Shown one piece after another: positions 1 to 64,000 of a DNA stretch of 64,000 nt (positions within the stretch are counted from its first letter, which is position 1; every line of letters starts with the position of its first letter). The DNA lies in the NCBI GenBank assembly GCA_963692915.1, contig OY843584.1, positions 544,001-608,000 on the forward strand. The letters are read 5' to 3'. The notes below the pieces were generated by a model that worked only from the letters and a program-made list of their open reading frames with translations, had not been told where the DNA came from and made no database searches. This DNA is from Cenarchaeum sp. GTDB taxonomy: Archaea; Thermoproteota; Nitrososphaeria; Nitrososphaerales; Nitrosopumilaceae. A program made the position numbers and the translations under genes.

Positions 1-325
1 TGGCGCAGACGGCGCGAGAGAGGGTGAAGGCTCAAAGCAGGACAACGAGCCACGCGACAGGAGTGTTGTGCTCATCGGCATAAAGCCGATCATGACATAT
101 GTCACGGCAACGCTCACGCAGCTTGCCACGCTTCCAAAGATAACGATAAAAGCGCGCGGAAAGCGCATAACGCAGGCCGTGGACGTCTCGCAGATGATTG
201 TAAAGAGAATGAACACCGTTGGATACCAGATATCTGACGTTCGAATCGCCTCGGACAGCTTTACTGGCGAGGACGGGCGAAACCGCAAAATCTCCACAAT
301 GGAGATTGACATCATAAAGTCCTAG
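1..325 (+). CDS. DNA/RNA-binding protein Alba (5' end runs off window)
   Basis: IGIKPIMTYV...IKARGKRITQAVDV...ISTMEI Alba motifs; frame open to the window edge. Confidence 0.9.
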   Translation, partial: GADGAREGEGSKQDNEPRDRSVVLIGIKPIMTYVTATLTQLATLPKITIKARGKRITQAVDVSQMIVKRMNTVGYQISDVRIASDSFTGEDGRNRKISTMEIDIIKS

Positions 326-957
326 GCGCGTATAGCCTCTAGCGCAAACAGCACTCCAATTCCTGCCATTGTCACAACGAGCGCAATGTCTGTTACGCGG
401 CGCACGCGCCCCTGCATCACAGTTGAGCCCCTCCGTGCCAGCGCGGCAACTGCTGCGAGCCACACAATGTCCATGGGTATGTGCAGCGCAAAGAGGATCG
501 GCGGACCCCATGAGGAGAGTATGTCTGTAGAGTCGGTGACGAGCTTTAGGCCAACAGTTGCCCACCATGCCCAAAAGAACGGGTTGATCGCGCTTAGTGC
601 AGCACCCATTGCAAGCGCACTGTGCATGCCGGCGCGAGACTGGGCCTTTGAGCCCCTGTGCGATCCAAGGGTACTGCGCGCATGGATGGCTGCAAACGCA
701 AAGAGCCCTGCTGCGCCAAGCGCCGAGACTGCAGCATGCGCTCCGGGGACTGACCCGAGCGGCACGATTCCTGCCCCGAGCGCAATGACGAGGGGCAGCT
801 CGATGGCAGCGTGACCAATCGCAAGAAGGACTCCGGCACGCATGCCGCCGCCGCGCATTCCGAGGGCGATGCCGGCGGCAAGAAGCGGTCCGGGCGCGAG
901 TGCGCCAGAGATGGACACGGCTGCAACGGTGGCCGCAAACGGCCCTAGGGCTTCCAA
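322..957 (-). CDS. LysE family translocator
   Basis: ISGALAPGP and INPFFWAWW motifs; multiple hydrophobic segments. Confidence 0.85.
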   Translation of the reverse strand: MEALGPFAATVAAVSISGALAPGPLLAAGIALGMRGGGMRAGVLLAIGHAAIELPLVIALGAGIVPLGSVPGAHAAVSALGAAGLFAFAAIHARSTLGSHRGSKAQSRAGMHSALAMGAALSAINPFFWAWWATVGLKLVTDSTDILSSWGPPILFALHIPMDIVWLAAVAALARRGSTVMQGRVRRVTDIALVVTMAGIGVLFALEAIRA

Positions 958-960
958 CTT

Positions 961-1692
961 CTAGCCGTACATTCCGCGCTTTAGCACGCCCTCGCCGGAT
1001 TCAGTCTTGGCCTCGCGAATTGCAAGCTCGGCCTTTTCGGCCTCTGCCTGTAGCGTCGCCATGTCGCACGCCGTGCCGGGCACTAGCCGTGACATTGCCG
1101 TGCACAGGAGCGCACCTGCACGATAGTCTGCGCCTTCGTGCGTGGGGTTGAATAGCACCACAATGACGTTCTGGCTGTTGAGTGCGCCATAGTTGAGCAG
1201 CGATCCGGGTATTCCTGTCACCATTCCGGTTTCCATGACCTCCATTGACGCATCTGATATCTTTTTTCGCGCGTCATCCGTGCTGCCTGCTGCCATGATC
1301 TTTCCCTCTGGCATCTGCGTCCCGACTGCAACACTGCTGACTATCCACGAGACCTTGTGATCGCGCGCCCACCTGAGCATCATGCGCGCTATGGGCTTGT
1401 GCTCTGAGGCCGGAAGCGAGAGATATGAGGAAAAGACTGCGACCTTTATCTTGCTGTTGGCAAACACGCGAGTTGGATGAAATGGCCGCGAGTTCTGAAC
1501 CATGCTCACCGGCGGAAACTTGTCCGAGTCAATCGTCGCGACGGGGGTGAACTTCATCGTGTTTATGAGCGATGCCGAGGCGATTGCGCTCGTGTGCCCA
1601 GTTGAGGGAAACCCGTCTATGAGGTAGCCGCCCTCAACGTCTGTGGATTCTAGCTCGTTTATGTGGTACCTTTGGTTCGTGAGCCGCCGCAA
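961..1692 (-). CDS. PAC2 family proteasome assembly chaperone
   Basis: LIDGFPSTGHTSAIA, SDKFPPVS, GMVTGIPGSLL. Confidence 0.8.
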   Translation of the reverse strand: MRRLTNQRYHINELESTDVEGGYLIDGFPSTGHTSAIASASLINTMKFTPVATIDSDKFPPVSMVQNSRPFHPTRVFANSKIKVAVFSSYLSLPASEHKPIARMMLRWARDHKVSWIVSSVAVGTQMPEGKIMAAGSTDDARKKISDASMEVMETGMVTGIPGSLLNYGALNSQNVIVVLFNPTHEGADYRAGALLCTAMSRLVPGTACDMATLQAEAEKAELAIREAKTESGEGVLKRGMYG

Positions 1693-1713
1693 GCGACCAA
1701 CAATAATAGTATT

Positions 1714-2673
1714 TCACCCATCACGGCGACCTTCCATGCGCTCCAGGAGGGCCGCATAGAGAAACGGCAGTGCCACCGTGGCCTCGGCGTGGAGCGTCGC
1801 CTGCCGCGCCCCCTTTGCAACCTTTCCCCACGACACGGCTTCTCTGACCGGTGCGCCGCTCAGACTGCCGTCGTGCTCATCAGCAGTAGTCACGTACAGC
1901 GCATAGTCGAGGCCACCACGGTACTGGTTCCACCATAGCGTGTGGTGCTTTGATATCCCGCCGCCCACCATGAGTGCACCTGACCTCTTTGCGCCAAACA
2001 CTAGCCCTGAGAGCATCTCAGAGTCCCTCACTATGTCGAGCGCAAACTCCGCATGTCCCTGGCAGAACGTCCAGACCTGGCTGCCAACGGCACCGTCCAT
2101 TATTCCTGGCACGATCACGGGTATGCCATTCTTGGCTGCCCAGTGCAGGAACGAGTCCTCGCCCGTGTGCTCACCGATAATCCTGGTCACGTCGGCAGTG
2201 GAGACAGAGCGCGTGCCCGAGTCGTACTCTGCGGCCAGGAACCCTTGCATCTTTTCCTCGATCAGCGTTCCATAGCTTGACGCGGGCACAAGAACGCTGC
2301 CTAGGCGGTGGATGTCCTGGTCTGCGAGCTCCGAGTCATCCATCGTGAACGAGCCGGCGTTATAGTCAGCAAACGAGCGTGCAAGGTCATGGTCCAGCGC
2401 GCCACACGTCGTGATAATGACATCAAACATGCGCCTCTTTGCCATGTCGCGCATGATGCCGCGTAGGCCAGTTGACATTGTCGCGCCCACAAACGAGAGG
2501 AACTTTAGGCATTTGTCGTCTGATTCCATATCATGGAGTATGTCGAGTCCTGCGGCCATGTTTATGGACTCAAATCCGCCCGAGCCGGCCATCTCGGATA
2601 TTATCCCCGCCGGTGACGAGTTGGCGCGTATGCTAATGTCCTTGACGGCATCGCCGAGCTCAACCATGCGCAC
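1714..2673 (-). CDS. dys: Deoxyhypusine synthase
   Basis: IITTCGALDHD, GGGISKHH, DGSLSGAPVREAVSWGK. Confidence 0.95.
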   Translation of the reverse strand: MRMVELGDAVKDISIRANSSPAGIISEMAGSGGFESINMAAGLDILHDMESDDKCLKFLSFVGATMSTGLRGIMRDMAKRRMFDVIITTCGALDHDLARSFADYNAGSFTMDDSELADQDIHRLGSVLVPASSYGTLIEEKMQGFLAAEYDSGTRSVSTADVTRIIGEHTGEDSFLHWAAKNGIPVIVPGIMDGAVGSQVWTFCQGHAEFALDIVRDSEMLSGLVFGAKRSGALMVGGGISKHHTLWWNQYRGGLDYALYVTTADEHDGSLSGAPVREAVSWGKVAKGARQATLHAEATVALPFLYAALLERMEGRRDG

Positions 2674-2940
2674 GCCGCAAAGACGCCGGTAATAAAACCC
2701 TGACTAGGCGTGACGCCTTTGGGGGCACGCGCAGCGGCGCAAAGTCTGAACTTTGGCATGGCAGCTCTGATCGCCACATGGTCATGCGATGTGGCCGATA
2801 CGGCAGACACTCGTTGAGTTGCATGCCCGCGACCCCCTGTTCGCGCACATGCCCTGCTTGGGGCCGATTTGGATCCGGTGCGCACGGTCGTCTTGGAACG
2901 GCACGCGCCTATAACTTAAATTGAGCCTAATGTCCCACCG

Positions 2941-4041
2941 TTGACATTGGCAGACAAGATCAAGGTTGCCCTCGTGGGCATTGGAAACTGCTTTGCGGGT
3001 CTCATACAGGGAATAGAGTACTATCGGCGCAACCCCACGCAAGAGGTTATTGGCATAATCCACGACAAGATCGCCGGCCGCGGAATTCATGACATTGAGT
3101 TTGTGTGCGGCTTTGATGTGGGGGACAACAAGGTCGGCTCGACGATAAACGAAGCCATATACTCCAAGCCAAACATGGTCACCTGGATACCCAGGGATGA
3201 GATGCCCAAGACGAGCGCAACGGTCTACGAGGCACCCGCGCTTGACGGTGTTGGCATATGGGTTCACAACCGCATAAACCCGATCAAGAGCGACACGAGT
3301 GTGGAGGAGCTTGGCGAGACGGCAAGAAAGGTGCTGCGCGAGACGGGAGCTGAGGTTCTCGTGTCATACCTTCCCGTGGGTTCCGAGGAGGCCACAAAGT
3401 TCTGGGCACAGGTGTGCCTTGACACAAAGACGGCGTTTGTCAACTGCATCCCGTCGTTTATCGCGTCAGATGAGACATGGGCGAAAAAGTTTGCTGAGCG
3501 CGGCGTGCCCGTTATCGGTGATGACATCAAGGGGCAGGTTGGCGCAACGATCGTCCATCGCACGCTTGCAAAGCTGTGCAATGACCGCGGAACAAAAATA
3601 GAAAAGACATACCAGATCAACGTGGGGGGAAATACTGACTTTTTGAACATGAAGGAGCAGGATCGGCTTGTGAGCAAAAGGATCTCAAAGACCGAGAGCG
3701 TACAGAGCCAGCTTGATGAGCGGCTGGATGATGACAACATATACGTCGGCCCATCGGACTTTATACCGTTTCTTGGCAACACAAAGCTCATGTTTATGCG
3801 AATAGAGGGCAGACAGTGGGCAAACATCCCGTATAACATGGAGGTTCGGCTCGATGTTGATGACAAGGCCAACTCGGCGGGAATCGTCATCGATGCGATC
3901 CGGCTCGCAAAGCTTGCGCTCGAGCAGGGGATTGGAGGGCCAGTCCATGAGGCGTGCGCATATCTCATGAAGCACCCGCCGCGCCAGATGGGCGACCAGG
4001 ATGCGCGCAGGGCGTGCGACGAGCTAATCTCGGGCGCCTAG
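2941..4041 (+). CDS. ino1: myo-inositol-1-phosphate synthase
   Basis: VGIGNC, IGDDIKGQVGAT, NVGGNTDFLNM, SKTESV. Confidence 0.95.
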   Translation: MTLADKIKVALVGIGNCFAGLIQGIEYYRRNPTQEVIGIIHDKIAGRGIHDIEFVCGFDVGDNKVGSTINEAIYSKPNMVTWIPRDEMPKTSATVYEAPALDGVGIWVHNRINPIKSDTSVEELGETARKVLRETGAEVLVSYLPVGSEEATKFWAQVCLDTKTAFVNCIPSFIASDETWAKKFAERGVPVIGDDIKGQVGATIVHRTLAKLCNDRGTKIEKTYQINVGGNTDFLNMKEQDRLVSKRISKTESVQSQLDERLDDDNIYVGPSDFIPFLGNTKLMFMRIEGRQWANIPYNMEVRLDVDDKANSAGIVIDAIRLAKLALEQGIGGPVHEACAYLMKHPPRQMGDQDARRACDELISGA

Positions 4042-4653
4042 CGCGGCGCGGAGGCTCTCGGAGAGTGACGGCTTGTCTGGCTGCGCAATGACATAGTCGA
4101 GGTCATCGCGCGTGTCGACATCTAGCATTACCCTGCGGACCAGGGCAAGCGTCGTGCGCAGGCCTGCCGCATGGGCAGTCGCGACGTGTATCCTGTGGCT
4201 GTCCTCGTCATAGTGCGTCTCGTGCGCGCATGGCGGCGAGCGCACGAGGGCGTTGGTCCCGTCGAGGCGCCTCGAGGGCACCACGAGGGAGCCGTGCTGC
4301 GGGGCCAGGCGCAGTATGGCGTCAATGTCGCCGGCCTCCACGAGGGGTATGTCCTGGGGGATGACTAGCGATGCCCCATAGTCGCCGGCCACGCCGTCAG
4401 CGAGCGAGACAGCCCCATTGACACCGGCCTCGCGTGGCTCGTCGACGACCTCGGCGCCTGCCCTTGATGCGACAGACGCCGCACGCGCGTCTCCGGTGAC
4501 GACGACTGTTGCTGACACCTGCGAGGAGACGACGGCGTCTAGGACAGATCCGAGCATTGTCTCGCACACTGCCTCGCGTGCCGCACGGCTGGCGTCTAGC
4601 CGGGACTTTGCGCGCGCGAATGACTTTACGGGTATGATTGCCACGGCGTCCAT
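4024..4653 (-). CDS. cofC: 2-phospho-L-lactate guanylyltransferase (F420 biosynthesis)
   Basis: IIPVKSFARAKSRL, DGTNAL, LDVDTRDDL; adjacent to cofD. Confidence 0.92.
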   Translation of the reverse strand: MDAVAIIPVKSFARAKSRLDASRAAREAVCETMLGSVLDAVVSSQVSATVVVTGDARAASVASRAGAEVVDEPREAGVNGAVSLADGVAGDYGASLVIPQDIPLVEAGDIDAILRLAPQHGSLVVPSRRLDGTNALVRSPPCAHETHYDEDSHRIHVATAHAAGLRTTLALVRRVMLDVDTRDDLDYVIAQPDKPSLSESLRAALGARD

Positions 4654-4659
4654 TATGTC

Positions 4660-5577
4660 CTAGCGTGCCTGCTTTAGGACAAACGCCGCCAGTGCCTTCT
4701 CGGCCTGCCTGTTCTTCATCACTATCTTTGCGGTATGCACGTTCATGTCGATGTTGGACATCTTGTTGACAAGTGCCTTGTCCTTTGTGTCGACCACTAT
4801 TGACGAGCACGCGTGCGCGTACATTTTTGCGACGCCGAGTGCGCTAACCTCTATTCCGGCTGCCTCCATGTACTGTGCGGCCGGCCCGCTCACGGCCTCG
4901 TTGCCGACGATGGGGCTCACGGCAATTGTCTTTTTTCGCGCCCGTGCTAGATCCTTCCGTATTGCCTGCAGCTTTAGTATTGGCCCAATGCTAGTCAGCG
5001 GGTTTCCTGGCGCAATGACCACAAGCTTTGAGTCCTGTATTGCGCGGCTGACCTCGGGATTTGGACGTGCCCTGTCGGCTCCATCATAGCGTATTCCTGT
5101 GACAGGCTCGCGCCCCTTGTGCTTTACCCAGTACTCCTGTATGTGCATGTCGCCTTTTTTGGTCGATATTATCGTCTCAACCTTGCTGTCAGTGGATGGC
5201 ATGACATTGACGTTTATCGCAAATCTGCCGCACATCCACCTCGTTATCTCGCTGAGATTCTTGCCGTTCTTTAGCATGTTCGTCCTCATCAAGTGCGTTG
5301 CCGCATCGCGGTCGCCTATGCGAAACCACGTCTCTTCCCCAAATGCCTCCATCTGGCGCAAAAAGTTGAACGAGTCCTTTCGGATTCCCCACCCCTTGTC
5401 ACGGTCGAGGAGGTCGGCTAGGCCGTACACGGTGGTGTCAATGTCAGGGCAGATGTACATGTCGTACATCCACAGGTTGTCGCCCACGTTGCACACGACA
5501 TTGACGTCGCTCTCGCACGCGGCAAGACCCCGTACGAGCTTTATTGATCCCGTGCCACCTGCAAGTACCGTTATCGT
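4660..5577 (-). CDS. cofD: 2-phospho-L-lactate transferase (F420 biosynthesis); apparent ACG start
   Basis: Frame extends upstream of the ORF call to ITVLAGGTGSIKLVRGL; NVGDN, CPDIDT, PGNPLTSIGPIL. Confidence 0.93.
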   Translation of the reverse strand, partial: TITVLAGGTGSIKLVRGLAACESDVNVVCNVGDNLWMYDMYICPDIDTTVYGLADLLDRDKGWGIRKDSFNFLRQMEAFGEETWFRIGDRDAATHLMRTNMLKNGKNLSEITRWMCGRFAINVNVMPSTDSKVETIISTKKGDMHIQEYWVKHKGREPVTGIRYDGADRARPNPEVSRAIQDSKLVVIAPGNPLTSIGPILKLQAIRKDLARARKKTIAVSPIVGNEAVSGPAAQYMEAAGIEVSALGVAKMYAHACSSIVVDTKDKALVNKMSNIDMNVHTAKIVMKNRQAEKALAAFVLKQAR

Positions 5578-5690
5578 GTGCTCTTCACGCTCCTAGAACG
5601 GGCAAACGTGCCGCACGGGCAAATATTACCCTTTTCAGGGCCGGCAGCGCCCAACAAGGTTTATTAGCGCACGCACGCGCACGAGGCGCG

Positions 5691-6917
5691 ATGAGCAGCA
5701 TGGCGGTGCCCGTTGCACTCGTGGCATCCCTCATGGTCATGGTTCCGTCTGCCTGGGGCGCGACGCTCACGGCCTTTATCGATCCGCAGGACAACGAGGC
5801 GACCTTCAAGCTCAGCTACCTCCAGACGTTCACGATACGCCATGACTCGCAGGGCGAGCTCGCCGGCCTCCTTGAGGGCCAAGAGTGGGTGATCGACGAA
5901 AAGTTCAGCTCTGGCAATCCTGGCGTCACCGAGCTCGCCGAGCGCATCAACAGCGGCATACTTGACAACCGCAGCACAGTCAGGGTCTCTGACCTCGAAA
6001 TTGCCTACAAGGCATCGCTAGTCGAGCGCGAAAAGTCCTCTGACATCAACTACAACCTCCTGATCTCCGGTGCCCTCGTGGACTTTGTCATAAAGGAGGA
6101 GGATCCGAGGAATCCGGGCATCATCGACATGGGATGGAGGCACTTTGACATTGCCGGCCCGATCGTCGTCGACGGCATTGACGTCAACACGCCAATTGCG
6201 GCGATTGAGGACAACTCTCCTGGCGTTTATGCCGCAATAGAGGGCAGTGTGGCCGGCGACTTGCTCTCTGAGAGCCTCATGCAGGCAGAGGGCTTTTCTG
6301 ATCCGCTCGACGTGTGGCACTTTCTCGTTGACCCCACGGGAATCAGCATAGACGCCAACCAGTTTGGGCTCAGCGAGGATATCGCCGGCAAGGTCATCTC
6401 AAAGTACACGCTTGGCGAGAGCAGCATACGCGAGGGCCGCAAGACTGACGAGCTCATCAACATGCCCTTTACGCTGGATCGCGAGTACTATATACGCACG
6501 ATAAACACCATCGACATAGCCGAGACTGCCGTCGTCGGCTATACGTCAATATCCTCACTCGATGACCTCGAGACGCTTGGGTTCTCGTTTAGCGACCCGA
6601 TTGGAACGACCACCGCAACGGGGGCATTCCCAGTGTTTATCGTGTATGGCATGGCCGCAATGGCCGCAGTCGGCGCCGGAATGTTCTTCTTTATCAGCAG
6701 CAGGCAGCTAAAGAAGGAAAAGGGCGCAACGCAGACTGGCATTGACCCGTCAAACCTCCAGGCCTCGGCGACTAGCACTGCTGCCGGCGGATACCAGACG
6801 AACAGGGGAGAGTCACAGCTCCGCTCTGACTATGACTCTGGCTCGTCGTCCTCGCCGGAGCTCACCGAGCCGGACACGACGCGCGGCTCTATGCCAAAGG
6901 GCTGGGAAAAGAAATAG
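5691..6917 (+). CDS. Secreted/membrane-anchored protein with acidic ectodomain
   Basis: N-terminal signal-like segment, C-terminal TM helix and cytoplasmic tail. Confidence 0.75.
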   Translation: MSSMAVPVALVASLMVMVPSAWGATLTAFIDPQDNEATFKLSYLQTFTIRHDSQGELAGLLEGQEWVIDEKFSSGNPGVTELAERINSGILDNRSTVRVSDLEIAYKASLVEREKSSDINYNLLISGALVDFVIKEEDPRNPGIIDMGWRHFDIAGPIVVDGIDVNTPIAAIEDNSPGVYAAIEGSVAGDLLSESLMQAEGFSDPLDVWHFLVDPTGISIDANQFGLSEDIAGKVISKYTLGESSIREGRKTDELINMPFTLDREYYIRTINTIDIAETAVVGYTSISSLDDLETLGFSFSDPIGTTTATGAFPVFIVYGMAAMAAVGAGMFFFISSRQLKKEKGATQTGIDPSNLQASATSTAAGGYQTNRGESQLRSDYDSGSSSSPELTEPDTTRGSMPKGWEKK

Positions 6918-7200
6918 GTGCGTGCCAGGAGTAACCCTCCTTCTGTTCTGGCGACATTTGGCTATGCGGCCTACCCGAGCCTGCTGCAGGGTGCTGGGGC
7001 TCTGTCTGGCCTTGCTCCGCGCGGGACAGCCGTTCCATTCCGGCTCCGGAAACCTCAGGCACAGCCGTCACGGTGCGCCGGGCCGGATTCGTTTCTGTTC
7101 TGTTGCCGGCCATCTCTGGCCACCCATCTCCGGGTCGCGCTCCCTGCGTGGAGGGAGGAGTTTCCTCTGCGTTAGCAGCGTGTCGCTCTCTGGCTCGCAC
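6918..7200 (-). ncRNA. rnpB: RNase P RNA
   Basis: Minus strand has GAGGAAACTCC (7167-7157) and AACAGAAGGAGGGTTA (6947-6932) P4 signatures; termini GTGCGAGCCAG/CTGGCACGCAC form P1. Confidence 0.93.
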
Positions 7201-7264
7201 GCCCAAGGCCTGCACGAGGGGGCGTATATCGCTATCTCTGCACGCTAGAGCGTATTCTGTACTT

Positions 7265-7442
7265 TCAAATACTTAACAGTTGAGGGACGATGTACGATCA
7301 AATACTTAACAGTTGAGGGACGATGTACGATCAAATACTTAACAGTTGAGGGACGATGTACGATCAAATACTTAACAGTTGAGGGACGATGTACGATCAA
7401 ATACTTAACAGTTGAGGGACGATGTACGATCAAATACTTAAC
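7265..7442. repeat. Exact 33-bp tandem repeat, about 5.4 copies
   Basis: Unit TCAAATACTTAACAGTTGAGGGACGATGTACGA, no spacers. Confidence 0.97.
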
Positions 7443-7518
7443 TATATTTTATACATTTTTTATGCTTAAAAACTTTTAGACATGAAATTTGGAATAATAT
7501 ATAAACCAATTTGCATGC

Positions 7519-9045
7519 ATGACTGACATGAGCGCCGGACCCTGGACACCACAGTTGCTGCGAGACGTGAATCCGTGGTGGGAGCTGCCAGACGTGATAC
7601 GGCAGGATCGTGAGGTTAGGGCATGGCGTGATTCAGGTGAGCGCTATCGGCCTGCGCTCATGGGCGAGATGACGCTTGACTTTGAGTCTGATATGCAGGT
7701 GATCTACACGGTTCGAGGATCGCGCCAGGTGGGCAAGACGACAATGGTAAAGCTGCAGATCATGGATCTCCTGGATCAGGGGGTGGAACCGCAACGTTTG
7801 CTCTACTATTCGTTTGGCCCGCGTGCAACGCTTGACGAACTGTACGATGTCCTGCTGGGATACCTGCGCCTGAGCGAACGTGTCCGCGGTGATCGTAGAT
7901 GCTACATATTTCTCGATGAAATATCATATGTGCCAAAATGGCAAGAGGGACTAAAGGAGATCTCCAACATGGGACGCCTGGCAAATTGCACCATCGTGGC
8001 AACCGGCTCAAATGCCACTGACTTGACACGCGCAACTGAGACGCTTACGGGTCGTCTGGGGCTTGTTGAGGATGGAAACCACAAATCACTCCTTCCAATG
8101 CGCTTTAGGGAGTTTGTGTCAATTATGAACACCGATTTGTCTAAACTTATCACCTCTCACGGCCTCTCTGAGCATGATCGGGCGCATTCTGTGTTTATGG
8201 ACATCGCCACTGGATCCAATAATGAAGTTCTGAATCGGCTAGAGCTCCATATGACCGACCTGGATGTGCTTTTCATGCAATACATGGTGTGGGGTGGAAT
8301 ACCACATGTGGCAAACATGTGTCCCAATGGCATACCAAATCCGCTGTACAGGACATACTTGGATGGCATATTGCATGAATGGAAATTTCTTGGATACTCG
8401 ATTGATTCACTACGCGGCCTTGCGCCACATCTCGTGGATAGTGCGGGAAGCACTTTTTCGTGGAACAGCATGGCAGATGCGCTCTTGTGCTCCCGTCAGG
8501 AGTCCAAAGACCGCCTATGCGCGCTGCGTGACATGTATGTGATCTCGGTTATGGATAACTATAACGTGCATGGCAAGATTGCGCACCACCGCAAGTCCAA
8601 AAAGCTGCACTTTCGAGATCCGCTCTTTTACCACATCTTTGCCACGTTGTCTGGCAAACGCTCCTCTCCGTTTGAGCAGAGCAAGGCATGCGTGGACGAT
8701 CCCACTATTCGTGGCAAGGTGGCCGAGTGTGTGATGGCCGATCACCTCTCTCGCTTTGCCTACTCTGCATCGGTTCGAAAAGCGCTCTTTGATCCGTCCG
8801 ATTATGTTTACTATTGGAAGTCGGGGAGACACGAGGTGGACTTTGTGTATATTGGAAGCGATAACATCCCAATTCCAATTGAGGTAAAGTATCGCTCCAA
8901 GATCAACCACAAAAACTTTGACGGCATGGCAGAGTTTCTAAACGTTAGCGGCGCGGGGCGTGGAATTGTTGCCACACGACGAGAGTATGACATTCGGCGC
9001 GACTATGCGCTTGTTCCGCTGCCGATGCTGCTAATGCTGATGTGA
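7519..9045 (+). CDS. AAA_14/DUF4143-type ATPase with C-terminal PD-(D/E)xK-like domain
   Basis: NPWW, Walker A GSRQVGKTT, Walker B IFLDEI, TGS, LTGR, KLHFRDP, EVDFV...PIEVK. Confidence 0.88.
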   Translation: MTDMSAGPWTPQLLRDVNPWWELPDVIRQDREVRAWRDSGERYRPALMGEMTLDFESDMQVIYTVRGSRQVGKTTMVKLQIMDLLDQGVEPQRLLYYSFGPRATLDELYDVLLGYLRLSERVRGDRRCYIFLDEISYVPKWQEGLKEISNMGRLANCTIVATGSNATDLTRATETLTGRLGLVEDGNHKSLLPMRFREFVSIMNTDLSKLITSHGLSEHDRAHSVFMDIATGSNNEVLNRLELHMTDLDVLFMQYMVWGGIPHVANMCPNGIPNPLYRTYLDGILHEWKFLGYSIDSLRGLAPHLVDSAGSTFSWNSMADALLCSRQESKDRLCALRDMYVISVMDNYNVHGKIAHHRKSKKLHFRDPLFYHIFATLSGKRSSPFEQSKACVDDPTIRGKVAECVMADHLSRFAYSASVRKALFDPSDYVYYWKSGRHEVDFVYIGSDNIPIPIEVKYRSKINHKNFDGMAEFLNVSGAGRGIVATRREYDIRRDYALVPLPMLLMLM

Positions 9046-9079
9046 TTGCCGGCGCACATGATTGGCTGATGCTAGCCGG

Positions 9080-9586
9080 TCAGTTGAGTATCTTTAGGCT
9101 TCGGCACACCGCGTACAGGTTGCGCCTGAGGTTCTTGTCAAGCAGCGTCTCCATCTTTTGGCGGAGGCGAACCTTTGCGCGCTCGCGCTCGGCGCCGTCA
9201 GGCAGCGAGAGGACCTCGTTTATCAGCTCGGGGAGCGACTCACGAACCCACGCGTCGAGTATGGCATAGTCGCGCGGCGATATTGGCACAACGTCAGGCC
9301 CCTCGTCGAGGACTCCGGTGAACGGCTCGTGCTCTATGCGGTATATCAGGGCAAACACACAGTTTTCTGGCGTGGGCTCGCGGAGTATCTCCTCTGACCT
9401 CGAGCCGGCCTTTCCCTGCGCGACCTTGTTGCGCAGGCCCACGGGATCGATGAGCGCGCCGTTCACGCCTATCCTCCTGCCGTCGACTCCGGTCGCCACT
9501 CCCACAAAACACCTGACCGTCTCGCCGTCACGCACGCGCGCAAAGACGTGCGTTCCCTCGGAGATCCCGCGCTTTTTGCCAAACAT
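9080..9586 (-). CDS. Hypothetical protein
   Basis: ATG at 9586 (MFGKKRG...) with TATA-like TTAAATA upstream; genome-typical codon use. Confidence 0.7.
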   Translation of the reverse strand: MFGKKRGISEGTHVFARVRDGETVRCFVGVATGVDGRRIGVNGALIDPVGLRNKVAQGKAGSRSEEILREPTPENCVFALIYRIEHEPFTGVLDEGPDVVPISPRDYAILDAWVRESLPELINEVLSLPDGAERERAKVRLRQKMETLLDKNLRRNLYAVCRSLKILN

Positions 9587-9699
9587 TGCGCTAGTGCCGG
9601 CGCGTTTGTATTTAATCGCTCGCCGCACGGGGCGTTGTTTCATAACCACGCCTAGGTGCCATCCACGCAGGCCCCGCCCCGAGCGAGGCGCGTGGCTGC

Positions 9700-10310
9700 C
9701 GCGACCGAAACACAAATGGATCGGCTCGCGGGCAGGCAACGCGTTGGCCGGCGAAGCGGATGCAAAGTACGTTGACAGGGGAAGGATACTCGTCATGCCC
9801 GCCAGCACGGAGGTCGCGCGGCGCGAGCTCGCCGAGGCGAGCAGGAAAAAGCCCGGCAGACCGTTCCTCTGCCCGAAGTCGCTCGTCATCCAGCTCGCCC
9901 TGGTGCGCGCCCTGTTCGGCGTCTGCCACAGGGAGCTGGAGGAGCTCCTCGCCGAGTCCCTGCACGGCGAGTTTGGTATCGGGTTCGTCCAGATATGGCG
10001 CAGGGTGTCGGGGTCGACGTCGGGTTCTCATCGCGCGACGGCTTGTTCACGTTCAACAACTCGCTCACCAGCGACGCCGGGGAAACCGAGGTCGCGTTTG
10101 ACGGCACGGCCTCAGGTAGGGAGGAGCGGCGCGTGGAAGCTGGAGAAGTGGAAGGTTCGTTTCGGCTTCGTCAGGCTCACGCTGGCAGTCCACGCCGAGG
10201 ACAAGATGATCATCGCCATGACGGTGACGGGCGACGCGACGTCGAAACTCTCGCAGTTCCCAAAGCTGCTGCGCGCGGTGGTGGACGCGCGCGCAGTTCG
10301 TCAGGACGCG
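9700..10310 (+). mobile_element. Degenerate IS5-family transposase remnant
   Basis: KPGRPFLCP, IWRRV, frameshifted AFDGT, GAWKLEKWKVRFGFVRLTLAV...IIAMTVT; C-terminal DDE part missing. Confidence 0.7.
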
Positions 10311-11022
10311 TGGCAGCCATCGTCGAGGAGCTGGGCAAACAACGCGAGGTACAGCAGGCAGCATCAGAAAAATATCGACGATCATGTCGACGCCCGAGTT
10401 TGTCGAACGCTCTAAACATCTTGAGGCGCTTGAAAAGTTAGGTGCCGAACGAACCGCACTTGATCTGGAGATAGGCGGATCATTTACAAGGATAAGCCAT
10501 CCACTCTCAAAGTACGTCTATGTCACTTCACTTGACAAAGAAAAAAAAACCGTAATGGCCAGGATGCTTGCCGAGCCGGCGGTTGCCCTGCGCGAGTCCG
10601 GCCCTGACATTGTGCTTGACATACTTGTTCACGTCAGAAAGGCAGTCTCATCAGCATCCGTCTCCGTAAAGGACATATCGAAATCCGAGGAACAGATAGA
10701 CGCAGTGTCTGCCGGTCTTGGGGAGTTTGTCTCGCGCATGGCGTCACTGGAGGAGCGCAAGGGCGAGATTGCCGAGCGCGTTCGCTCCTTTGACTCCTCG
10801 CAGCTTGACTCTGCGCGCGCAACGCTCGAGCGAGCCACGTCTGACATTGTGGCACTAGAGTCGCGCGAGCGCGAGATTCGGGCCGATGCCGTGGCCGCCG
10901 AGGCCGAGATTCCCTCGGCCCTCAAGGCGCTAGAGTCGCGCATGCGAGCCGTGACGTCAGTCGCGTACACCTTCGGATGCCTGACGCCTAGCAATCGGGT
11001 TTTGCAGGATGGCCAGATCTAG
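10310..11022 (+). pseudogene. 5'-truncated coiled-coil protein gene
   Basis: Coiled-coil ORF abutting the IS remnant; apparent frameshift in an A-run near 10370. Confidence 0.55.
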
Positions 11023-11281
11023 TAGTGTCACACTTTGCCGTACGGGCGCTGCTGTGACGGCATTAGCAGGCGTCATGGCGGTAGCCGTCAACATCCGCTC
11101 TAAATATCTCATGCCGTGATCATGTTTTGTCATTATACCCCCTAACTTTTTGTGATTTTGGGCGTTTTTCACACTTTTTCAAGGGGTATTTGATCACTGT
11201 TCAAAAACCAAATGATTTTACCTTTCTTTATATACTCATTTGGCATTTCTTTATAAAGAGATAGTGGCCTGACTGGCACGG

Positions 11282-13135
11282 TTGACCCAGCACAAGATTG
11301 ACGTAACACCGGACAAGAGCCTCATCAAGAAGCTGGGGAGTGTAGGGTACCGAACCGAGCAGGCCATAGCAGAACTGATTGACAACTCTATCGACGCCCG
11401 CCTAGACGGTACGCTAGAGACGATCAGGATAGTCTTGGACTTTGCGAATCGAACGATTTCTGTCCGTGACGACGGCGCCGGAATGGATCTGGGTGCACTC
11501 AGGAACTCGTGGGTGCTTGGAGCACACTCAAAGTCATCAAACTCGAGCCTTGGCATGTTTGGAATTGGCATGAAGAGCGCATGCTCAGCCCTGGGCAAGT
11601 CGTTTTCGGTCAGGACAACAACTGCGGGTTCCACGGCTGAACTTTACGCAAAATATGATGAAGATGAGTGGCTTGGAAGTTCAGGAGGGTGGGATGACTT
11701 TGAGGTTACTGAAACCCCCGCTGATGCAGATACGCACGGAACAGAAGTCGTCGTGTCAAAGATCAATGTCGCGCTTTATCGTGCACAGGCTGCACAATTT
11801 CGAAAGCGCTTTGGAACACGCTATGCCCAGCATATGTTGGATCAACAAATAAAGATCACTGTCAACAACAAGCCATGCAGACCAATTGAGCCAGATATTG
11901 ACTATAAAACCAAAAAAAACCTTGACATTTCCCTGTCTGATGGTAATCGCATCCATGGGTGGATTGCGCTTTTACGTCAATATTCAGTCAAGGGCGATTA
12001 TGGGTTTAACCTGTATCAAAACAGTAGACTAATCAGCTCTCACGCCAAATTTGGAATTCGTTACCATCCGGCAGTATCTCGTGTGGTTGGAAATCTGCAT
12101 TTGGATCATGTCCCAGTAAATGTTCTTAAAACCGGGTTTTTGCCTGACACATACGAATATGCACAATCTTTTAAAGCAATTGAGAACGATCCGACTGTCA
12201 AAAAACTCATCAATGAGTCTGAACCTCATGAAAAATTTAGTAGTGACTATGCCTCTGTTTTCAGAAATGATGTGCCACCGACAAAAATTCCACGTATTGG
12301 AGATGTGAACGCCTCTCGTTTGCTTCGCAATATGATCTCTGTGGATGTACTTGACACTGCGTCTCCTCGTATGGCGCTGGAGGATTGTGACACTGGGGTG
12401 TACCGCATTGAAGGTAGTGGCGACGAAACAAAAGTCATTGTTAATCGACAAAGTGCCGTGTTTCGGGCATTTAAAAATCCGCTGTTTTTGTTGGGAATGT
12501 TGCGTCTTGAAGCTCAAACTCTATCCGGTCATTCTGAAGCACAGCGTCTAATCACAAAAAGAAACAAAACATGGGAACAGTTTGTGGATTCACACTCTAT
12601 TAATCGTGATATCAAACGTATAGGATCCAATGACACATTGCCCAATAATCTTGTGAAGCTGCGTAGTTCAATTATGGGAGAGTTTTCAGAGCGGTTCCAG
12701 TTTACGGCTCTATCGATCTTGTGGCCACATCTCATTAACGCATATCGTATATTGCCCTACACAGTATATGTTGCGCGAGGTTACGGCCAACTGTTAAAAC
12801 ATGTTGTATCGCAACAGAGTGGTTATCACGCAATTTTAAATCCTGACCCTGGACAGGTGCATCAAATACTGGAAGCACGAGATGGCGGGGCACTCGTGAT
12901 AATACGTGAGCGATCTGATGTGCCCAAGTTAACTGCTGCATCGTATGCCAAAGCTTGGGTTGATCTATTTGTCGAGATACGACACGAACGTGTTGGAGTT
13001 TATGAAGAAGAGCTTGAGATGCTGTGGGATCTTGAGGACCACAGCTTGCTTACTATGAACCAAGTACTTTCATATGCGAAACGCCGCAGTGTTGCACAAG
13101 AGGTGGCTAAATACACTGGGGATGACACCACGTGA
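11282..13135 (+). CDS. MORC-type GHKL ATPase with putative C-terminal AbiEi-like domain
   Basis: ELIDNSIDA, DDGAGM, LGMFGIGMKSA, GTEVVV; S5-like GFNLYQNSRLI/VVGNLHLD; tail AASYAKAWVDL...VLSYAKRRS. Confidence 0.85.
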   Translation: MTQHKIDVTPDKSLIKKLGSVGYRTEQAIAELIDNSIDARLDGTLETIRIVLDFANRTISVRDDGAGMDLGALRNSWVLGAHSKSSNSSLGMFGIGMKSACSALGKSFSVRTTTAGSTAELYAKYDEDEWLGSSGGWDDFEVTETPADADTHGTEVVVSKINVALYRAQAAQFRKRFGTRYAQHMLDQQIKITVNNKPCRPIEPDIDYKTKKNLDISLSDGNRIHGWIALLRQYSVKGDYGFNLYQNSRLISSHAKFGIRYHPAVSRVVGNLHLDHVPVNVLKTGFLPDTYEYAQSFKAIENDPTVKKLINESEPHEKFSSDYASVFRNDVPPTKIPRIGDVNASRLLRNMISVDVLDTASPRMALEDCDTGVYRIEGSGDETKVIVNRQSAVFRAFKNPLFLLGMLRLEAQTLSGHSEAQRLITKRNKTWEQFVDSHSINRDIKRIGSNDTLPNNLVKLRSSIMGEFSERFQFTALSILWPHLINAYRILPYTVYVARGYGQLLKHVVSQQSGYHAILNPDPGQVHQILEARDGGALVIIRERSDVPKLTAASYAKAWVDLFVEIRHERVGVYEEELEMLWDLEDHSLLTMNQVLSYAKRRSVAQEVAKYTGDDTT

Positions 13136-14220
13136 TTGTTGATGGTCTAACTAGACGTGATCTCAAGTCAAGAACTACTAAATTTGGTTTTGCTGACTCG
13201 GGCTATCTTGAAAAGTTTATGATGGATTTTGATGCCTACATTGCACTATCTAATGTGAGAAAATGTTATGTTCGTGGAGGCATGTGTGTGCCTTTTTATG
13301 TTGATTCTAAACATCGCCGTTTCAGTAAAGATCTAGATGTATATGTGACTTGTTCAGTTGACGAGATCATCGAAAAAGTTTCTGCTGCATTGTTGGATGT
13401 GGGATTTACGCGTGTTACGCCCTATAATCATCGTGGCAATCAGTCTATGATGAATAACTGGGTTCGTTTTAAGGCTTCCTATGTTCCCGTGGGCTCTTCG
13501 GATCATCCATCTGCTTCTAGTCAACAAGATTCAATATCTGTTGATATCACATGTGGGATTGATGCTGCTCAGCTTGACACTACTCTCCTAGAACAAGAGC
13601 AAAATTTATTTGACTTTAAAATACCGCCTCCAATTCACACACTTTCTAGAGGGGCGCTTATCGCAGACAAAATTACTTCACTGGGGTGTGGGCCTGTGGG
13701 ATATCCTACGCCTGCAGGACGTTCTAAGCCTTTGGGATATTCTGAGCCTGAACCTACGCCAAAGCAGATCTATGATATTGGCATGCTGCTGCGCAAAACA
13801 ACAACCGATGATCTTATTATTATGGTACAGATGTACAATTATTTAACAAATTTTAAATTAACAAACGGAAATCGCAATTTTGGACTAGCGAAAGTAATTC
13901 AAAGCGTTAAATCATATATTTCTACCATTTTAACAAATGACACCTTACCTCGGCTGACCAGCGCACACAGCGATCATTTTTTCATTTTTTCTCACAGTAT
14001 GCTTTCAAAACCCCATATTGACGAAGTTGAACATTCAAAAAATATCATGTTGACTTTACTCTGTGCAGACTTTCTTGAACGTTCTCTTGATGCCTCTGCC
14101 TCAAATGAACAATTGGCTGAACGTATGCAAGATACACTCGATGCTGCATTTGAACTTGAAATACTTGAAGACCAGATATCGTATTTAAAGCGACATGTTG
14201 AGGGTATGGGCTCACCTTGA
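13132..14220 (+). CDS. AbiEii/AbiGii-family nucleotidyltransferase toxin
   Basis: LEK, VRGGMC, RRFSKDLDV, LIADKITSL, KQIYDI; 4-nt overlap with the upstream gene. Confidence 0.85.
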   Translation: MIVDGLTRRDLKSRTTKFGFADSGYLEKFMMDFDAYIALSNVRKCYVRGGMCVPFYVDSKHRRFSKDLDVYVTCSVDEIIEKVSAALLDVGFTRVTPYNHRGNQSMMNNWVRFKASYVPVGSSDHPSASSQQDSISVDITCGIDAAQLDTTLLEQEQNLFDFKIPPPIHTLSRGALIADKITSLGCGPVGYPTPAGRSKPLGYSEPEPTPKQIYDIGMLLRKTTTDDLIIMVQMYNYLTNFKLTNGNRNFGLAKVIQSVKSYISTILTNDTLPRLTSAHSDHFFIFSHSMLSKPHIDEVEHSKNIMLTLLCADFLERSLDASASNEQLAERMQDTLDAAFELEILEDQISYLKRHVEGMGSP

Positions 14221-14443
14221 CAATTTTGCCACATCGGACATCTTACCGCTGTGGTGGGCGTGTCCTGTCTCGAACATTTTCACGCATGCCGTTTCTTGCA
14301 AACGTGCGGAGTCTGGCGGCCATGTTTTCTGGATCCTGCTAGATTGACATGGTGCCCTGCCGCCTGTCGACTCCAATACTGACGCGTGGTCATGGCACAT
14401 CGCCATGAGTGCAGTTAAATCCAGCCACGTGTGCCTGCTGCGC

Positions 14444-15271
14444 ATGAACCTCGTGGCCTCTGGCAAGGTAAAGGACGTCTATGACGCCGGTGACGGCCTC
14501 TTGAGATTTCACTTTAGTGACCGTGTCTCGGCATATGACGTAAAGTTTGTCGAGCCGATCCCAAAAAAGGGTGAAATTCTCTGCAAGTTTGCCGAGTTTT
14601 GGTTTGGCGAGCTTGGGGTGCCTAGCCACTTTGTTCGGCGTGTCTCGGACACTGACATGCTCGTTAGGCGAATGAAGATGCTGCCGATCGAGTGTGTCGC
14701 ACGGGGGTATCTGTATGGCAGCCTCTATGACCGTCATCTGCGTGGCGAGTCAGGACTCCGGCTTGATGACGAACGCCACGCGGCCAGGCTGCCTGAGGCA
14801 ATATTTGACCCAACCACAAAGGCCGAGCACGACGAGCCTGTGACGCGCGACTCGGCAATCCGTATGGGCCTTGTGAGCGCCGCTCAATATGACTCCCTAG
14901 AGTCAATGACGCTAAAGATATACGGCCAGATGGCATCAGTGGCAGAGCGTGCGGGATTTGTCATGGCTGACCTAAAGCTGGAGTTTGGCATGCTTGGTGG
15001 GAAGATTGTCCTGGGCGACTCTATTGGGCCAGACGAGTTTCGGATGTGGCCATCAGAGTCATACGAGCCCGGACGCGTGCAGGACGCATATGACAAGCAG
15101 ATACTGCGCGACTGGCTGGCCGCCGGCGGTCACAAGGACAGATTTGAGCGCGAACGCGCCGCCGGAGAGGCGCCACGGCCGCCGATGATACCGTCAGAGA
15201 TTATCGGCACAATGACGGGGCGCTATGTTGACGCCTATGAGCGCATAACGGGCAGGCCGCTAGACGCATAG
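14444..15271 (+). CDS. purC: SAICAR synthetase
   Basis: [31 protein letters not shown]. Confidence 0.95.
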
Positions 15272-15530
15272 CCTAGCGCCATGGGCCATTGTTGGGTTCT
15301 CAGAATGCCAATCTGCCGTGATGCTTCCATGCGGGGGCTAGATTGCGTGCCTTTCTTGCCTGTATTCATGCGTGCATAGGGAGATCCTGGCAGTTCGTGA
15401 CCTCATATTGGCTGTGTGAGCATGCCGACTATGCGTAAAGACTCTAATCGTACTCCCAGGCGCGCCGGCGCTGATGCCCATTGTGCCTCAACGTGCCGCC
15501 GGAGCGCCGCCACAGTGGCGATCCGGTTAT

Positions 15531-15725
15531 TTCCAATATCCATTGTATCATTTCATAACAAATCATATTATTATGATATATATCATTAGTCTTAATTCTA
15601 ATGTTAGCATTATAAGATATTTCCTATTACAACTATATGTATCGTATAATAGGGATATTATTCAGTTTCCTATTATCAATATCATTCAAATGAATAATAG
15701 TGCTCTAATTCTAATAAGTGTAAAC
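15531..15725. other. Extremely AT-rich intergenic patch
   Basis: Hand count about 23% GC over 15531-15720 against GC-rich flanks. Confidence 0.9.
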
Positions 15726-15791
15726 TAGACTCTATGCGAGCGGTCAAAAAATGCTGATCTTTCCCACTTTTGGCCTGGTGGGACGCACGGG

Positions 15792-16319
15792 ATGCCGATG
15801 GAGACACTGGTAGACCGCCCTGTCAGCGTGACGAGGACTATAGCGTCGAGTCCTGATGAGGCAAGCGCGATAGCGGATCCCGTGAGGGCAGCCATAGTCG
15901 CGCTCCTCTATCGCCGGACGCTGACGGCCGAGCAGATATTCGAGCGTCTAGGCAGGCGTGGCAAGAAAAAGGCGCTCACGACGGTGCGCCACCACATCGA
16001 CGTCCTCCGCTCCGCCGGCCTAGTGGACATTGTGAAGGTCGTAGAGTCTCGAGGAGGAGTGACAAAGCACTATGGAACCTCCACGAGGCTCCTCATGCAG
16101 AACCCCCAGGATGATTTTGACGAGCAGCACTCGGATGCCATTGCAGCTGCAACCGTTGGCCTTGCGGCCGTCATAGAGTCAGCAGGCGCGAACATTGCGC
16201 CAAAGGATGGCAAAAAACGCGTTGATCCGGCGCACAGACACTATGTCGTCGCCGAGATACTAAACCGCGCAATGACTGCGGCCATGGAGCGTGGCTCGCG
16301 CGCACCGTCAGGGTCATAG
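15792..16319 (+). CDS. ArsR-like winged-helix transcriptional regulator
   Basis: AIADPVRAAIVALL, TTVRHHIDVLRSAGLV, KHY. Confidence 0.88.
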   Translation: MPMETLVDRPVSVTRTIASSPDEASAIADPVRAAIVALLYRRTLTAEQIFERLGRRGKKKALTTVRHHIDVLRSAGLVDIVKVVESRGGVTKHYGTSTRLLMQNPQDDFDEQHSDAIAAATVGLAAVIESAGANIAPKDGKKRVDPAHRHYVVAEILNRAMTAAMERGSRAPSGS

Positions 16320-16423
16320 CCTGCTGACATGGCCGGAGGCGTGCCCAGTCGGCGATTATGGGCACGGGAACCCCTCTTGCGCCTGTCTGGTGGGCGCATG
16401 TGCTGTATGGGGCGCATTTGGCA

Positions 16424-16449
16424 TATTTCTAAACTCGAGTTTAGAAATA
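16424..16449. repeat. Perfect 26-bp palindrome (copy 1)
   Basis: TATTTCTAAACTCGAGTTTAGAAATA. Confidence 0.95.
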
Positions 16450-16497
16450 CATAATTTGTGACCATGCGCGCCTCGCAGACTCGTGTATGTGCCCCAT

Positions 16498-16745
16498 GGC
16501 CATGTTACGCACAAGAGCTAAACCCCCCTGTGGGGGGAGCCGGTTCACGAGGGAGTCCATTTTTCTGAAAATGGCCGATCTGGAGGGGGGTTGAGCACCC
16601 ACGCCTAGATCGGACAGACAACGCTCAAACCATGGGGCTAGCTGTCCTGCGGGTGCCCCGTTGTGCAATGTCATGCCTAAAAGCTAAACCCCGTGATCTT
16701 TGCCGTTCAGGTGGTGGCTCGGTCCACAGATCTTCGCGCATGGCC
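16498..16745. ncRNA. Putative structured non-coding RNA
   Basis: Complementary ends (GGCCATG/CATGGCC plus extension), several internal hairpins, no convincing ORF. Confidence 0.35.
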
Positions 16746-16903
16746 GGCTGACGTGTGTCAGACGCGCCAGGATGGGCATAAATGACGCATGAGCCCACCC
16801 CCCGCACCCATGCTGCGCGCCGCCGCACAATCATGCTGGCGCTGTTGTGGCACATGTGGCCAGGCGCAGTCTCGCGCTGGGCTGCCATGTGCGATATTGT
16901 GTA

Positions 16904-16925
16904 TTTCTAAACTCGAGTTTAGAAA
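16904..16925. repeat. Perfect 22-bp palindrome (copy 2)
   Basis: TTTCTAAACTCGAGTTTAGAAA. Confidence 0.95.
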
Positions 16926-16928
16926 ACC

Positions 16929-17174
16929 CTATGTGGCCGCACTGCGGACTCTTTCTTGCGTTATGGCAATCTCGACGGCCTCTAGGGGGCTTGCCTCCTC
17001 GTTGCGCCGTATGGAGAACATCTTTGGCCGCTCAAAGTCGCGCGTGCAGTCAGGGCACGCATAGACTAGAACGCGGTGCTCATTTGGCGCCTTTGGGTTT
17101 GAGAGGCGAGGATAGTACACGAGACGCGCACCACAATCCACACAGTACCTGTTAACCCTGCGCGTCCTGGCCAT
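16929..17174 (-). CDS. Small zinc-ribbon protein
   Basis: CVDC...CPDC, 81 aa from ATG 17174. Confidence 0.75.
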   Translation of the reverse strand: MARTRRVNRYCVDCGARLVYYPRLSNPKAPNEHRVLVYACPDCTRDFERPKMFSIRRNEEASPLEAVEIAITQERVRSAAT

Positions 17175-17290
17175 GCAAACCTCCTGCGTGGAGTATTGGC
17201 GATGGTGCATATTAGATCGGCATAGTCTAACAGAGTCGACCAAATGGTTCCCTCTGGGGCATGTGGGGGCGCGCACGGAACCCTGTGTGG

Positions 17291-17367
17291 TGGCGCCGCC
17301 CGACAGACTTGAACTGTCGACCAACGGATTAACAGTCCGTTGCTCTACCACGCTGAGCTAGGGCGGC
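17291..17367 (-). tRNA. tRNA-Asn(GTT), CCA encoded
   Basis: GCCGCCCTAGCTCAGCGTGGTAGAGCAACGGACTGTTAATCCGTTGGTCGACAGTTCAAGTCTGTCGGGCGGCGCCA cloverleaf. Confidence 0.97.
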
Positions 17368-17438
17368 AGCGCGCCGCCTTTGGAATGTTGCGATTTAACC
17401 CTTGCGTGCCCTGTGGGCGTGGGGCGCAGGCGGGCACC

Positions 17439-17587
17439 TGTCTGGTGCCCCATGGCCATCATGTCTGGTGCCCCATGGCCATCATGTCTGGTGCCCCATG
17501 GCCATCATGTCTGGTGCCCCATGGCCATCATGTCTGGTGCCCCATGGCCATCATGTCTGGTGCCCCATGGCCATCATGTCTGGTGCC
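17439..17587. repeat. Exact 23-bp tandem repeat, about 6.5 copies
   Basis: Unit TGTCTGGTGCCCCATGGCCATCA. Confidence 0.97.
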
Positions 17588-17657
17588 TGCAGGTGCGCAT
17601 ATCGGCGGGCCACAGAGTCGGGCCGTGCGCCCTGATGGGCAGGACATTGGCCTGCCG

Positions 17658-18212
17658 CTAGGACTCTATGCCGCGTTTCTTGTCGTACGTGTAGATGCCG
17701 TCAAGAAAGACCCTGTGGTCCTTTTTCTTTATGCGGGTGTTTTGCTGTATGTTGGCTGCCGTCTGCGTCACGTCGGTGAGCACGGGGCCTGTGAGGACCA
17801 CGTCATCGCCCTTTACGGTGACCTTTGTGTCCCCGACGATGCGCGCGCGGCGCGGCGCGTGCTCGCCCTGAAAGTTCTCCACCAGGACCATCCCAGAGTC
17901 AACCTTTACGGAGACCGGAAAGTGCGCATAGACGACCTTCATCTTTAGGGTATAGCCCTCCCTGATTCCATCGACCAGGTTTCGCACCAGGGAGCGTGAG
18001 GTGTTTAGTATGGCATAGTCGCGCTTTTTGGAGTCTCGTGCGCTCAGGTTTATGGTCCCCTCGCCGATCTCGACGTCGACGGGTATCTTTCTAAAGTTCT
18101 TGTACGTGTGGCCAAGCGGTCCCTCGACACGCATGACTCCGCGCCTCATGCTGATTGTGACGCCCTCTGGCACGTCGACTGTTGTCTTTAGGCGGTCAGG
18201 ACTAGTACGCAT
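17658..18212 (-). CDS. rpl6: 50S ribosomal protein L6
   Basis: VYAHFP, NFQGE, DHRVFLDGIY. Confidence 0.95.
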   Translation of the reverse strand: MRTSPDRLKTTVDVPEGVTISMRRGVMRVEGPLGHTYKNFRKIPVDVEIGEGTINLSARDSKKRDYAILNTSRSLVRNLVDGIREGYTLKMKVVYAHFPVSVKVDSGMVLVENFQGEHAPRRARIVGDTKVTVKGDDVVLTGPVLTDVTQTAANIQQNTRIKKKDHRVFLDGIYTYDKKRGIES

Positions 18213-18600
18213 AGCCCACCAAAAACCCCCCAATTCCCATCTTTGTCGCGTCGTGGTGCGACATGACGCCGTGGTTTGTCGTCACGACTAGTATACCGCG
18301 GTCATACGATGGCAGGTAGCGCTGCTCCCAGAACGCATACTCGTCCTTTTTGACCTTGAAGCGAGGTGATATTGCGCCACACTTTGTTATCTTTGCGACA
18401 AGGCCAACGCGGAACTTGCCCCCGCGGCCATCCTCAATCCTCTCATACTCGCCGACATAGCCGTCCTTTTGGAGCGTCTTGAGAACCTCCGCACACAGTC
18501 CGGACGTGGGAAACACGGTGCACTCGGCCTTGCGTCGTGCCTCTGTGTTGTATAGTGTTACGAACATGTTTGCTAGTACGTTAGTGGCCGGCATCATCAA
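18202..18600 (-). CDS. rps8: 30S ribosomal protein S8
   Basis: DGRGGKF, CGAISPRF, TTNHGVMSH. Confidence 0.95.
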   Translation of the reverse strand: MMMPATNVLANMFVTLYNTEARRKAECTVFPTSGLCAEVLKTLQKDGYVGEYERIEDGRGGKFRVGLVAKITKCGAISPRFKVKKDEYAFWEQRYLPSYDRGILVVTTNHGVMSHHDATKMGIGGFLVGYAY

Positions 18601-18777
18601 TCACATGTATTTCCTGAATCCCAGAGAGCCGGCGACCTCCCTAAAGCACCTGCGGCATATCATAAGATCGTACTTTTGAATGACTGCGGTATAGTCGCCG
18701 CACCTCTTGCACCAGCGCGAACCGCGCCCAAAAGAGTGCTCCTTGCGGCCGGTAAACTCGTACGAGCGATCCTTCAT
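18601..18777 (-). CDS. rps14: 30S ribosomal protein S14 (not in ORF track)
   Basis: Translated by hand: MKDRSYEFTGRKEHSFGRGSRWCKRCG...ICRRCFREVAGSLGFRKYM. Confidence 0.95.
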   Translation of the reverse strand: MKDRSYEFTGRKEHSFGRGSRWCKRCGDYTAVIQKYDLMICRRCFREVAGSLGFRKYM

Positions 18778-19292
18778 GCTACTGCCACCCCAAACCTGTC
18801 AGTCACAAACGAGCGCGCCTCGTCAGCCGTTATAATGTGTGCGCCTCCAACGCTGGCCTTGTGCTTGCTCCTGCGGCTGATCGAGTTGCCTGGACGCGCA
18901 AGCGAGACGCAGACGTCAAGGCCGAGTATGCCCACCTTTGGGTCGTATTTCACGCCGGGCACGTCAATGTGCTCCTTTATCCCAAACGAAAAGTTGCCGT
19001 GGCCATCAAACGCCCTGCTGCGCACGCTGTTGTCGCGCGCCTCAAGAAGGCGCTTTAGGAGGGTTGTGGCATCCTCGCCGCGCACGGTCACTGCCACCCC
19101 GATGGGCTCACCCTTGCGCACGCCAAAGTCACGGTATGTCTTTTTTGCGTCGCGTGCACACGGTCTCTTGCCCGATATGTGCGCAAGGGCGGCCTTTGCG
19201 GCCTCGATTGCGTCGCCTGACTTGCCGATTCCCATGTTGAGGACGACCTTTTCGAGGTATATCACCTTCATTGGGTTGTCGCCTTCGCTCAC
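18774..19292 (-). CDS. rpl5: 50S ribosomal protein L5
   Basis: NPM..LEKVVLNMG, FGVRKGEPIG, GNFSFGIKEHID. Confidence 0.95.
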   Translation of the reverse strand: MSEGDNPMKVIYLEKVVLNMGIGKSGDAIEAAKAALAHISGKRPCARDAKKTYRDFGVRKGEPIGVAVTVRGEDATTLLKRLLEARDNSVRSRAFDGHGNFSFGIKEHIDVPGVKYDPKVGILGLDVCVSLARPGNSISRRSKHKASVGGAHIITADEARSFVTDRFGVAVA

Positions 19293-20011
19293 TCCACCTT
19301 CACCGCCGGCTCGTTGCCCTGCCCTATGGCCATCACAATCTCTGCGGGCACGTCGACCTTCCTGTCGCCTAGGGCCATAGTCGCCATGGCCGGAAGGACA
19401 AACGTCCCCTTTTTTATGGCATCGACGGTTCCAGTGCCTCCCGCGTTTGCCCCGCGCGTGACCATTGCGAGGCATCCCGCATCAAGGCGTATGACCTTTT
19501 CGATCTTTTGATCCGGCACGCCCAGGACGCAAGAGTCGCCCACGCCCACGGCCTCCTCAGTTATGAGCGAGCGGCCGTCGTGGAAGCCCACCTGTGTCTT
19601 GCCTCCGCGGATCGTCACCTTTGATGTGACCTTGCATATCTTTTTGCCCATCTCGGCCGGGTCGTCGACCTTTATGGGGCGCAGTATCTGGCCGTCCCTT
19701 GGGATCATGCGATACATTGCGCCACTGCCTCCGAGCTCGACTGTGTCCATCAGGCCAATTCCGTGATGGAGTGACTTGCGAACGACGCCGTCGACCTTTA
19801 CCTTGCCGGCATATATTGCGGACTTTGCCTCGCGCAGAGTGCGAACCACGCCGAGGATGTCCCTGAGCAGGACTGCGGTGGGCACTGAGAGGCTACGCGC
19901 ATGCTGGCCAGGCTTTACTGTCACGACAAAGCGCTTGTTCTTGCGCGATATTCCCCAAAAGCCCGGCGCCATTTGGCGCTTTAGCTTTTTGCTGCCGGCA
20001 ATGCTGACCAC
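19289..20011 (-). CDS. rps4e: 30S ribosomal protein S4e
   Basis: LKRQMAP, VKVDGVVR, HDGR. Confidence 0.95.
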   Translation of the reverse strand: MVSIAGSKKLKRQMAPGFWGISRKNKRFVVTVKPGQHARSLSVPTAVLLRDILGVVRTLREAKSAIYAGKVKVDGVVRKSLHHGIGLMDTVELGGSGAMYRMIPRDGQILRPIKVDDPAEMGKKICKVTSKVTIRGGKTQVGFHDGRSLITEEAVGVGDSCVLGVPDQKIEKVIRLDAGCLAMVTRGANAGGTGTVDAIKKGTFVLPAMATMALGDRKVDVPAEIVMAIGQGNEPAVKVE

Positions 20012-20544
20012 TAGGTGCTCGCCTCCGTTGTGCGCTTGGCCGCCTTTTTGGCGCCGCCCCTTGCGGCATCGGCCTTCTTTGGTGCGGGCGCAACATCGCG
20101 TGCTGCCTCTTTGGCCGTTTCGCCTGTGGCGTCAGAGTCCGCCGTGCCCTTGGCACCATGCCCTGCCGCCTCGCTCGAACCGCTGTGCCCGCGCGTGGAC
20201 TCGCCGCGTATGCGCTTCATTCTCCTAGAGTCATCAGAGTTTAGCGTTGTCACGACCACATTTGAGGAGTGTATCTCGACGTCAAACTTTTCGCCCTTGC
20301 CCTTTTCCTTCTTTACGCCCTCGATTGCGATTCGGCCTCCGAGCGCAAAGACCGAGGAGACCTTGCCCTCGACATCCTTGTACTCGCCGCGAACCACCTT
20401 TACCGTGTCGCCCATGACGACCCTTACGCTGCGCCGCGAGTGCTTTTGGCGCAGATCCGATGAGAGCGCGGCTCCGAGTTGCCTCGAGCGCACATTGTGC
20501 GTTGCCTGCCATATCTGCTTGTTGCGCATCTTTGAGGGCTTCAT
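20011..20544 (-). CDS. rpl24: 50S ribosomal protein L24 with Ala/Lys-rich tail
   Basis: [15 protein letters not shown] motif, IHSSNV. Confidence 0.93.
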
Positions 20545-20545
20545 G

Positions 20546-20980
20546 TCATGCCACCATCGATGCCAGGTTTGCTAGCCTTGGCCACTTTTCTGACGCCTCT
20601 GAGGCGACCGGGCCCTTTATCTCGGTGCCCTTTACCTCGCCCTCCTTTGTCGTGAGCACAGCCGCATTGTCCTCAAAGGTCACGCGCACGCCATGGAGCC
20701 TGCGCACAGGGTACTTTTGCCTGATGATGACGGCCCCATAGACCTGCTTGCGGAGCTCGGCAGGACCCTTTTTGACCACAACATTGACAAAGTCGCCGAC
20801 GGCCGCAGCCGGCAGCCTAGAGACGCGCGTCTTTGTCTTTTGAACCATGACTATCTCGAGTATCTTGGCGCCGGTATTGTCAGCACAGACGACCTGTGCG
20901 CCTATGGGCAGCGCCCTGGTGACATACGGCCTAAACTCCTCGACACCGCGCGTCTTGCCGCGGCTGCGACCCTGCGACAA
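20546..20980 (-). CDS. rpl14: 50S ribosomal protein L14
   Basis: [21 protein letters not shown]. Confidence 0.96.
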
Positions 20981-21310
20981 CTAGGGTTTCGCCTCCACTA
21001 CTACGAACGAGACGGACTTTGAGACCGGCCTGCACTCGGCTGCCATGACCTTCATTCCCACGCTGACGTCAATGTTGGATGGCACGTGCGCGTGTATTCT
21101 GCTGCGGCTGCGCGCGTACCTCTTGAACTTTGATATGTATGCAGGCGTGTCCTTTTCGACTACGACGGTGTTCTTTGCGCTAGATGATACCACAATTCCC
21201 TCAAAGAGCCTTCCGCGGATCGGCAGCGTGCCGTTAAACGGGTTTTTTATGTCGCCATCTGCCGGTTCGCGTGGCGGTGCCGATATGTCGAGGCCAATAT
21301 TGCGCGTCAT
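20981..21310 (-). CDS. rps17: 30S ribosomal protein S17
   Basis: KFKRY, IHAH, ECRPVSKS. Confidence 0.95.
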   Translation of the reverse strand: MTRNIGLDISAPPREPADGDIKNPFNGTLPIRGRLFEGIVVSSSAKNTVVVEKDTPAYISKFKRYARSRSRIHAHVPSNIDVSVGMKVMAAECRPVSKSVSFVVVEAKP

Positions 21311-21570
21311 CTGCGCGCGCCCCTCCTGTCATGTGGCCTGCCGACGAGGAGCGCCCCGTCAACTTCGACGGCACCTGAGCCGCCCATGTCTATGCTGAGC
21401 GAGGATCCCGCCTTTGGAATCCAGCGCGTGCGGCCGCCGTCACGCAGCGCAATCATTGACATTGTTTCATCCATTGCGGTTCCGGCCATGCCTACCAACT
21501 GCGCATTGGTCGAACGCATTACACGCATGTTTGCCCCGATGAGCTCGCGTGCGGCAATGGCGGTGATCAT
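21307..21570 (-). CDS. rnp1: RNase P protein component 1 (Rpp29)
   Basis: ELIG, DETM, IPK, LVGRPHDR; canonical position between rpl29 and rps17. Confidence 0.88.
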   Translation of the reverse strand: MITAIAARELIGANMRVMRSTNAQLVGMAGTAMDETMSMIALRDGGRTRWIPKAGSSLSIDMGGSGAVEVDGALLVGRPHDRRGARR

Positions 21571-21770
21571 TGTGATGCCTCCTCGTTGATGCGCGTGAGC
21601 ATCCTGGCTATTGCCTTCCTCATTGGGCGAATTTTGCCGCTGTCCTTGCGAAGCGTCCCTTTTGAGGAGTCTGTGCGCATCTTTGTCAGCTCGGAGCGCA
21701 TCTCTAGTATCTTTTGGCGCATATCTGCCGTGCTGAGCTTGCGAATCTCCCTCATCTTTAGTCTCCCCAT
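21567..21770 (-). CDS. rpl29: 50S ribosomal protein L29
   Basis: EIRKLS...RKAIARMLT; operon position. Confidence 0.93.
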   Translation of the reverse strand: MGRLKMREIRKLSTADMRQKILEMRSELTKMRTDSSKGTLRKDSGKIRPMRKAIARMLTRINEEASQ

Positions 21771-22540
21771 TAGGACTCGGCCTCCTTTGTGTTCTCTGCA
21801 CCAGAGTCAGCGCTCTTTGCATTCTTGGGATCAGTGCTTGCCTTCTTGGCACTGTCCTCACTCGAGCCTGCGCTTCTTGCCTTTTTGGGATCAACGCGCG
21901 TCTCTTCGGCCTTTTCGATGCGAATCTTTGGCCTCTTTGAGCCGGCGGACTTCATCTCAAAGCTCTCCCTTGCGCGGTACTCTTCTTCCTTTGCTATGCG
22001 TATGCGAATGCCGATGAGGCCCATGGGCGTCTCGACATGGACAATGTCCTCCTCCACGACGGCATCGGCAAATGCGCCTGCCCTGGGCAGGACGCCTATT
22101 GTGCGCTTTTCAAAGGCGGATCTGTCCCCGCGAAGCTTGCCTGAGGCCGTTATCTGCACGCCCTTTGCCCCTCCGGCCATGACCTGGCGCATCGTCCACA
22201 TCACTGCCCTGCGAAAGGCCGTGCCGCGCTTTATGTGTGAGGCGACCCTGTTGCACATGACTGTCGGGGAGAGCTCTGGCTTTGTGTTCTCCTTTACGGA
22301 GATGCGAGGATCCTTGTAGCCAAAGCGCGTCGCAATGTTGTCAGTGAGCCTGCGTATTCCCTCACCCTTGCGGCCAATGACGAGGCCAGGCCTCGTCACG
22401 TGAACCGTTATCGTTGTGCCCGTTGGGCGCGCCTCCACGTCGGCGCCAGAAAATCCGGCATCGCCAATCTCCTCGCGCAGGTATGCCATAAGCTGTAGCG
22501 TGTTATAGTTGTCGCGTATGGCGTTCTTTGTAGATGACAT
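21770..22540 (-). CDS. rps3: 30S ribosomal protein S3
   Basis: [12 protein letters not shown] motif, SGKLRGDR. Confidence 0.95.
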
Positions 22541-22542
22541 GC

Positions 22543-22998
22543 CTATACCTCCTGGGCCACCAGCTCGACATGCGTGAGCGTATTGTTCTTTGGCGATGCC
22601 CTTCCAAACGCGCGTGGCGTAAAGCGCTCTATCACCATTCCCTTGTGGACAGTCGCGCCGACTATGCGGAGCCTGTCAAGGTCCATGCCCTTGTACTCGG
22701 CGTTTGCCTCAAGGTTGTCAAGGAGGCGGATAAACTCCGTTGCTGCCTTTACGGGATAGCGTCCGGCCATGACTCCAGGATCCGACTTGTGACCCACCTG
22801 TCTCTTGTAGCGGCGCATCGGAACCGCACGCTCTAGCCTCGTGACTGACTGTAGGTAGTCGCGCGCGGCCTCTAGCGTGAGCTTTTTGATGCTAACTGCT
22901 ATCTCGCGCGCATGCTTGTGTGATATCTGCCTCTCGCGCATTGCGGCGCGCACGTGGCGCGTCTCGTCATAGCCTTGGAACGCGTAACCGTATGCCAT
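22543..22998 (-). CDS. rpl22: 50S ribosomal protein L22
   Basis: [21 protein letters not shown]. Confidence 0.95.
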
Positions 22999-23003
22999 GT
23001 CAA

Positions 23004-23399
23004 TCACTTTAGTGGCACATAGAGGCTTGACCTCGACGCCCCCACGCCAGGCGCTCCGTGGTTTACGCGCTTGTTTGTCACGACGAACTCGCCAAGATAG
23101 CGGCCTATCATCTCGGGCACAATGGTGACCTCGCGAAACTCCTTGCCAGAAAATACGCTTACCTTTGCGCCGACCATGTAGGGCAGGACGATGAGATCCC
23201 TGACGTGGGTTCGGATCTCCCCGCGTGACTCGCCTGCGCGCGCGGCCTTTATCTCCCGGGTCAGCTTGCGCTTGCCGTCAGTAAGACCGCGCGAGAGGGA
23301 TCTTCGCTGCCTCGCCGTGAACAGGCCAAACCAGCTCTCCGAGGGCATTGCCTCTAGCTCCTGCAGCGGAATTCCCCTATAGTCGAACTTTTTTACCAT
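23004..23399 (-). CDS. rps19: 30S ribosomal protein S19
   Basis: IRTHVRD, PEMIGRYLGEF, HGAPGVGASRSS. Confidence 0.95.
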   Translation of the reverse strand: MVKKFDYRGIPLQELEAMPSESWFGLFTARQRRSLSRGLTDGKRKLTREIKAARAGESRGEIRTHVRDLIVLPYMVGAKVSVFSGKEFREVTIVPEMIGRYLGEFVVTNKRVNHGAPGVGASRSSLYVPLK

Positions 23400-23438
23400 T
23401 GCTGGCTGCCTCTGAGGGGGGATTCACGCGTGGCCATA

Positions 23439-23705
23439 TTAGAGCATTCCTATTTTTGTGGCCAGATCGCGTGCCTTTTCGGCCGTCTCGAACTTTACGA
23501 ACGCCTTTTTGCCGTATATCGTGCGAGCCGTGTTGACGCCCACAGCCTTTTGGCCATAGAGCTCGCCTATGGCCTCAATGACCTGCGCCTTGGTCGCGGC
23601 CCTGTCCACGATAAAGCACACCTTTGCCTCCTTTTCGACCATCGCAAAGGTCTTCTCGGTGATGTACGGGCGAATGACCGTTGCCGTGGCCTCCTCGGCG
23701 TTCAA
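23439..23705 (-). CDS. rpl23: 50S ribosomal protein L23
   Basis: PYITEK, KKAFVKF. Confidence 0.95.
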   Translation of the reverse strand: MNAEEATATVIRPYITEKTFAMVEKEAKVCFIVDRAATKAQVIEAIGELYGQKAVGVNTARTIYGKKAFVKFETAEKARDLATKIGML

Positions 23706-24517
23706 CGTCGAACCTCCATGGCCTCTAGGTGCGGAGTGGCGATCTTTGATATCTCGCCGATCGCCGACTCGGTATAGACGGTGAGCCTTATTGGCGAGGC
23801 GCCCGGTGCAAGATCCAGCACGCTAAGGTCGCGCGCGCGGCAGACATCGACGCCGGGAACTGATCCGCACGCCCTGGAGAGTGCACCATCGTCACCTGTA
23901 ACGAACAGGACGCTCTTGCCGACCTTTTTGGTCCGTCCGCGCAGGGCCGGCTTGCCGCTGCGGCGCCCCCTTGCGAGGAGGCGCTCGACGTCCGGATAGA
24001 GGCCGAGTGCGCCAAGGAGTGCTGTGACGCCCTTTGCAGTCGACGTCTTTTCAACGTCGTCGCTGACAACAATTGGCAGGTTGGCCCCCTCTGGAACTCG
24101 GTGGCCGCGCTCCACGACTAGCGCCCTGTCCGCAGTTGCCGCAATCGCCGAGCAGAGCGCGAGCCTGCGCTCCTTGCGGTTTATCCTCTTGTGTATGCGC
24201 CGCTCGGCCTTTGGCGGGTGTGCCTGCCTGCCGCCGCGAACCGACGCGACGCCGGCGGCCTCGCCCTGGCGCCTCCCGCCACTGGTGCGGATTCGCGCAA
24301 TCCTTGCCTGCCCGTGGCCAGTTGGCGGGTCGGCTGACCTTGCCACCACATCCATGCCCGCAGTCGGGTGGGTTCCCTTTGGCTGAAAGTGGTGCGTGTT
24401 CATTATGGTGTATGCGCGAGTTATGATGTCGTTGCGCACGGGCGTATCAAAGACGCGCGGGAGCTCGACCTTTCCGCCGCCAGACCCGTCAGGCTTTACA
24501 ACTGCAACGCTTGTCAT
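23702..24517 (-). CDS. rpl4: 50S ribosomal protein L4
   Basis: GGRQAHPP, INRKERRLA, DLAPG. Confidence 0.95.
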   Translation of the reverse strand: MTSVAVVKPDGSGGGKVELPRVFDTPVRNDIITRAYTIMNTHHFQPKGTHPTAGMDVVARSADPPTGHGQARIARIRTSGGRRQGEAAGVASVRGGRQAHPPKAERRIHKRINRKERRLALCSAIAATADRALVVERGHRVPEGANLPIVVSDDVEKTSTAKGVTALLGALGLYPDVERLLARGRRSGKPALRGRTKKVGKSVLFVTGDDGALSRACGSVPGVDVCRARDLSVLDLAPGASPIRLTVYTESAIGEISKIATPHLEAMEVRR

Positions 24518-25500
24518 GTGATTACCTCCAGAACGTTTGGCTTGGCGACCTTTGCGGCGGCGGCGCGCAGCGGTGCCCTGAGCTTTATGAGCCTTCGCGG
24601 CGTTCCTGGAACAGAGCCCATCAGCACGACATAGTCGCCCTTTACGTTGCCGAAGCGAAGGTGGCCGCCTGCGGGGTTTATCGGGTCATCATCCCCCGCG
24701 CTGCCCATGATCATTATGCGCTTGTTGTACTCTACGCGCTGGTGCGAGCCCATCTGGCCGGGACGCGGGACGGTATACATGACATACTGGGGCGATATTG
24801 GCCCAAGTGAGCCAAGCTCCCTGACGCTCTTTCTTGACTTGTGCTGTTTTCGCTTTGCGCCGTATCGCTTTATGACGCTCTGCCATCCCTTGCCGCGCGT
24901 TATGGCCGCAACATCAACGGTTGCGCCGGCCTCAAAAACCCTGTCAACGCCGACCTCCTTGCCAAGGAGTCCGGAGACATACTCGAACTGTGCAGTCACG
25001 TCGCCTCCGCCTATTGCGGCCTCAAATATGTATGGCGTCTTTTGGCCAGTGCCCACGTCCTCCGGGGTCACGGCGAGTATCGCAAACATCTTGCTTATCC
25101 GGCCAAGTGATGACTTTGCCGCATCTAGTGCGCCCTCGGCGCTCTTGAACGCCGCATGCTTGGAGATCTTTTTGGGAATGTCCTTTGCATAGACGTCAAA
25201 CTCGGCGTGATGGCCATCATGGTCTTGCGAGTAGCCCCTCACGCCAATGACTGTTGCCGGCGGAGTCACGATGATGGTTCCGACGCTGACTAGCTGCTTG
25301 CCGTGGTTTGGCGTGTGCTCGCGATCATCAATGCTGACGACCCGTACACACCCGGCCTTGAATCCCGCATGGGCCAGCATGCGCGGCTCGCCGTTAACGG
25401 TGGGCCACGTGCGAATCCTGGCCTCCATGGTCCCGGCGCGCTTTCGCGGCAGGTATGCAAGGCTGCCCCTGCGCGGCTGACTGTGCTTTCTGTGGCCCAT
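24514..25500 (-). CDS. rpl3: 50S ribosomal protein L3
   Basis: PRRGSL, TRGKG, GQMGSHQR, GSVPG. Confidence 0.96.
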   Translation of the reverse strand: MGHRKHSQPRRGSLAYLPRKRAGTMEARIRTWPTVNGEPRMLAHAGFKAGCVRVVSIDDREHTPNHGKQLVSVGTIIVTPPATVIGVRGYSQDHDGHHAEFDVYAKDIPKKISKHAAFKSAEGALDAAKSSLGRISKMFAILAVTPEDVGTGQKTPYIFEAAIGGGDVTAQFEYVSGLLGKEVGVDRVFEAGATVDVAAITRGKGWQSVIKRYGAKRKQHKSRKSVRELGSLGPISPQYVMYTVPRPGQMGSHQRVEYNKRIMIMGSAGDDDPINPAGGHLRFGNVKGDYVVLMGSVPGTPRRLIKLRAPLRAAAAKVAKPNVLEVIT

Positions 25501-25805
25501 TTGGGCAGGAGGCTCATTCTGCCCCTTTTAACTATTATTGGCTAGCCGGCGTATGGGGCAAGCACCCCTGCCCATTTTGGCCAAATTGGCGTGATCCTGC
25601 CGACTCGCCTATCGCCTATCGCAGATGCGCTATACTGTGCGCATTGCCATGCGGCAATGGCGCCATTGGCCCCGGGCAGCACGCGCAATGGCCAAAAGGC
25701 TCGCATCATTCCACAAGCGCCAAGAGCGCAATCCACAAAAATGCCCCACCGGCTGCAATGCCTGCGCCGCCGGCAGCCATTGCGAGGACGAGGCGCCTAC
25801 GTGCC

Positions 25806-26624
25806 CTATGCACTCTCACCACCGCCGGGTGCCGCATCAAGTATGGACAGCGTGCCGAGGATCGCCTCTTCGAGCCTGACGGTTGCCGTGCGCTGGTTTG
25901 GAAAAAAGTTGACCATTTTCGCGTTTTGCACCCGTGCGGCCTGTGAGCCAAGAATCTGTGGAAGGCCCCTGTCAGAGGAACCAAAGACGACTAGCGTATT
26001 GCCGTTGCGTGCCCTGCGCGCCGCTCCCGCACCGCCGGGCTTGCCGCGCCGCGATGTGAGTATGACCGGACCGTTCCATGAGCGCAGCAGCTCAATGAGG
26101 CTAGAGCGCGCAAGCACGCCGTATCCCCAGTAGCCCGGCGCCTCTGCGGCGCTTACCTCCTTTGATGCGAGCTCGGGCGGGCCGGACTTTAGGCGAACCG
26201 TGACGCGCGAGCCGGCGCGCTTGTCCCCGCGATACGCAAGGGGCCGGCCGAGGCCAACGTCGACGACCTTTGATCCGCGTACGACGGCCACGACACCCTC
26301 GCGAACGTCACCTGCCCTGACGTCGCGCACGTGGCGCGGGACTGTGTGGCTTGGAATCTGCAGCGGGTGCATGACGCCGACGTGGCGGAGTGCGTCGATC
26401 CTTGGATAGAGGACGCGGCGCAGGTACTGCGGGGTCTCGGCATAGCGCAACAGGCTCACAAGAAACGACGCGTCCTCGCGCGATGCGCGATCGCCATACA
26501 CGTACACCTCCCTGACCCCAAATATCGCGCACGCGCGGGCGATCGAGGACGCCTTTCTGGTCTTGGACTCGCGCGTCGGCTCATCAGATATGGCCGAGTC
26601 CGGAATTGCCACTGAAAGTGCCAT
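25806..26624 (-). CDS. SPOUT-family RNA methyltransferase (DUF171)
   Basis: ARACAIFGV, ETPQYLR, NFFPNQ.TATVRLEEA; conserved upstream of rpl3. Confidence 0.88.
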   Translation of the reverse strand: MALSVAIPDSAISDEPTRESKTRKASSIARACAIFGVREVYVYGDRASREDASFLVSLLRYAETPQYLRRVLYPRIDALRHVGVMHPLQIPSHTVPRHVRDVRAGDVREGVVAVVRGSKVVDVGLGRPLAYRGDKRAGSRVTVRLKSGPPELASKEVSAAEAPGYWGYGVLARSSLIELLRSWNGPVILTSRRGKPGGAGAARRARNGNTLVVFGSSDRGLPQILGSQAARVQNAKMVNFFPNQRTATVRLEEAILGTLSILDAAPGGGESA

Positions 26625-26666
26625 GTGGCACGTGCCCTGCGCGCCGCAATAAAAGGAGTGTGGGCA

Positions 26667-27410
26667 CTATGGGCCGGCGCTGTCGACATATGCGGTCTTT
26701 GCCGCATTGGTGATGGACTCTACGTCCGCATCTGAGACTATCTCAAAGGTGCGCGTGCTCGCAGACACACGGGCCATCCTGATGCGACTTCCCTTGTCAG
26801 CGTCGCTGCGCGACATCTGTATTGCCGCCGCTGCAAGCTTTGTCGCATCATCAAGCCCCATGTCCGCACTGTAGGCCTTTTCAAGGAATTTTGTGACGTC
26901 GTCAGTTCCTGCGCCGATGGCCACGGCATCATACGATATGTACGTCCCGCTCGGGTCAGTCAGGAACAGCCTGCCTATTCCGTCACCGTCGACTCCGGCG
27001 AGTATGAGCGCGACGCCAAACGGCCTCACGCCGGCAAACTGCGTGAACTGCTGTGCCTGGTCGGCGATGTGCCTTGCGACCGTCTCGACATCGACGTCCT
27101 CGTCGTATATGAGGCGGTTGCTCTGTGAAAAGAACCTCGCATTGTCAACCTGGCTTCTGGCGTCCGGAATGTATCCGGCGGCGGCAACGCCGATATGGCC
27201 GTCAACCTGGAATATCTTTTGGAGCCTGTCTGATATCTGGAGCTTGCGCGAGCTCTCCTCGACTCCGATCACGATGCCCTCGCGCGACTTTACGCCCACT
27301 GCGATAGTTCCACGCCTGACTGTCTCGATGGCGTACTCGACCTGGTACAGGCGCCCGTCAGGCGAGAATACGGTTATGGCCCTGTCATAGCCCTGCTGCG
27401 CTGGAAGCAA
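26667..27410 (-). CDS. psmA: Proteasome alpha subunit
   Basis: YDRAITVFSPDGRLYQVEYA. Confidence 0.97.
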   Translation of the reverse strand: MLPAQQGYDRAITVFSPDGRLYQVEYAIETVRRGTIAVGVKSREGIVIGVEESSRKLQISDRLQKIFQVDGHIGVAAAGYIPDARSQVDNARFFSQSNRLIYDEDVDVETVARHIADQAQQFTQFAGVRPFGVALILAGVDGDGIGRLFLTDPSGTYISYDAVAIGAGTDDVTKFLEKAYSADMGLDDATKLAAAAIQMSRSDADKGSRIRMARVSASTRTFEIVSDADVESITNAAKTAYVDSAGP

Positions 27411-27462
27411 TGCGGCATGCCCGATTAACGTTTAATTTAAGTCATGCCGCACACGCACGCCA

Positions 27463-27879
27463 TTGAGGTTTGAGATCGAGTTTTTTGGGCACGAGAACGT
27501 GCGTGCGCTGCACGAGAAGACCATAGAGGTCACGCGTGATGGCGCACTCACGCCCGCCGGGGACTGCGTCATCGGCGTGGGGGCCTCATGCGCGTGCGCA
27601 GGCCTGCCTGATGCGCTAAAGGCGCGCCTGCGCGATGCCTCCGCAGAGGTGAGGATCGAGATCGCAGTGGACAGCATGGCCTTTGCCGTGCGTGGCAGGG
27701 GCGACCCGTCCCTGGCCCTGAGTGACGCGCGTGACATTGTCGTGCGAAAGAGCTCATACGCGTGCCCGCGCACGATTGCCGTGGGGTGTGATGCGGCATC
27801 TGACTCGATGCCCCGCGAGATGGTCCGCGCGCTGCGCGAGCAGGGCGTGCGGGCGACGCTCTCAATAGAGGTTTGCTAG
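27463..27879 (+). CDS. DUF371 family protein
   Basis: GHENVRALH.KTIEVTRD, GDCVIGV, VVRKS. Confidence 0.88.
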   Translation: MRFEIEFFGHENVRALHEKTIEVTRDGALTPAGDCVIGVGASCACAGLPDALKARLRDASAEVRIEIAVDSMAFAVRGRGDPSLALSDARDIVVRKSSYACPRTIAVGCDAASDSMPREMVRALREQGVRATLSIEVC

Positions 27880-27917
27880 GTCAGACTTATAGCCCACATG
27901 GGCGCCAGCAGGGCACG

Positions 27918-28040
27918 ATGAGCCCGCTTCTCTCAAAGGTTCTAGTCATAGTGCCCCTTGCAATCATGGCTGGCGTCATATTCGGGTTTGGCATATACAA
28001 CACGCTCTGCAAAAACTCCAACATTGAACTGGGCTGCTAG
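27918..28040 (+). CDS. Small single-TM protein (40 aa)
   Basis: MSPLLSKVLVIVPLAIMAGVIFGFGIYNTLCKNSNIELGC; TTATA about 30 bp upstream. Confidence 0.55.
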   Translation: MSPLLSKVLVIVPLAIMAGVIFGFGIYNTLCKNSNIELGC

Positions 28041-28109
28041 CGCGCCTTGCGCTGCATGTGGATCCCGACGCACCACGATCCTAATAAGCGCCGATGACAT
28101 GGCCGGGGC

Positions 28110-28442
28110 ATGGGGTCGCAAATAGAGGCCGAGCTTGGCGGAGATGCCACTGCCGAGCAGCTCGACGAGATACGCGAGTGCCTGCGCGAGATGCCAGTCT
28201 CGGAGGCACTCGCGGGCCTGCGATTTGCCCGGCGCAGGTGGGAGTCCAAGGACTCCGGCACGCTTCGCGTGGGTCGCAAGAGCATCGTGCAAAAGGAGGT
28301 TCACTCCGTCACTGCCGAGCAGGCCAGGTGGCGCCTGGACAACTGGCGGCTCATGGTGACCAACTATCGAAGGCGCGGATACAGCTATCCGACCATTAGC
28401 CGCATAAAAAAAGAGCTTGCGGTCCGTGCCGGCAAACCCTAG
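28110..28442 (+). CDS. Hypothetical protein
   Basis: Typical codon use; C-terminal YSYPTISRIK helix-turn-helix-like segment. Confidence 0.7.
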   Translation: MGSQIEAELGGDATAEQLDEIRECLREMPVSEALAGLRFARRRWESKDSGTLRVGRKSIVQKEVHSVTAEQARWRLDNWRLMVTNYRRRGYSYPTISRIKKELAVRAGKP

Positions 28443-28936
28443 GGCTTGCGACCGCCGGTTATTCCCGATGCGTGATCCCATGTCGAATAGTATGATGGCT
28501 CTATCTCTATGAGCACGGACTGGCCAGCCTTTACGCCATCGAGCAGTGCGGCCGCAATGTCATTGTCAAGGCTTCCGGTGTACTTTAGCATGATTCTCTC
28601 GGCTATGGGCAGCGCCATGCCAATGTCCTCATGCAGCGTCGCGATGCCCTTGCCGCGAACTCCCCTGTACGGGACGCGCTCGTCATCGACGCAAAAATAC
28701 ACGCGTGATGTCCTCCTGATGTTGGCCACCTTTTTGGATGCCCTGGAGGCGTCAATGTAGAGCCTTTCACGCTCATAGACATACCACACGGGATGGACGT
28801 TGGCATCACCGTCAGCATCAACGGTGCCAAGCTGCAGGTTTAGCTTGCTCTTTTCCAAAAAGTCAATGGCCTGTCCCTCTTGCAGGGCATCGCCGAATCC
28901 GGGGCTTGCGTGATATATCCTCAAGTCTGCGCGCAT
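28439..28936 (-). CDS. Pyridoxamine 5'-phosphate oxidase-like (flavin/F420-binding) protein
   Basis: LGTVD...HPVWY, SKKVANI, PYRGVRGKG. Confidence 0.88.
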   Translation of the reverse strand: MRADLRIYHASPGFGDALQEGQAIDFLEKSKLNLQLGTVDADGDANVHPVWYVYERERLYIDASRASKKVANIRRTSRVYFCVDDERVPYRGVRGKGIATLHEDIGMALPIAERIMLKYTGSLDNDIAAALLDGVKAGQSVLIEIEPSYYSTWDHASGITGGRKP

Positions 28937-28999
28937 TGTGCGCCACGGGTTTTAAAACGCTTTGTGGCCGTGCATGGCATACAGAGTTCGTGCCCTGGT

Positions 29000-30829
29000 C
29001 TAGGGAACCCATGCCTCATCGTGCAATCGAGGCCAGCACCCCCACGGCTCGACGGCACGTTCTGGTTTTATGGCCTCAAACTCGTTCTTGTGCTGCACAA
29101 GGACGGGAATCTCGGCGACAAGCGTGACCTCGTGGAGATCCTTGACCACTCCGTCATCCGTAAGCTTGTCGTCGTTGATTCCTCTGATGAAGATGTCACT
29201 ATGTCGCGCAATATCAGACACCTTGACATGAACGCTGAGCGTCGTGTCAAACGAGTTGAACCCCTTTGGTTTGAAACTCGCCGGAACCAGTATCCCGTTT
29301 ACTAGCGCATGCGACGCTTCTAACGCGATCACGCTCATGTCCGCCTTTATCTGGAATGACACGTCATCTGCATGAAATGCAGTCGCCCGAATCACCATCT
29401 TGTCAGAGAACGGGAGGAGCTCTGGCACCGAGGAGTGTGTGCCTATCACCCTGGTCTCAAGAATGGTGTAAACATAGGCGGTCGGGTTTAAGAAGACCTG
29501 CAGTTCGGTGAACGCAGCATGTGTGTAAGGACGACTTGGCTCGGGGAGACCAGACTCTTTGCGGTTGGGGTCATCTTGAAGATCCCTGACCCATTGCGGT
29601 TCTGGAGCCGCAGCATAGGTGTGGCCCGAACCGCGATTATAGTCTGCAATGTTTTCAGTGTATGGGTTTATCAGCCACGAGGGGCTGGCCTTGTCCCTTG
29701 GCACGTTGTTTTTGATATAGTAATGAACTCTGTCATCCCCTGGCACGTCGCACAGGTTGATCCGCTGCGCCACCTGCGTTCCAAACGACGCGCTCGTCTG
29801 GCATTCCCACCGATGCCATTTAACACCAAGGGGAGTGATGTCAGGACGGTAAAGCATGCTATTATTGTGATTTGACGTGCCCTCTATCGGCGGGACGCCA
29901 GACATCTCCCCATACGGCGCGTTTGCGCACATCGGCATGTGTGCTTGGGCAACGAGGCGCGGAGGCAGCCTGGCGCCGGTCATGGACTTGCCCTCCACGG
30001 CGTGCGGGAGGCCGCCGGCGTGCGGCTGTGGCCGCCTGTCCGCATCCGTGGACAATATGCGTAGCGCGTACGTGTCCTGTTCCCTGCCGTGCATGCTAGA
30101 GGCGGCGATCTCCACGGTGCGCTCGCCGGCAGATGACTTGTCTGCCATTACCATCGCCGTCCCGTCGCCGTGGTCGACTAGGACAGGTGACGCGCCCGTT
30201 CCTGCCAGGGGATCCAGGGGCACAGTATCGAGCACCCTGAGCGAAAAGGCCACCTTGTCACCTGCGGCGTCTGACGCATTTAGCTCCACGCACGCGATCC
30301 CCGGCGATTCGGCAAAGTCCAGATTTCCACTTGTCAGCGCGCCGCCGACCATGACGTCTAGTCCTGGTGCAGGGCCGTGTGCGCCCTCGTCCCGCTCTGG
30401 CGGATCGGCGGGCAGTATGCGCAGCAGGTGCACGGCCTGCGACTCGCCGCGCGCTCCGGATGCGGTGATCTCCACAAGGCGCTCGCCTGCAGCAGACCTG
30501 TCCACGGTGACTGTCGCCATGCCATCGCCGTGGTCGGCCAGCACAACATGTGCATCGCCCCTGGCACCATCTTGCGTGGACCAGTGTGTGGTCCGAAGCA
30601 CGCGGAGCGAGAATGACACCTCGTCAATCTTGGCATCAGTGGAACGCAGGGCGATTCTATGGGGCTCATCAGACTCGGTGAGCACTATGAGCGTGTCCAT
30701 GGGATCACAGGCAACGAGCACCTCGAACTCTGATGCAGAGTTGTGCGTGGCACCGACCTGCACTAACGCTGCAGGTGCTGCGGCCATGGCAGTTGCTGCG
30801 ACTATGACAATCACGATGAGGCTTTGCAT
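29000..30829 (-). CDS. Secreted protein with two cadherin/Ig-like repeats
   Basis: Signal peptide; duplicated FSLRVL...DHGDG.A...AGER.VEI.AS...LRIL module. Confidence 0.7.
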   Translation of the reverse strand: MQSLIVIVIVAATAMAAAPAALVQVGATHNSASEFEVLVACDPMDTLIVLTESDEPHRIALRSTDAKIDEVSFSLRVLRTTHWSTQDGARGDAHVVLADHGDGMATVTVDRSAAGERLVEITASGARGESQAVHLLRILPADPPERDEGAHGPAPGLDVMVGGALTSGNLDFAESPGIACVELNASDAAGDKVAFSLRVLDTVPLDPLAGTGASPVLVDHGDGTAMVMADKSSAGERTVEIAASSMHGREQDTYALRILSTDADRRPQPHAGGLPHAVEGKSMTGARLPPRLVAQAHMPMCANAPYGEMSGVPPIEGTSNHNNSMLYRPDITPLGVKWHRWECQTSASFGTQVAQRINLCDVPGDDRVHYYIKNNVPRDKASPSWLINPYTENIADYNRGSGHTYAAAPEPQWVRDLQDDPNRKESGLPEPSRPYTHAAFTELQVFLNPTAYVYTILETRVIGTHSSVPELLPFSDKMVIRATAFHADDVSFQIKADMSVIALEASHALVNGILVPASFKPKGFNSFDTTLSVHVKVSDIARHSDIFIRGINDDKLTDDGVVKDLHEVTLVAEIPVLVQHKNEFEAIKPERAVEPWGCWPRLHDEAWVP

Positions 30830-31032
30830 TCTACCATGACGCCTCCGCTACTGCCAAGGCCTGCGCCAACCCTTCCATGCATTGCAGTGTGGACGTGGTT
30901 ATCACGCACGTCGATGGGCTTGGCATTATATAAAAAGCGCTGCATGACGGGCATGGGGTCAGGATGGTGAAATTGCATCGTGCCAGATAGGCATATTGTC
31001 CAAAACCCGCACACATGCCACGTGGGAGAGTC

Positions 31033-31719
31033 CTATGTGTAGACTTGCCTGTCTGAGATCACGTCCTGCTTTAGGTCCACAGGCGGAGACGGCAATCTCT
31101 CTGCCTGCGCAGGCACAATGTCGCGCCCTGGCGGCGTCGGCAGCCTCGCAATGGTGTCTCGCTCAAGCGCGGCGCGCGCCTCGTCAAGTATTGCGCTGGC
31201 CTCGGGATTTGCCTGCGCGCTCTCTGGCACAAGGCCGGTTCCCACAGTGGCGCCCTCCAGTATGTCCCTCATGGATTGCTCAAAGTCGCCAAGTGACTCA
31301 CTGACGTTTGGCATCATGCTTCCTATGCCCGGCGCGATATCCTTGATGAGCGCCATGCACGGGCTAAGCGTGACTACAATGTCGCCATACTCGGCCACCG
31401 TGCCCAGGCGCGTCCGCACGCCCTCGACGGCGTTCTGCGCATTTCTTATCACATTGCGCATCCTTCTGATCTCGGCGAGCTCCTGCGCATACCCCCTGGC
31501 GTATCCCAGGTTGCCGGCACGCTGTGCCTCAGCTATCTTTAGCAGCATGGCCGCATCCCTCTTTTTTAGCGTGTCCTGTATCCCGTCAAGTCGCGCTATC
31601 TGCGACTCGAGCCTCTTTTGGGCAGTGTCGATCCGCGTCTTTAGCGGAACTTCCGGGCGTATGCCCTTGAGTATCCTTTGTGAGAGGTTTGCGCTACCGT
31701 TTGACCAGCCCGGGATCAA
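31033..31719 (-). CDS. ESCRT-III/CdvB-like (Snf7) cell-division paralog
   Basis: Coiled coil, ARGYAQELAEIRR, RLGTVAEYGDIVVTLSP, AILDEA, Pro-rich tail. Confidence 0.85.
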   Translation of the reverse strand: MIPGWSNGSANLSQRILKGIRPEVPLKTRIDTAQKRLESQIARLDGIQDTLKKRDAAMLLKIAEAQRAGNLGYARGYAQELAEIRRMRNVIRNAQNAVEGVRTRLGTVAEYGDIVVTLSPCMALIKDIAPGIGSMMPNVSESLGDFEQSMRDILEGATVGTGLVPESAQANPEASAILDEARAALERDTIARLPTPPGRDIVPAQAERLPSPPVDLKQDVISDRQVYT

Positions 31720-31800
31720 TACGCATGAATGCGCAAAACCCGCCTTTAAAGAGCCATGTCACCGCGCATCGCGTCACCGTGGTGACAAGAGCCACGGATA

Positions 31801-32904
31801 CTAGCCAAAGGTGAACGTGTATATCGCAAATCCTGGCTCGCTTGTGCGCAGCTCGAGGAGGCGCGGCGAGGAGGACTCGCTATTGACAATGTTGTACAGG
31901 CCGTGCCCTGATATGGCCGCAACGCCGTCACTGACTGCCGAGCCGGCGTCGCCTGCGCCTATGGGCTCGCCGTCAAGGAGGACCTCGAGGGACGCCATGC
32001 CGTCACTGCCGGCCACGATATTGACCTCCTTTGCATAGTATGGGAGGTGCACCTTGCCGGACTCGGAGACGAGGATCATGCCGTCAGGCGTGTTCGTCCA
32101 CGTGCCCTCGGGGTAAAAGTGGTTTGCCTCCAGCTCTGCAGGTACCGTGTACGTCACGTCCTGCATGGGTTCAAAGCCCTCGGGGCTGCCGAGCTGGTTT
32201 CGCCCGTACGCAAACGCATACCCAAAGTAGAGCTCGCGCGTGCGCCCCTCGTTCTCGTACTCGGCAATGTCCACGGTGCCCATGTCGGCCATGGGGGACA
32301 TGCCGCGCGCCTCGGCGCGCTCGGCGAGGAGTGCCTGGATCACGCGCTCGGTGTTCTCATAGTCGCCCTCGCCGATGTGGTCATACCTGATATTGCCTTC
32401 GTGGTCTGCGATGTACTTGCGTGGCCAGTACCTGTTCTCAAAGGCCTTCCACGTCTCCATCTCGTTGTCCATCACCACGGGGTACGTGATCCCGTGCTTT
32501 TGCACGGCACGCTCGACATTTGCGATCTCTTTTTCAAACTCAAACTCTGGCGAGTGAACCCCGATGATGAGGAGGCCTTCATCGGCATACCTCTCGTCCC
32601 ATGACGTGATGTACGGGAGCGTGCGTATGCAGTTTATGCAAGAGTATGTCCAGATGTCATAAAGGACGACATTGTCATCAATCTCCTCGGCGAGGGCCTC
32701 GGGTGTCGTGTTGATATAGTGCGCAATGCCGACTAGGTCTGGTGCGGGGTTGTCCGGCCTTGCCGGAACCGATGCGGGCGCCTCGCCGTCGAGTTGCTGC
32801 TGGACAACGGCCTCATCGAGCGTCGAGAGCGCAATGCCGAGGGCCGCGACGCCAACGGCAATTATTGCGCCAAACACTATTGCGGTCTTTATGTTTGCGT
32901 CCAT
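31801..32904 (-). CDS. Membrane-anchored redoxin (DipZ C-terminal type)
   Basis: DIWTYSCINC, GVHSPEF, NRYWP, YTFTFG. Confidence 0.9.
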   Translation of the reverse strand: MDANIKTAIVFGAIIAVGVAALGIALSTLDEAVVQQQLDGEAPASVPARPDNPAPDLVGIAHYINTTPEALAEEIDDNVVLYDIWTYSCINCIRTLPYITSWDERYADEGLLIIGVHSPEFEFEKEIANVERAVQKHGITYPVVMDNEMETWKAFENRYWPRKYIADHEGNIRYDHIGEGDYENTERVIQALLAERAEARGMSPMADMGTVDIAEYENEGRTRELYFGYAFAYGRNQLGSPEGFEPMQDVTYTVPAELEANHFYPEGTWTNTPDGMILVSESGKVHLPYYAKEVNIVAGSDGMASLEVLLDGEPIGAGDAGSAVSDGVAAISGHGLYNIVNSESSSPRLLELRTSEPGFAIYTFTFG

Positions 32905-32911
32905 CCGTCAT

Positions 32912-33643
32912 TCACCCGAGTAGCACCAGCTCGTTTAGGAGCGGAAAGTTTGCAATGTATGCGAGCTGGCCGGTCAGGACAAGGACGCCGAGCGCAATGA
33001 TCATGACCCCGAGGGCTACTGAATAGTAGCGCAGGTGGCGGCTCATTGCGCGCACAATTGGCGTCGCGCGCGAAAAGAACGCGCCCATTAGGAGAAACGG
33101 TATGCCCAGGCCCAGCGAGTACGCCAGGAGCAGGCTAAATGACGCAGACGGCGTTGTTGCGGCAAGCGTCAGGATCGTTCCCAGGACGGGGCCGACGCAT
33201 GGCGTCCAGCCGGCTGCAAACGCGAGGCCAAAGACAAACGACATTGGCAGGCTTGCGCGACCCCCCTTTGGCAAGAACTTTTTCTCGAGGTTTAGCGATG
33301 CGCACTTTGTCGAGATGAGCATAAATGCGCCAAAGCCGATTATGATGATTCCGCCGACATAGTTTAGCGTGCCGGCGAGCTCGGCGGCCGACTCGGAGAG
33401 GACGCTGTTTATGAGGACGCCGAGTGACGAGAACACGACTGAAAAGCCGAGCACAAAGAACACCGTGTTGAGCATTACGCCTGTCCTGTTTATGGTCTGC
33501 GTGGACGAGCCCCTCTGCGCGAGCTCTGTGACTGTCGTGCCCGATATGTATGCCAGGAATGCCGGTATCATGGGCAGTATGCATGGGGCGACAAAGGAGC
33601 CCACGCCGGCGAGGGCCGCTATGGCGATGTTAATCTCGGCCAA
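32912..33643 (-). CDS. ccdA: CcdA/DsbD transmembrane disulfide reductase
   Basis: SFVAPCILP and GWTPCVGP. Confidence 0.92.
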   Translation of the reverse strand: MAEINIAIAALAGVGSFVAPCILPMIPAFLAYISGTTVTELAQRGSSTQTINRTGVMLNTVFFVLGFSVVFSSLGVLINSVLSESAAELAGTLNYVGGIIIIGFGAFMLISTKCASLNLEKKFLPKGGRASLPMSFVFGLAFAAGWTPCVGPVLGTILTLAATTPSASFSLLLAYSLGLGIPFLLMGAFFSRATPIVRAMSRHLRYYSVALGVMIIALGVLVLTGQLAYIANFPLLNELVLLG

Positions 33644-33741
33644 TGTCCATGCGTAGACGGCTGGCGCTTTAAAGCATTATTCCAGATTTGTTCCACCTCT
33701 GCGCGTTGGATTTTTAAGCGCACGCGTGGGGCGCTTGAGCC

Positions 33742-33849
33742 ATGAACGTGCGCTTTGCCATAGTCGCCGCCGTGCTCGGCACTGCGATCATGGCGGCATT
33801 TCTCATGGGCTCGCCGATGTTTGGCGGCTATGACATGGCGGCCCGCTAG
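33742..33849 (+). CDS. Small membrane peptide (35 aa)
   Basis: MNVRFAIVAAVLGTAIMAAFLMGSPMFGGYDMAAR; TTTTAAG about 25 bp upstream. Confidence 0.5.
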   Translation: MNVRFAIVAAVLGTAIMAAFLMGSPMFGGYDMAAR

Positions 33850-34982
33850 GATACTCGCATCGCGCGACATGCCCTGCGGACCTCATCGAGGGCATCGCCG
33901 AGCTCGTCCTCATCAGGCCATGCCGTCACGGACAGGCGGATTCTAGCCGAGCCTAGGGCAACGGTGGGATGGCGAACCGCGTGCGCAAAGATGCCGCGCT
34001 CATCTAGCCTCTCTCCGAGGCGAACCGCCTTGCGCTCATCACCAACTATGATGGGCGCAATGTGCGTGCGCACGCCGTCCCTGCCAAGTCCCATCGAGTC
34101 AAGGCATGAGTGCAGGAGGCGCGTGTTGCGCGCCAGCCTCCGCCGCCGTGCGGCCTTTGGCTCGGCGACTCTGGCACGGGCGTGCGCGATGACCTGCGGT
34201 GGGAGCGCTGACGTGTAGATGAGCGGCCTTGCGCGGTTTGCGCACAGCTCCACTGTGCGCGGACCGGCAGCGACATATCCCCCAAGGGAGCCGATGGCCT
34301 TGCTGAGGCTGCCCGTGTGCACGTCGATGCGCCCCTGAACCCCGAGCATGCTCGCCGTCCCCCCGCCGCGCCTGCCCAGGACAAAGTCCCCATGCGCGTC
34401 ATCCAGGACACTTATTGCGCCGTGCTGCGCTGCAACTTTTGCAATGCCCCGAATGTCAGCGACGTCACCGTCCATGCTAAAGACGCCTTCAGTCACGACA
34501 ATCTTTGCCCTTGCCGGCCGCCGAAGCTCCCTCTCCAGGGCGCCGACGTCATTGTGCGCATAGACTGCAGTGCGCGCACCAGAGAGCCTGCACGCGTCTA
34601 TGACGCTTGCGTGGTTTAGCTCGTCAGAGACTACGACATCGCCCTTTTTTGCAAGCGCGCACACGACGCCAATGTTGGCCATGTACCCTGTCGGAAAGAC
34701 GAGCGAGGCGGCCTGCGAGCGGTGCGAGGCCAGCGACCTCTCCAGTGGCGCGTATCCGGCGGCGTTTCCGGAGAGGAGCCTCGATGAGGACGCGGCTTGC
34801 TCCCAGAGCGCCGCGCCGCCAGACGCGAGGCCCAGATAGTCGTTGGATGAGAGGTTTAGGAGGCGCCTTTTGCCGATGAACACGTACGACCCGTCAGCCC
34901 TTGCCGTGCGAAGTCTGCGCAGCAGGCCCTGGGCGCGAATGCGGGACAGCTCGCCGGAGGCGAGGGACTCACTTGGCCTCAA
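33846..34982 (-). CDS. bioF: 8-amino-7-oxononanoate synthase
   Basis: SSNDYLGL, DELNHAS, EGVFSMDGD, DDAHG, GSLSKA. Confidence 0.95.
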   Translation of the reverse strand: MRPSESLASGELSRIRAQGLLRRLRTARADGSYVFIGKRRLLNLSSNDYLGLASGGAALWEQAASSSRLLSGNAAGYAPLERSLASHRSQAASLVFPTGYMANIGVVCALAKKGDVVVSDELNHASVIDACRLSGARTAVYAHNDVGALERELRRPARAKIVVTEGVFSMDGDVADIRGIAKVAAQHGAISVLDDAHGDFVLGRRGGGTASMLGVQGRIDVHTGSLSKAIGSLGGYVAAGPRTVELCANRARPLIYTSALPPQVIAHARARVAEPKAARRRRLARNTRLLHSCLDSMGLGRDGVRTHIAPIIVGDERKAVRLGERLDERGIFAHAVRHPTVALGSARIRLSVTAWPDEDELGDALDEVRRACRAMRVS

Positions 34983-35940
34983 GGCCGATGCGCCTGATCA
35001 TCGCCGCGTCCTCCTCGGCACGCCGTCCGCCAGTGGTCAGGTATCCGGCAGTTATTATCGCGTTGGCGCCCCCGCGCAGTATGGACTCACCGGCGTCATC
35101 CAGCGCCTTTTCGCGTCCGCCTGAAACCCTCACTGTCGCGTGGGGGACGAGGAAGCGCATTAGCGCAAAGGTGCGCTCGGCCTCGCCGTCAGGAAGCGGC
35201 TCCTGGAGCTCAAGCGGGGTGCCGGGCATGGGCGTGAGGATGTTTATCGTGACCTCCTCGGGTGCCACTGATGCGATATCCAGGGCGAGCTCTAGCCTCT
35301 GGGCGCGCGTCTCGCCCATTCCTATTATCCCGCCCGTGCACACGCCGAGGCCTGCCTCGCGCGCGACGTGCAGCGTGTCCATGCGGTCATCATACGTGTG
35401 CGTGGTGCATATCTCGGGAAACTTTGAGCGCGCCGTCTCGAGGTTGTGGTTGTACTTTGCAACGCCAAGTGACTTTAGGCGGCGTGCCCTGGCCGGAGTC
35501 AGGAACCCCAGGCTGCAGTCGACGTCGATTCCGACTGTTCGGTTGATCTCCTCGATGATCTTGCAGACGCGCTCAAAGTCACCAGGCGGCGGCTCGCGCC
35601 AGGCCGCAACAAGGCAGTACGATGACGCCCCGTCATCGCGTGCGCGACGCGCCTGTGCGACAATCTCCTCGCTAGGCGCCAGCGTGTGCGTGCCAATTCC
35701 CGTGTCGTACAATGCCGACTGGGCGCAGAACGTGCAGTCCTCCGAGCACGCGTTTTTCTTGATGTTGGCAAGCTCTTCGACCTCGACTTGAGGGCCGTGG
35801 AGTTCACGCGTTATCCGATCGGCCTCGCGCATGAGGCCTGCAATGTCGCCATAGTCTGCCAGCATGCCCGCCTCATCAGCCGTGATCGGATCGCCGCGCA
35901 CGACCCTGGTGGCCATCGCGCGGAGCCAGTTGCCGTTCAT
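34969..35940 (-). CDS. bioB: Biotin synthase
   Basis: CSEDCTFCAQS radical SAM motif, YNHNLET, GGIIGMGE. Confidence 0.95.
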   Translation of the reverse strand: MNGNWLRAMATRVVRGDPITADEAGMLADYGDIAGLMREADRITRELHGPQVEVEELANIKKNACSEDCTFCAQSALYDTGIGTHTLAPSEEIVAQARRARDDGASSYCLVAAWREPPPGDFERVCKIIEEINRTVGIDVDCSLGFLTPARARRLKSLGVAKYNHNLETARSKFPEICTTHTYDDRMDTLHVAREAGLGVCTGGIIGMGETRAQRLELALDIASVAPEEVTINILTPMPGTPLELQEPLPDGEAERTFALMRFLVPHATVRVSGGREKALDDAGESILRGGANAIITAGYLTTGGRRAEEDAAMIRRIGLEAK

Positions 35941-36102
35941 CACCGGCCACTTCACATGGCGCATTAATAAAACTGGCGAGGCGTGCTGCTGACATGGCAT
36001 TTGTGGACATGTTGGCAGCTTGCTGACTGGGGACATGTTGGCAGCAGACGGGGTCACATTGTGCCATCATATGGCCCAACCGCACACGTTCTAGGGGTGG
36101 TG

Positions 36103-36591
36103 TTATGTGAACGACAAAATGCCCGCATTCGAGAGTTCCATAAACTTGACCACCGCCGTCATGGTCATTATGTAACCGAACAGCAGCATTGAGGTGATGA
36201 TGAGGCTTTTGTTCCTCCGGTGTTTTTTCTTTAGCACTCCGGTGTTGTGGATGATTGCTGCTTTGTATGCTTGTATGATAGAATCATGTATGTGATATTC
36301 TGTGTTCGATTCCACACTGTCAATGTCATGAACCGTGAGATCGCCTCCGAGATCTACAGGCTTGTCGGCCAGCATGTTTACGCCTATTCTCATTGGGTAT
36401 GCCACCGCAAACGCCAATGCCAAAACAAAGACGTATGGGCTGCCTATGTCGCTAAACGCATAGGCAAACAGCATCACTGCCACAAACGAGAGGAATATTG
36501 ACGCCTTTATGTCGACATGCTGGCACAGAATTGCCAAAAGCACATTGTGCTGTTGCATGATCGATATGTTGCCAATCCTGTCATTTGTCAA
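36103..36591 (-). CDS. Three-TM membrane protein, lower GC
   Basis: VDIKASIFL-TM-TM-loop-KKK-TM layout. Confidence 0.6.
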   Translation of the reverse strand: MTNDRIGNISIMQQHNVLLAILCQHVDIKASIFLSFVAVMLFAYAFSDIGSPYVFVLALAFAVAYPMRIGVNMLADKPVDLGGDLTVHDIDSVESNTEYHIHDSIIQAYKAAIIHNTGVLKKKHRRNKSLIITSMLLFGYIMTMTAVVKFMELSNAGILSFT

Positions 36592-36829
36592 CCTCTTTCA
36601 CGTCCTTTTTATGGCAGTCGCACCCTTCAAATTTACACACCTCGGGCTCCACACTGTCAAAGTCCACCCGGCCGCCAAACTCCATGACGCTATGAACTAT
36701 GCCGACGCGGCCTCCGAACATCCACTGGGTGTTGGCCTCCCTGTCCTCCCTGTTCATCCTTTCCATCTCCTCCTCGGTCGGATCCAGCAAGGCAATCTTT
36801 CTGAACAGGCGGTATAGCCGATCGCGCAT
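36581..36829 (-). CDS. 82-aa hypothetical protein, tandem paralog copy B
   Basis: MRDRLYRLFRKIALL...CKFEGCDC; in-frame diverged paralog of 36947-37195. Confidence 0.65.
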   Translation of the reverse strand: MRDRLYRLFRKIALLDPTEEEMERMNREDREANTQWMFGGRVGIVHSVMEFGGRVDFDSVEPEVCKFEGCDCHKKDVKEVDK

Positions 36830-36946
36830 GGGGCAGGCCGGACGCGTCGCCCTATATATTAAAATCGCCGATATGGCGCGCTTTTTGCGCATGGCTCAGC
36901 GTCACGCGCGCCGTGCTGCTGCATGGCAGACACGTGGCCAATCCTG

Positions 36947-37195
36947 TCATTTACCATACCTGTCCCCGATCCTGTTCTTGCAGTCACATCCGTCAACATT
37001 GCAGCCGTACTTGGCATACTCATCAACATCTATTCTAGCGCCAAACTCCATAAAATGGTGAACTATTCCTACGCGACCCCCAAGTATCCACACGGTGTTG
37101 GCTTCCATGTCCTCCCTGTTCATCCTTTCCATCTCCTCCTCGGTAGGCCCCAGCAAGGCAACCTTCCTGAACAGGCGGTACAGCCGATCGCGCAT
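36947..37195 (-). CDS. 82-aa hypothetical protein, tandem paralog copy A
   Basis: MRDRLYRLFRKVALL...CNVDGCDC. Confidence 0.65.
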   Translation of the reverse strand: MRDRLYRLFRKVALLGPTEEEMERMNREDMEANTVWILGGRVGIVHHFMEFGARIDVDEYAKYGCNVDGCDCKNRIGDRYGK

Positions 37196-37243
37196 GGGGC
37201 AGGCCGGACGTGCTGCCCCATATATGCAAATCGCCGTTATGAT

Positions 37244-38644
37244 CTATTTCTTGCGCACGGTGTGCCCTTGTGGACGTCGACGCGCGCCATGGCCCGGCGA
37301 TGCCGAAGAGTCGGCCATCCTGCGTGCCGCGGCGGCTATGGTCTCGGCGGCTGCCTCGCAGAGAGTGTCGAGCTGCGTGGCCGGCATTGCCAGCGGCGGG
37401 ACGATCATGACAATGTTGCCAAGCGTGCGCAGGTATATGCCGTGCCTCTTTCCCTCCTCGTAGACGATGCGGTTTATCGAGCGGCTCGGCGTGGGCGCCC
37501 TTTTCGTGCGCGCGTCCCGGACCAGCTCGACTCCCATGACCATGCCGCTATGTCTGACGTCACCGACCATGGGCAGCGTGGCCATCCTGTCGGCAAACGA
37601 GTCCAGTACGCGCGATGTCTTGCGTATGCGCTCAAGCAGGCGGTGTCGCCTGTACAGGCGAATGTTTTCGAGCGCAACGGCGGCCGCAATGGGGTTTCCG
37701 GTGTACGTGTGGCCATGAAACAGGTGGCGTTCCTCGGCATACTCGCCAAGAAACGAGTCGTGAACCTTGCGTGTCGCAAGCGTTGCGCCAAGCGTCACAT
37801 ACCCGCCGGTGAGCATCTTGCCAAATGACACAATGTCAGGCCTAGAGCCCTGCGAGGTGTACTCGGCCATCGATCCGAGACGGCCAAACCCCGTGGCAAC
37901 CTCGTCGAGCACGAGTAGCGCGCCATGCCTGCGGCATGCCCTTGCGATCCCACGCTGGTATCCGCGCGGGTATATGCGCACGCCTCCGGCCATCTGTGCG
38001 CCGCTCTCCATGATTAGCGCGGCGACATCCCCGCGCGCGAGCCGGCGCTCGGCGGCCTCGATGCACTGCGATGCATCATCGTCCGGATCGCATGAGCTGT
38101 GGTACGCGTCAGGTGCTGCAATGCGCGAGACGCCAAAGAGGCGTCCCTTGAAGCGTGAAAAGAACTGTGCCGAGTACCCGATCGACATTGCGCCAAACGT
38201 GTCCCCGTGGTATCCGCCCTCGAGTGCCACGATCGCCGACCTGGCGCGTTCGCCGGCGTTCTGCCAGTGCTGGAGGGCAATCTTTGTGGCGACCTCCATC
38301 GCCGTCGAGCCATTGTCCGAATAGAACACGTGGGACATTCCTGGCGCGATGCTGACAAGCTCCTCGGCGAGGCGTTCAGCCGGCTCGTGCGTCAGGTTGA
38401 AGAGCGGTGAGTGGGCAAGCGTGGTGGCCTGACGCGACATTGCGCGCACTAGCTCGCGGCGCGAGTGGCCCCACACATTGCACCACATTGACGCGACCCC
38501 GTCAAGCAGGCGCGTTCCGTCAGCGCAAACGAGGCTCATCCCGTCCCCGCGGACTATCTCATCAAAGGCGGCCCACTCGCGCATCTGCGTGTTTGGGTGC
38601 CATACACGAGTAGTGTGTTTATTATGGGTTTTATCATTAGTCAT
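37244..38644 (-). CDS. bioA: DAPA aminotransferase
   Basis: VWHPNTQM, SMWC, GYHGDTFG, DEVATGFGR, GKMLTGG, HGHTYTGNP. Confidence 0.95.
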   Translation of the reverse strand: MTNDKTHNKHTTRVWHPNTQMREWAAFDEIVRGDGMSLVCADGTRLLDGVASMWCNVWGHSRRELVRAMSRQATTLAHSPLFNLTHEPAERLAEELVSIAPGMSHVFYSDNGSTAMEVATKIALQHWQNAGERARSAIVALEGGYHGDTFGAMSIGYSAQFFSRFKGRLFGVSRIAAPDAYHSSCDPDDDASQCIEAAERRLARGDVAALIMESGAQMAGGVRIYPRGYQRGIARACRRHGALLVLDEVATGFGRLGSMAEYTSQGSRPDIVSFGKMLTGGYVTLGATLATRKVHDSFLGEYAEERHLFHGHTYTGNPIAAAVALENIRLYRRHRLLERIRKTSRVLDSFADRMATLPMVGDVRHSGMVMGVELVRDARTKRAPTPSRSINRIVYEEGKRHGIYLRTLGNIVMIVPPLAMPATQLDTLCEAAAETIAAAARRMADSSASPGHGARRRPQGHTVRKK

Positions 38645-38681
38645 GTCGGACTTAATAAAATTGAGGACGCATTTATCTTCG

Positions 38682-39062
38682 TCAATGATTGTTATTTAAA
38701 TATTCAAATGATTTTGTACTTAGCTTTCTTATGCCGCCGACCAGATAATTTGACCACGCTGTCTTGTTTTTTATAAAATCAAGTTCCATCAAAACATCAG
38801 TTATAACTATGTGTTTCTTCCAAAGATCTATATCTTTTAAGGTTATTTTAAAATCATCTTTGTGATTTTGCAGTTGGCTTCCGATTTTTGCTGAACCGAT
38901 AAATCGTTTTCCATTTTTGCCAGCTTTATAAAATACCACGCGATCATCAATCTCTATATTGTTGCGGTTGGATGTGTTTTTGTATATTGGCCATGTTTTA
39001 GCTTGAACCCTTTCGTGGAACGTTTCCATGGTGTCGTTTATGACTAATATCCACTCGGCCAT
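38682..39062 (-). CDS. EVE domain protein
   Basis: W..W....N...I..DDRVVFYKAG...FIGSA...LDFIKNK.AW...GIRKL pattern; AT-rich. Confidence 0.8.
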   Translation of the reverse strand: MAEWILVINDTMETFHERVQAKTWPIYKNTSNRNNIEIDDRVVFYKAGKNGKRFIGSAKIGSQLQNHKDDFKITLKDIDLWKKHIVITDVLMELDFIKNKTAWSNYLVGGIRKLSTKSFEYLNNNH

Positions 39063-39173
39063 TGTTCCGCCACATTTATCAGGTCGTATAAATATCCATC
39101 TGTGTACCCCAAGACGAGGCCTCGCCAGGATCTGACGCATGACTCCCACAGCTACATCAGTCTCGTGGCCTTC

Positions 39174-39340
39174 CACGTCAAGACACACGTCAAGACACAC
39201 GTCAAGACACACGTCAAGACACACGTCAAGACACACGTCAAGACACACGTCAAGACACACGTCAAGACACACGTCAAGACACACGTCAAGACACACGTCA
39301 AGACACACGTCAAGACACACGTCAAGACACACGTCAAGAC
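39174..39340. repeat. Exact 12-bp tandem repeat, about 14 copies
   Basis: Unit CACGTCAAGACA. Confidence 0.97.
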
Positions 39341-39822
39341 GGTTGACATGCCTCTAGTCCGGGCCGTGCGTCTGCCCTTGATCTGATCGCCGGTCTTACG
39401 CGTCATGGCCTGTCTCGCAGCACCTATTCGGTCGCGCTGTCGATGGGTTCGATGACGACGTGTTCGCGAAAATCGAGATGGCAGTGCTACCCTTCGGGAT
39501 CTAATCATGGAACGCGTCAGCTCTGCATTTATGCCATCGTCGCGTTAATCCCACAGGGACACCAGTGTTTCCCCATCGCGCACTATCTCTTGCCACTGTA
39601 CGATGTTGGCATCCCTTCCCCTACCGTGTGGCACAGTTCAGTGGGGCATGCGTGCAACGTGTGCAGAGCTCCGCAGCTGACCTGGGAGCGCGCCTCGCGC
39701 CAAAAAGCCATCTGCGACACGTACATCTCTCTGGCTATTGGCATCGCGGTTCCGGGAGAGCGCACATGGTGTGGCTGTTCAAGCTACAAACACTAAAATG
39801 GCATTCTATGTTTTTTGCACAT

Positions 39823-40764
39823 TTATCTACGTTGAATTAACTCCATCACTGCAGCCATGTCTAATCGTCGCTCTGGCGACATGTGTTTTACTGCATGATC
39901 TGGAACTATGTTTTTAAAAGCAGTGATATCCAATCGCAAATTGTTATACGCGTCTTTGAGTTCTGGTAAAAATCTGACGGGGTACAATGTTGTTTTTAAA
40001 TGATCTACACTTTGTTCTTGAGATATTTTATAGGTCATACCTCCCTTATCATTATGATCGTTAATCCATGATCGTATGCGATCAACAATCCTACTCCCAC
40101 GCGTTGGTGTTTTTTTATCTTTTCCTGAATACTGTTGTAAATTTAAAAGCATATACAAGTATGCAAAATCGCTGATTACAAAAACATCCAAAGTGTTATT
40201 TTTATCTAATCTAGAAGTACGAGCGAGCGTTTTCCATACTCCGTGCAATATGAATCCACGTTGTGCATTATCTGAGTTTTCGATTGCTTTTTGGAGTGTA
40301 TCGCGTGTTATAGGAATCATATCAAACAATGATGGATGTCGGTGTACCAACCGCTCAGCTAAAGAAAATTGTGTGTTTTGTCGAAATATCATCTCTGTCA
40401 CCTGTTTGGTCGAGTGTGTTGGAACAACCGTGAGTTTTGTTTCCATTTCTAACAGTTCCACATTTCCAAGAGACGGTACAACGTCCATTGGTGGACCATT
40501 CACACTTTTTTTAAATATTTTTGGGGCTTTTTCTCTATTCCAAGTTATGTCAGATAATTCATCGTGATTGATCTGGAGCATTTCGCTAAACTTAATTGTT
40601 GTTAGGTCGAGTTGTGCATTGGCGATTCTCAAATAATTTAGTGGTATATCGTTGTCTTCCATGTATATGGAAGCAGATATGGGTAAAAACGTGGGAAATA
40701 TATTTTTAGTTACTAGGGATTTTTTTAGATTTGTTTTATGTATGCCATATAGTGTGTTAGTTAT
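39823..40764 (-). CDS. HindVP-like type II restriction endonuclease; apparent ATA start
   Basis: LYGI..TN, ETKLTVVP, VWKT, LDVFVISDFAY; downstream of a C5 MTase. Confidence 0.75.
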   Translation of the reverse strand: MTNTLYGIHKTNLKKSLVTKNIFPTFLPISASIYMEDNDIPLNYLRIANAQLDLTTIKFSEMLQINHDELSDITWNREKAPKIFKKSVNGPPMDVVPSLGNVELLEMETKLTVVPTHSTKQVTEMIFRQNTQFSLAERLVHRHPSLFDMIPITRDTLQKAIENSDNAQRGFILHGVWKTLARTSRLDKNNTLDVFVISDFAYLYMLLNLQQYSGKDKKTPTRGSRIVDRIRSWINDHNDKGGMTYKISQEQSVDHLKTTLYPVRFLPELKDAYNNLRLDITAFKNIVPDHAVKHMSPERRLDMAAVMELIQRR

Positions 40765-41684
40765 AGCTTGTCAACCTCTAAAATCGCGTTAGCGATGGCG
40801 CGAGCTAAGAGCGGTGGAACAGAATTCCCAATTTGTTGTTCTTGTTCAGTCTTTGTTCCAGTTATGATATAACGTTGTGGAAATGTCTGTATTATCGCAC
40901 GCTCTTTTGTTGTTAATGGCCTCACGTCGTTAAGATCATTTGTTGCGTCGTTTGTGTGTGGTCTATAAGATGGGGGTATGGGTCGGTTAACTCCTCTAAT
41001 TGTGGGACTTGGCTCATCAACACTAAAAATTGCCCTTCTAGCAAATGTCCATGGATGTCGATAGTAGTATCTCGTTTTATTTTTTCCCTTTGCAATTTGT
41101 GGGTAATACTGTTTAACTGTTTTTCGGTGACGTTTTTTGTACGTGTTTATTATGGGCAACATCTCACCATCAGATCTTCCCAAATGTCCAATGAGCACAA
41201 ATCGTTTGCGTAGTTGAGGAGCACCAAAATCTGCTGAATTTAATATTAGAGGCGTTAAACCATATCCGGCATGTTTTAATGTTTTCATACTGCGCTCAAT
41301 CACAGCTTGGCCGATAGATAGTATAGTATTCACATTTTCCATTACGACCCATGTGGGTTTCACTTTTGATGCGATTTGTGAGAATATCAATGTAAGATCT
41401 GCCCGATCACCGTGACCGGTTCTCCACCCGGCCGAACTAAAATCTTGACATGGTGGTCCCCCGAATAGGATGTCGGGCTTCTCATTTTTACCAAATTCTA
41501 TGACGGTATTTTTTTTATTCATTATGTCCCCCCTGATTATTTGGGTTTGGTGATCATTGCGATTTGCTTCATACGTGTCAACAGCACAATTCCAATGATC
41601 GCCGGCCATAATTATATCTACTCCTGCATTCTCAAATCCCAGATCAAGTCCCCCGGCACCGGAAAAAAGGCTGATCGCCCTCAT
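40761..41684 (-). CDS. DNA (cytosine-5) methyltransferase, GRCGYC-group-like
   Basis: LFSGAGG, GGPPCQDFS, ENV, Q.RKR, YYRHP...SVDEPSPTIRGVNRP, IGNSVPP. Confidence 0.95.
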   Translation of the reverse strand: MRAISLFSGAGGLDLGFENAGVDIIMAGDHWNCAVDTYEANRNDHQTQIIRGDIMNKKNTVIEFGKNEKPDILFGGPPCQDFSSAGWRTGHGDRADLTLIFSQIASKVKPTWVVMENVNTILSIGQAVIERSMKTLKHAGYGLTPLILNSADFGAPQLRKRFVLIGHLGRSDGEMLPIINTYKKRHRKTVKQYYPQIAKGKNKTRYYYRHPWTFARRAIFSVDEPSPTIRGVNRPIPPSYRPHTNDATNDLNDVRPLTTKERAIIQTFPQRYIITGTKTEQEQQIGNSVPPLLARAIANAILEVDKL

Positions 41685-42181
41685 TTTTTACCCCCATCAC
41701 ATAAAACAGCCATGCTGTGTTTTGAGTTACAGCGTTTGGGATACTGAGCGGCATTTTGGAATTGTGGGGTGCCATACCGCTGTACGCGACAAATTGACCG
41801 AACGGCGCTCCCGGGATCTCGATGACGCGGGGGAGCGGTGTGCTCAAACATCACCGGCATTCCGAATTGATTAAATTTAAGTCCATCGCCGAGATCGGCC
41901 GTTATTCACGTGCTTGGCCGAACAAGTTAAAGGGCAGTATAGAGAAGTGTGTATTCTCGTTATTCAGCGTGAGCCTGCTCATAAACCTCACCAGAGTCAA
42001 TCTGTCCAGTGTTCTTAAGTGTCGAGCTCTTCCTTGTCTCATGGTATTTTGGCTCATGACGGGCATGCTGCCTATGCCCACGTACGTGCGCCTACCACAG
42101 GCATGTGAATTTTCGGTGCACATTTGGTCAGCACTGCGCGCATTGCTACCTCTATATGGCGAGCGCTCCTGCGCTTAGGGC

Positions 42182-42751
42182 ATGCCGGCCAAGACAGTCG
42201 ATGGCGCCGTGCGCCTGAGGCGCGCATCCCCTGGGCAGGTTCACGCGGCATCAAGGGCGCGCCGGCAGCGCGGCTATAGCTGGGAGGGCACGATATCGCG
42301 CCGCTTTAATGCGCTAGAGGACTGGAGCGCATACCGCCTCGGCTCGCCTAGCACGTCGCTGCCTGACGTTCTGGCTCTAAACCCATCCAAGAGCTCGGCG
42401 TATATCATGGAGGCAAAGTCCGGCACGACCAACCGCCTGGTCGTGCCTGTCGACCAGGTCGAGCGCTGCGTCGATTGGGCACACGTTCTTGGACCATACC
42501 AGAAGCGGAGGGTGGTCCTGGCATTCAAGTTTCTCTCCAAAAAGCGCATTGCGCGAGGCGAGTACGGGGAGAGGGAGCTGCGCGAGTACTATAAGGAGTG
42601 GGATTCTGCTGCCAGGCCAGTAGAGTGCGTGTGCCATTATGACGGCTCGACGTACGGCCGTGACGGCGGCGTGCGCGTGGATCTCGACCTGCCGGACTGT
42701 GCAGTGCCCATAGCGCGCAGGCCTCGCAGGCGCGCCTCACAAGGTATTTAG
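42182..42751 (+). CDS. Hjc-like PD-(D/E)xK resolvase/nuclease
   Basis: RGYSWE, PDVLA, MEAKS. Confidence 0.75.
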   Translation: MPAKTVDGAVRLRRASPGQVHAASRARRQRGYSWEGTISRRFNALEDWSAYRLGSPSTSLPDVLALNPSKSSAYIMEAKSGTTNRLVVPVDQVERCVDWAHVLGPYQKRRVVLAFKFLSKKRIARGEYGERELREYYKEWDSAARPVECVCHYDGSTYGRDGGVRVDLDLPDCAVPIARRPRRRASQGI

Positions 42752-42775
42752 CAAACGCGCATTGGCGTGCGTGCC

Positions 42776-43336
42776 ATGGGAGATGGAGGCAGCACGGGGA
42801 GCCTGGGTCGTCTACGCTCAATTTTGGGGCGCAGCGGCGATGGTGGCGCAAAGTCACCACCCACTGAGGTTCCCCCACAGGTCAGCGAGCCTGCGAGCCC
42901 GCACGATGACGACAATGCCGCTGACAGTGCTGTTCGGTCCATACTTGATGACGGTGCGTCGCACAGGGAGCGCAATGCCGAGTTTGAGGAGTTTCTTGAC
43001 GAGCGCGTCCTCGTCAGCCGTGATGCGCTAGGGAAAAAGGAGATGAAGGTAAAGGTCATCGAGGTGACTGATGAGCACCCGCCCTCAAAGTGGAAGCTCG
43101 GCGATCGCGTAAAGGCTCGCCGCATACTGGTCACAATAAAGCACCTCGAGTCCATGAAGGTCGAGGAGGCAGAGTTTGACATCGAGGCCATCGAGGCCGA
43201 GCTTGCCGAAAAGCGCCACTATACGTCATCGAACCGGTGGATACCGACGTCTGACATCAAGAACGGCTATGTCCTAAAGACAAGGCACATGGCCCTGATC
43301 AGCGACGCAGTGGCCCTGGACTATATCGCCTTCTAG
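42776..43336 (+). CDS. Hypothetical protein
   Basis: Long ORF with genome-typical codon use. Confidence 0.7.
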   Translation: MGDGGSTGSLGRLRSILGRSGDGGAKSPPTEVPPQVSEPASPHDDDNAADSAVRSILDDGASHRERNAEFEEFLDERVLVSRDALGKKEMKVKVIEVTDEHPPSKWKLGDRVKARRILVTIKHLESMKVEEAEFDIEAIEAELAEKRHYTSSNRWIPTSDIKNGYVLKTRHMALISDAVALDYIAF

Positions 43337-43440
43337 GGGAGACGCCGATCCTGCGATCACCGGTGCAATGCGCCACGTCAGGCACATGTCGGGCCACGCA
43401 TGAAAAGGGTTTTAAGGCAAGATTTTTGCGCGTTGTGCCG

Positions 43441-43740
43441 TTGATCACAAAGCAGATCATAGTCAATGGCAACACCTACGAGGTCATCCTGACAGACCAG
43501 GTCATAAGCTATGTCAACTCGCTCAAAAAGCTCTACGAGAACACCGTGTGCGAGGATCCCGAAACGTTTGAGCAGATGAGCTCCGAGATCTCGGCGACGG
43601 TGGGAGAGATAGCCACGGCGATCGACCCGCCAGCCGAGGAGGGCGACCTAGACGGGATAATCCAGGAGATTATCAGGTCAGTCGACAGCAGGGCCGCCGA
43701 GATGGAGCAGCAGCTATCAAAGAGCAAGTCCTCGCGCTAG
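43441..43740 (+). CDS. Acidic hypothetical protein
   Basis: TTG start about 30 bp after TTTTAA. Confidence 0.7.
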   Translation: MITKQIIVNGNTYEVILTDQVISYVNSLKKLYENTVCEDPETFEQMSSEISATVGEIATAIDPPAEEGDLDGIIQEIIRSVDSRAAEMEQQLSKSKSSR

Positions 43741-43786
43741 GACGCGCGTGTGGCGCAGCAACAAGTTATAACCCTCTGTCACTTCC

Positions 43787-43924
43787 ATGCGTACGATGAG
43801 CAGGGGATGCGAGTGTGGGATATGCGGGCACTTTTCAGAGGACGAGTGCCTCGAGAAGGAGTGCAAGTGCTGCTCCAACTTTCACGTAAGGTCAGGATCG
43901 CGCCAGGTTGCGCCGCCGGCCTAG
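43787..43924 (+). CDS. Small Cys-rich metal-binding protein (45 aa)
   Basis: MRTMSRGCECGICGHFSEDECLEKECKCCSNFHV...; TTATAA upstream. Confidence 0.6.
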   Translation: MRTMSRGCECGICGHFSEDECLEKECKCCSNFHVRSGSRQVAPPA

Positions 43925-44017
43925 CCTTTAGTGGCGCAGCCGCACCGCCTTGCCGCATGGCGGTGGCATCCAATGATCCAGTGATCGGCACATCCGCAAA
44001 GGATGCACTTTTTCTGC

Positions 44018-44389
44018 CTAGCCATCGGCAACATCCCGCAGTAACCCAATAAATCCCCTGTCCTCAAGTGACTCGACAATCTTTAGCGCAATGGCGCGCG
44101 TGCGTGCGGGATCGCCGGCATACGTCTCGGCGATGAGGTCCAGTTCGCGAGAGAACGAGTATCCCGAGGTGTACCTGCCCGCGTGCGCACGAAGCGAGGT
44201 CGTCGTGTCCCCTGCGCTCCTGTCTGCTGCAAGCGACTCGAGGAGTGCGGCCATTGCCGCACAGATGTGATCCCACTCTGCAGCTACGCCATGCACGCCT
44301 GCCTTTGCATAGTTCATGCCAAGGAGCGCATCGTGCGCCCGCACGGCGTCGGCTGCTGCGGCAACTGTGCCCTCGCTAATGACAGACAT
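44018..44389 (-). CDS. Hypothetical protein
   Basis: ATG 44389 with TTTAAA upstream; divergent from thrC. Confidence 0.6.
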   Translation of the reverse strand: MSVISEGTVAAAADAVRAHDALLGMNYAKAGVHGVAAEWDHICAAMAALLESLAADRSAGDTTTSLRAHAGRYTSGYSFSRELDLIAETYAGDPARTRAIALKIVESLEDRGFIGLLRDVADG

Positions 44390-44471
44390 CGCCGCAACGT
44401 CATTCTGATGCCCTAAAAAGTCTGGTGCCCACGAACTCTTTAAATTGTCGTTCTTGCCCGCGTGCGCCCAG

Positions 44472-45809
44472 ATGTCGCAAGGCGCACGATTAAGGTGCAT
44501 TGACGGCGCATGTGCGCTAGAGTATCCGATCAACACAGTGGGCGTGAGCTGCGAGAACGGTCACCTCCTTGATGTCGTGTATGACAGCACGCCCCCAAAG
44601 TCCCTAAAGGAGTCGTTTCTGCACCGGCGCGATCATGGGGGGAGCATATTCAACGAGAGCGGCGTGTGGAGGTTTCGCGAGCTGATCAACTTTTGCCAGA
44701 TAGACACCGAGGACGATGCGGCGTGCGCGCATGCGCTAGTCTCCCTTGACGGGGCCGAGGGCAGGCAGTCGCGCCCGTACCGCATGTCCAGGGTCGCCGA
44801 GTTTGCGCGCATGGATTCTGAACGCCTGCTCCTGCAGCCAGAGGGGTACAACCCGAGCGGCTCATTCAAGGACAACGGCATGGCCACAGCCGTCACGCAC
44901 GCAAGGATGGTCGGCGCATCAAAGATTGTCTGCGCGTCGACTGGAAACACGTCTGCATCGGCAGGCATGTTTGCGGCCAATGAGGGGATGGAGTGTGACG
45001 TGTACATACCCCGCGGCAAGATTGCGCCAGGCAAGCTGGGGCAGGCATACCAGTTTGGTGCGCAGATTGTGGAGGTGGACGGCAACTTTGATGATGCGTT
45101 GCGCGGCTCACTTGAGGCCGTAAGCGACGGCAGTGGATACACCGTAAACTCGATCAACCCGTTTCGCATAGAGGGCCAAAAGACAATACCGTACAGGATA
45201 CTTGAGCATCTGGGGTGGGAGGCGCCTGACTGGATCGTCTATCCCGGAGGCGCGCTTGGCAACACGTCAAGCTGCGGCAAGGCGCTCCATGAGCTTCGCT
45301 CGTGGGGATGGATAAAAAAGATGCCGCGAATTGCCGTGATCAACGCAGAGGGCGCAAGCACGCTGTCTGACATGTATAACGGTGCAAACGGCGAGGAGGA
45401 GCTACGATGGAACTCTGGCAGGCCAAACATGGGAATCATAGAGCGGCACTATGCCGCACTTGATGCGTCAGGCAGCGTGCCAAAAACCCGCGCGACTGCA
45501 ATACAGATAGGGCGTCCGGCAAACCTGCTAAAGGCACTGAGGGCACTTGAGCTTAGCGACGGGCACGTCACCATGGTCAGCGACGCCGAGATGCTCGATG
45601 GCATGTCAGTAGTCGGCCTTAACGGGTTTGACTGTGAGATGGCATCTGGCGCGTCGATCGCCGGAATTCGCAAGCTTGTCGACGAGGGCATAATGCGCCG
45701 CGATGACACCGTCGTGGGAATACTCACCGGAAGGCAAAAGGATCCAACCATGCCAGTAGAGTACCACGCAGACCCCGCAAACCGGTTTGCGCGGCCACCG
45801 CGAGCATGA
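44472..45809 (+). CDS. thrC: Threonine synthase
   Basis: NPSGSFKDNG, CASTGNTSAS, NSINPFRIEGQKT. Confidence 0.93.
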   Translation: MSQGARLRCIDGACALEYPINTVGVSCENGHLLDVVYDSTPPKSLKESFLHRRDHGGSIFNESGVWRFRELINFCQIDTEDDAACAHALVSLDGAEGRQSRPYRMSRVAEFARMDSERLLLQPEGYNPSGSFKDNGMATAVTHARMVGASKIVCASTGNTSASAGMFAANEGMECDVYIPRGKIAPGKLGQAYQFGAQIVEVDGNFDDALRGSLEAVSDGSGYTVNSINPFRIEGQKTIPYRILEHLGWEAPDWIVYPGGALGNTSSCGKALHELRSWGWIKKMPRIAVINAEGASTLSDMYNGANGEEELRWNSGRPNMGIIERHYAALDASGSVPKTRATAIQIGRPANLLKALRALELSDGHVTMVSDAEMLDGMSVVGLNGFDCEMASGASIAGIRKLVDEGIMRRDDTVVGILTGRQKDPTMPVEYHADPANRFARPPRA

Positions 45810-45865
45810 TGTCGCAGACGGGCCGCTCACCACGGCTAAATAGTGGCAATGTGCGCAAATCACGC

Positions 45866-46834
45866 ATGGCCAAGCCCACCGTAGTCGAGCTTTTTGCCGG
45901 CGCCGGCGGCATGGCCCTGGGCCTCCACAGAGCCGGCTTTGAGGTCGTATCCCTAGTCGAGAACGACAAGGACTGTATAGCAACGCTGAGGAAAAACCGC
46001 CCACGCTGGAACGTCATCGGAGACGACATTGCAAATGTGAAGTTTAGGGGAGTGCGCGCCGACATCGTGACCGGCGGGTTCCCGTGCCAGTCGTTCAGCC
46101 ATGCAGGAAACAAGCTCGGATTTGCAGATATGCGTGGGACGCTATTCTACGAGTTCGCCAGGGCAGTAAAGCAGATCAGACCGCGCGCATTTCTGGCCGA
46201 GAACGTCGAGGCGATCATACGTAATGATGGTGGCAAGACGCTTGAGACCATACTGCGCATCCTGGAATCCCTCGGGTATGACGTCAAATACCAGACGCTT
46301 AACGCGCTGAATTACCGCGTGCCACAAAAGCGCAAGAGGGTCATATTTGTCGGCGTGCGACGCGGGATGACCTTTGAGTTTCCGCGCTCACGTGGTGGGG
46401 TGGTCACGCTTCGCGAGGCGCTTCGCAAAACCCCGCGATCGGCGGGAACGACCTACTCGGTGAGGCGCAGGAAGATACTCGACAGGGTTCCGCCAGGCGG
46501 CTCATGGGTGAATCTGCCCGTCAGGTTTCAAAAGGCATACCTTGGCAAAAGCATAAACTCCGAGGGCGGAAAGCGCGGAATGGCTAGGCGTCTGTCCTGG
46601 GACGAGCCATGCCTGACGCTCACATGCTCGCCTTGTCAAAAGATGACTGACAGGATTCACCCTGACGAAACGCGCCCGTTCACCATCAGGGAGTATGCAC
46701 GCATCCAGACGTTTCGAGACACCTGGAAGTTTGAGGGCAGCGTGTCATCACAGTACCGGCAGATAGGCAACGCGGTTCCAGTAAAGCTCGCCTTTGCGCT
46801 TGGCAGATCCCTGCGCAAGGCGCTCGAGTTGTAG
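45866..46834 (+). CDS. DNA (cytosine-5) methyltransferase, Eco47II/Sau96I-like
   Basis: ELFAGAGG, GGFPCQSFS, ENV, GMARRLSWDEP.LTLTCSP, IGNAVP. Confidence 0.95.
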   Translation: MAKPTVVELFAGAGGMALGLHRAGFEVVSLVENDKDCIATLRKNRPRWNVIGDDIANVKFRGVRADIVTGGFPCQSFSHAGNKLGFADMRGTLFYEFARAVKQIRPRAFLAENVEAIIRNDGGKTLETILRILESLGYDVKYQTLNALNYRVPQKRKRVIFVGVRRGMTFEFPRSRGGVVTLREALRKTPRSAGTTYSVRRRKILDRVPPGGSWVNLPVRFQKAYLGKSINSEGGKRGMARRLSWDEPCLTLTCSPCQKMTDRIHPDETRPFTIREYARIQTFRDTWKFEGSVSSQYRQIGNAVPVKLAFALGRSLRKALEL

Positions 46835-46850
46835 TACGGGGCACACAACA

Positions 46851-47546
46851 CTAGGGCTCAAATGCCCTCTTGAACCATTCATAAACTCTTACATTTTCCA
46901 TTTCGTCAAACGCCCTGGACTTTTCGACAACATCTGCAATGGCTCTTGGGAGCGCTCTCCATGTTTCTTTGAGCGTCTCATCATCGCCGGTCACAAGACC
47001 ATAGACCTTTTTGCCCCACACTCGCTTTATGTACGGGTTGCTGCTATTGTTATACTTCCACATTTTAATCCCCGAGGTTCCATTTTTTGGAATTATGTAT
47101 GCTAAATAGCACGTGGCTGAATTAAATCTCTTTGATATGTCCAGTAGATTGGCATGTATCTGTTTTCTGCTGTTTGAATTGAGCGTATTGTGTTTGTTTT
47201 TTAGTTCAATAAATACACTATTGTCATTTTTGGCTAGATCGATCTTGACGTGTTGTTCCGATACGGCCTGGCGCCATCCGTCCACCCCTCCGAGCAGCTC
47301 TTGATGAAATAGTCCCACTGCACTGTTTACTGCCTTGTCATTTCTTCTCCTAATGTCGTTTCTTTCCCACATGTCTAGCGTCATGCCCGAGTTTACCGTG
47401 TCAAACACCAGCTTGAACGGGTCAACGACGTTTTCGCGCTGTTTGTCAACCCCGGGTTTTCCCAGGTTTTCGTATTTGTCACATAGCTTTTTGACGCACT
47501 CCCTGAAATGCCGATCACTGACAAAGCCCACATACTCGTTTTTCAA
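46851..47546 (-). CDS. Eco47II-family restriction endonuclease
   Basis: DPFKLVFD, G.FHQELLG, ELKNKHNT.NS; convergent with the MTase. Confidence 0.85.
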   Translation of the reverse strand: MKNEYVGFVSDRHFRECVKKLCDKYENLGKPGVDKQRENVVDPFKLVFDTVNSGMTLDMWERNDIRRRNDKAVNSAVGLFHQELLGGVDGWRQAVSEQHVKIDLAKNDNSVFIELKNKHNTLNSNSRKQIHANLLDISKRFNSATCYLAYIIPKNGTSGIKMWKYNNSSNPYIKRVWGKKVYGLVTGDDETLKETWRALPRAIADVVEKSRAFDEMENVRVYEWFKRAFEP

Positions 47547-47825
47547 TGCTAGAAATAGGGCGGGTCATGTATTAAAATCTTGTTTTGGCGCACAGCATTG
47601 ACGCAACGTGTGATCCTGAACCGGCAATGTCTGACCCTCCTGCAAAATGGCCGTCAAGTTGCGCGAGTCGATTCGGGGGTTTTTGGGCTGTCCCCGGATG
47701 CGCACGCGTGCGCTAACCTGAAGCCTTAAAGCCGGGACTGGCATTGCCTCTGCCATCAAGATATGCACGGTGACTTGTCACAGGCATGAGCACGGCATTG
47801 CGCCGAGAGGCAGCGTGAGGGACAC

Positions 47826-49079
47826 ATGGTAAACCTCTGGCTAGACATACCACTACTCGCCACGCTCATAGCCCTCTCGGGGTTCTTTAGCGGCCTCGAA
47901 GTCGCCCTTGTGGGCACGCGCCACTCAAGGACGCTCCAGTTTGTAAAGGAGGAACGCAAGGGCTCAGGCGCGCTCCACAAGCTAAAGTCAAACCCCGGCT
48001 GGATGATGGCTAGCGTAAATCTCGGCAACAACGTCGTCAATGTCGGCGCGTCGGCCCTGGCCACAAGCGTTGCGATAGAGATGTTTGGCGACAGCGGCCT
48101 CGGCATAGCCATTGGCATGATGACGTTTCTCATACTAGTGTTCGGCGAGATCACCCCAAAGACGTACTGTAACGCAAACGCCGACAAGATTGCGCTCCGC
48201 TTTGCGCCGATACTCCTTGCGTTCAGCTATGCGACATGGCCGATTGTCAAGATATTCGAGGTGATCACGCGCGGTGTGGTAAAGTTGACTGGAAGCAGCT
48301 ATCTCCCGCCACCGATCACAGAGAAGGAGATAGAGCATGTCATAGACCAGGGCATGGCAGAAAAGGCACTAGAGCGCGAAGAGCACGCACTGGTTCGCGG
48401 TGCGCTGAGCTTTGATGACATTGATGTCCACAGTGTCATGACGCCGCGCACGAAAATGTTTGCGCTACCAGGCCGCATGCTGCTCTTTGATGCGCTTCCG
48501 CAAATAAACGAGTCAGGCCACTCGCGCATCCCCACATACGGCAGGGACATTGATGACATTACGGGCTTTGTCCATGTAAAGGACATTTTGCGCGAGCTAG
48601 AGCATGACCGGCGCGAGAGCACCCTTGAGATGATCGCCAGAAAACCCGTCTTTGCATCACGTGAAAAGACCGTGAGGTCACTGCTTGATGAGATGAAGGG
48701 TCGCAAGGTCCATCTCTCGATGGTCATAGACGAGCATGGTGGCGTAGAGGGCCTTGTCACGTTTGAGGACCTCATAGAGGAGATAGTCGGCGAGGTCGAG
48801 GACGAGGGCGACAGGGGAGAACAGCCACAGTACACGTCCGTTGATCGCGACACGATAATTGTCAACGGTGACATCGAGATGGGCCGCGTCGGCAAGATAC
48901 TCAGGGTCAGCGTGGCCGATGTCGACACGCACTCTACGCTCAACGGCCTCCTCCACGAGCGCCTAAAGGACATACCGCGCGAGGGCGACAAGGTCGAGCT
49001 TGACGGCGTGCGCATTGTAGTCGAAAAGGTCACAAACAACCGCTCCGAGCGCGTCAGGATTGAGCGGCTTCGCGACTAA
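47826..49079 (+). CDS. CNNM/hemolysin-family CBS-CorC protein
   Basis: FFSGLEVAL, FGEITPK, VMTPR, DEHGG.EGLVTFED. Confidence 0.92.
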   Translation: MVNLWLDIPLLATLIALSGFFSGLEVALVGTRHSRTLQFVKEERKGSGALHKLKSNPGWMMASVNLGNNVVNVGASALATSVAIEMFGDSGLGIAIGMMTFLILVFGEITPKTYCNANADKIALRFAPILLAFSYATWPIVKIFEVITRGVVKLTGSSYLPPPITEKEIEHVIDQGMAEKALEREEHALVRGALSFDDIDVHSVMTPRTKMFALPGRMLLFDALPQINESGHSRIPTYGRDIDDITGFVHVKDILRELEHDRRESTLEMIARKPVFASREKTVRSLLDEMKGRKVHLSMVIDEHGGVEGLVTFEDLIEEIVGEVEDEGDRGEQPQYTSVDRDTIIVNGDIEMGRVGKILRVSVADVDTHSTLNGLLHERLKDIPREGDKVELDGVRIVVEKVTNNRSERVRIERLRD

Positions 49080-50106
49080 AGTGCGCCTCGAGTGCGGCCT
49101 TTTTCTGCGCGAGGCCAAAGAGTGACTCTGTGCGGGCTTGTGCCTCAGCATATGGCCTCGCAAAGAGCATCGCCTGCATGAGCATGTGGTTCTCTGGTAT
49201 GACAATGCCGGTCTGGTCGTCCGAGTAGACGAGCTGCACGGTGTCGCCACGGCTGGCCGTCATCTCGGCGTGCACGTGAACCATGTTTGTGTCGGCTAGC
49301 GCGTCTGAAGAGCCTGCAAACTCGCGAATCTCCAGCGTGCCGCGCGCGCCCCATAGCGTGGCCACTGCGGCCTCGCCGGCTAGCGCAGCGTGAACGGCAT
49401 CGACTGTCGGCGCGTCTCCGGAGAAGCGCGCATCAAGTATGTGGACGTGCATCTGTCGTGTCGGAACCTTGACTGCCCTGACGTGTATCGGGATATCATC
49501 GCCCATGTGCGCCTTTACGTCCTCACCATGGTGCGGCGAGGATGTCATCTCTATCGTGTCCGGAATGTCAGTATGCTGCTCCATGTCAGCCCAGCGTCGG
49601 ATGAGCGTAATGTCAACTCGCACAAGCCTGCCCCCAAAGGCCTCGCCTAGCGGCCGTGTCACCTTGCCGATGCCCGTGACGTTACAGCTACCTTGCATCA
49701 CGTGAGTCTTTCCAATGGCTGCCGCATAGTTTGTGCGCGAGCTAAACAGCGTGTCCGAGACGGCACGCTTGCCGTATATCGTCTCGCCTCCCTGGTATAT
49801 CGCCATTATGCCGCGCGGCCCATACAGCGACACCTTGTTCTTGTTGCCCACGCCTCCCGGCGTGCAGTCTATGACAAGGTCACACGAGTCCAGGGCAGAC
49901 TCTATGCTTCCGCCTATTGCGGCGTCATCAAACTCGACCATCTTTGCCTCGGGGACATACACGGTGTGGCCGTCGGCAATGGCAGCCTCGATGCCGCGCG
50001 GTGTCGCCTTGCCGACTCCGACAAGCTCGATCTCGTCATCGCGGGCCACAAAGGCCGCAATCCTGCGCCCGATCGAGCCATACCCGTTGACAAACACGCG
50101 CTTCAT
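49054..50106 (-). CDS. gap: Archaeal type II glyceraldehyde-3-phosphate dehydrogenase
   Basis: VNGYGSIGRR, YQGGE, SCNVTG, IPEN. Confidence 0.9.
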   Translation of the reverse strand: MKRVFVNGYGSIGRRIAAFVARDDEIELVGVGKATPRGIEAAIADGHTVYVPEAKMVEFDDAAIGGSIESALDSCDLVIDCTPGGVGNKNKVSLYGPRGIMAIYQGGETIYGKRAVSDTLFSSRTNYAAAIGKTHVMQGSCNVTGIGKVTRPLGEAFGGRLVRVDITLIRRWADMEQHTDIPDTIEMTSSPHHGEDVKAHMGDDIPIHVRAVKVPTRQMHVHILDARFSGDAPTVDAVHAALAGEAAVATLWGARGTLEIREFAGSSDALADTNMVHVHAEMTASRGDTVQLVYSDDQTGIVIPENHMLMQAMLFARPYAEAQARTESLFGLAQKKAALEAHFSREAAQS

Positions 50107-50179
50107 TGGCGCGTGGCCCATTGCACACACAATATTAGTGGTGCAGGTTAAAATAGCGCTGCCGTGCGCCTTGCGCACG

Positions 50180-50905
50180 TTGAAAGTCGAGATCAGCCTG
50201 CCGTCAATGGGAATTGGAGCCGCAATAGCCGTTGCGGCCATCCTGGCACCGCTCTATGCGCTAGAGGTCACGACGCCCGAGCCGGCTCTGCGGGCCCCGC
50301 TTGGCATACCCACCACCGATGTCCTCGATCCCCCGCCAGCCGAGCCCACGCCAGAGCTCCTCCTGGCAAACGCCTCGCCCTTTCTTGGCGACGAGCGCGC
50401 CCCCGTCACGCTAATCGAGTTTGGCGATTATCAGTGCGCGTTCTGCCACAGGCACTTTGAGCGCACAGAGCCGACGATCGTCTCAGAATATGTCGAGACT
50501 GGCAAGGTTCGCATGCTCTTCAAGGACTTTGTGGTCATAGGACCAGACTCGGTCACTGCCGCGCGCGCGGCCCACTGCGCCGGAGACCAGGGCCTCTTTT
50601 GGGAGTTCCATGACGCGATATACCATGCGTACAATGGAGAGCGCACGGGCTGGGCATCCCTTGATGGCATGCGCGCAATCGCCTCTGGCGTCGATGGCCT
50701 CGACGAGTCGGCATGGGGTGCGTGCATGGCAGCCGGCACACACACTGACGTGATAAACGCGAGCAGGGCTGACGCTCAGGCACTCGGGCTCAACGGCACA
50801 CCGGCGTTCTATGTCATCGGTGCTGACGGTGATGTCTACCTCATGCGTGGCGCCAAGCCGCTCTCCGAGTTTACAAGCGTTCTTGATCGCGCAATTTCGG
50901 GCTAG
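50180..50905 (+). CDS. DsbA-family thioredoxin-fold protein
   Basis: EFGDYQCAFC, NGTPAF; N-terminal TM. Confidence 0.9.
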   Translation: MKVEISLPSMGIGAAIAVAAILAPLYALEVTTPEPALRAPLGIPTTDVLDPPPAEPTPELLLANASPFLGDERAPVTLIEFGDYQCAFCHRHFERTEPTIVSEYVETGKVRMLFKDFVVIGPDSVTAARAAHCAGDQGLFWEFHDAIYHAYNGERTGWASLDGMRAIASGVDGLDESAWGACMAAGTHTDVINASRADAQALGLNGTPAFYVIGADGDVYLMRGAKPLSEFTSVLDRAISG

Positions 50906-50952
50906 GCGTGTGCAGGATATAAAGGCGTGACATATCCTTATAAGCAATAGGC

Positions 50953-52342
50953 ATGGCGCTCTTTGCCATGCCAGCAGGCATTGACGACATTGCCGTGTAC
51001 GTTCCAAGACTGTATGTTGACGCCGAAGACTTTGCCGAGCACAGGGGAATCAGCGCATCAAAGCTGCGCCAGGGACTCGGCGTGTCGCAGATGGCCATGG
51101 TCGACGCAAACCAGGATCCGGCGTGCCTTGCGGCCAATGCGTGCCTAAAGATAATGCAAAAGAACCGCCTAAAGCCAGGCGACATTGGCCGCCTCTATGC
51201 GTCAACAGAGTCGTCGATGGACGAGTCCAAGGCGATGAACACGTATGTCATTGGCATGCTCGAGCAGGTCTACGGCAGGGGCACATTTGAGCACTGCGGG
51301 GGGATCGAGACAAAGTTTGCGTGCGTGTCAGGATCATACTCGCTATATGACAATGCCAACTGGATACGTGCCGGTGAGGCAGGGGGCAACAAGGCGATCG
51401 TCGTCGTCTCTGACATTGCAAAGTACGACATGGGATCATCAGGCGAGCTCACGCAGGGCGCAGGAGCCGTGGCAATGCTCCTGAGCGACAACCCGCGCCT
51501 TCTCGAGTTTGACGCACGCGTGACGTCGACGTCGATACGCGACGAGTATGACTTTTACCGCCCGACAGGCAAGCCGACCCCCGTTGTCCATGGCCAGTAC
51601 TCCAACCTCCTCTACCTCATACAGGTCCGCAACACGCTTGAGGCATACAAGAAAAAGGCCTTTGAGACCGGCCTCATAAGCCTGGCAGACGGCGAGACGA
51701 TACTGGACCACATTGACTATCTGTGCGTTCACCTGCCGTACGCAAACATGGGCAAAAAGGCCCTTGCGTACCTGCTGCGCCACGAGTGGCGAGGCCTTCC
51801 ACGCTGGAAGAAGATCATAGAGTCAGTCGGCATGAAAGAGCCGGCTCCAAAGTCTGGCGGTACGATTGAGGCAATCCTGGATGACAGCAAATTCATGGAG
51901 CAGGATCACCAGTTCAACCGAATGTTTGTAAAGACTGACGAGTATATGGAGGCATATGACTCAAAGCTCGCAAGCTCTCTGCGCGCGGCCACAATGGTCG
52001 GCAACATTTACACGGCGTCGCTATACCTCAGCTTTAGGAGCGCGCTAGAGTTTGAGCACAACCGTGGCGCAGACCTTGAGGGCAAGAGGTTTGGCTTTGG
52101 CTCGTACGGCTCGGGAAGCTCGGCGATGGTGTTCTCGGGTGTCATACGCCCCGACTACAAGGAGGTCGTAGAGCCCATGAACATCGCAGCCGAGATGGGA
52201 GAGCGAAGGCGCCTGACGTTTGAGGAGTATGAACAGATACACGAGAACATGATACGGCCGCGCGACTCGATACTCGATGCGAGCAGGGAGTTTGTCCTAA
52301 TAGACGTAAAGACGACACCAGAGTCGCAGGGCGAGCGGCGGT

Positions 52343-52359
<17 letters not shown>
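50953..52359 (+). CDS. HMG-CoA synthase
   Basis: TES..D.SK, ETKFAC, TQGAGAVA, HLPY, GNIYTAS, SYGSG. Confidence 0.93.
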
Positions 52360-53653
<1,294 letters not shown>

Positions 53654-53860
53654 TTACTTGCGTGAATTGTGGCACATACTGCGAATTTTGCACGCAGGCA
53701 GGCCTCGTCATGCAGGGCATGTGTGCCTAGTTCCCAAACGCAGACTCGCGTGAAAACAACGCCCAGTTGGGCATCTTGCGCACGCGCAATGATCTGGCTA
53801 CGGTCTGAAAATCTTTCGAGCCATATCATGAATGGAGGACGGGGCAGAACATGGCCAACC

Positions 53861-54973
53861 CTAGGAGCGCATGACTAGCACGGTGGAGGATGTGGCCGCC
53901 GCTGCCATGTTGTGGACCAGGCCCGTTCTGGCGGACTCGACTTGTCGTCTGCCGGCCCGTCCGCCAAGCTGCCTTGATATCTCGACGGCCTGTGCGATTC
54001 CTGTTGCCCCTAGCGCGTGGCCTGCGCCCAGTATTCCGCCGCGCGGGTTTAGCGCCCTGCTGCCCGTTGAGTGCATGTCGCAGATTGCCGCAGCGCCACG
54101 GCCCTGTGGCGCCATGCCGACGGCCTCGGCTGCCATCGCCTCGCACACGGCAAACGCGTCATGGACCTCGGCTACGTCAATGCCCGCAGCGTCCGTGCGT
54201 GCCATGCGAAGCGCGTCAGCTGACGCCTTTGCGGCAGACTCGAGGCCTGACATTGACGAGTTGGACAGCAGGCTGGCCCCCAGCGTGCTCTGGCCGACAC
54301 CGCATATCCATGCAGGCGTCTCACAGGCCCTGCGCGCCATGCCTTCGGAGGCCACAATCACGGCCGCAGCTCCCGTGCACGCCCTCGAGCACTCTAGGAG
54401 GCGCAGGCAGGGCGCGACGGGGCGCGAGGCCATGACGTCATCGACCGTCCAGGCGTCGTGCGCATAGGCATCGGGGTTTGCCTGCGCGTTCTGGTGCGCG
54501 CGTGCGGCGACTGTCGCAATCTCCTCGGGGCCCACGCCGTGCTCACCCATGTATGCGCGCGCAAAGCGTGACGCCCATGCCACCGGACGGCGGTCATCCC
54601 CGCGCGACTCGTCCCACTCAAACACGCGACCCGGCCCGTCATGCGCGTCGGCTCCGGCAACTAGAATCATGTCGGCAAGTCCGGCCCTGACGTGCGCGTA
54701 TGCCGAGACTATTGCGTTTGTCCCCGAGCTGCACAGGCTCTCAACGGTCTGTGCGGTGCCGGCCCGCGCGCCGAGCGCCTCGGCGAGGATTGGGCCAAGA
54801 TACCCCGCATTGTCGTTAGTCGAGACGATGACGCCCCCAATGTCGGCGCCCTCGATGCCATTCGTGGACCCTAGCGCGCCTTGCGATGCCTCGCGCAGCA
54901 GGCCCTCGATCGAGGCGCTGCCCTGGGCCTCAAAGCGCACAGTTGCGGCACCCACTATGGCCACACGGTCCAC
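53861..54973 (-). CDS. Thiolase family protein
   Basis: ESLCSSG, AEVHDAF, NPRGG...GHALGATG. Confidence 0.92.
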   Translation of the reverse strand: MDRVAIVGAATVRFEAQGSASIEGLLREASQGALGSTNGIEGADIGGVIVSTNDNAGYLGPILAEALGARAGTAQTVESLCSSGTNAIVSAYAHVRAGLADMILVAGADAHDGPGRVFEWDESRGDDRRPVAWASRFARAYMGEHGVGPEEIATVAARAHQNAQANPDAYAHDAWTVDDVMASRPVAPCLRLLECSRACTGAAAVIVASEGMARRACETPAWICGVGQSTLGASLLSNSSMSGLESAAKASADALRMARTDAAGIDVAEVHDAFAVCEAMAAEAVGMAPQGRGAAAICDMHSTGSRALNPRGGILGAGHALGATGIAQAVEISRQLGGRAGRRQVESARTGLVHNMAAAATSSTVLVMRS

Positions 54974-55942
54974 TCACTCACCCCCAAAGGCTGACACTAG
55001 CAGGCCAAATGACTCGGCGACATCGCCGACAGGGTTGAACTGGAGTATCGGGTGCGTCACGCCGGCATCGACAAACCTTTTGAGCTGCTGCCTGCATGAC
55101 TCGGGGGCCCCAAACACGGCGAGCTCGCGCGCCATCGAGTCAGGCACCAGGTCCGCACAGCGCGGCACACCTGTCCTCACGTACTCGTCATGGATCGCCG
55201 CAGTCTCCGAGGCGTACCCGTTGCGCGCGAGAAACTCCCTGTATGCCCTGCCGACTGCGACATAGAACGATATCGTCGACTTTGCCCTCTTGATGGCCGC
55301 CTCCTCGTCATGCGAGACTGCCGTTATTATCTGGAGCGCGATGTCAAGGTCGGGGTTTGAGCTCCGCAGGCGCGCAGCGGCCGCAGGGATCTCGTGGATC
55401 GGCCGCAGGTAGAGTATCGCGCCGTCGGCGACCTCGGCGGCTAGTGAGACCATTGCGGGGCCGACTGCTGCAAGGTATATCGGAATCCGCTTGCGAACCG
55501 GCCGTATGAGCAGGCCAAAGCCCGAGAGGCTAAACAGACGCCCGTCATGCTCTATCTTTTCTCCCGAGCACGCAAGGCGCACAATCTCGACATACTCGCG
55601 CACGCGCGCAAGCGGCGAGTCCTGGCTCATGCCATGCAGTCCGCCGACGATCGGCGCGCTGCTAGCCCCGAGCCCGAGTATCGTCCTCCCGCCGCCAAGC
55701 GTGTCAGCAGTTAGTGCGCCCATGGCGACTAGGGCCGGCGAGCGCGAATAGACGTTGATGATCGACGAGCCAATCCTGGGCAGGCGGGCCACTTGTGACA
55801 CGGCGCCCATCATCGCAAAGCACTCCATGCCCCACGTCTCGGGTATCCAGATGGTGTCAGTCTCGGCCCTGTCAGCAACCCTTGCGCAAGAGACGACCTC
55901 GTCGACTGTGAGGAGGGAGCCCAGGCTGTACGACACGCGCAT
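54974..55942 (-). CDS. Luciferase-like (F420-dependent) oxidoreductase
   Basis: WIPETWG, NVYSRSPA, LGLG, PIYLAAVGP. Confidence 0.9.
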   Translation of the reverse strand: MRVSYSLGSLLTVDEVVSCARVADRAETDTIWIPETWGMECFAMMGAVSQVARLPRIGSSIINVYSRSPALVAMGALTADTLGGGRTILGLGASSAPIVGGLHGMSQDSPLARVREYVEIVRLACSGEKIEHDGRLFSLSGFGLLIRPVRKRIPIYLAAVGPAMVSLAAEVADGAILYLRPIHEIPAAAARLRSSNPDLDIALQIITAVSHDEEAAIKRAKSTISFYVAVGRAYREFLARNGYASETAAIHDEYVRTGVPRCADLVPDSMARELAVFGAPESCRQQLKRFVDAGVTHPILQFNPVGDVAESFGLLVSAFGGE

Positions 55943-55972
55943 CTTGCGTGCGTGGCCGCACGCGCGTATATT

Positions 55973-56668
55973 CTAGTGTTTCACCGCCCTTTTGCCATAT
56001 GGCGGCATTATCGAGCGCACGCGCACGGCGCACTCGGCGAGGTCACGGTGCGAGTCTATCGAGTGCCACTGCGCGCCGGCAAACCTCTCCATGCCAAGCT
56101 CTCCACGGGCGGCCATCCTCGCAAAGAGCGTCCTCTCGGCGTCGCCCTTGCGCGGCATCGCGCGCAGTGTCTGGCACGACAGGTGGTACACGCCTGCGTT
56201 CATCCACATGTCGCCGACCTCGCCCTTTTCGCGAAATGCCGTGAGCGCATCACCACTTGACTCTAGCACGCCATACTGCGTGCGCAGGCGCACGGCTGCG
56301 ATCGAGTCTGTCCTGCGCGCAAGCCTCTTGATGTCGATATCCGTGATCACGTCCCCATTGATCACAATGGCAGACTTGCCCCTGACTAGCGGCTCGGCCC
56401 GCCTCATGGCCCCGCCTGTCCCAAGCGGCGAGGTCTCAGCCGAGACGACGACAGACTTGCCCATGCCGCGCGCCTCGACATAGTTCTCTATCTGCCCTGC
56501 CCTGTATCCCGTGCACACGACAATTCTGCGCACCCCATGGTGGCGCAGGTATCCCACCTGCCACTCGAGTATGGGGATGTTGTCCAGCGGAACTAGTGGC
56601 TTTGGCAGATAGTCCGTTATTGGCCTGAGCCTCTCGCCCCTGCCCCCCGCAAGTATCATCGCGTCCAT
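55973..56668 (-). CDS. Sugar-phosphate nucleotidyltransferase
   Basis: ILAGGRGERLRPIT..PKPL, PLGTGGA, NGD, NAGVY. Confidence 0.92.
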   Translation of the reverse strand: MDAMILAGGRGERLRPITDYLPKPLVPLDNIPILEWQVGYLRHHGVRRIVVCTGYRAGQIENYVEARGMGKSVVVSAETSPLGTGGAMRRAEPLVRGKSAIVINGDVITDIDIKRLARRTDSIAAVRLRTQYGVLESSGDALTAFREKGEVGDMWMNAGVYHLSCQTLRAMPRKGDAERTLFARMAARGELGMERFAGAQWHSIDSHRDLAECAVRVRSIMPPYGKRAVKH

Positions 56669-56751
56669 GCGTGCGCTCGCCCGTGTAGCCCATAATTCAA
56701 GTGTAGCGCATGTCCTGCGCGCATAGGCATAGCGCCACACGCCTCACCGGC

Positions 56752-57285
56752 CTATGTGCCGCCTGCGCCGAGTATGGCGGTTCCAAGATAGTATCCGGCC
56801 ATTATGAGCGCAGTGCACCAGACCACCGAGCCGACAAGCGTGTACAGCACAAATACGCCGACGCGCATGCCAAGGAGGCCTGCAGGTATCGAGACTAGCT
56901 CACGAAAGACCGGAACCATCCGGCCGACGAGAACCGCCTTGTGGCCGTGCCGACCAAACCACGCCTCTGCGCGCTCGACGCGCGCAGGGCCCACTCTGGC
57001 TCGGCGCAGGTGGCGCAGAACTGCGGCCCTGCCGAGGCGGCGCGAGGCGACATAGAGGACGAGTGCGCTCACCGTCGCGCCGGCGCCACCGGGTATTCCA
57101 AGGAGTGCGGCCTGGACGGGGCCGACTCCGGCCTGTGCTGCGACATATCCGGCCGTGGGCAGGACGAGCAGGGTGGGCACTGGCGGCACGATCGTCTCGA
57201 CTAGCGAGGCCAAAAAGACGCCGATGACGAGATTTTCAGATATTAGGTTCACTAGCCACTCGGCGATGGTCGCTAGCGCATCCAT
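56752..57285 (-). CDS. DedA family membrane protein
   Basis: ETIVPPVP, WFGRHG, GRMVPVFRELVSIPAG. Confidence 0.92.
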   Translation of the reverse strand: MDALATIAEWLVNLISENLVIGVFLASLVETIVPPVPTLLVLPTAGYVAAQAGVGPVQAALLGIPGGAGATVSALVLYVASRRLGRAAVLRHLRRARVGPARVERAEAWFGRHGHKAVLVGRMVPVFRELVSIPAGLLGMRVGVFVLYTLVGSVVWCTALIMAGYYLGTAILGAGGT

Positions 57286-57295
57286 CTGCGCCGAA

Positions 57296-57688
57296 TCACC
57301 GGCGTGGGCGCATCGCTCGGTGTGCGCCTAGCGCGGCGACTAGAACGCCGATTCCGACTAGCGGTCCGGCCTCCATTGCGGCATTGCGGCCGCCCTCCAT
57401 GGCCGTCGATGGGTCGGCCAGGGCAAGAACTGCTGCGCCACCAACTGCGATAAGCGCACCGGACACGATGATCATTGCGCCAAGACCCACGGACGCCTCG
57501 CGCCGCGAGATGACATATGCTATGAACGGCAGGACGATCGACGGGCCGCCAATGCCAATGCCTCGCGTCTTGCTGTCAAGTGGCAAAAACCCCGACTCTG
57601 CGCCCTGGGAGACCGCAACGTCGGCCCCATATATCGAGAGTAGTGCGATCGAGATGCCGACTAGGACATATGCTATAGCCGAGGCCAT
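57296..57688 (-). CDS. Four-TM hypothetical membrane protein
   Basis: Four hydrophobic segments; TTTATAA upstream. Confidence 0.7.
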   Translation of the reverse strand: MASAIAYVLVGISIALLSIYGADVAVSQGAESGFLPLDSKTRGIGIGGPSIVLPFIAYVISRREASVGLGAMIIVSGALIAVGGAAVLALADPSTAMEGGRNAAMEAGPLVGIGVLVAALGAHRAMRPRR

Positions 57689-57721
57689 CGTTGGGGCATG
57701 GCCCTGAACGTGGTTATAAAC

Positions 57722-58888
57722 CTAAACGCGTGCGCGAACCTCGAGTGCGCCGCGTGCTGCGTCGAGTGAATCGAGGAGATCATTGACGTCCTGGCCGTGT
57801 TCGCCGACAATGTTGGCATGGCCAAGCTTGCGACGTGGCCTTGTGGTGGCCTTGTGGTACATCTTTACATGCACACGCGCATCACCTGACTTGGGCTCGG
57901 CATATTCGCCCTCTAGGCCGTCAGGCCCGAGGATGTTGTGCATTATTGTGGGCCTCAGTATCTCCACCGGGCCTGGATCCATTCCAAGGATCGCCCTCAG
58001 GTGCTGCTCAAACTGTGACACCCTGCATGAGTGGAGCGTGTGGTGGCCAGAGTTGTGCACCCGCGGCGCTATCTCGTTGACGAGTATCTCGCCCCTGCGC
58101 GTCACAAACATCTCTATTCCAAACACGCCTGCCCCCTCTAGCGCGTCAAGCGTCATGCGTGCCACCTCGGCGGCGCGCATCACGACATTGCGGCTTGCGC
58201 GCGCAGGCGCTATTGTAGTGCGCAGTATTCCCCGATCATGAATGTTCTCAACTGGCGGGTATGCGGCGACATCACCGCGCGTGTTGCGCGCAATGATCAC
58301 AGAGACTTCCATCTCAAAGTCCACCCTCCTCTCCAGCATCGTTGGCCGTCCTCCAAAGTGCTCAAGTGCTGACGCATAGTTCTTTACGCCACGCATGTCA
58401 AGGTTTCCCTTGCCATCATACCCGCCGCGCCTGGCCTTGAGAACCACCCTCCTGCCAAACTTTGCCGTGACGCGCTCGAGGTCATCTAGCCCGTCGACTC
58501 GCGCAAAGTCGGGAACCGGTATGCCGCGCGAGGAGAGGAACTCTTTTTGCGTGAGCTTGTCATTGATCGTGCGAAGTGTCGCAGGCGAGGGCTCCACGCG
58601 CGCCGTTCCCGAGGCCGCAGCACGCTCTAGCGCGTCGGCGTTGCCGCCCTCAAACTCGTACGTGATCACGTCGCACTTTTCTGCAAGCCTTGCCGTCGCG
58701 TCAGCATCATCGTACGGTGCGACGATCTGCTCGGCTCCGGCGAGTGTCGCCGGACACCCCGGTGTCGGATCCAGGACGGTGACGCCGGATATGTCGTCCT
58801 TCATGGACGCGGCGGCCTCGGCGAGCATCATGCCGAGCTGGCCGCCGCCGATGATTCCGACTGACTTCATGCGCTCCCAGTGCGCCAT
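57722..58888 (-). CDS. purK: N5-carboxyaminoimidazole ribonucleotide synthase
   Basis: GIIGGGQLG, GYDGKG, NEIAPRVHNSGH, RKLGH. Confidence 0.95.
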   Translation of the reverse strand: MAHWERMKSVGIIGGGQLGMMLAEAAASMKDDISGVTVLDPTPGCPATLAGAEQIVAPYDDADATARLAEKCDVITYEFEGGNADALERAAASGTARVEPSPATLRTINDKLTQKEFLSSRGIPVPDFARVDGLDDLERVTAKFGRRVVLKARRGGYDGKGNLDMRGVKNYASALEHFGGRPTMLERRVDFEMEVSVIIARNTRGDVAAYPPVENIHDRGILRTTIAPARASRNVVMRAAEVARMTLDALEGAGVFGIEMFVTRRGEILVNEIAPRVHNSGHHTLHSCRVSQFEQHLRAILGMDPGPVEILRPTIMHNILGPDGLEGEYAEPKSGDARVHVKMYHKATTRPRRKLGHANIVGEHGQDVNDLLDSLDAARGALEVRARV

Positions 58889-58952
58889 TGAGGGATTAAA
58901 AACCATGAGCGCACATAGGGTAATTAACCCCCGTGCACCGTGCCATGCGCAC

Positions 58953-59531
58953 TTGGCGCGCACCGCAAGGCCCCTAGTGGGCATAATCATGGGCTCATCC
59001 TCGGACAGCGAGACTATGAGCGCGGCAGCCGAGGTTCTAGACAGGTTTGGCGTCGCACACGAGGACCAGATAGTCTCGGCGCACAGAACGCCGGCACGCC
59101 TCGCCGAGTACGCGCGCCATGCCGAGGAGATCGGCCTTGGCGCAATCATAGCCGGCGCAGGCGGAGCAGCACACCTCCCTGGCATGATCGCATCGAACAC
59201 GCTCATTCCGGTCATAGGCGTGCCCATAGCGGCCGGCGCGACACGTCGCGTGCGCACAACTCCGGCGCGCCTCGCCGCGCTAGGTGGCCTTGACGCACTC
59301 CTCTCAATCTCCGAGATGCCCACCGGCTCCCCCGTCGCATGCGTCGGCATAAACAAGGCCGCCAACGCCGGCCTTTATGCGCTAAAGATACTCGCCATAG
59401 AGTCACCTGCGCTGCGCAAGAGGCTAGCATCACACAGGCTAGAGCAGCACAAATCAGTCGTTAAAGAGTCCGAGAGGATGCGCAAGGCCGGAATTCGCGC
59501 GTTCTCGGCGCGCCTCAAGAAAGCACGCTAA
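58953..59531 (+). CDS. purE: N5-CAIR mutase
   Basis: IIMGSSSD, SAHRTP, AGGAAHLPGM. Confidence 0.95.
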   Translation: MARTARPLVGIIMGSSSDSETMSAAAEVLDRFGVAHEDQIVSAHRTPARLAEYARHAEEIGLGAIIAGAGGAAHLPGMIASNTLIPVIGVPIAAGATRRVRTTPARLAALGGLDALLSISEMPTGSPVACVGINKAANAGLYALKILAIESPALRKRLASHRLEQHKSVVKESERMRKAGIRAFSARLKKAR

Positions 59532-60723
59532 ACTGCAGGTCAAGGGCGCGCAGGCTCGCTAGGAGCTCTTTGGTGTTCTGCGGCCCCTGCGTCTCTAGGC
59601 TCATCGTGACGCCGGCCGAGCCGGCGTTTATGCTGGAGCTCAGCCTGTCGTGGACAACCTCGACAATGTTGACGTTTGCGCTAGTTATGGCGTTAACTAT
59701 GTCTCTGAACATACCCGGCCGGTCATGGAGTATGACAGATATCTTTAGTAGACGGCCCGTTGCGGCAAGTCCCTTGTCGACAATCTGGCCGAGGAGATAC
59801 ATGTCAATGTTGCCGCCTGCAAGGATCGCGACTGTCTTTTTTCCTAGCGAGGGTTTTTGTGCCAAGAGGTACGCAAGGCCGGCGACGCCGGCCGGTTCGA
59901 CAACGGTCTTTGCGCGCTCCATCAGGTAGAACATTGCGCGTATGAGCGAAGTGTCGTCCACGGGGACGACGTCATCGGCAAGCCGCCTAACGATGTCAAG
60001 GGTCATGCTCCCTGGCCTTTTTACCGATATGCCGTCAGCTATTGTCCTCCCGCCCTCTACTGTGGTCTGCGTGCCCCGCCTCAACGACTCTATCATCGAC
60101 GGAAACGCCGATGACTGGACGCCGATTACGCGAACCGACGGGTGCGTCTCCTTTACGGCAACGAGCACGCCGGCGGCGAGGCCCCCTCCACCGAGTGGCA
60201 GGTATATCTCATCGACGTCAGGCAGATCCTCGAGTATCTCAAGGCCAATGACGCCCTGCGCGGCGATCACCTTTTCGTCATCAAACGCGTGGATGATCGT
60301 GGCCCCGCTCGAGGATGCCAGCGTGCGCGCATGCTCCCACGCCTCGTCATAGCTTGCGCCATGAAGGACGACATCAGCGCCATATCCGGCCGTCGCTGCC
60401 ACCTTTGCCGGTGATGCCGATGTGGGCATTACGATCGTGCATCGTATGCCCTCCGAGCTTGCCGCGTACGCCACTCCCTGCGCGTGGTTTCCGGCCGAGG
60501 CGGCGACCACGCCGGCACGCCTCTCGTCTGCACTCATGGACATTATGCGGTGGGACGCCCCGCGTATCTTGAAAGAGCCCGTCTTTTGGCGATACTCTTC
60601 CTTGAGGTAGACGTCCGAGCCCGTCTCCTGGCTAAAGAACGGCGAGCGCGTAAGGGGCGTGTGGCGTATGCCCTTTCCTCGCTCCCTGTTGGCCTCTAGC
60701 ACATCCGCGTATGTGACTCCCAT
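59515..60723 (-). CDS. ilvA: Threonine ammonia-lyase with ACT domain
   Basis: QKTGSFKIRGA, SAGNHAQG, GGGGL, DRPG. Confidence 0.93.
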   Translation of the reverse strand: MGVTYADVLEANRERGKGIRHTPLTRSPFFSQETGSDVYLKEEYRQKTGSFKIRGASHRIMSMSADERRAGVVAASAGNHAQGVAYAASSEGIRCTIVMPTSASPAKVAATAGYGADVVLHGASYDEAWEHARTLASSSGATIIHAFDDEKVIAAQGVIGLEILEDLPDVDEIYLPLGGGGLAAGVLVAVKETHPSVRVIGVQSSAFPSMIESLRRGTQTTVEGGRTIADGISVKRPGSMTLDIVRRLADDVVPVDDTSLIRAMFYLMERAKTVVEPAGVAGLAYLLAQKPSLGKKTVAILAGGNIDMYLLGQIVDKGLAATGRLLKISVILHDRPGMFRDIVNAITSANVNIVEVVHDRLSSSINAGSAGVTMSLETQGPQNTKELLASLRALDLQFSVLS

Positions 60724-60845
60724 GATGGCCGCATGGCGCAGGTTATCGTATATTTGAATTTCCATCGTTGCAGGCGCACGTCAGGCACGCGAAGAACAGA
60801 AATGTCCGCAGTCATCCGGTATTGCGTGCGGTGCCAAACCGCGCG

Positions 60846-61673
60846 TCACTGTGCACTTTCTAGTGCGCCACGAAGCTGTTGCACCCTGCGCACTATTGCC
60901 CCGCGCTCTTTGTCAGGAATCGTTTCAGGATCAAGCCCACCGCCAACGTGCTCGAGATCCAGTGAAAAGACATATCCCTCCTCCCCGCCGACAAGGCGCG
61001 CCTCGTCGATAACCACCTGTGATGTCCTGTACGTCTCAAGAAGGTAAGTGTCAAGCTCGGCAAAAAGCTCGGCCTTTGTCTCCTCAAGCGATTTTGCTGA
61101 CGGTCCGGCACTTGCGTCAATCTCGTTGACAATGCTTTCGCGGAGACCCTCGTCATTGTAGAGTGCCTCAAATATCTCCTGTTCGCTCTTTGGTGCGGTG
61201 CTGGTTCGTTCTAGCCGCTTGCGCACGATCACATCAGCTGCATTTGCGCGATCCTCGCCGGCGCCGGCCCGTTCGATGGCCTCACCAAGCCTTTTCTGGC
61301 AGTCCATGACGCGCTGGTCAGGAACATAGTAGAGGAGCACGTGGTACTGGAGGGAGAGATGGCCCGAGAGCGCATAGTTGCCCTCGCTGACAGTAAACTT
61401 GGTAAAGAGTCGCCGCTTGTCGTCGTTGCTCGTTGTGCTCACGGCGCGTGAGTCCCACTCGTCAAGGGCAAGGACGACTTGTTCCAGTGCCGCATGCGCG
61501 CGCTGTGGATCAAATGTCTCCTCGTCGCTCACTGTGCCGTCGCCAAGCATAACGTGCGCGCGTGTCGTTCCGGTACACCGGTTCATCAGGCGTCCGTATG
61601 CGCCGCGCGCCGCGTCGGCCTCGGCGGCCAGCTTGGCCATAAACTCGTCCTCGACGCCGGTTCCGAGCCTCAT
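60846..61673 (-). CDS. Hypothetical protein
   Basis: Long ORF divergent from the cyclase. Confidence 0.7.
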   Translation of the reverse strand: MRLGTGVEDEFMAKLAAEADAARGAYGRLMNRCTGTTRAHVMLGDGTVSDEETFDPQRAHAALEQVVLALDEWDSRAVSTTSNDDKRRLFTKFTVSEGNYALSGHLSLQYHVLLYYVPDQRVMDCQKRLGEAIERAGAGEDRANAADVIVRKRLERTSTAPKSEQEIFEALYNDEGLRESIVNEIDASAGPSAKSLEETKAELFAELDTYLLETYRTSQVVIDEARLVGGEEGYVFSLDLEHVGGGLDPETIPDKERGAIVRRVQQLRGALESAQ

Positions 61674-61710
61674 GCGCCACGGTTTAGCACACCTTGCCAT
61701 AAATCCTTGC

Positions 61711-62556
61711 GTGCCATGCCGCAACGGCCCCAATCCACATAAAAGCAGGACCCGTGCTAGCCCTGACGTGTCAGGTGCAGGAAACTCGAATCGCAGTGTG
61801 GACGACGAGAACGTCCTGCGCAGGATGCTTGGACGCGGCGAGGCCAAGACAGTCGACGCCGAGACGCTCATCATGGAGGTCCAAAAGCACGTCACTGCCG
61901 CCCTGGAGAGCGGCTACGAGTACAACACGACGCTAGAAAAGTCAGATGCCTTTCTGCGTGAGAGGATCCTCTCGAGAATGGACATCGTGGTGATGTATGT
62001 AGACCTTGTGGGCTCTACAGAGATTGCCCTCAAGCTTCCAGTTGACAGGGTTGCCACGATAATCAGCGCATTTGCGCAAGAGATGGCCCGCGTAGTCACG
62101 AGACACGAGGGTCTCGTCCTAAAGTTTGTCGGTGATGCCGTACTCTCGTACTTTGTCGCCGACGAGAATTCGCTCAGGGCAGCTGACAGTGCCGTGAGAT
62201 GCGCAATGGCCATGATCGACGTCATAAACAGGGGGATAAACCCCATACTCGGAAAGACAGGTCATCCCGAACTAAAGATAAAGATCGGCCTGGACTTTGG
62301 CACTGGCATAATCGTCAGGTATGGGGCAGATGAGCAAAAATCATACGTGGACATTCTTGGACCGCCGATGAACATTGCCGCAAAGATCCAGTCGCACGCA
62401 AGACCCAACCAGATACTCATTGGCCACGACGTGTACTCGCGTCTTCATCCCGCGGCCCAGGAGGAGTTTGCCGCAGTCGTGTGGGCTGGGGGAGAGTGGA
62501 AGTACAAGTCACGCGAGACTGGCGAGCTCTACAAGGTGTATGAGCACAAGACCTAG
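61711..62556 (+). CDS. Class III adenylate cyclase (start uncertain)
   Basis: YVDLVGST, LKFVGDAV, KIGLDFG, DILG..MNIAAKIQ. Confidence 0.9.
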   Translation: MPCRNGPNPHKSRTRASPDVSGAGNSNRSVDDENVLRRMLGRGEAKTVDAETLIMEVQKHVTAALESGYEYNTTLEKSDAFLRERILSRMDIVVMYVDLVGSTEIALKLPVDRVATIISAFAQEMARVVTRHEGLVLKFVGDAVLSYFVADENSLRAADSAVRCAMAMIDVINRGINPILGKTGHPELKIKIGLDFGTGIIVRYGADEQKSYVDILGPPMNIAAKIQSHARPNQILIGHDVYSRLHPAAQEEFAAVVWAGGEWKYKSRETGELYKVYEHKT

Positions 62557-62702
62557 GCGGTCCATCGCCCGGGGCACTCGACATGCTCATAGTGGTGCTC
62601 GGTGAGGCGCTCGTTAATGACATACATGACAATCTTGTGGAGATCCATCTCGCCAATCTCGCCGCTGCACCTGTCGCACCTCTTTGCGCCGTGTTCTGCC
62701 AT
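62553..62702 (-). CDS. Small Zn-finger-like protein (49 aa)
   Basis: MAEHGAKRCDRC...YEHVECPGRWTA (CxxC...HxxC); TTATAC upstream. Confidence 0.65.
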   Translation of the reverse strand: MAEHGAKRCDRCSGEIGEMDLHKIVMYVINERLTEHHYEHVECPGRWTA

Positions 62703-63111
62703 TGTGGAGCGCCCCGTGAAACCGCCTTTAGTATAAGGATCGGAGATTAGCAGATATTGAGCAACAGTGACCCGGCGTCAATTTCACGCACAAATCCGCG
62801 TCACCGTAGACCCACGTGCGGCGGTTACACATGGGCCGGCAGCCGACCCACACGGTGTGCATGCCCAGGCGCATTTAGCACTCAAGTGGCATACAGGCCA
62901 CAGCAGTCAGCGCCACGTCGACGAACAGCGTGGCAAATGTCCGGACTGGCAGTGGGCGGATTGGTGTTCTGGCCTGCTTGCGTCCTGACACCGCGTTCTC
63001 ACTCCCGATGGCTCTGTGCACCTCACCAGGCATCCCAGTTTGTCATTCGTGCATGGCACAAGGCCGCACGCGACAAGACAGTAATATACTGGCATCCCGG
63101 AGCCTCCTGCC

Positions 63112-63486
63112 ATGGACACGGGAACAGCACCGTTGACGCGCGCATTGCAGGGCGCCCCATCGTGGGATCCCGAGTCTCTCTCGAGGCTTCCACCCGGAAT
63201 GTCCCTGCCATCCATACGGCCGGCCAATGCGGCATCCCGCACGCCTGCCATTCGCCTAGGTGCCACAATCGGTGACTATCGCGACGCGCACAGAATGTAC
63301 ACGATGGGTCTGCTCACAATGCCATCCTCGCCGCCGGTGCCGCCAGGCCACCCGCTCTATGCGCAAAACTCCACCCTCGGCGTTCTTCGTGACGAGAACG
63401 AGCGCCTAAAGGCCGAGAACACAAAGCTTCGCGACGAGCTAGAGCACCGCACGCGCGAGTCCGGCGGCCAGCCTAGGCCGGCGTGA
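63112..63486 (+). CDS. Pro-rich hypothetical protein with C-terminal coiled coil
   Basis: LRDENERLKAENTKLRDEL; AATATA upstream. Confidence 0.6.
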   Translation: MDTGTAPLTRALQGAPSWDPESLSRLPPGMSLPSIRPANAASRTPAIRLGATIGDYRDAHRMYTMGLLTMPSSPPVPPGHPLYAQNSTLGVLRDENERLKAENTKLRDELEHRTRESGGQPRPA

Positions 63487-63889
63487 ATCCCTGATACCCG
63501 CCACCACTCTGCTGCGTCGAGTCCTTGAATGACGGCTCAAAGAGCGATATCATATAGCTGTCAGGATCCAGTATTATCGCGTTCTTGCCGGCCTCGTGCT
63601 CTACTATGTCACGATAGACCTTGACGCCCTTGGGCGCAAGCTCCTCGAGCGCCGACTTTACGTCACCGACTACAAATCCTATGATGATCCCGTTCTCTAT
63701 GGAGCTGCCCATGTGCTCGGCGGTCAGCGACGCGGGGTGGATGCTGAGGAGCGCTCCCGTGGTGCCAAGGTCCACCCATGTTCTCCGCTGGCTCTTTATC
63801 GGCATGCCGATGACATTGTGGTAAAAGTCGACTGAGCGGTCAAGATCCTTGACAGCGAGTATGACGTTACCGAGCCTCTTGATGTTCAC
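63473..63889 (-). CDS. VOC/glyoxalase family protein
   Basis: LAVKDLDRSVDFY...G, ILDPD. Confidence 0.9.
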   Translation of the reverse strand: MNIKRLGNVILAVKDLDRSVDFYHNVIGMPIKSQRRTWVDLGTTGALLSIHPASLTAEHMGSSIENGIIIGFVVGDVKSALEELAPKGVKVYRDIVEHEAGKNAIILDPDSYMISLFEPSFKDSTQQSGGGYQGFTPA

Positions 63890-63925
63890 GATTCGCGCAC
63901 CATGCCTCCCTTGTTAAAACCCTTA

Positions 63926-64000
63926 CTATTTGACCTCCATCATAGTCTCGGTTCTCTCCACGCCGCTTATTTTCTGGACCTTTGCCACGACATCCTTGAC
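63926..64000 (-). CDS. C-terminus of a probable Lrp/AsnC ligand-binding domain protein (partial)
   Basis: VAKVQKISGVERTETM* pattern. Confidence 0.55.
   Translation of the reverse strand, partial: VKDVVAKVQKISGVERTETMMEVK

Follow-up and report, generated by a model that had tools for sequence, protein, structure and literature searches.

Genes and features of the locus

The window, that is, the whole 64,000-nucleotide stretch of DNA from the ammonia-oxidizing archaeon Cenarchaeum sp. that was analyzed, contains two overlapping genes whose features are listed in Table 1. The GC content is 0.41-0.48 over positions 11001-14500, compared to about 0.58-0.63 on both flanks (1-kb windows), and the genes thus lie in a low-GC islet. 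The open reading frames, the sequence at the junction and the 1-kb GC windows all agree with the original prediction of a low-GC two-gene unit with a GTGA overlap. The overlap suggests translational coupling of the two genes. Among intact gene 1-gene 2 pairs, start-to-stop spacings of -8 to +7 nt (overlap or gap) are common. Upstream of gene 1, the spacing of a putative TATA box would possibly give a leaderless or near-leaderless transcript.

Table 1. Positions in the window of the two genes, their domains and nearby sequence elements.
Feature	Coordinates	Strand	Details
Possible archaeal TATA box	11251..11258	+	TTTATAAA; 24-31 nt upstream of the gene 1 TTG; read from sequence
Gene 1	11282..13135	+	TTG start, 617 aa; MORC-like GHKL-S5 ATPase with DUF6577 (antitoxin-type) tail
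GHKL (Bergerat) ATP-binding domain	11282..11776	+	about residues 1-165; HATPase_c_3 over residues 23-123
S5-fold transducer domain	11777..12181	+	about residues 166-300; MORC motif, invariant K283, Foldseek
Middle region, mostly helical, poorly conserved	12182..12628	+	about residues 301-449; AF2 secondary structure
DUF6577 tail, presumed toxin-neutralizing domain	12629..13132	+	residues 450-617, 168 aa
GTGA overlap	13132..13135	+	gene 2 GTG start and gene 1 TGA stop; 13129-13138 reads acG TGA ttg
Gene 2	13132..14220	+	GTG start, 362 aa; AbiEii/DUF1814-family nucleotidyltransferase, presumed toxin

The pair stands alone, flanked by housekeeping-type genes, and a sister genome with ~93% DNA identity has it at the corresponding position. 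The window's own genome contains a second gene 1-gene 2 pair and a third copy of gene 1 without an adjoining toxin. A protein from the window's own contig, P0068, is 38% identical to gene 1, keeps its invariant catalytic residues and was taken to be this third copy. The ORF downstream of the third copy (504 aa, L007 3048-4562, minus strand) was rejected as a toxin partner since it has no Pfam match and overlaps a 1492-aa Big_5 protein on the opposite strand. Separately, another GHKL gene in this genome adjoins a ResIII helicase.

Gene 1 carries a MORC-like GHKL-S5 module

Pfam HATPase_c_3 matched gene 1 with an E value of 3.3e-17 (63 bits; cut-off 25). The GHKL domain has an N box (E31/N35), a G1 box (D63-x-G-x-G67) and a G2 box (G94-x-G96), and the strap at its N-terminus (T9-G19) is strongly conserved. 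E31, N35, D38, D63, G67, G94 and G96, along with G241, R249 and K283 of the S5 domain, are invariant in 42 full-length gene-1 homologues, in line with the complete GHKL boxes and S5-like domain that had been recognized beforehand. Residues G241-I251 of the S5 domain (G-F-N-L-Y-Q-N-S-R-L-I) match GhXhhpXXRhl, the S5 signature given for MORC proteins in the available text of PMC2292703. The Morc6_S5 model scored E 0.035 and 14.6 bits on the window's gene 1, under its 26.2-bit cut-off, and 26.6 bits, above the cut-off, on the homologue P0078.

By sequence, the best PDB match to gene 1 was MORC4 (7k7t_A, E 6.1e-9). The full-length AF2 model of gene 1 had a mean pLDDT of 81, and its low-rmsd structural matches in Foldseek were MORC4 (7k7t_B, TMt 0.58, rmsd 5.7 over 367 columns), MORC2 (9cdj_B, TMt 0.50) and SMCHD1 (6mw7_C, TMt 0.44). 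The lowest Foldseek E value for the full model went to Hsp90/TRAP1 (4e-16), but these long alignments had an rmsd of 15-19 Å and a TM of 0.32-0.37, and NCBIfam HtpG matched at E 0.073; membership of the Hsp90/HtpG family was therefore rejected.

The model of the middle region (pLDDT 53-88) includes a small element of three strands and a pair of long helices (400-438). Its mean pairwise identity among homologues is 29%, compared to 55% for the GHKL domain. No wHTH or HTH family in Pfam matched gene 1 at E<=0.1, residues 1-300 being GHKL and S5, and the N-terminal wHTH is thus missing, as had been claimed.

Gene 2 belongs to the AbiEii nucleotidyltransferases

Gene 2 was matched by Pfam AbiEii (PF08843) at E 1.6e-8 (35.2 bits; cut-off 22.5) and by PADLOC AbiEii at E 1e-6. 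All of the AbiEii motif groups I-IV are present (GG, R-x-S-x-D-x-D, D-K and K-x-x-x-D), and G49, G50, R63, S65, D67, D69, K180, K211 and D215 are invariant in 37 gene-2 sequences. Both the AbiEii motifs and the retained serine, which had been noticed earlier, were therefore recovered. A search of the PDB by sequence gave just two chance-level matches (E 0.38 and 0.98).

Ser65 of gene 2 lies at the position of S78 of TglT/MenT3, with spacing identical to R76/S78/D82. In the available text of PMC7205606, R76, the phospho-acceptor S78 and D82 of TglT/MenT3 are set in R-x-S-K-D-x-D spacing, and toxicity requires G62, D82, K189 and D208. It had also been claimed that antitoxins of the TakA/MenA3 type phosphorylate the serine of this motif. 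That paper, published in 2020, does present the antitoxin itself as the kinase of the toxin (PMC7205606). The part of the claim that makes the antitoxin the kinase is at odds with PMC11375011, according to which MenA antitoxins induce auto-phosphorylation of the toxin; neutralization through phosphorylation is given there as established for MenT1 and MenT3.

The gene 1 tail is homologous to DUF6577

An AF2 model of the tail alone had a pLDDT of 92.4 and a pTM of 0.89. DUF6577 matched 28 of 49 gene-1 tails at E<=1, the best at 5.1e-10, and the window's own tail at E 0.17 (12 bits). When the tail was aligned through hhalign with the post-wHTH part of 51 small wHTH-DUF6577 proteins, the probability was 99.93% (E 5.9e-36, 162 columns). 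The small DUF6577 proteins carry an AbiEi_4 or TrmB wHTH ahead of DUF6577. Among 57 metagenomic loci that extend for 900 nt or more beyond such a protein, 56 have an AbiEii-like ORF directly after it, and an AbiEii-like gene likewise comes directly next in two of three genome loci. These sequence comparisons provide a solid argument that the tail is homologous to DUF6577 as found in the wHTH proteins that take the antitoxin position beside the same AbiEii subfamily.

The original prediction had likened the tail to the AbiEi C-terminal domain and expected an AbiEi/MenA fold. The likeness to an antitoxin held through the DUF6577 homology and the antitoxin position of its relatives. The likeness to canonical AbiEi was not detected by profile; hhalign gave the tail and DUF6577 probabilities of 5% and 1.2% against the canonical AbiEi_1 C-terminal domain. 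In Foldseek, AbiEi 6y8q_A had the highest probability and TM among the matches to the tail (prob 0.82, TM 0.49/0.44) but an E value of 0.13, and Rv2827c (1zel_A), described as a COG5340 antitoxin, had a TMq of 0.40. No PDB fold was matched at E<=0.001 in Foldseek, and the tail profile matched no PDB sequence at E<=10. A local motif, E-[KR]-x-x-[VL]-D-L, is common to the tail and AbiEi_1. Taken from the model, a likeness in fold between the tail and canonical AbiEi is only suggestive.

Look-alikes of the tail in the ESM Atlas (DUF6551, 0.90; an 'AbiGii toxin' cluster, 0.89) were dismissed because they shared few features with it, at chance level. A co-fold of gene 2 and the tail scored 0.00 (mark 0.32) and was counted neither for nor against binding. 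A search of the window's own genome found no AbiEi_1 match at E<=1e-5, and DUF6577 was found only inside two of its three GHKL fusion genes. This supports the earlier statement that there is no separate antitoxin gene.

The pair recurs in Nitrosopumilaceae

At least 449 homologues of gene 1 were found, most of them ~620 aa and full-length. The gene-1 family is nearly confined to Nitrosopumilaceae. Of the 151 genomes sampled there, 21 contain it, spread over 8 of 27 genera and often with several copies per genome (2-5; up to 5). Linkage was counted in the 50 full-length gene-1 loci whose downstream sequence reaches 1.1 kb or more. An intact gene 2 adjoins gene 1 in 34 of these, and gene 2 is eroded, fragmented or split in seven and absent beside full-length gene 1 in nine. 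Two of the seven are interrupted by an inserted ORF, which matches a DDE transposase in locus L055 and has no Pfam match in L012. The synteny check thus found the pair again, and the pairing is far beyond chance because the same pair recurs in many genomes. Full-length gene 1 thus persists without a toxin in nine loci, as does the third copy of the window's own genome, whose presumed product P0068 keeps the catalytic residues; gene 1 may therefore have a job of its own.

The neighboring genes vary across loci (115 neighbor ORFs) and include IS66/IS110 transposases. They are only sporadically defense-related, each of 25 listed PADLOC families being matched by one of the 115 neighbors. The low-GC islet, the patchy spread over genomes and the varying neighbors with transposases mark the module as mobile and patchy. 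No full-length gene-1 relatives were found on IMG/VR viral contigs, which is neutral for a defense role.

Proposed mechanism and alternative explanations

We think it fairly probable that the pair is a toxin-antitoxin module of the AbiE/MenAT type in which the antitoxin is gated by a MORC ATPase, and the module may be a new kind of switchable defense. The toxicity of gene 2, its neutralization by gene 1 and the defense role of the pair are parts of this reading that we infer. The two genes would form a self-contained, translationally coupled module. By analogy to MenT toxins, gene 2 would be the toxin, adding nucleotides to tRNA acceptor ends and halting translation. Gene 1 would be the antitoxin, its wHTH swapped for a ~450-aa MORC-type GHKL-S5 ATPase and a helical linker, and the neutralizing DUF6577 domain at the C-terminus would be the sole antitoxin part retained. 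To keep gene 2 inactive, the tail would either bind it or favor phosphorylation of its conserved Ser65, the latter as MenA3/TakA does on MenT3/TglT. The ATPase cycle (ATP-driven dimerization of the N-terminus, possibly on DNA) would set whether the tail can neutralize, and a trigger, for example foreign DNA or energy collapse, would free the toxin, with growth arrest or abortive infection as the outcome. As a tentative extension, which we regard as possible but doubtful, the MORC-type ATP-driven dimerizing clamp may be the part of an abortive-infection system that senses infection or DNA. Its normal cycling would keep the fused antitoxin domain silencing the tRNA-modifying toxin, and foreign DNA or ATP collapse would free the toxin.

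AbiE and other toxin-antitoxin systems give phage resistance, which argues against the pair being a selfish addiction module without an antiviral role, where the ATPase replaces the wHTH as the DNA-binding or autoregulatory part. AbiE is also listed among validated archaeal defense systems in the available text of PMC12988326, and a 450-aa ATPase with all catalytic residues conserved would be a costly stand-in for a 60-aa wHTH. This explanation would fit the autorepression of canonical AbiEi through its wHTH (PMC7205606) and the association of MORC ATPases with DNA (PMC2292703). It would also fit the solitary position of the pair amid housekeeping-type genes, at the same site in the sister genome, and the fact that most neighbors are not defense genes. 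Overall, we consider it rather unlikely.

Another explanation is that the MORC ATPase senses a signal and the tail recruits or activates gene 2, which would be harmless without gene 1. Pairings of an NTPase sensor with an effector are frequent among defense systems, and the nine loci with full-length gene 1 and no gene 2 could be read in this way. The tail and the middle region also diverge together with gene 2 (Spearman 0.72-0.76), as expected for any interacting pair. However, the GHKL and S5 parts correlate with gene 2 too (0.64-0.71), and all four gene-1 segments (rho 0.64-0.76) show no tail-specific signal; therefore, the correlation reflects shared descent and joint inheritance. The wHTH-fused homologues of the tail hold the classical antitoxin position, with AbiEii following them in 56 of 57 loci. 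Where a pair has decayed, it is the toxin gene that is eroded or carries an inserted ORF, and gene 1 is still intact; toxins that do harm on their own usually decay in this way. These data make activation of gene 2 by gene 1 unlikely.

Protein kinases exist among GHKL folds, such as the histidine kinases and SpoIIAB, and the GHKL domain could be a kinase that phosphorylates Ser65 of the toxin with the tail as its docking domain. The invariant R63-x-S65-x-D67-x-D69 matches the phospho-acceptor motif of TglT, and phosphorylation does neutralize MenT1 and MenT3 (PMC11375011). We find such a kinase very unlikely because the S5 transducer domain of gene 1 contains an invariant Lys as well as the MORC signature, and the structural neighbors of gene 1 are MORC, SMCHD1 and Hsp90 ATPases, not kinases. 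In addition, a MenAT toxin phosphorylates itself (PMC11375011) and, therefore, a separate kinase is unneeded. Lastly, it is scarcely credible that the pair is no conflict system but a housekeeping enzyme that modifies RNA, accompanied by a chaperone or regulator of the Hsp90 kind: the Hsp90/TRAP1 match and the many cellular roles of nucleotidyltransferases (PMC11375011) would suit it, but the poor Hsp90 superpositions and HtpG score, the spread over only 21 of 151 genomes, the several paralogues per genome, the deviant GC and the eroded or interrupted toxin genes argue against it.

A toxin-antitoxin module gated by a MORC ATPase, which is the reading we prefer, would matter in several ways. 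MORC ATPases have a role in eukaryotic genome defense and, to our knowledge, their prokaryotic relatives are known only through gene-neighborhood predictions near restriction-like genes. With a MORC-antitoxin fusion, two genes and the outcome of growth arrest or rescue would suffice as a simple read-out of prokaryotic MORC sensing and of the coupling between its ATP cycle and an output. For toxin-antitoxin biology, it would mean that an AbiEi-type antitoxin can exchange its regulatory head for an energy-consuming switch. Nitrosopumilaceae are abundant nitrifiers and, since 21 of the 151 genomes sampled carry it, frequently as 2-5 copies, the gene-1 family is maybe one of their commoner conflict modules. 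If the clamp does act as the sensor, the pair would be a new archaeal defense system, for the most part specific to ammonia oxidizers that are marine or sponge-associated, and would connect MORC ATPases functionally to a translation-targeting toxin for the first time.

Comparison with known systems

The N-terminus of gene 1 (~residues 14-156) has GHKL similarity to MzaB of MZA (NCBIfam E 2.2e-12; PADLOC E 7.8e-9). Membership was rejected since the score was 46.1 bits compared to a cut-off of 850, the match covers residues 15-156 only, and the remaining protein and the partner genes differ. Save for this similarity, no PADLOC or NCBIfam system model matched the pair, and no published description of it was found in the searchable literature. 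The pairing seems to be undescribed, as the original prediction had supposed for the architecture.

Gene 1 is like the prokaryotic MORC/paraMORC proteins of PMC2292703 in its GHKL and S5 module, its S5 signature and its top PDB match, human MORC4. Prokaryotic MORC proteins are described there beside restriction-modification-like genes (helicases, nucleases, methylases). In contrast, the conserved partner of gene 1 is an AbiEii nucleotidyltransferase, its C-terminus is antitoxin-type, and a conserved neighborhood of restriction-modification-like genes is absent among the 115 neighbor ORFs. The words 'nucleotidyltransferase' and 'toxin' do not appear in the main text of PMC2292703.

The pair is like AbiE in that gene 2 is in the AbiEii family with its four motif groups, the antitoxin gene comes first and the genes overlap, and the tail domain is found elsewhere after an AbiEi_4 wHTH and before AbiEii. 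It is unlike AbiE in that gene 1 has a MORC-type ATPase at its N-terminus in place of the wHTH, and the tail is not recognizably AbiEi_1 by sequence. None of the PADLOC AbiEi models matched gene 1.

With MenAT3/TglT-TakA, gene 2 shares R-x-S-K-D-x-D and the serine at the phospho-acceptor position; the tRNA target and the phosphorylation step would carry over to gene 2 by analogy. The antitoxins of MenAT3 and MenAT4 are of the COG5340/AbiEi type. Gene 1 differs from them as an ATPase fusion, and none of the named MenAT antitoxins is described as one in the available text of the sources. Its large size relative to its toxin has a precedent in MenAT2, where the antitoxin is much larger than the toxin.

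Layout and conservation of the gene pair

Gene 1, which encodes the putative ATPase-antitoxin, and gene 2, which encodes the putative AbiEii toxin, lie in a complete single-contig genome of 1.64 Mb (window at G000:C1:544001-608000; Table). As originally predicted, they form a low-GC unit of two same-strand ORFs with a stop/start overlap, and GC content is 0.41-0.48 over 11001-14500 compared to 0.58-0.63 around it. The same pair was found at the equivalent position in a sister genome, which is collinear with the window from 10274 to 19162 at ~93% identity. The DNA upstream of 10274 is not alike, and the PDC-S01-like gene lies outside the collinear stretch. The sister-genome proteins are 94% (gene 1) and 85% (gene 2) identical to those of the window, and the GC dip is likewise found there. 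Since both genomes have the same pair in the same place with the same dip, the islet predates the split of the two species.

Table. The gene pair and features in its surroundings (window coordinates)
Feature	Position	Strand	Description
Archaeal RNase P RNA	6920-7198	-	Rfam RF00373, 192 bits, full length
Tandem repeat	7258-7442		33-nt unit, 5.6 copies, 98% match; adjoins RNase P RNA gene
PDC-S01-like gene	7519-9045	+	508-aa AAA_14 + DUF4143 ATPase; matches PADLOC candidate single-gene system PDC-S01 (E 6.1e-32)
TTTATAAA	11251-11258		24-31 nt ahead of gene 1 start; possible archaeal TATA box, in keeping with a leaderless message
Gene 1	11282-13135	+	ORF, 617 aa, TTG start
Overlap	13132-13135		GTGA, common to gene 1 end and gene 2 start
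Gene 2	13132-14220	+	ORF, 362 aa, GTG start
tRNA-Asn	17291-17367	-
Tandem repeat	17439-17587		23-nt unit, 6.5 copies, 100% match; adjoins tRNA-Asn

The two enzymes

Gene 1 had been predicted to carry complete GHKL boxes and an S5-like domain, and gene 2 the motifs of AbiEii; the alignments support both. Pfam detected HATPase_c_3 (E 3.3e-17) and a sub-threshold match to Morc6_S5 in gene 1, and the top PDB sequence match was human MORC4 (E 6.1e-9). Across 42 full-length homologues, the Bergerat motif residues (E31, N35, D38, D63, G67, G94, G96) and G241, R249 and K283 of S5 are invariant; conservation in the N-terminal strap (T9-G19) is 90% or higher. At residues 241-251, the sequence G-F-N-L-Y-Q-N-S-R-L-I matches the S5 motif GhXhhpXXRhl, which is a mark of MORCs according to Iyer et al. 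(PMC2292703). In the AF2 model (mean pLDDT 81, pTM 0.50), GHKL and S5 are followed by a helical middle (301-449), predicted weakly, and by an alpha/beta domain that stands apart at the C-terminus. The best Foldseek E-values for this model were Hsp90/TRAP1 chains, yet with an rmsd of 15-19 A, compared to 5.7-7.8 A for MORC4, MORC2, and SMCHD1 (target-normalised TM 0.44-0.58). An Hsp90-like identity was rejected and, because of the lower rmsd, the modelled first 300 residues are called MORC-like.

Gene 2 matched AbiEii in Pfam (E 1.6e-8) and PADLOC (E 1e-6), with no NCBIfam match and no notable PDB sequence match. Ten residues (G49, G50, R63, S65, D67, D69, K180, K211, D215, F286) are invariant in 37 sequences, including the partners of two of the small DUF6577 proteins described below. 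In TglT/MenT3, the stretch corresponding to the gene 2 motif contains R76, the phospho-acceptor S78, and D82, and toxicity needs G62, D82, K189, and D208 (PMC7205606). The active sites of both enzymes are intact.

DUF6577 in the antitoxin position

The gene 1 tail (residues 450-617) is not matched by any AbiEi family of Pfam. DUF6577 (PF20217) was detected in 28/49 tails at E<=1 (best 5.1e-10), with only E 0.17 in the window's own tail; full-length homologues score 19-30 bits, straddling the 27.8-bit cut-off. A search of 1.84 billion representative proteins with the tail profile found 239 at E<=0.001. Among the 150 matches listed, 26 (counted by hand) have 619-676 aa with the domain C-terminal, and the others are mostly 220-310 aa, with the domain starting after residue 60-130. 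Ten short proteins were scanned for domains: seven contain DUF6577 at E<=0.01, three an AbiEi_4 wHTH (P0165, 25.2 bits, cut-off 25; P0180, 21.9; P0174, 16.7), and two a TrmB wHTH. Three of the ten (P0121, P0128, P0136) had no domain match and P0123 had a weak DUF6577 match; these four score as high as fusions with the tail profile and may be fragments of fusion proteins. The wHTH-DUF6577 architecture was also found at three genome loci of the phylum, with AbiEi_4 at 28.3 bits in L069 (cut-off 25) and 15.1 bits in L070, and DUF6577 alone detected in L075. Small proteins of this kind (51 sequences, aligned) matched the tail profile at an hhalign probability of 99.93% (E 5.9e-36, 162 columns), and the match starts past their wHTH.

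An AbiEii gene immediately follows the small protein at two of the three genome loci (L069, Pfam E 3.4e-12, 4-nt overlap; L075, E 4.8e-9). The small-protein alignment also retrieved 80 metagenomic loci, and a partner was defined as an ORF that matches the gene-2-family HMM and starts at -200 to +400 nt relative to the end of the match. A partner was present in 56 of the 57 with at least 900 nt downstream, which are loci rather than independent events, as some contigs are perhaps near-duplicates of related samples. The 23 loci with less room had a match in 7 and none in 16. Because AbiEii-like ORFs lie right after the small proteins, DUF6577 is the antitoxin-position domain of this AbiEii subfamily. 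In gene 1, the domain is fused to an ATPase and no wHTH is present.

The original prediction had likened the tail to the AbiEi C-terminal domain. Seven aligned AbiEi_1 (PF09407) domains of the same phylum gave hhalign probabilities of 5.0% with the tail and 1.2% with the small proteins, both alignments placing the DUF6577 E-K/R-x-x-V/L-D-L onto the invariant AbiEi_1 E-K-T-I-V-D-x-L. The tail was modelled alone with 49 sequences (pLDDT 92.4, pTM 0.89), and Foldseek found nothing in the PDB at E 0.001. S. agalactiae AbiEi (6y8q_A) was first by probability (0.82) and TM (0.49/0.44) but second by E-value, at 0.13. Rv2827c (1zel_A, TMq 0.40), a COG5340 antitoxin (PMC7450476), was among the matches. 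The tail may be called AbiEi-like by architecture, position, and a hint of fold, but significant sequence similarity was not detected.

Linkage, decay, and distribution

At least 449 gene 1 homologues were found among 7999 candidates scored, nearly all ~620 aa with 97-100% coverage. A one-genome-per-species scan gave 60 loci with gene 1 matches, almost all Nitrosopumilaceae/Cenarchaeum/Nitrosopumilus, with one labelled Nitrososphaera, one Dehalococcoidia, and one partial Woesearchaeota. The Dehalococcoidia locus (L023) is a complete pair on a 46-kb contig and represents either cross-domain transfer or a binning error. In the family sample, 21/151 genomes and 8/27 genera have matches at E<=1e-30, up to five per genome, as do 4/4 other genomes of the window's genus.

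In the 60 loci, 59 gene-1-like ORFs were found. Eight are partial and one lacks room downstream, which leaves 50 full-length ORFs followed by at least 1.1 kb. A script placed 33 of the 50 in an intact-adjacent class and 5 in a fragment/split class, with no gene 2 for the other 12, and three loci were reassigned by hand. L029 became intact (gene 2 HMM E 8.8e-121, start beyond the scripted window), and L011 and L028 became eroded (short tblastn remnants of gene 2, E 1e-9 and 4e-4). Gene 2 is thus intact at 34, eroded or split at 7, and missing at 9, so the two-gene synteny does recur elsewhere. Gene order is tight and often overlapping, and decay is toxin-first. At L012 (8242-9486) and L055 (8513-9760), gene 2 is interrupted by an inserted ORF of 414/415 aa, with gene 1 left intact; the L055 insert matches a DDE transposase (DDE_Tnp_1, E 7.8e-7) and the L012 insert has no Pfam match. 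Loci without gene 2 have unrelated next genes, such as a methyltransferase or AAA_13 ATPase.

The window's genome has three full-length gene 1 copies: the window copy, a second, paired with an AbiEii gene of its own and adjoining histidyl-tRNA synthetase, and a third without such a partner (L007, G000:C1:431000-441000), which lies close to cysteinyl-tRNA synthetase and meets the gene of a 1492-aa Big_5 surface-type protein tail-to-tail. A fourth, different GHKL protein (HATPase_c_3, 587 aa) is encoded at L004 (G000:C1:844352-847768; ORFs 53-1501 and 1495-3258), where its gene overlaps the end of a ResIII/DEAD helicase gene, a classical MORC/paraMORC-type neighbourhood. At L049 and L052, two gene 1 copies share one 14-kb stretch, the upstream one with its toxin and the second without, which suggests tandem duplication or repeated insertion.

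No third shared family was found among the 115 nearest neighbour ORFs of 42 loci, which include TPR proteins (4), IS66 transposases (4), and IS110 (2). The 25 PADLOC families listed for neighbours (CBASS cyclase, CARF, PDC-M05A, mad2, etc.) are each matched by a single ORF. Therefore, the module consists of two genes and moves about, without being consistently located in defence islands. IMG/VR viral contigs gave other GHKL proteins only, matching within query residues 1-331, and none of the 66 loci has a tail or gene 2 homologue.

Proposed function and comparison with known systems

MenT toxins act on tRNA by modifying the acceptor stem (PMC7450476, PMC10435456) and, in a later view, MenA antitoxins induce toxin auto-phosphorylation (PMC11375011). 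By analogy, gene 2 would be a growth-arresting tRNA nucleotidyltransferase that the tail neutralises, perhaps by driving phosphorylation of Ser65. ATP-dependent dimerisation of the MORC module, perhaps along with its binding to DNA, would set whether neutralisation holds. We regard this reading as a whole as moderately probable. Its weakest link is the antiviral role, and two other explanations therefore stay alive: the pair could be a purely selfish module, which we consider unlikely, or gene 1, despite its antitoxin-position domain, could activate gene 2 rather than inhibit it, which seems quite improbable. A direct kinase role for the GHKL domain is attractive but very doubtful, since the S5 domain and the MORC signature are hard to reconcile with it.

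The pairing of a putative MORC-type ATPase-antitoxin with AbiEii, predicted to be new, has no description in the literature found, although the PMC2292703 supplement and archaeal survey tables could still contain it. Neither "nucleotidyltransferase" nor "toxin" occurs in the main text of that 2008 MORC paper, nor "AbiE" in the 2026 Tiamat/GHL preprint. Passages of a 2026 archaeal defence survey (PMC12988326) handle AbiE via AbiEii only, and a passage of a sponge-Thaumarchaeota paper mentions domains of the AbiE family for symbionts alone. Among the PADLOC and NCBIfam models, the one likeness of gene 1 is to MzaB, and it is confined to the N-terminus, scoring 46 bits where the cut-off is 850.
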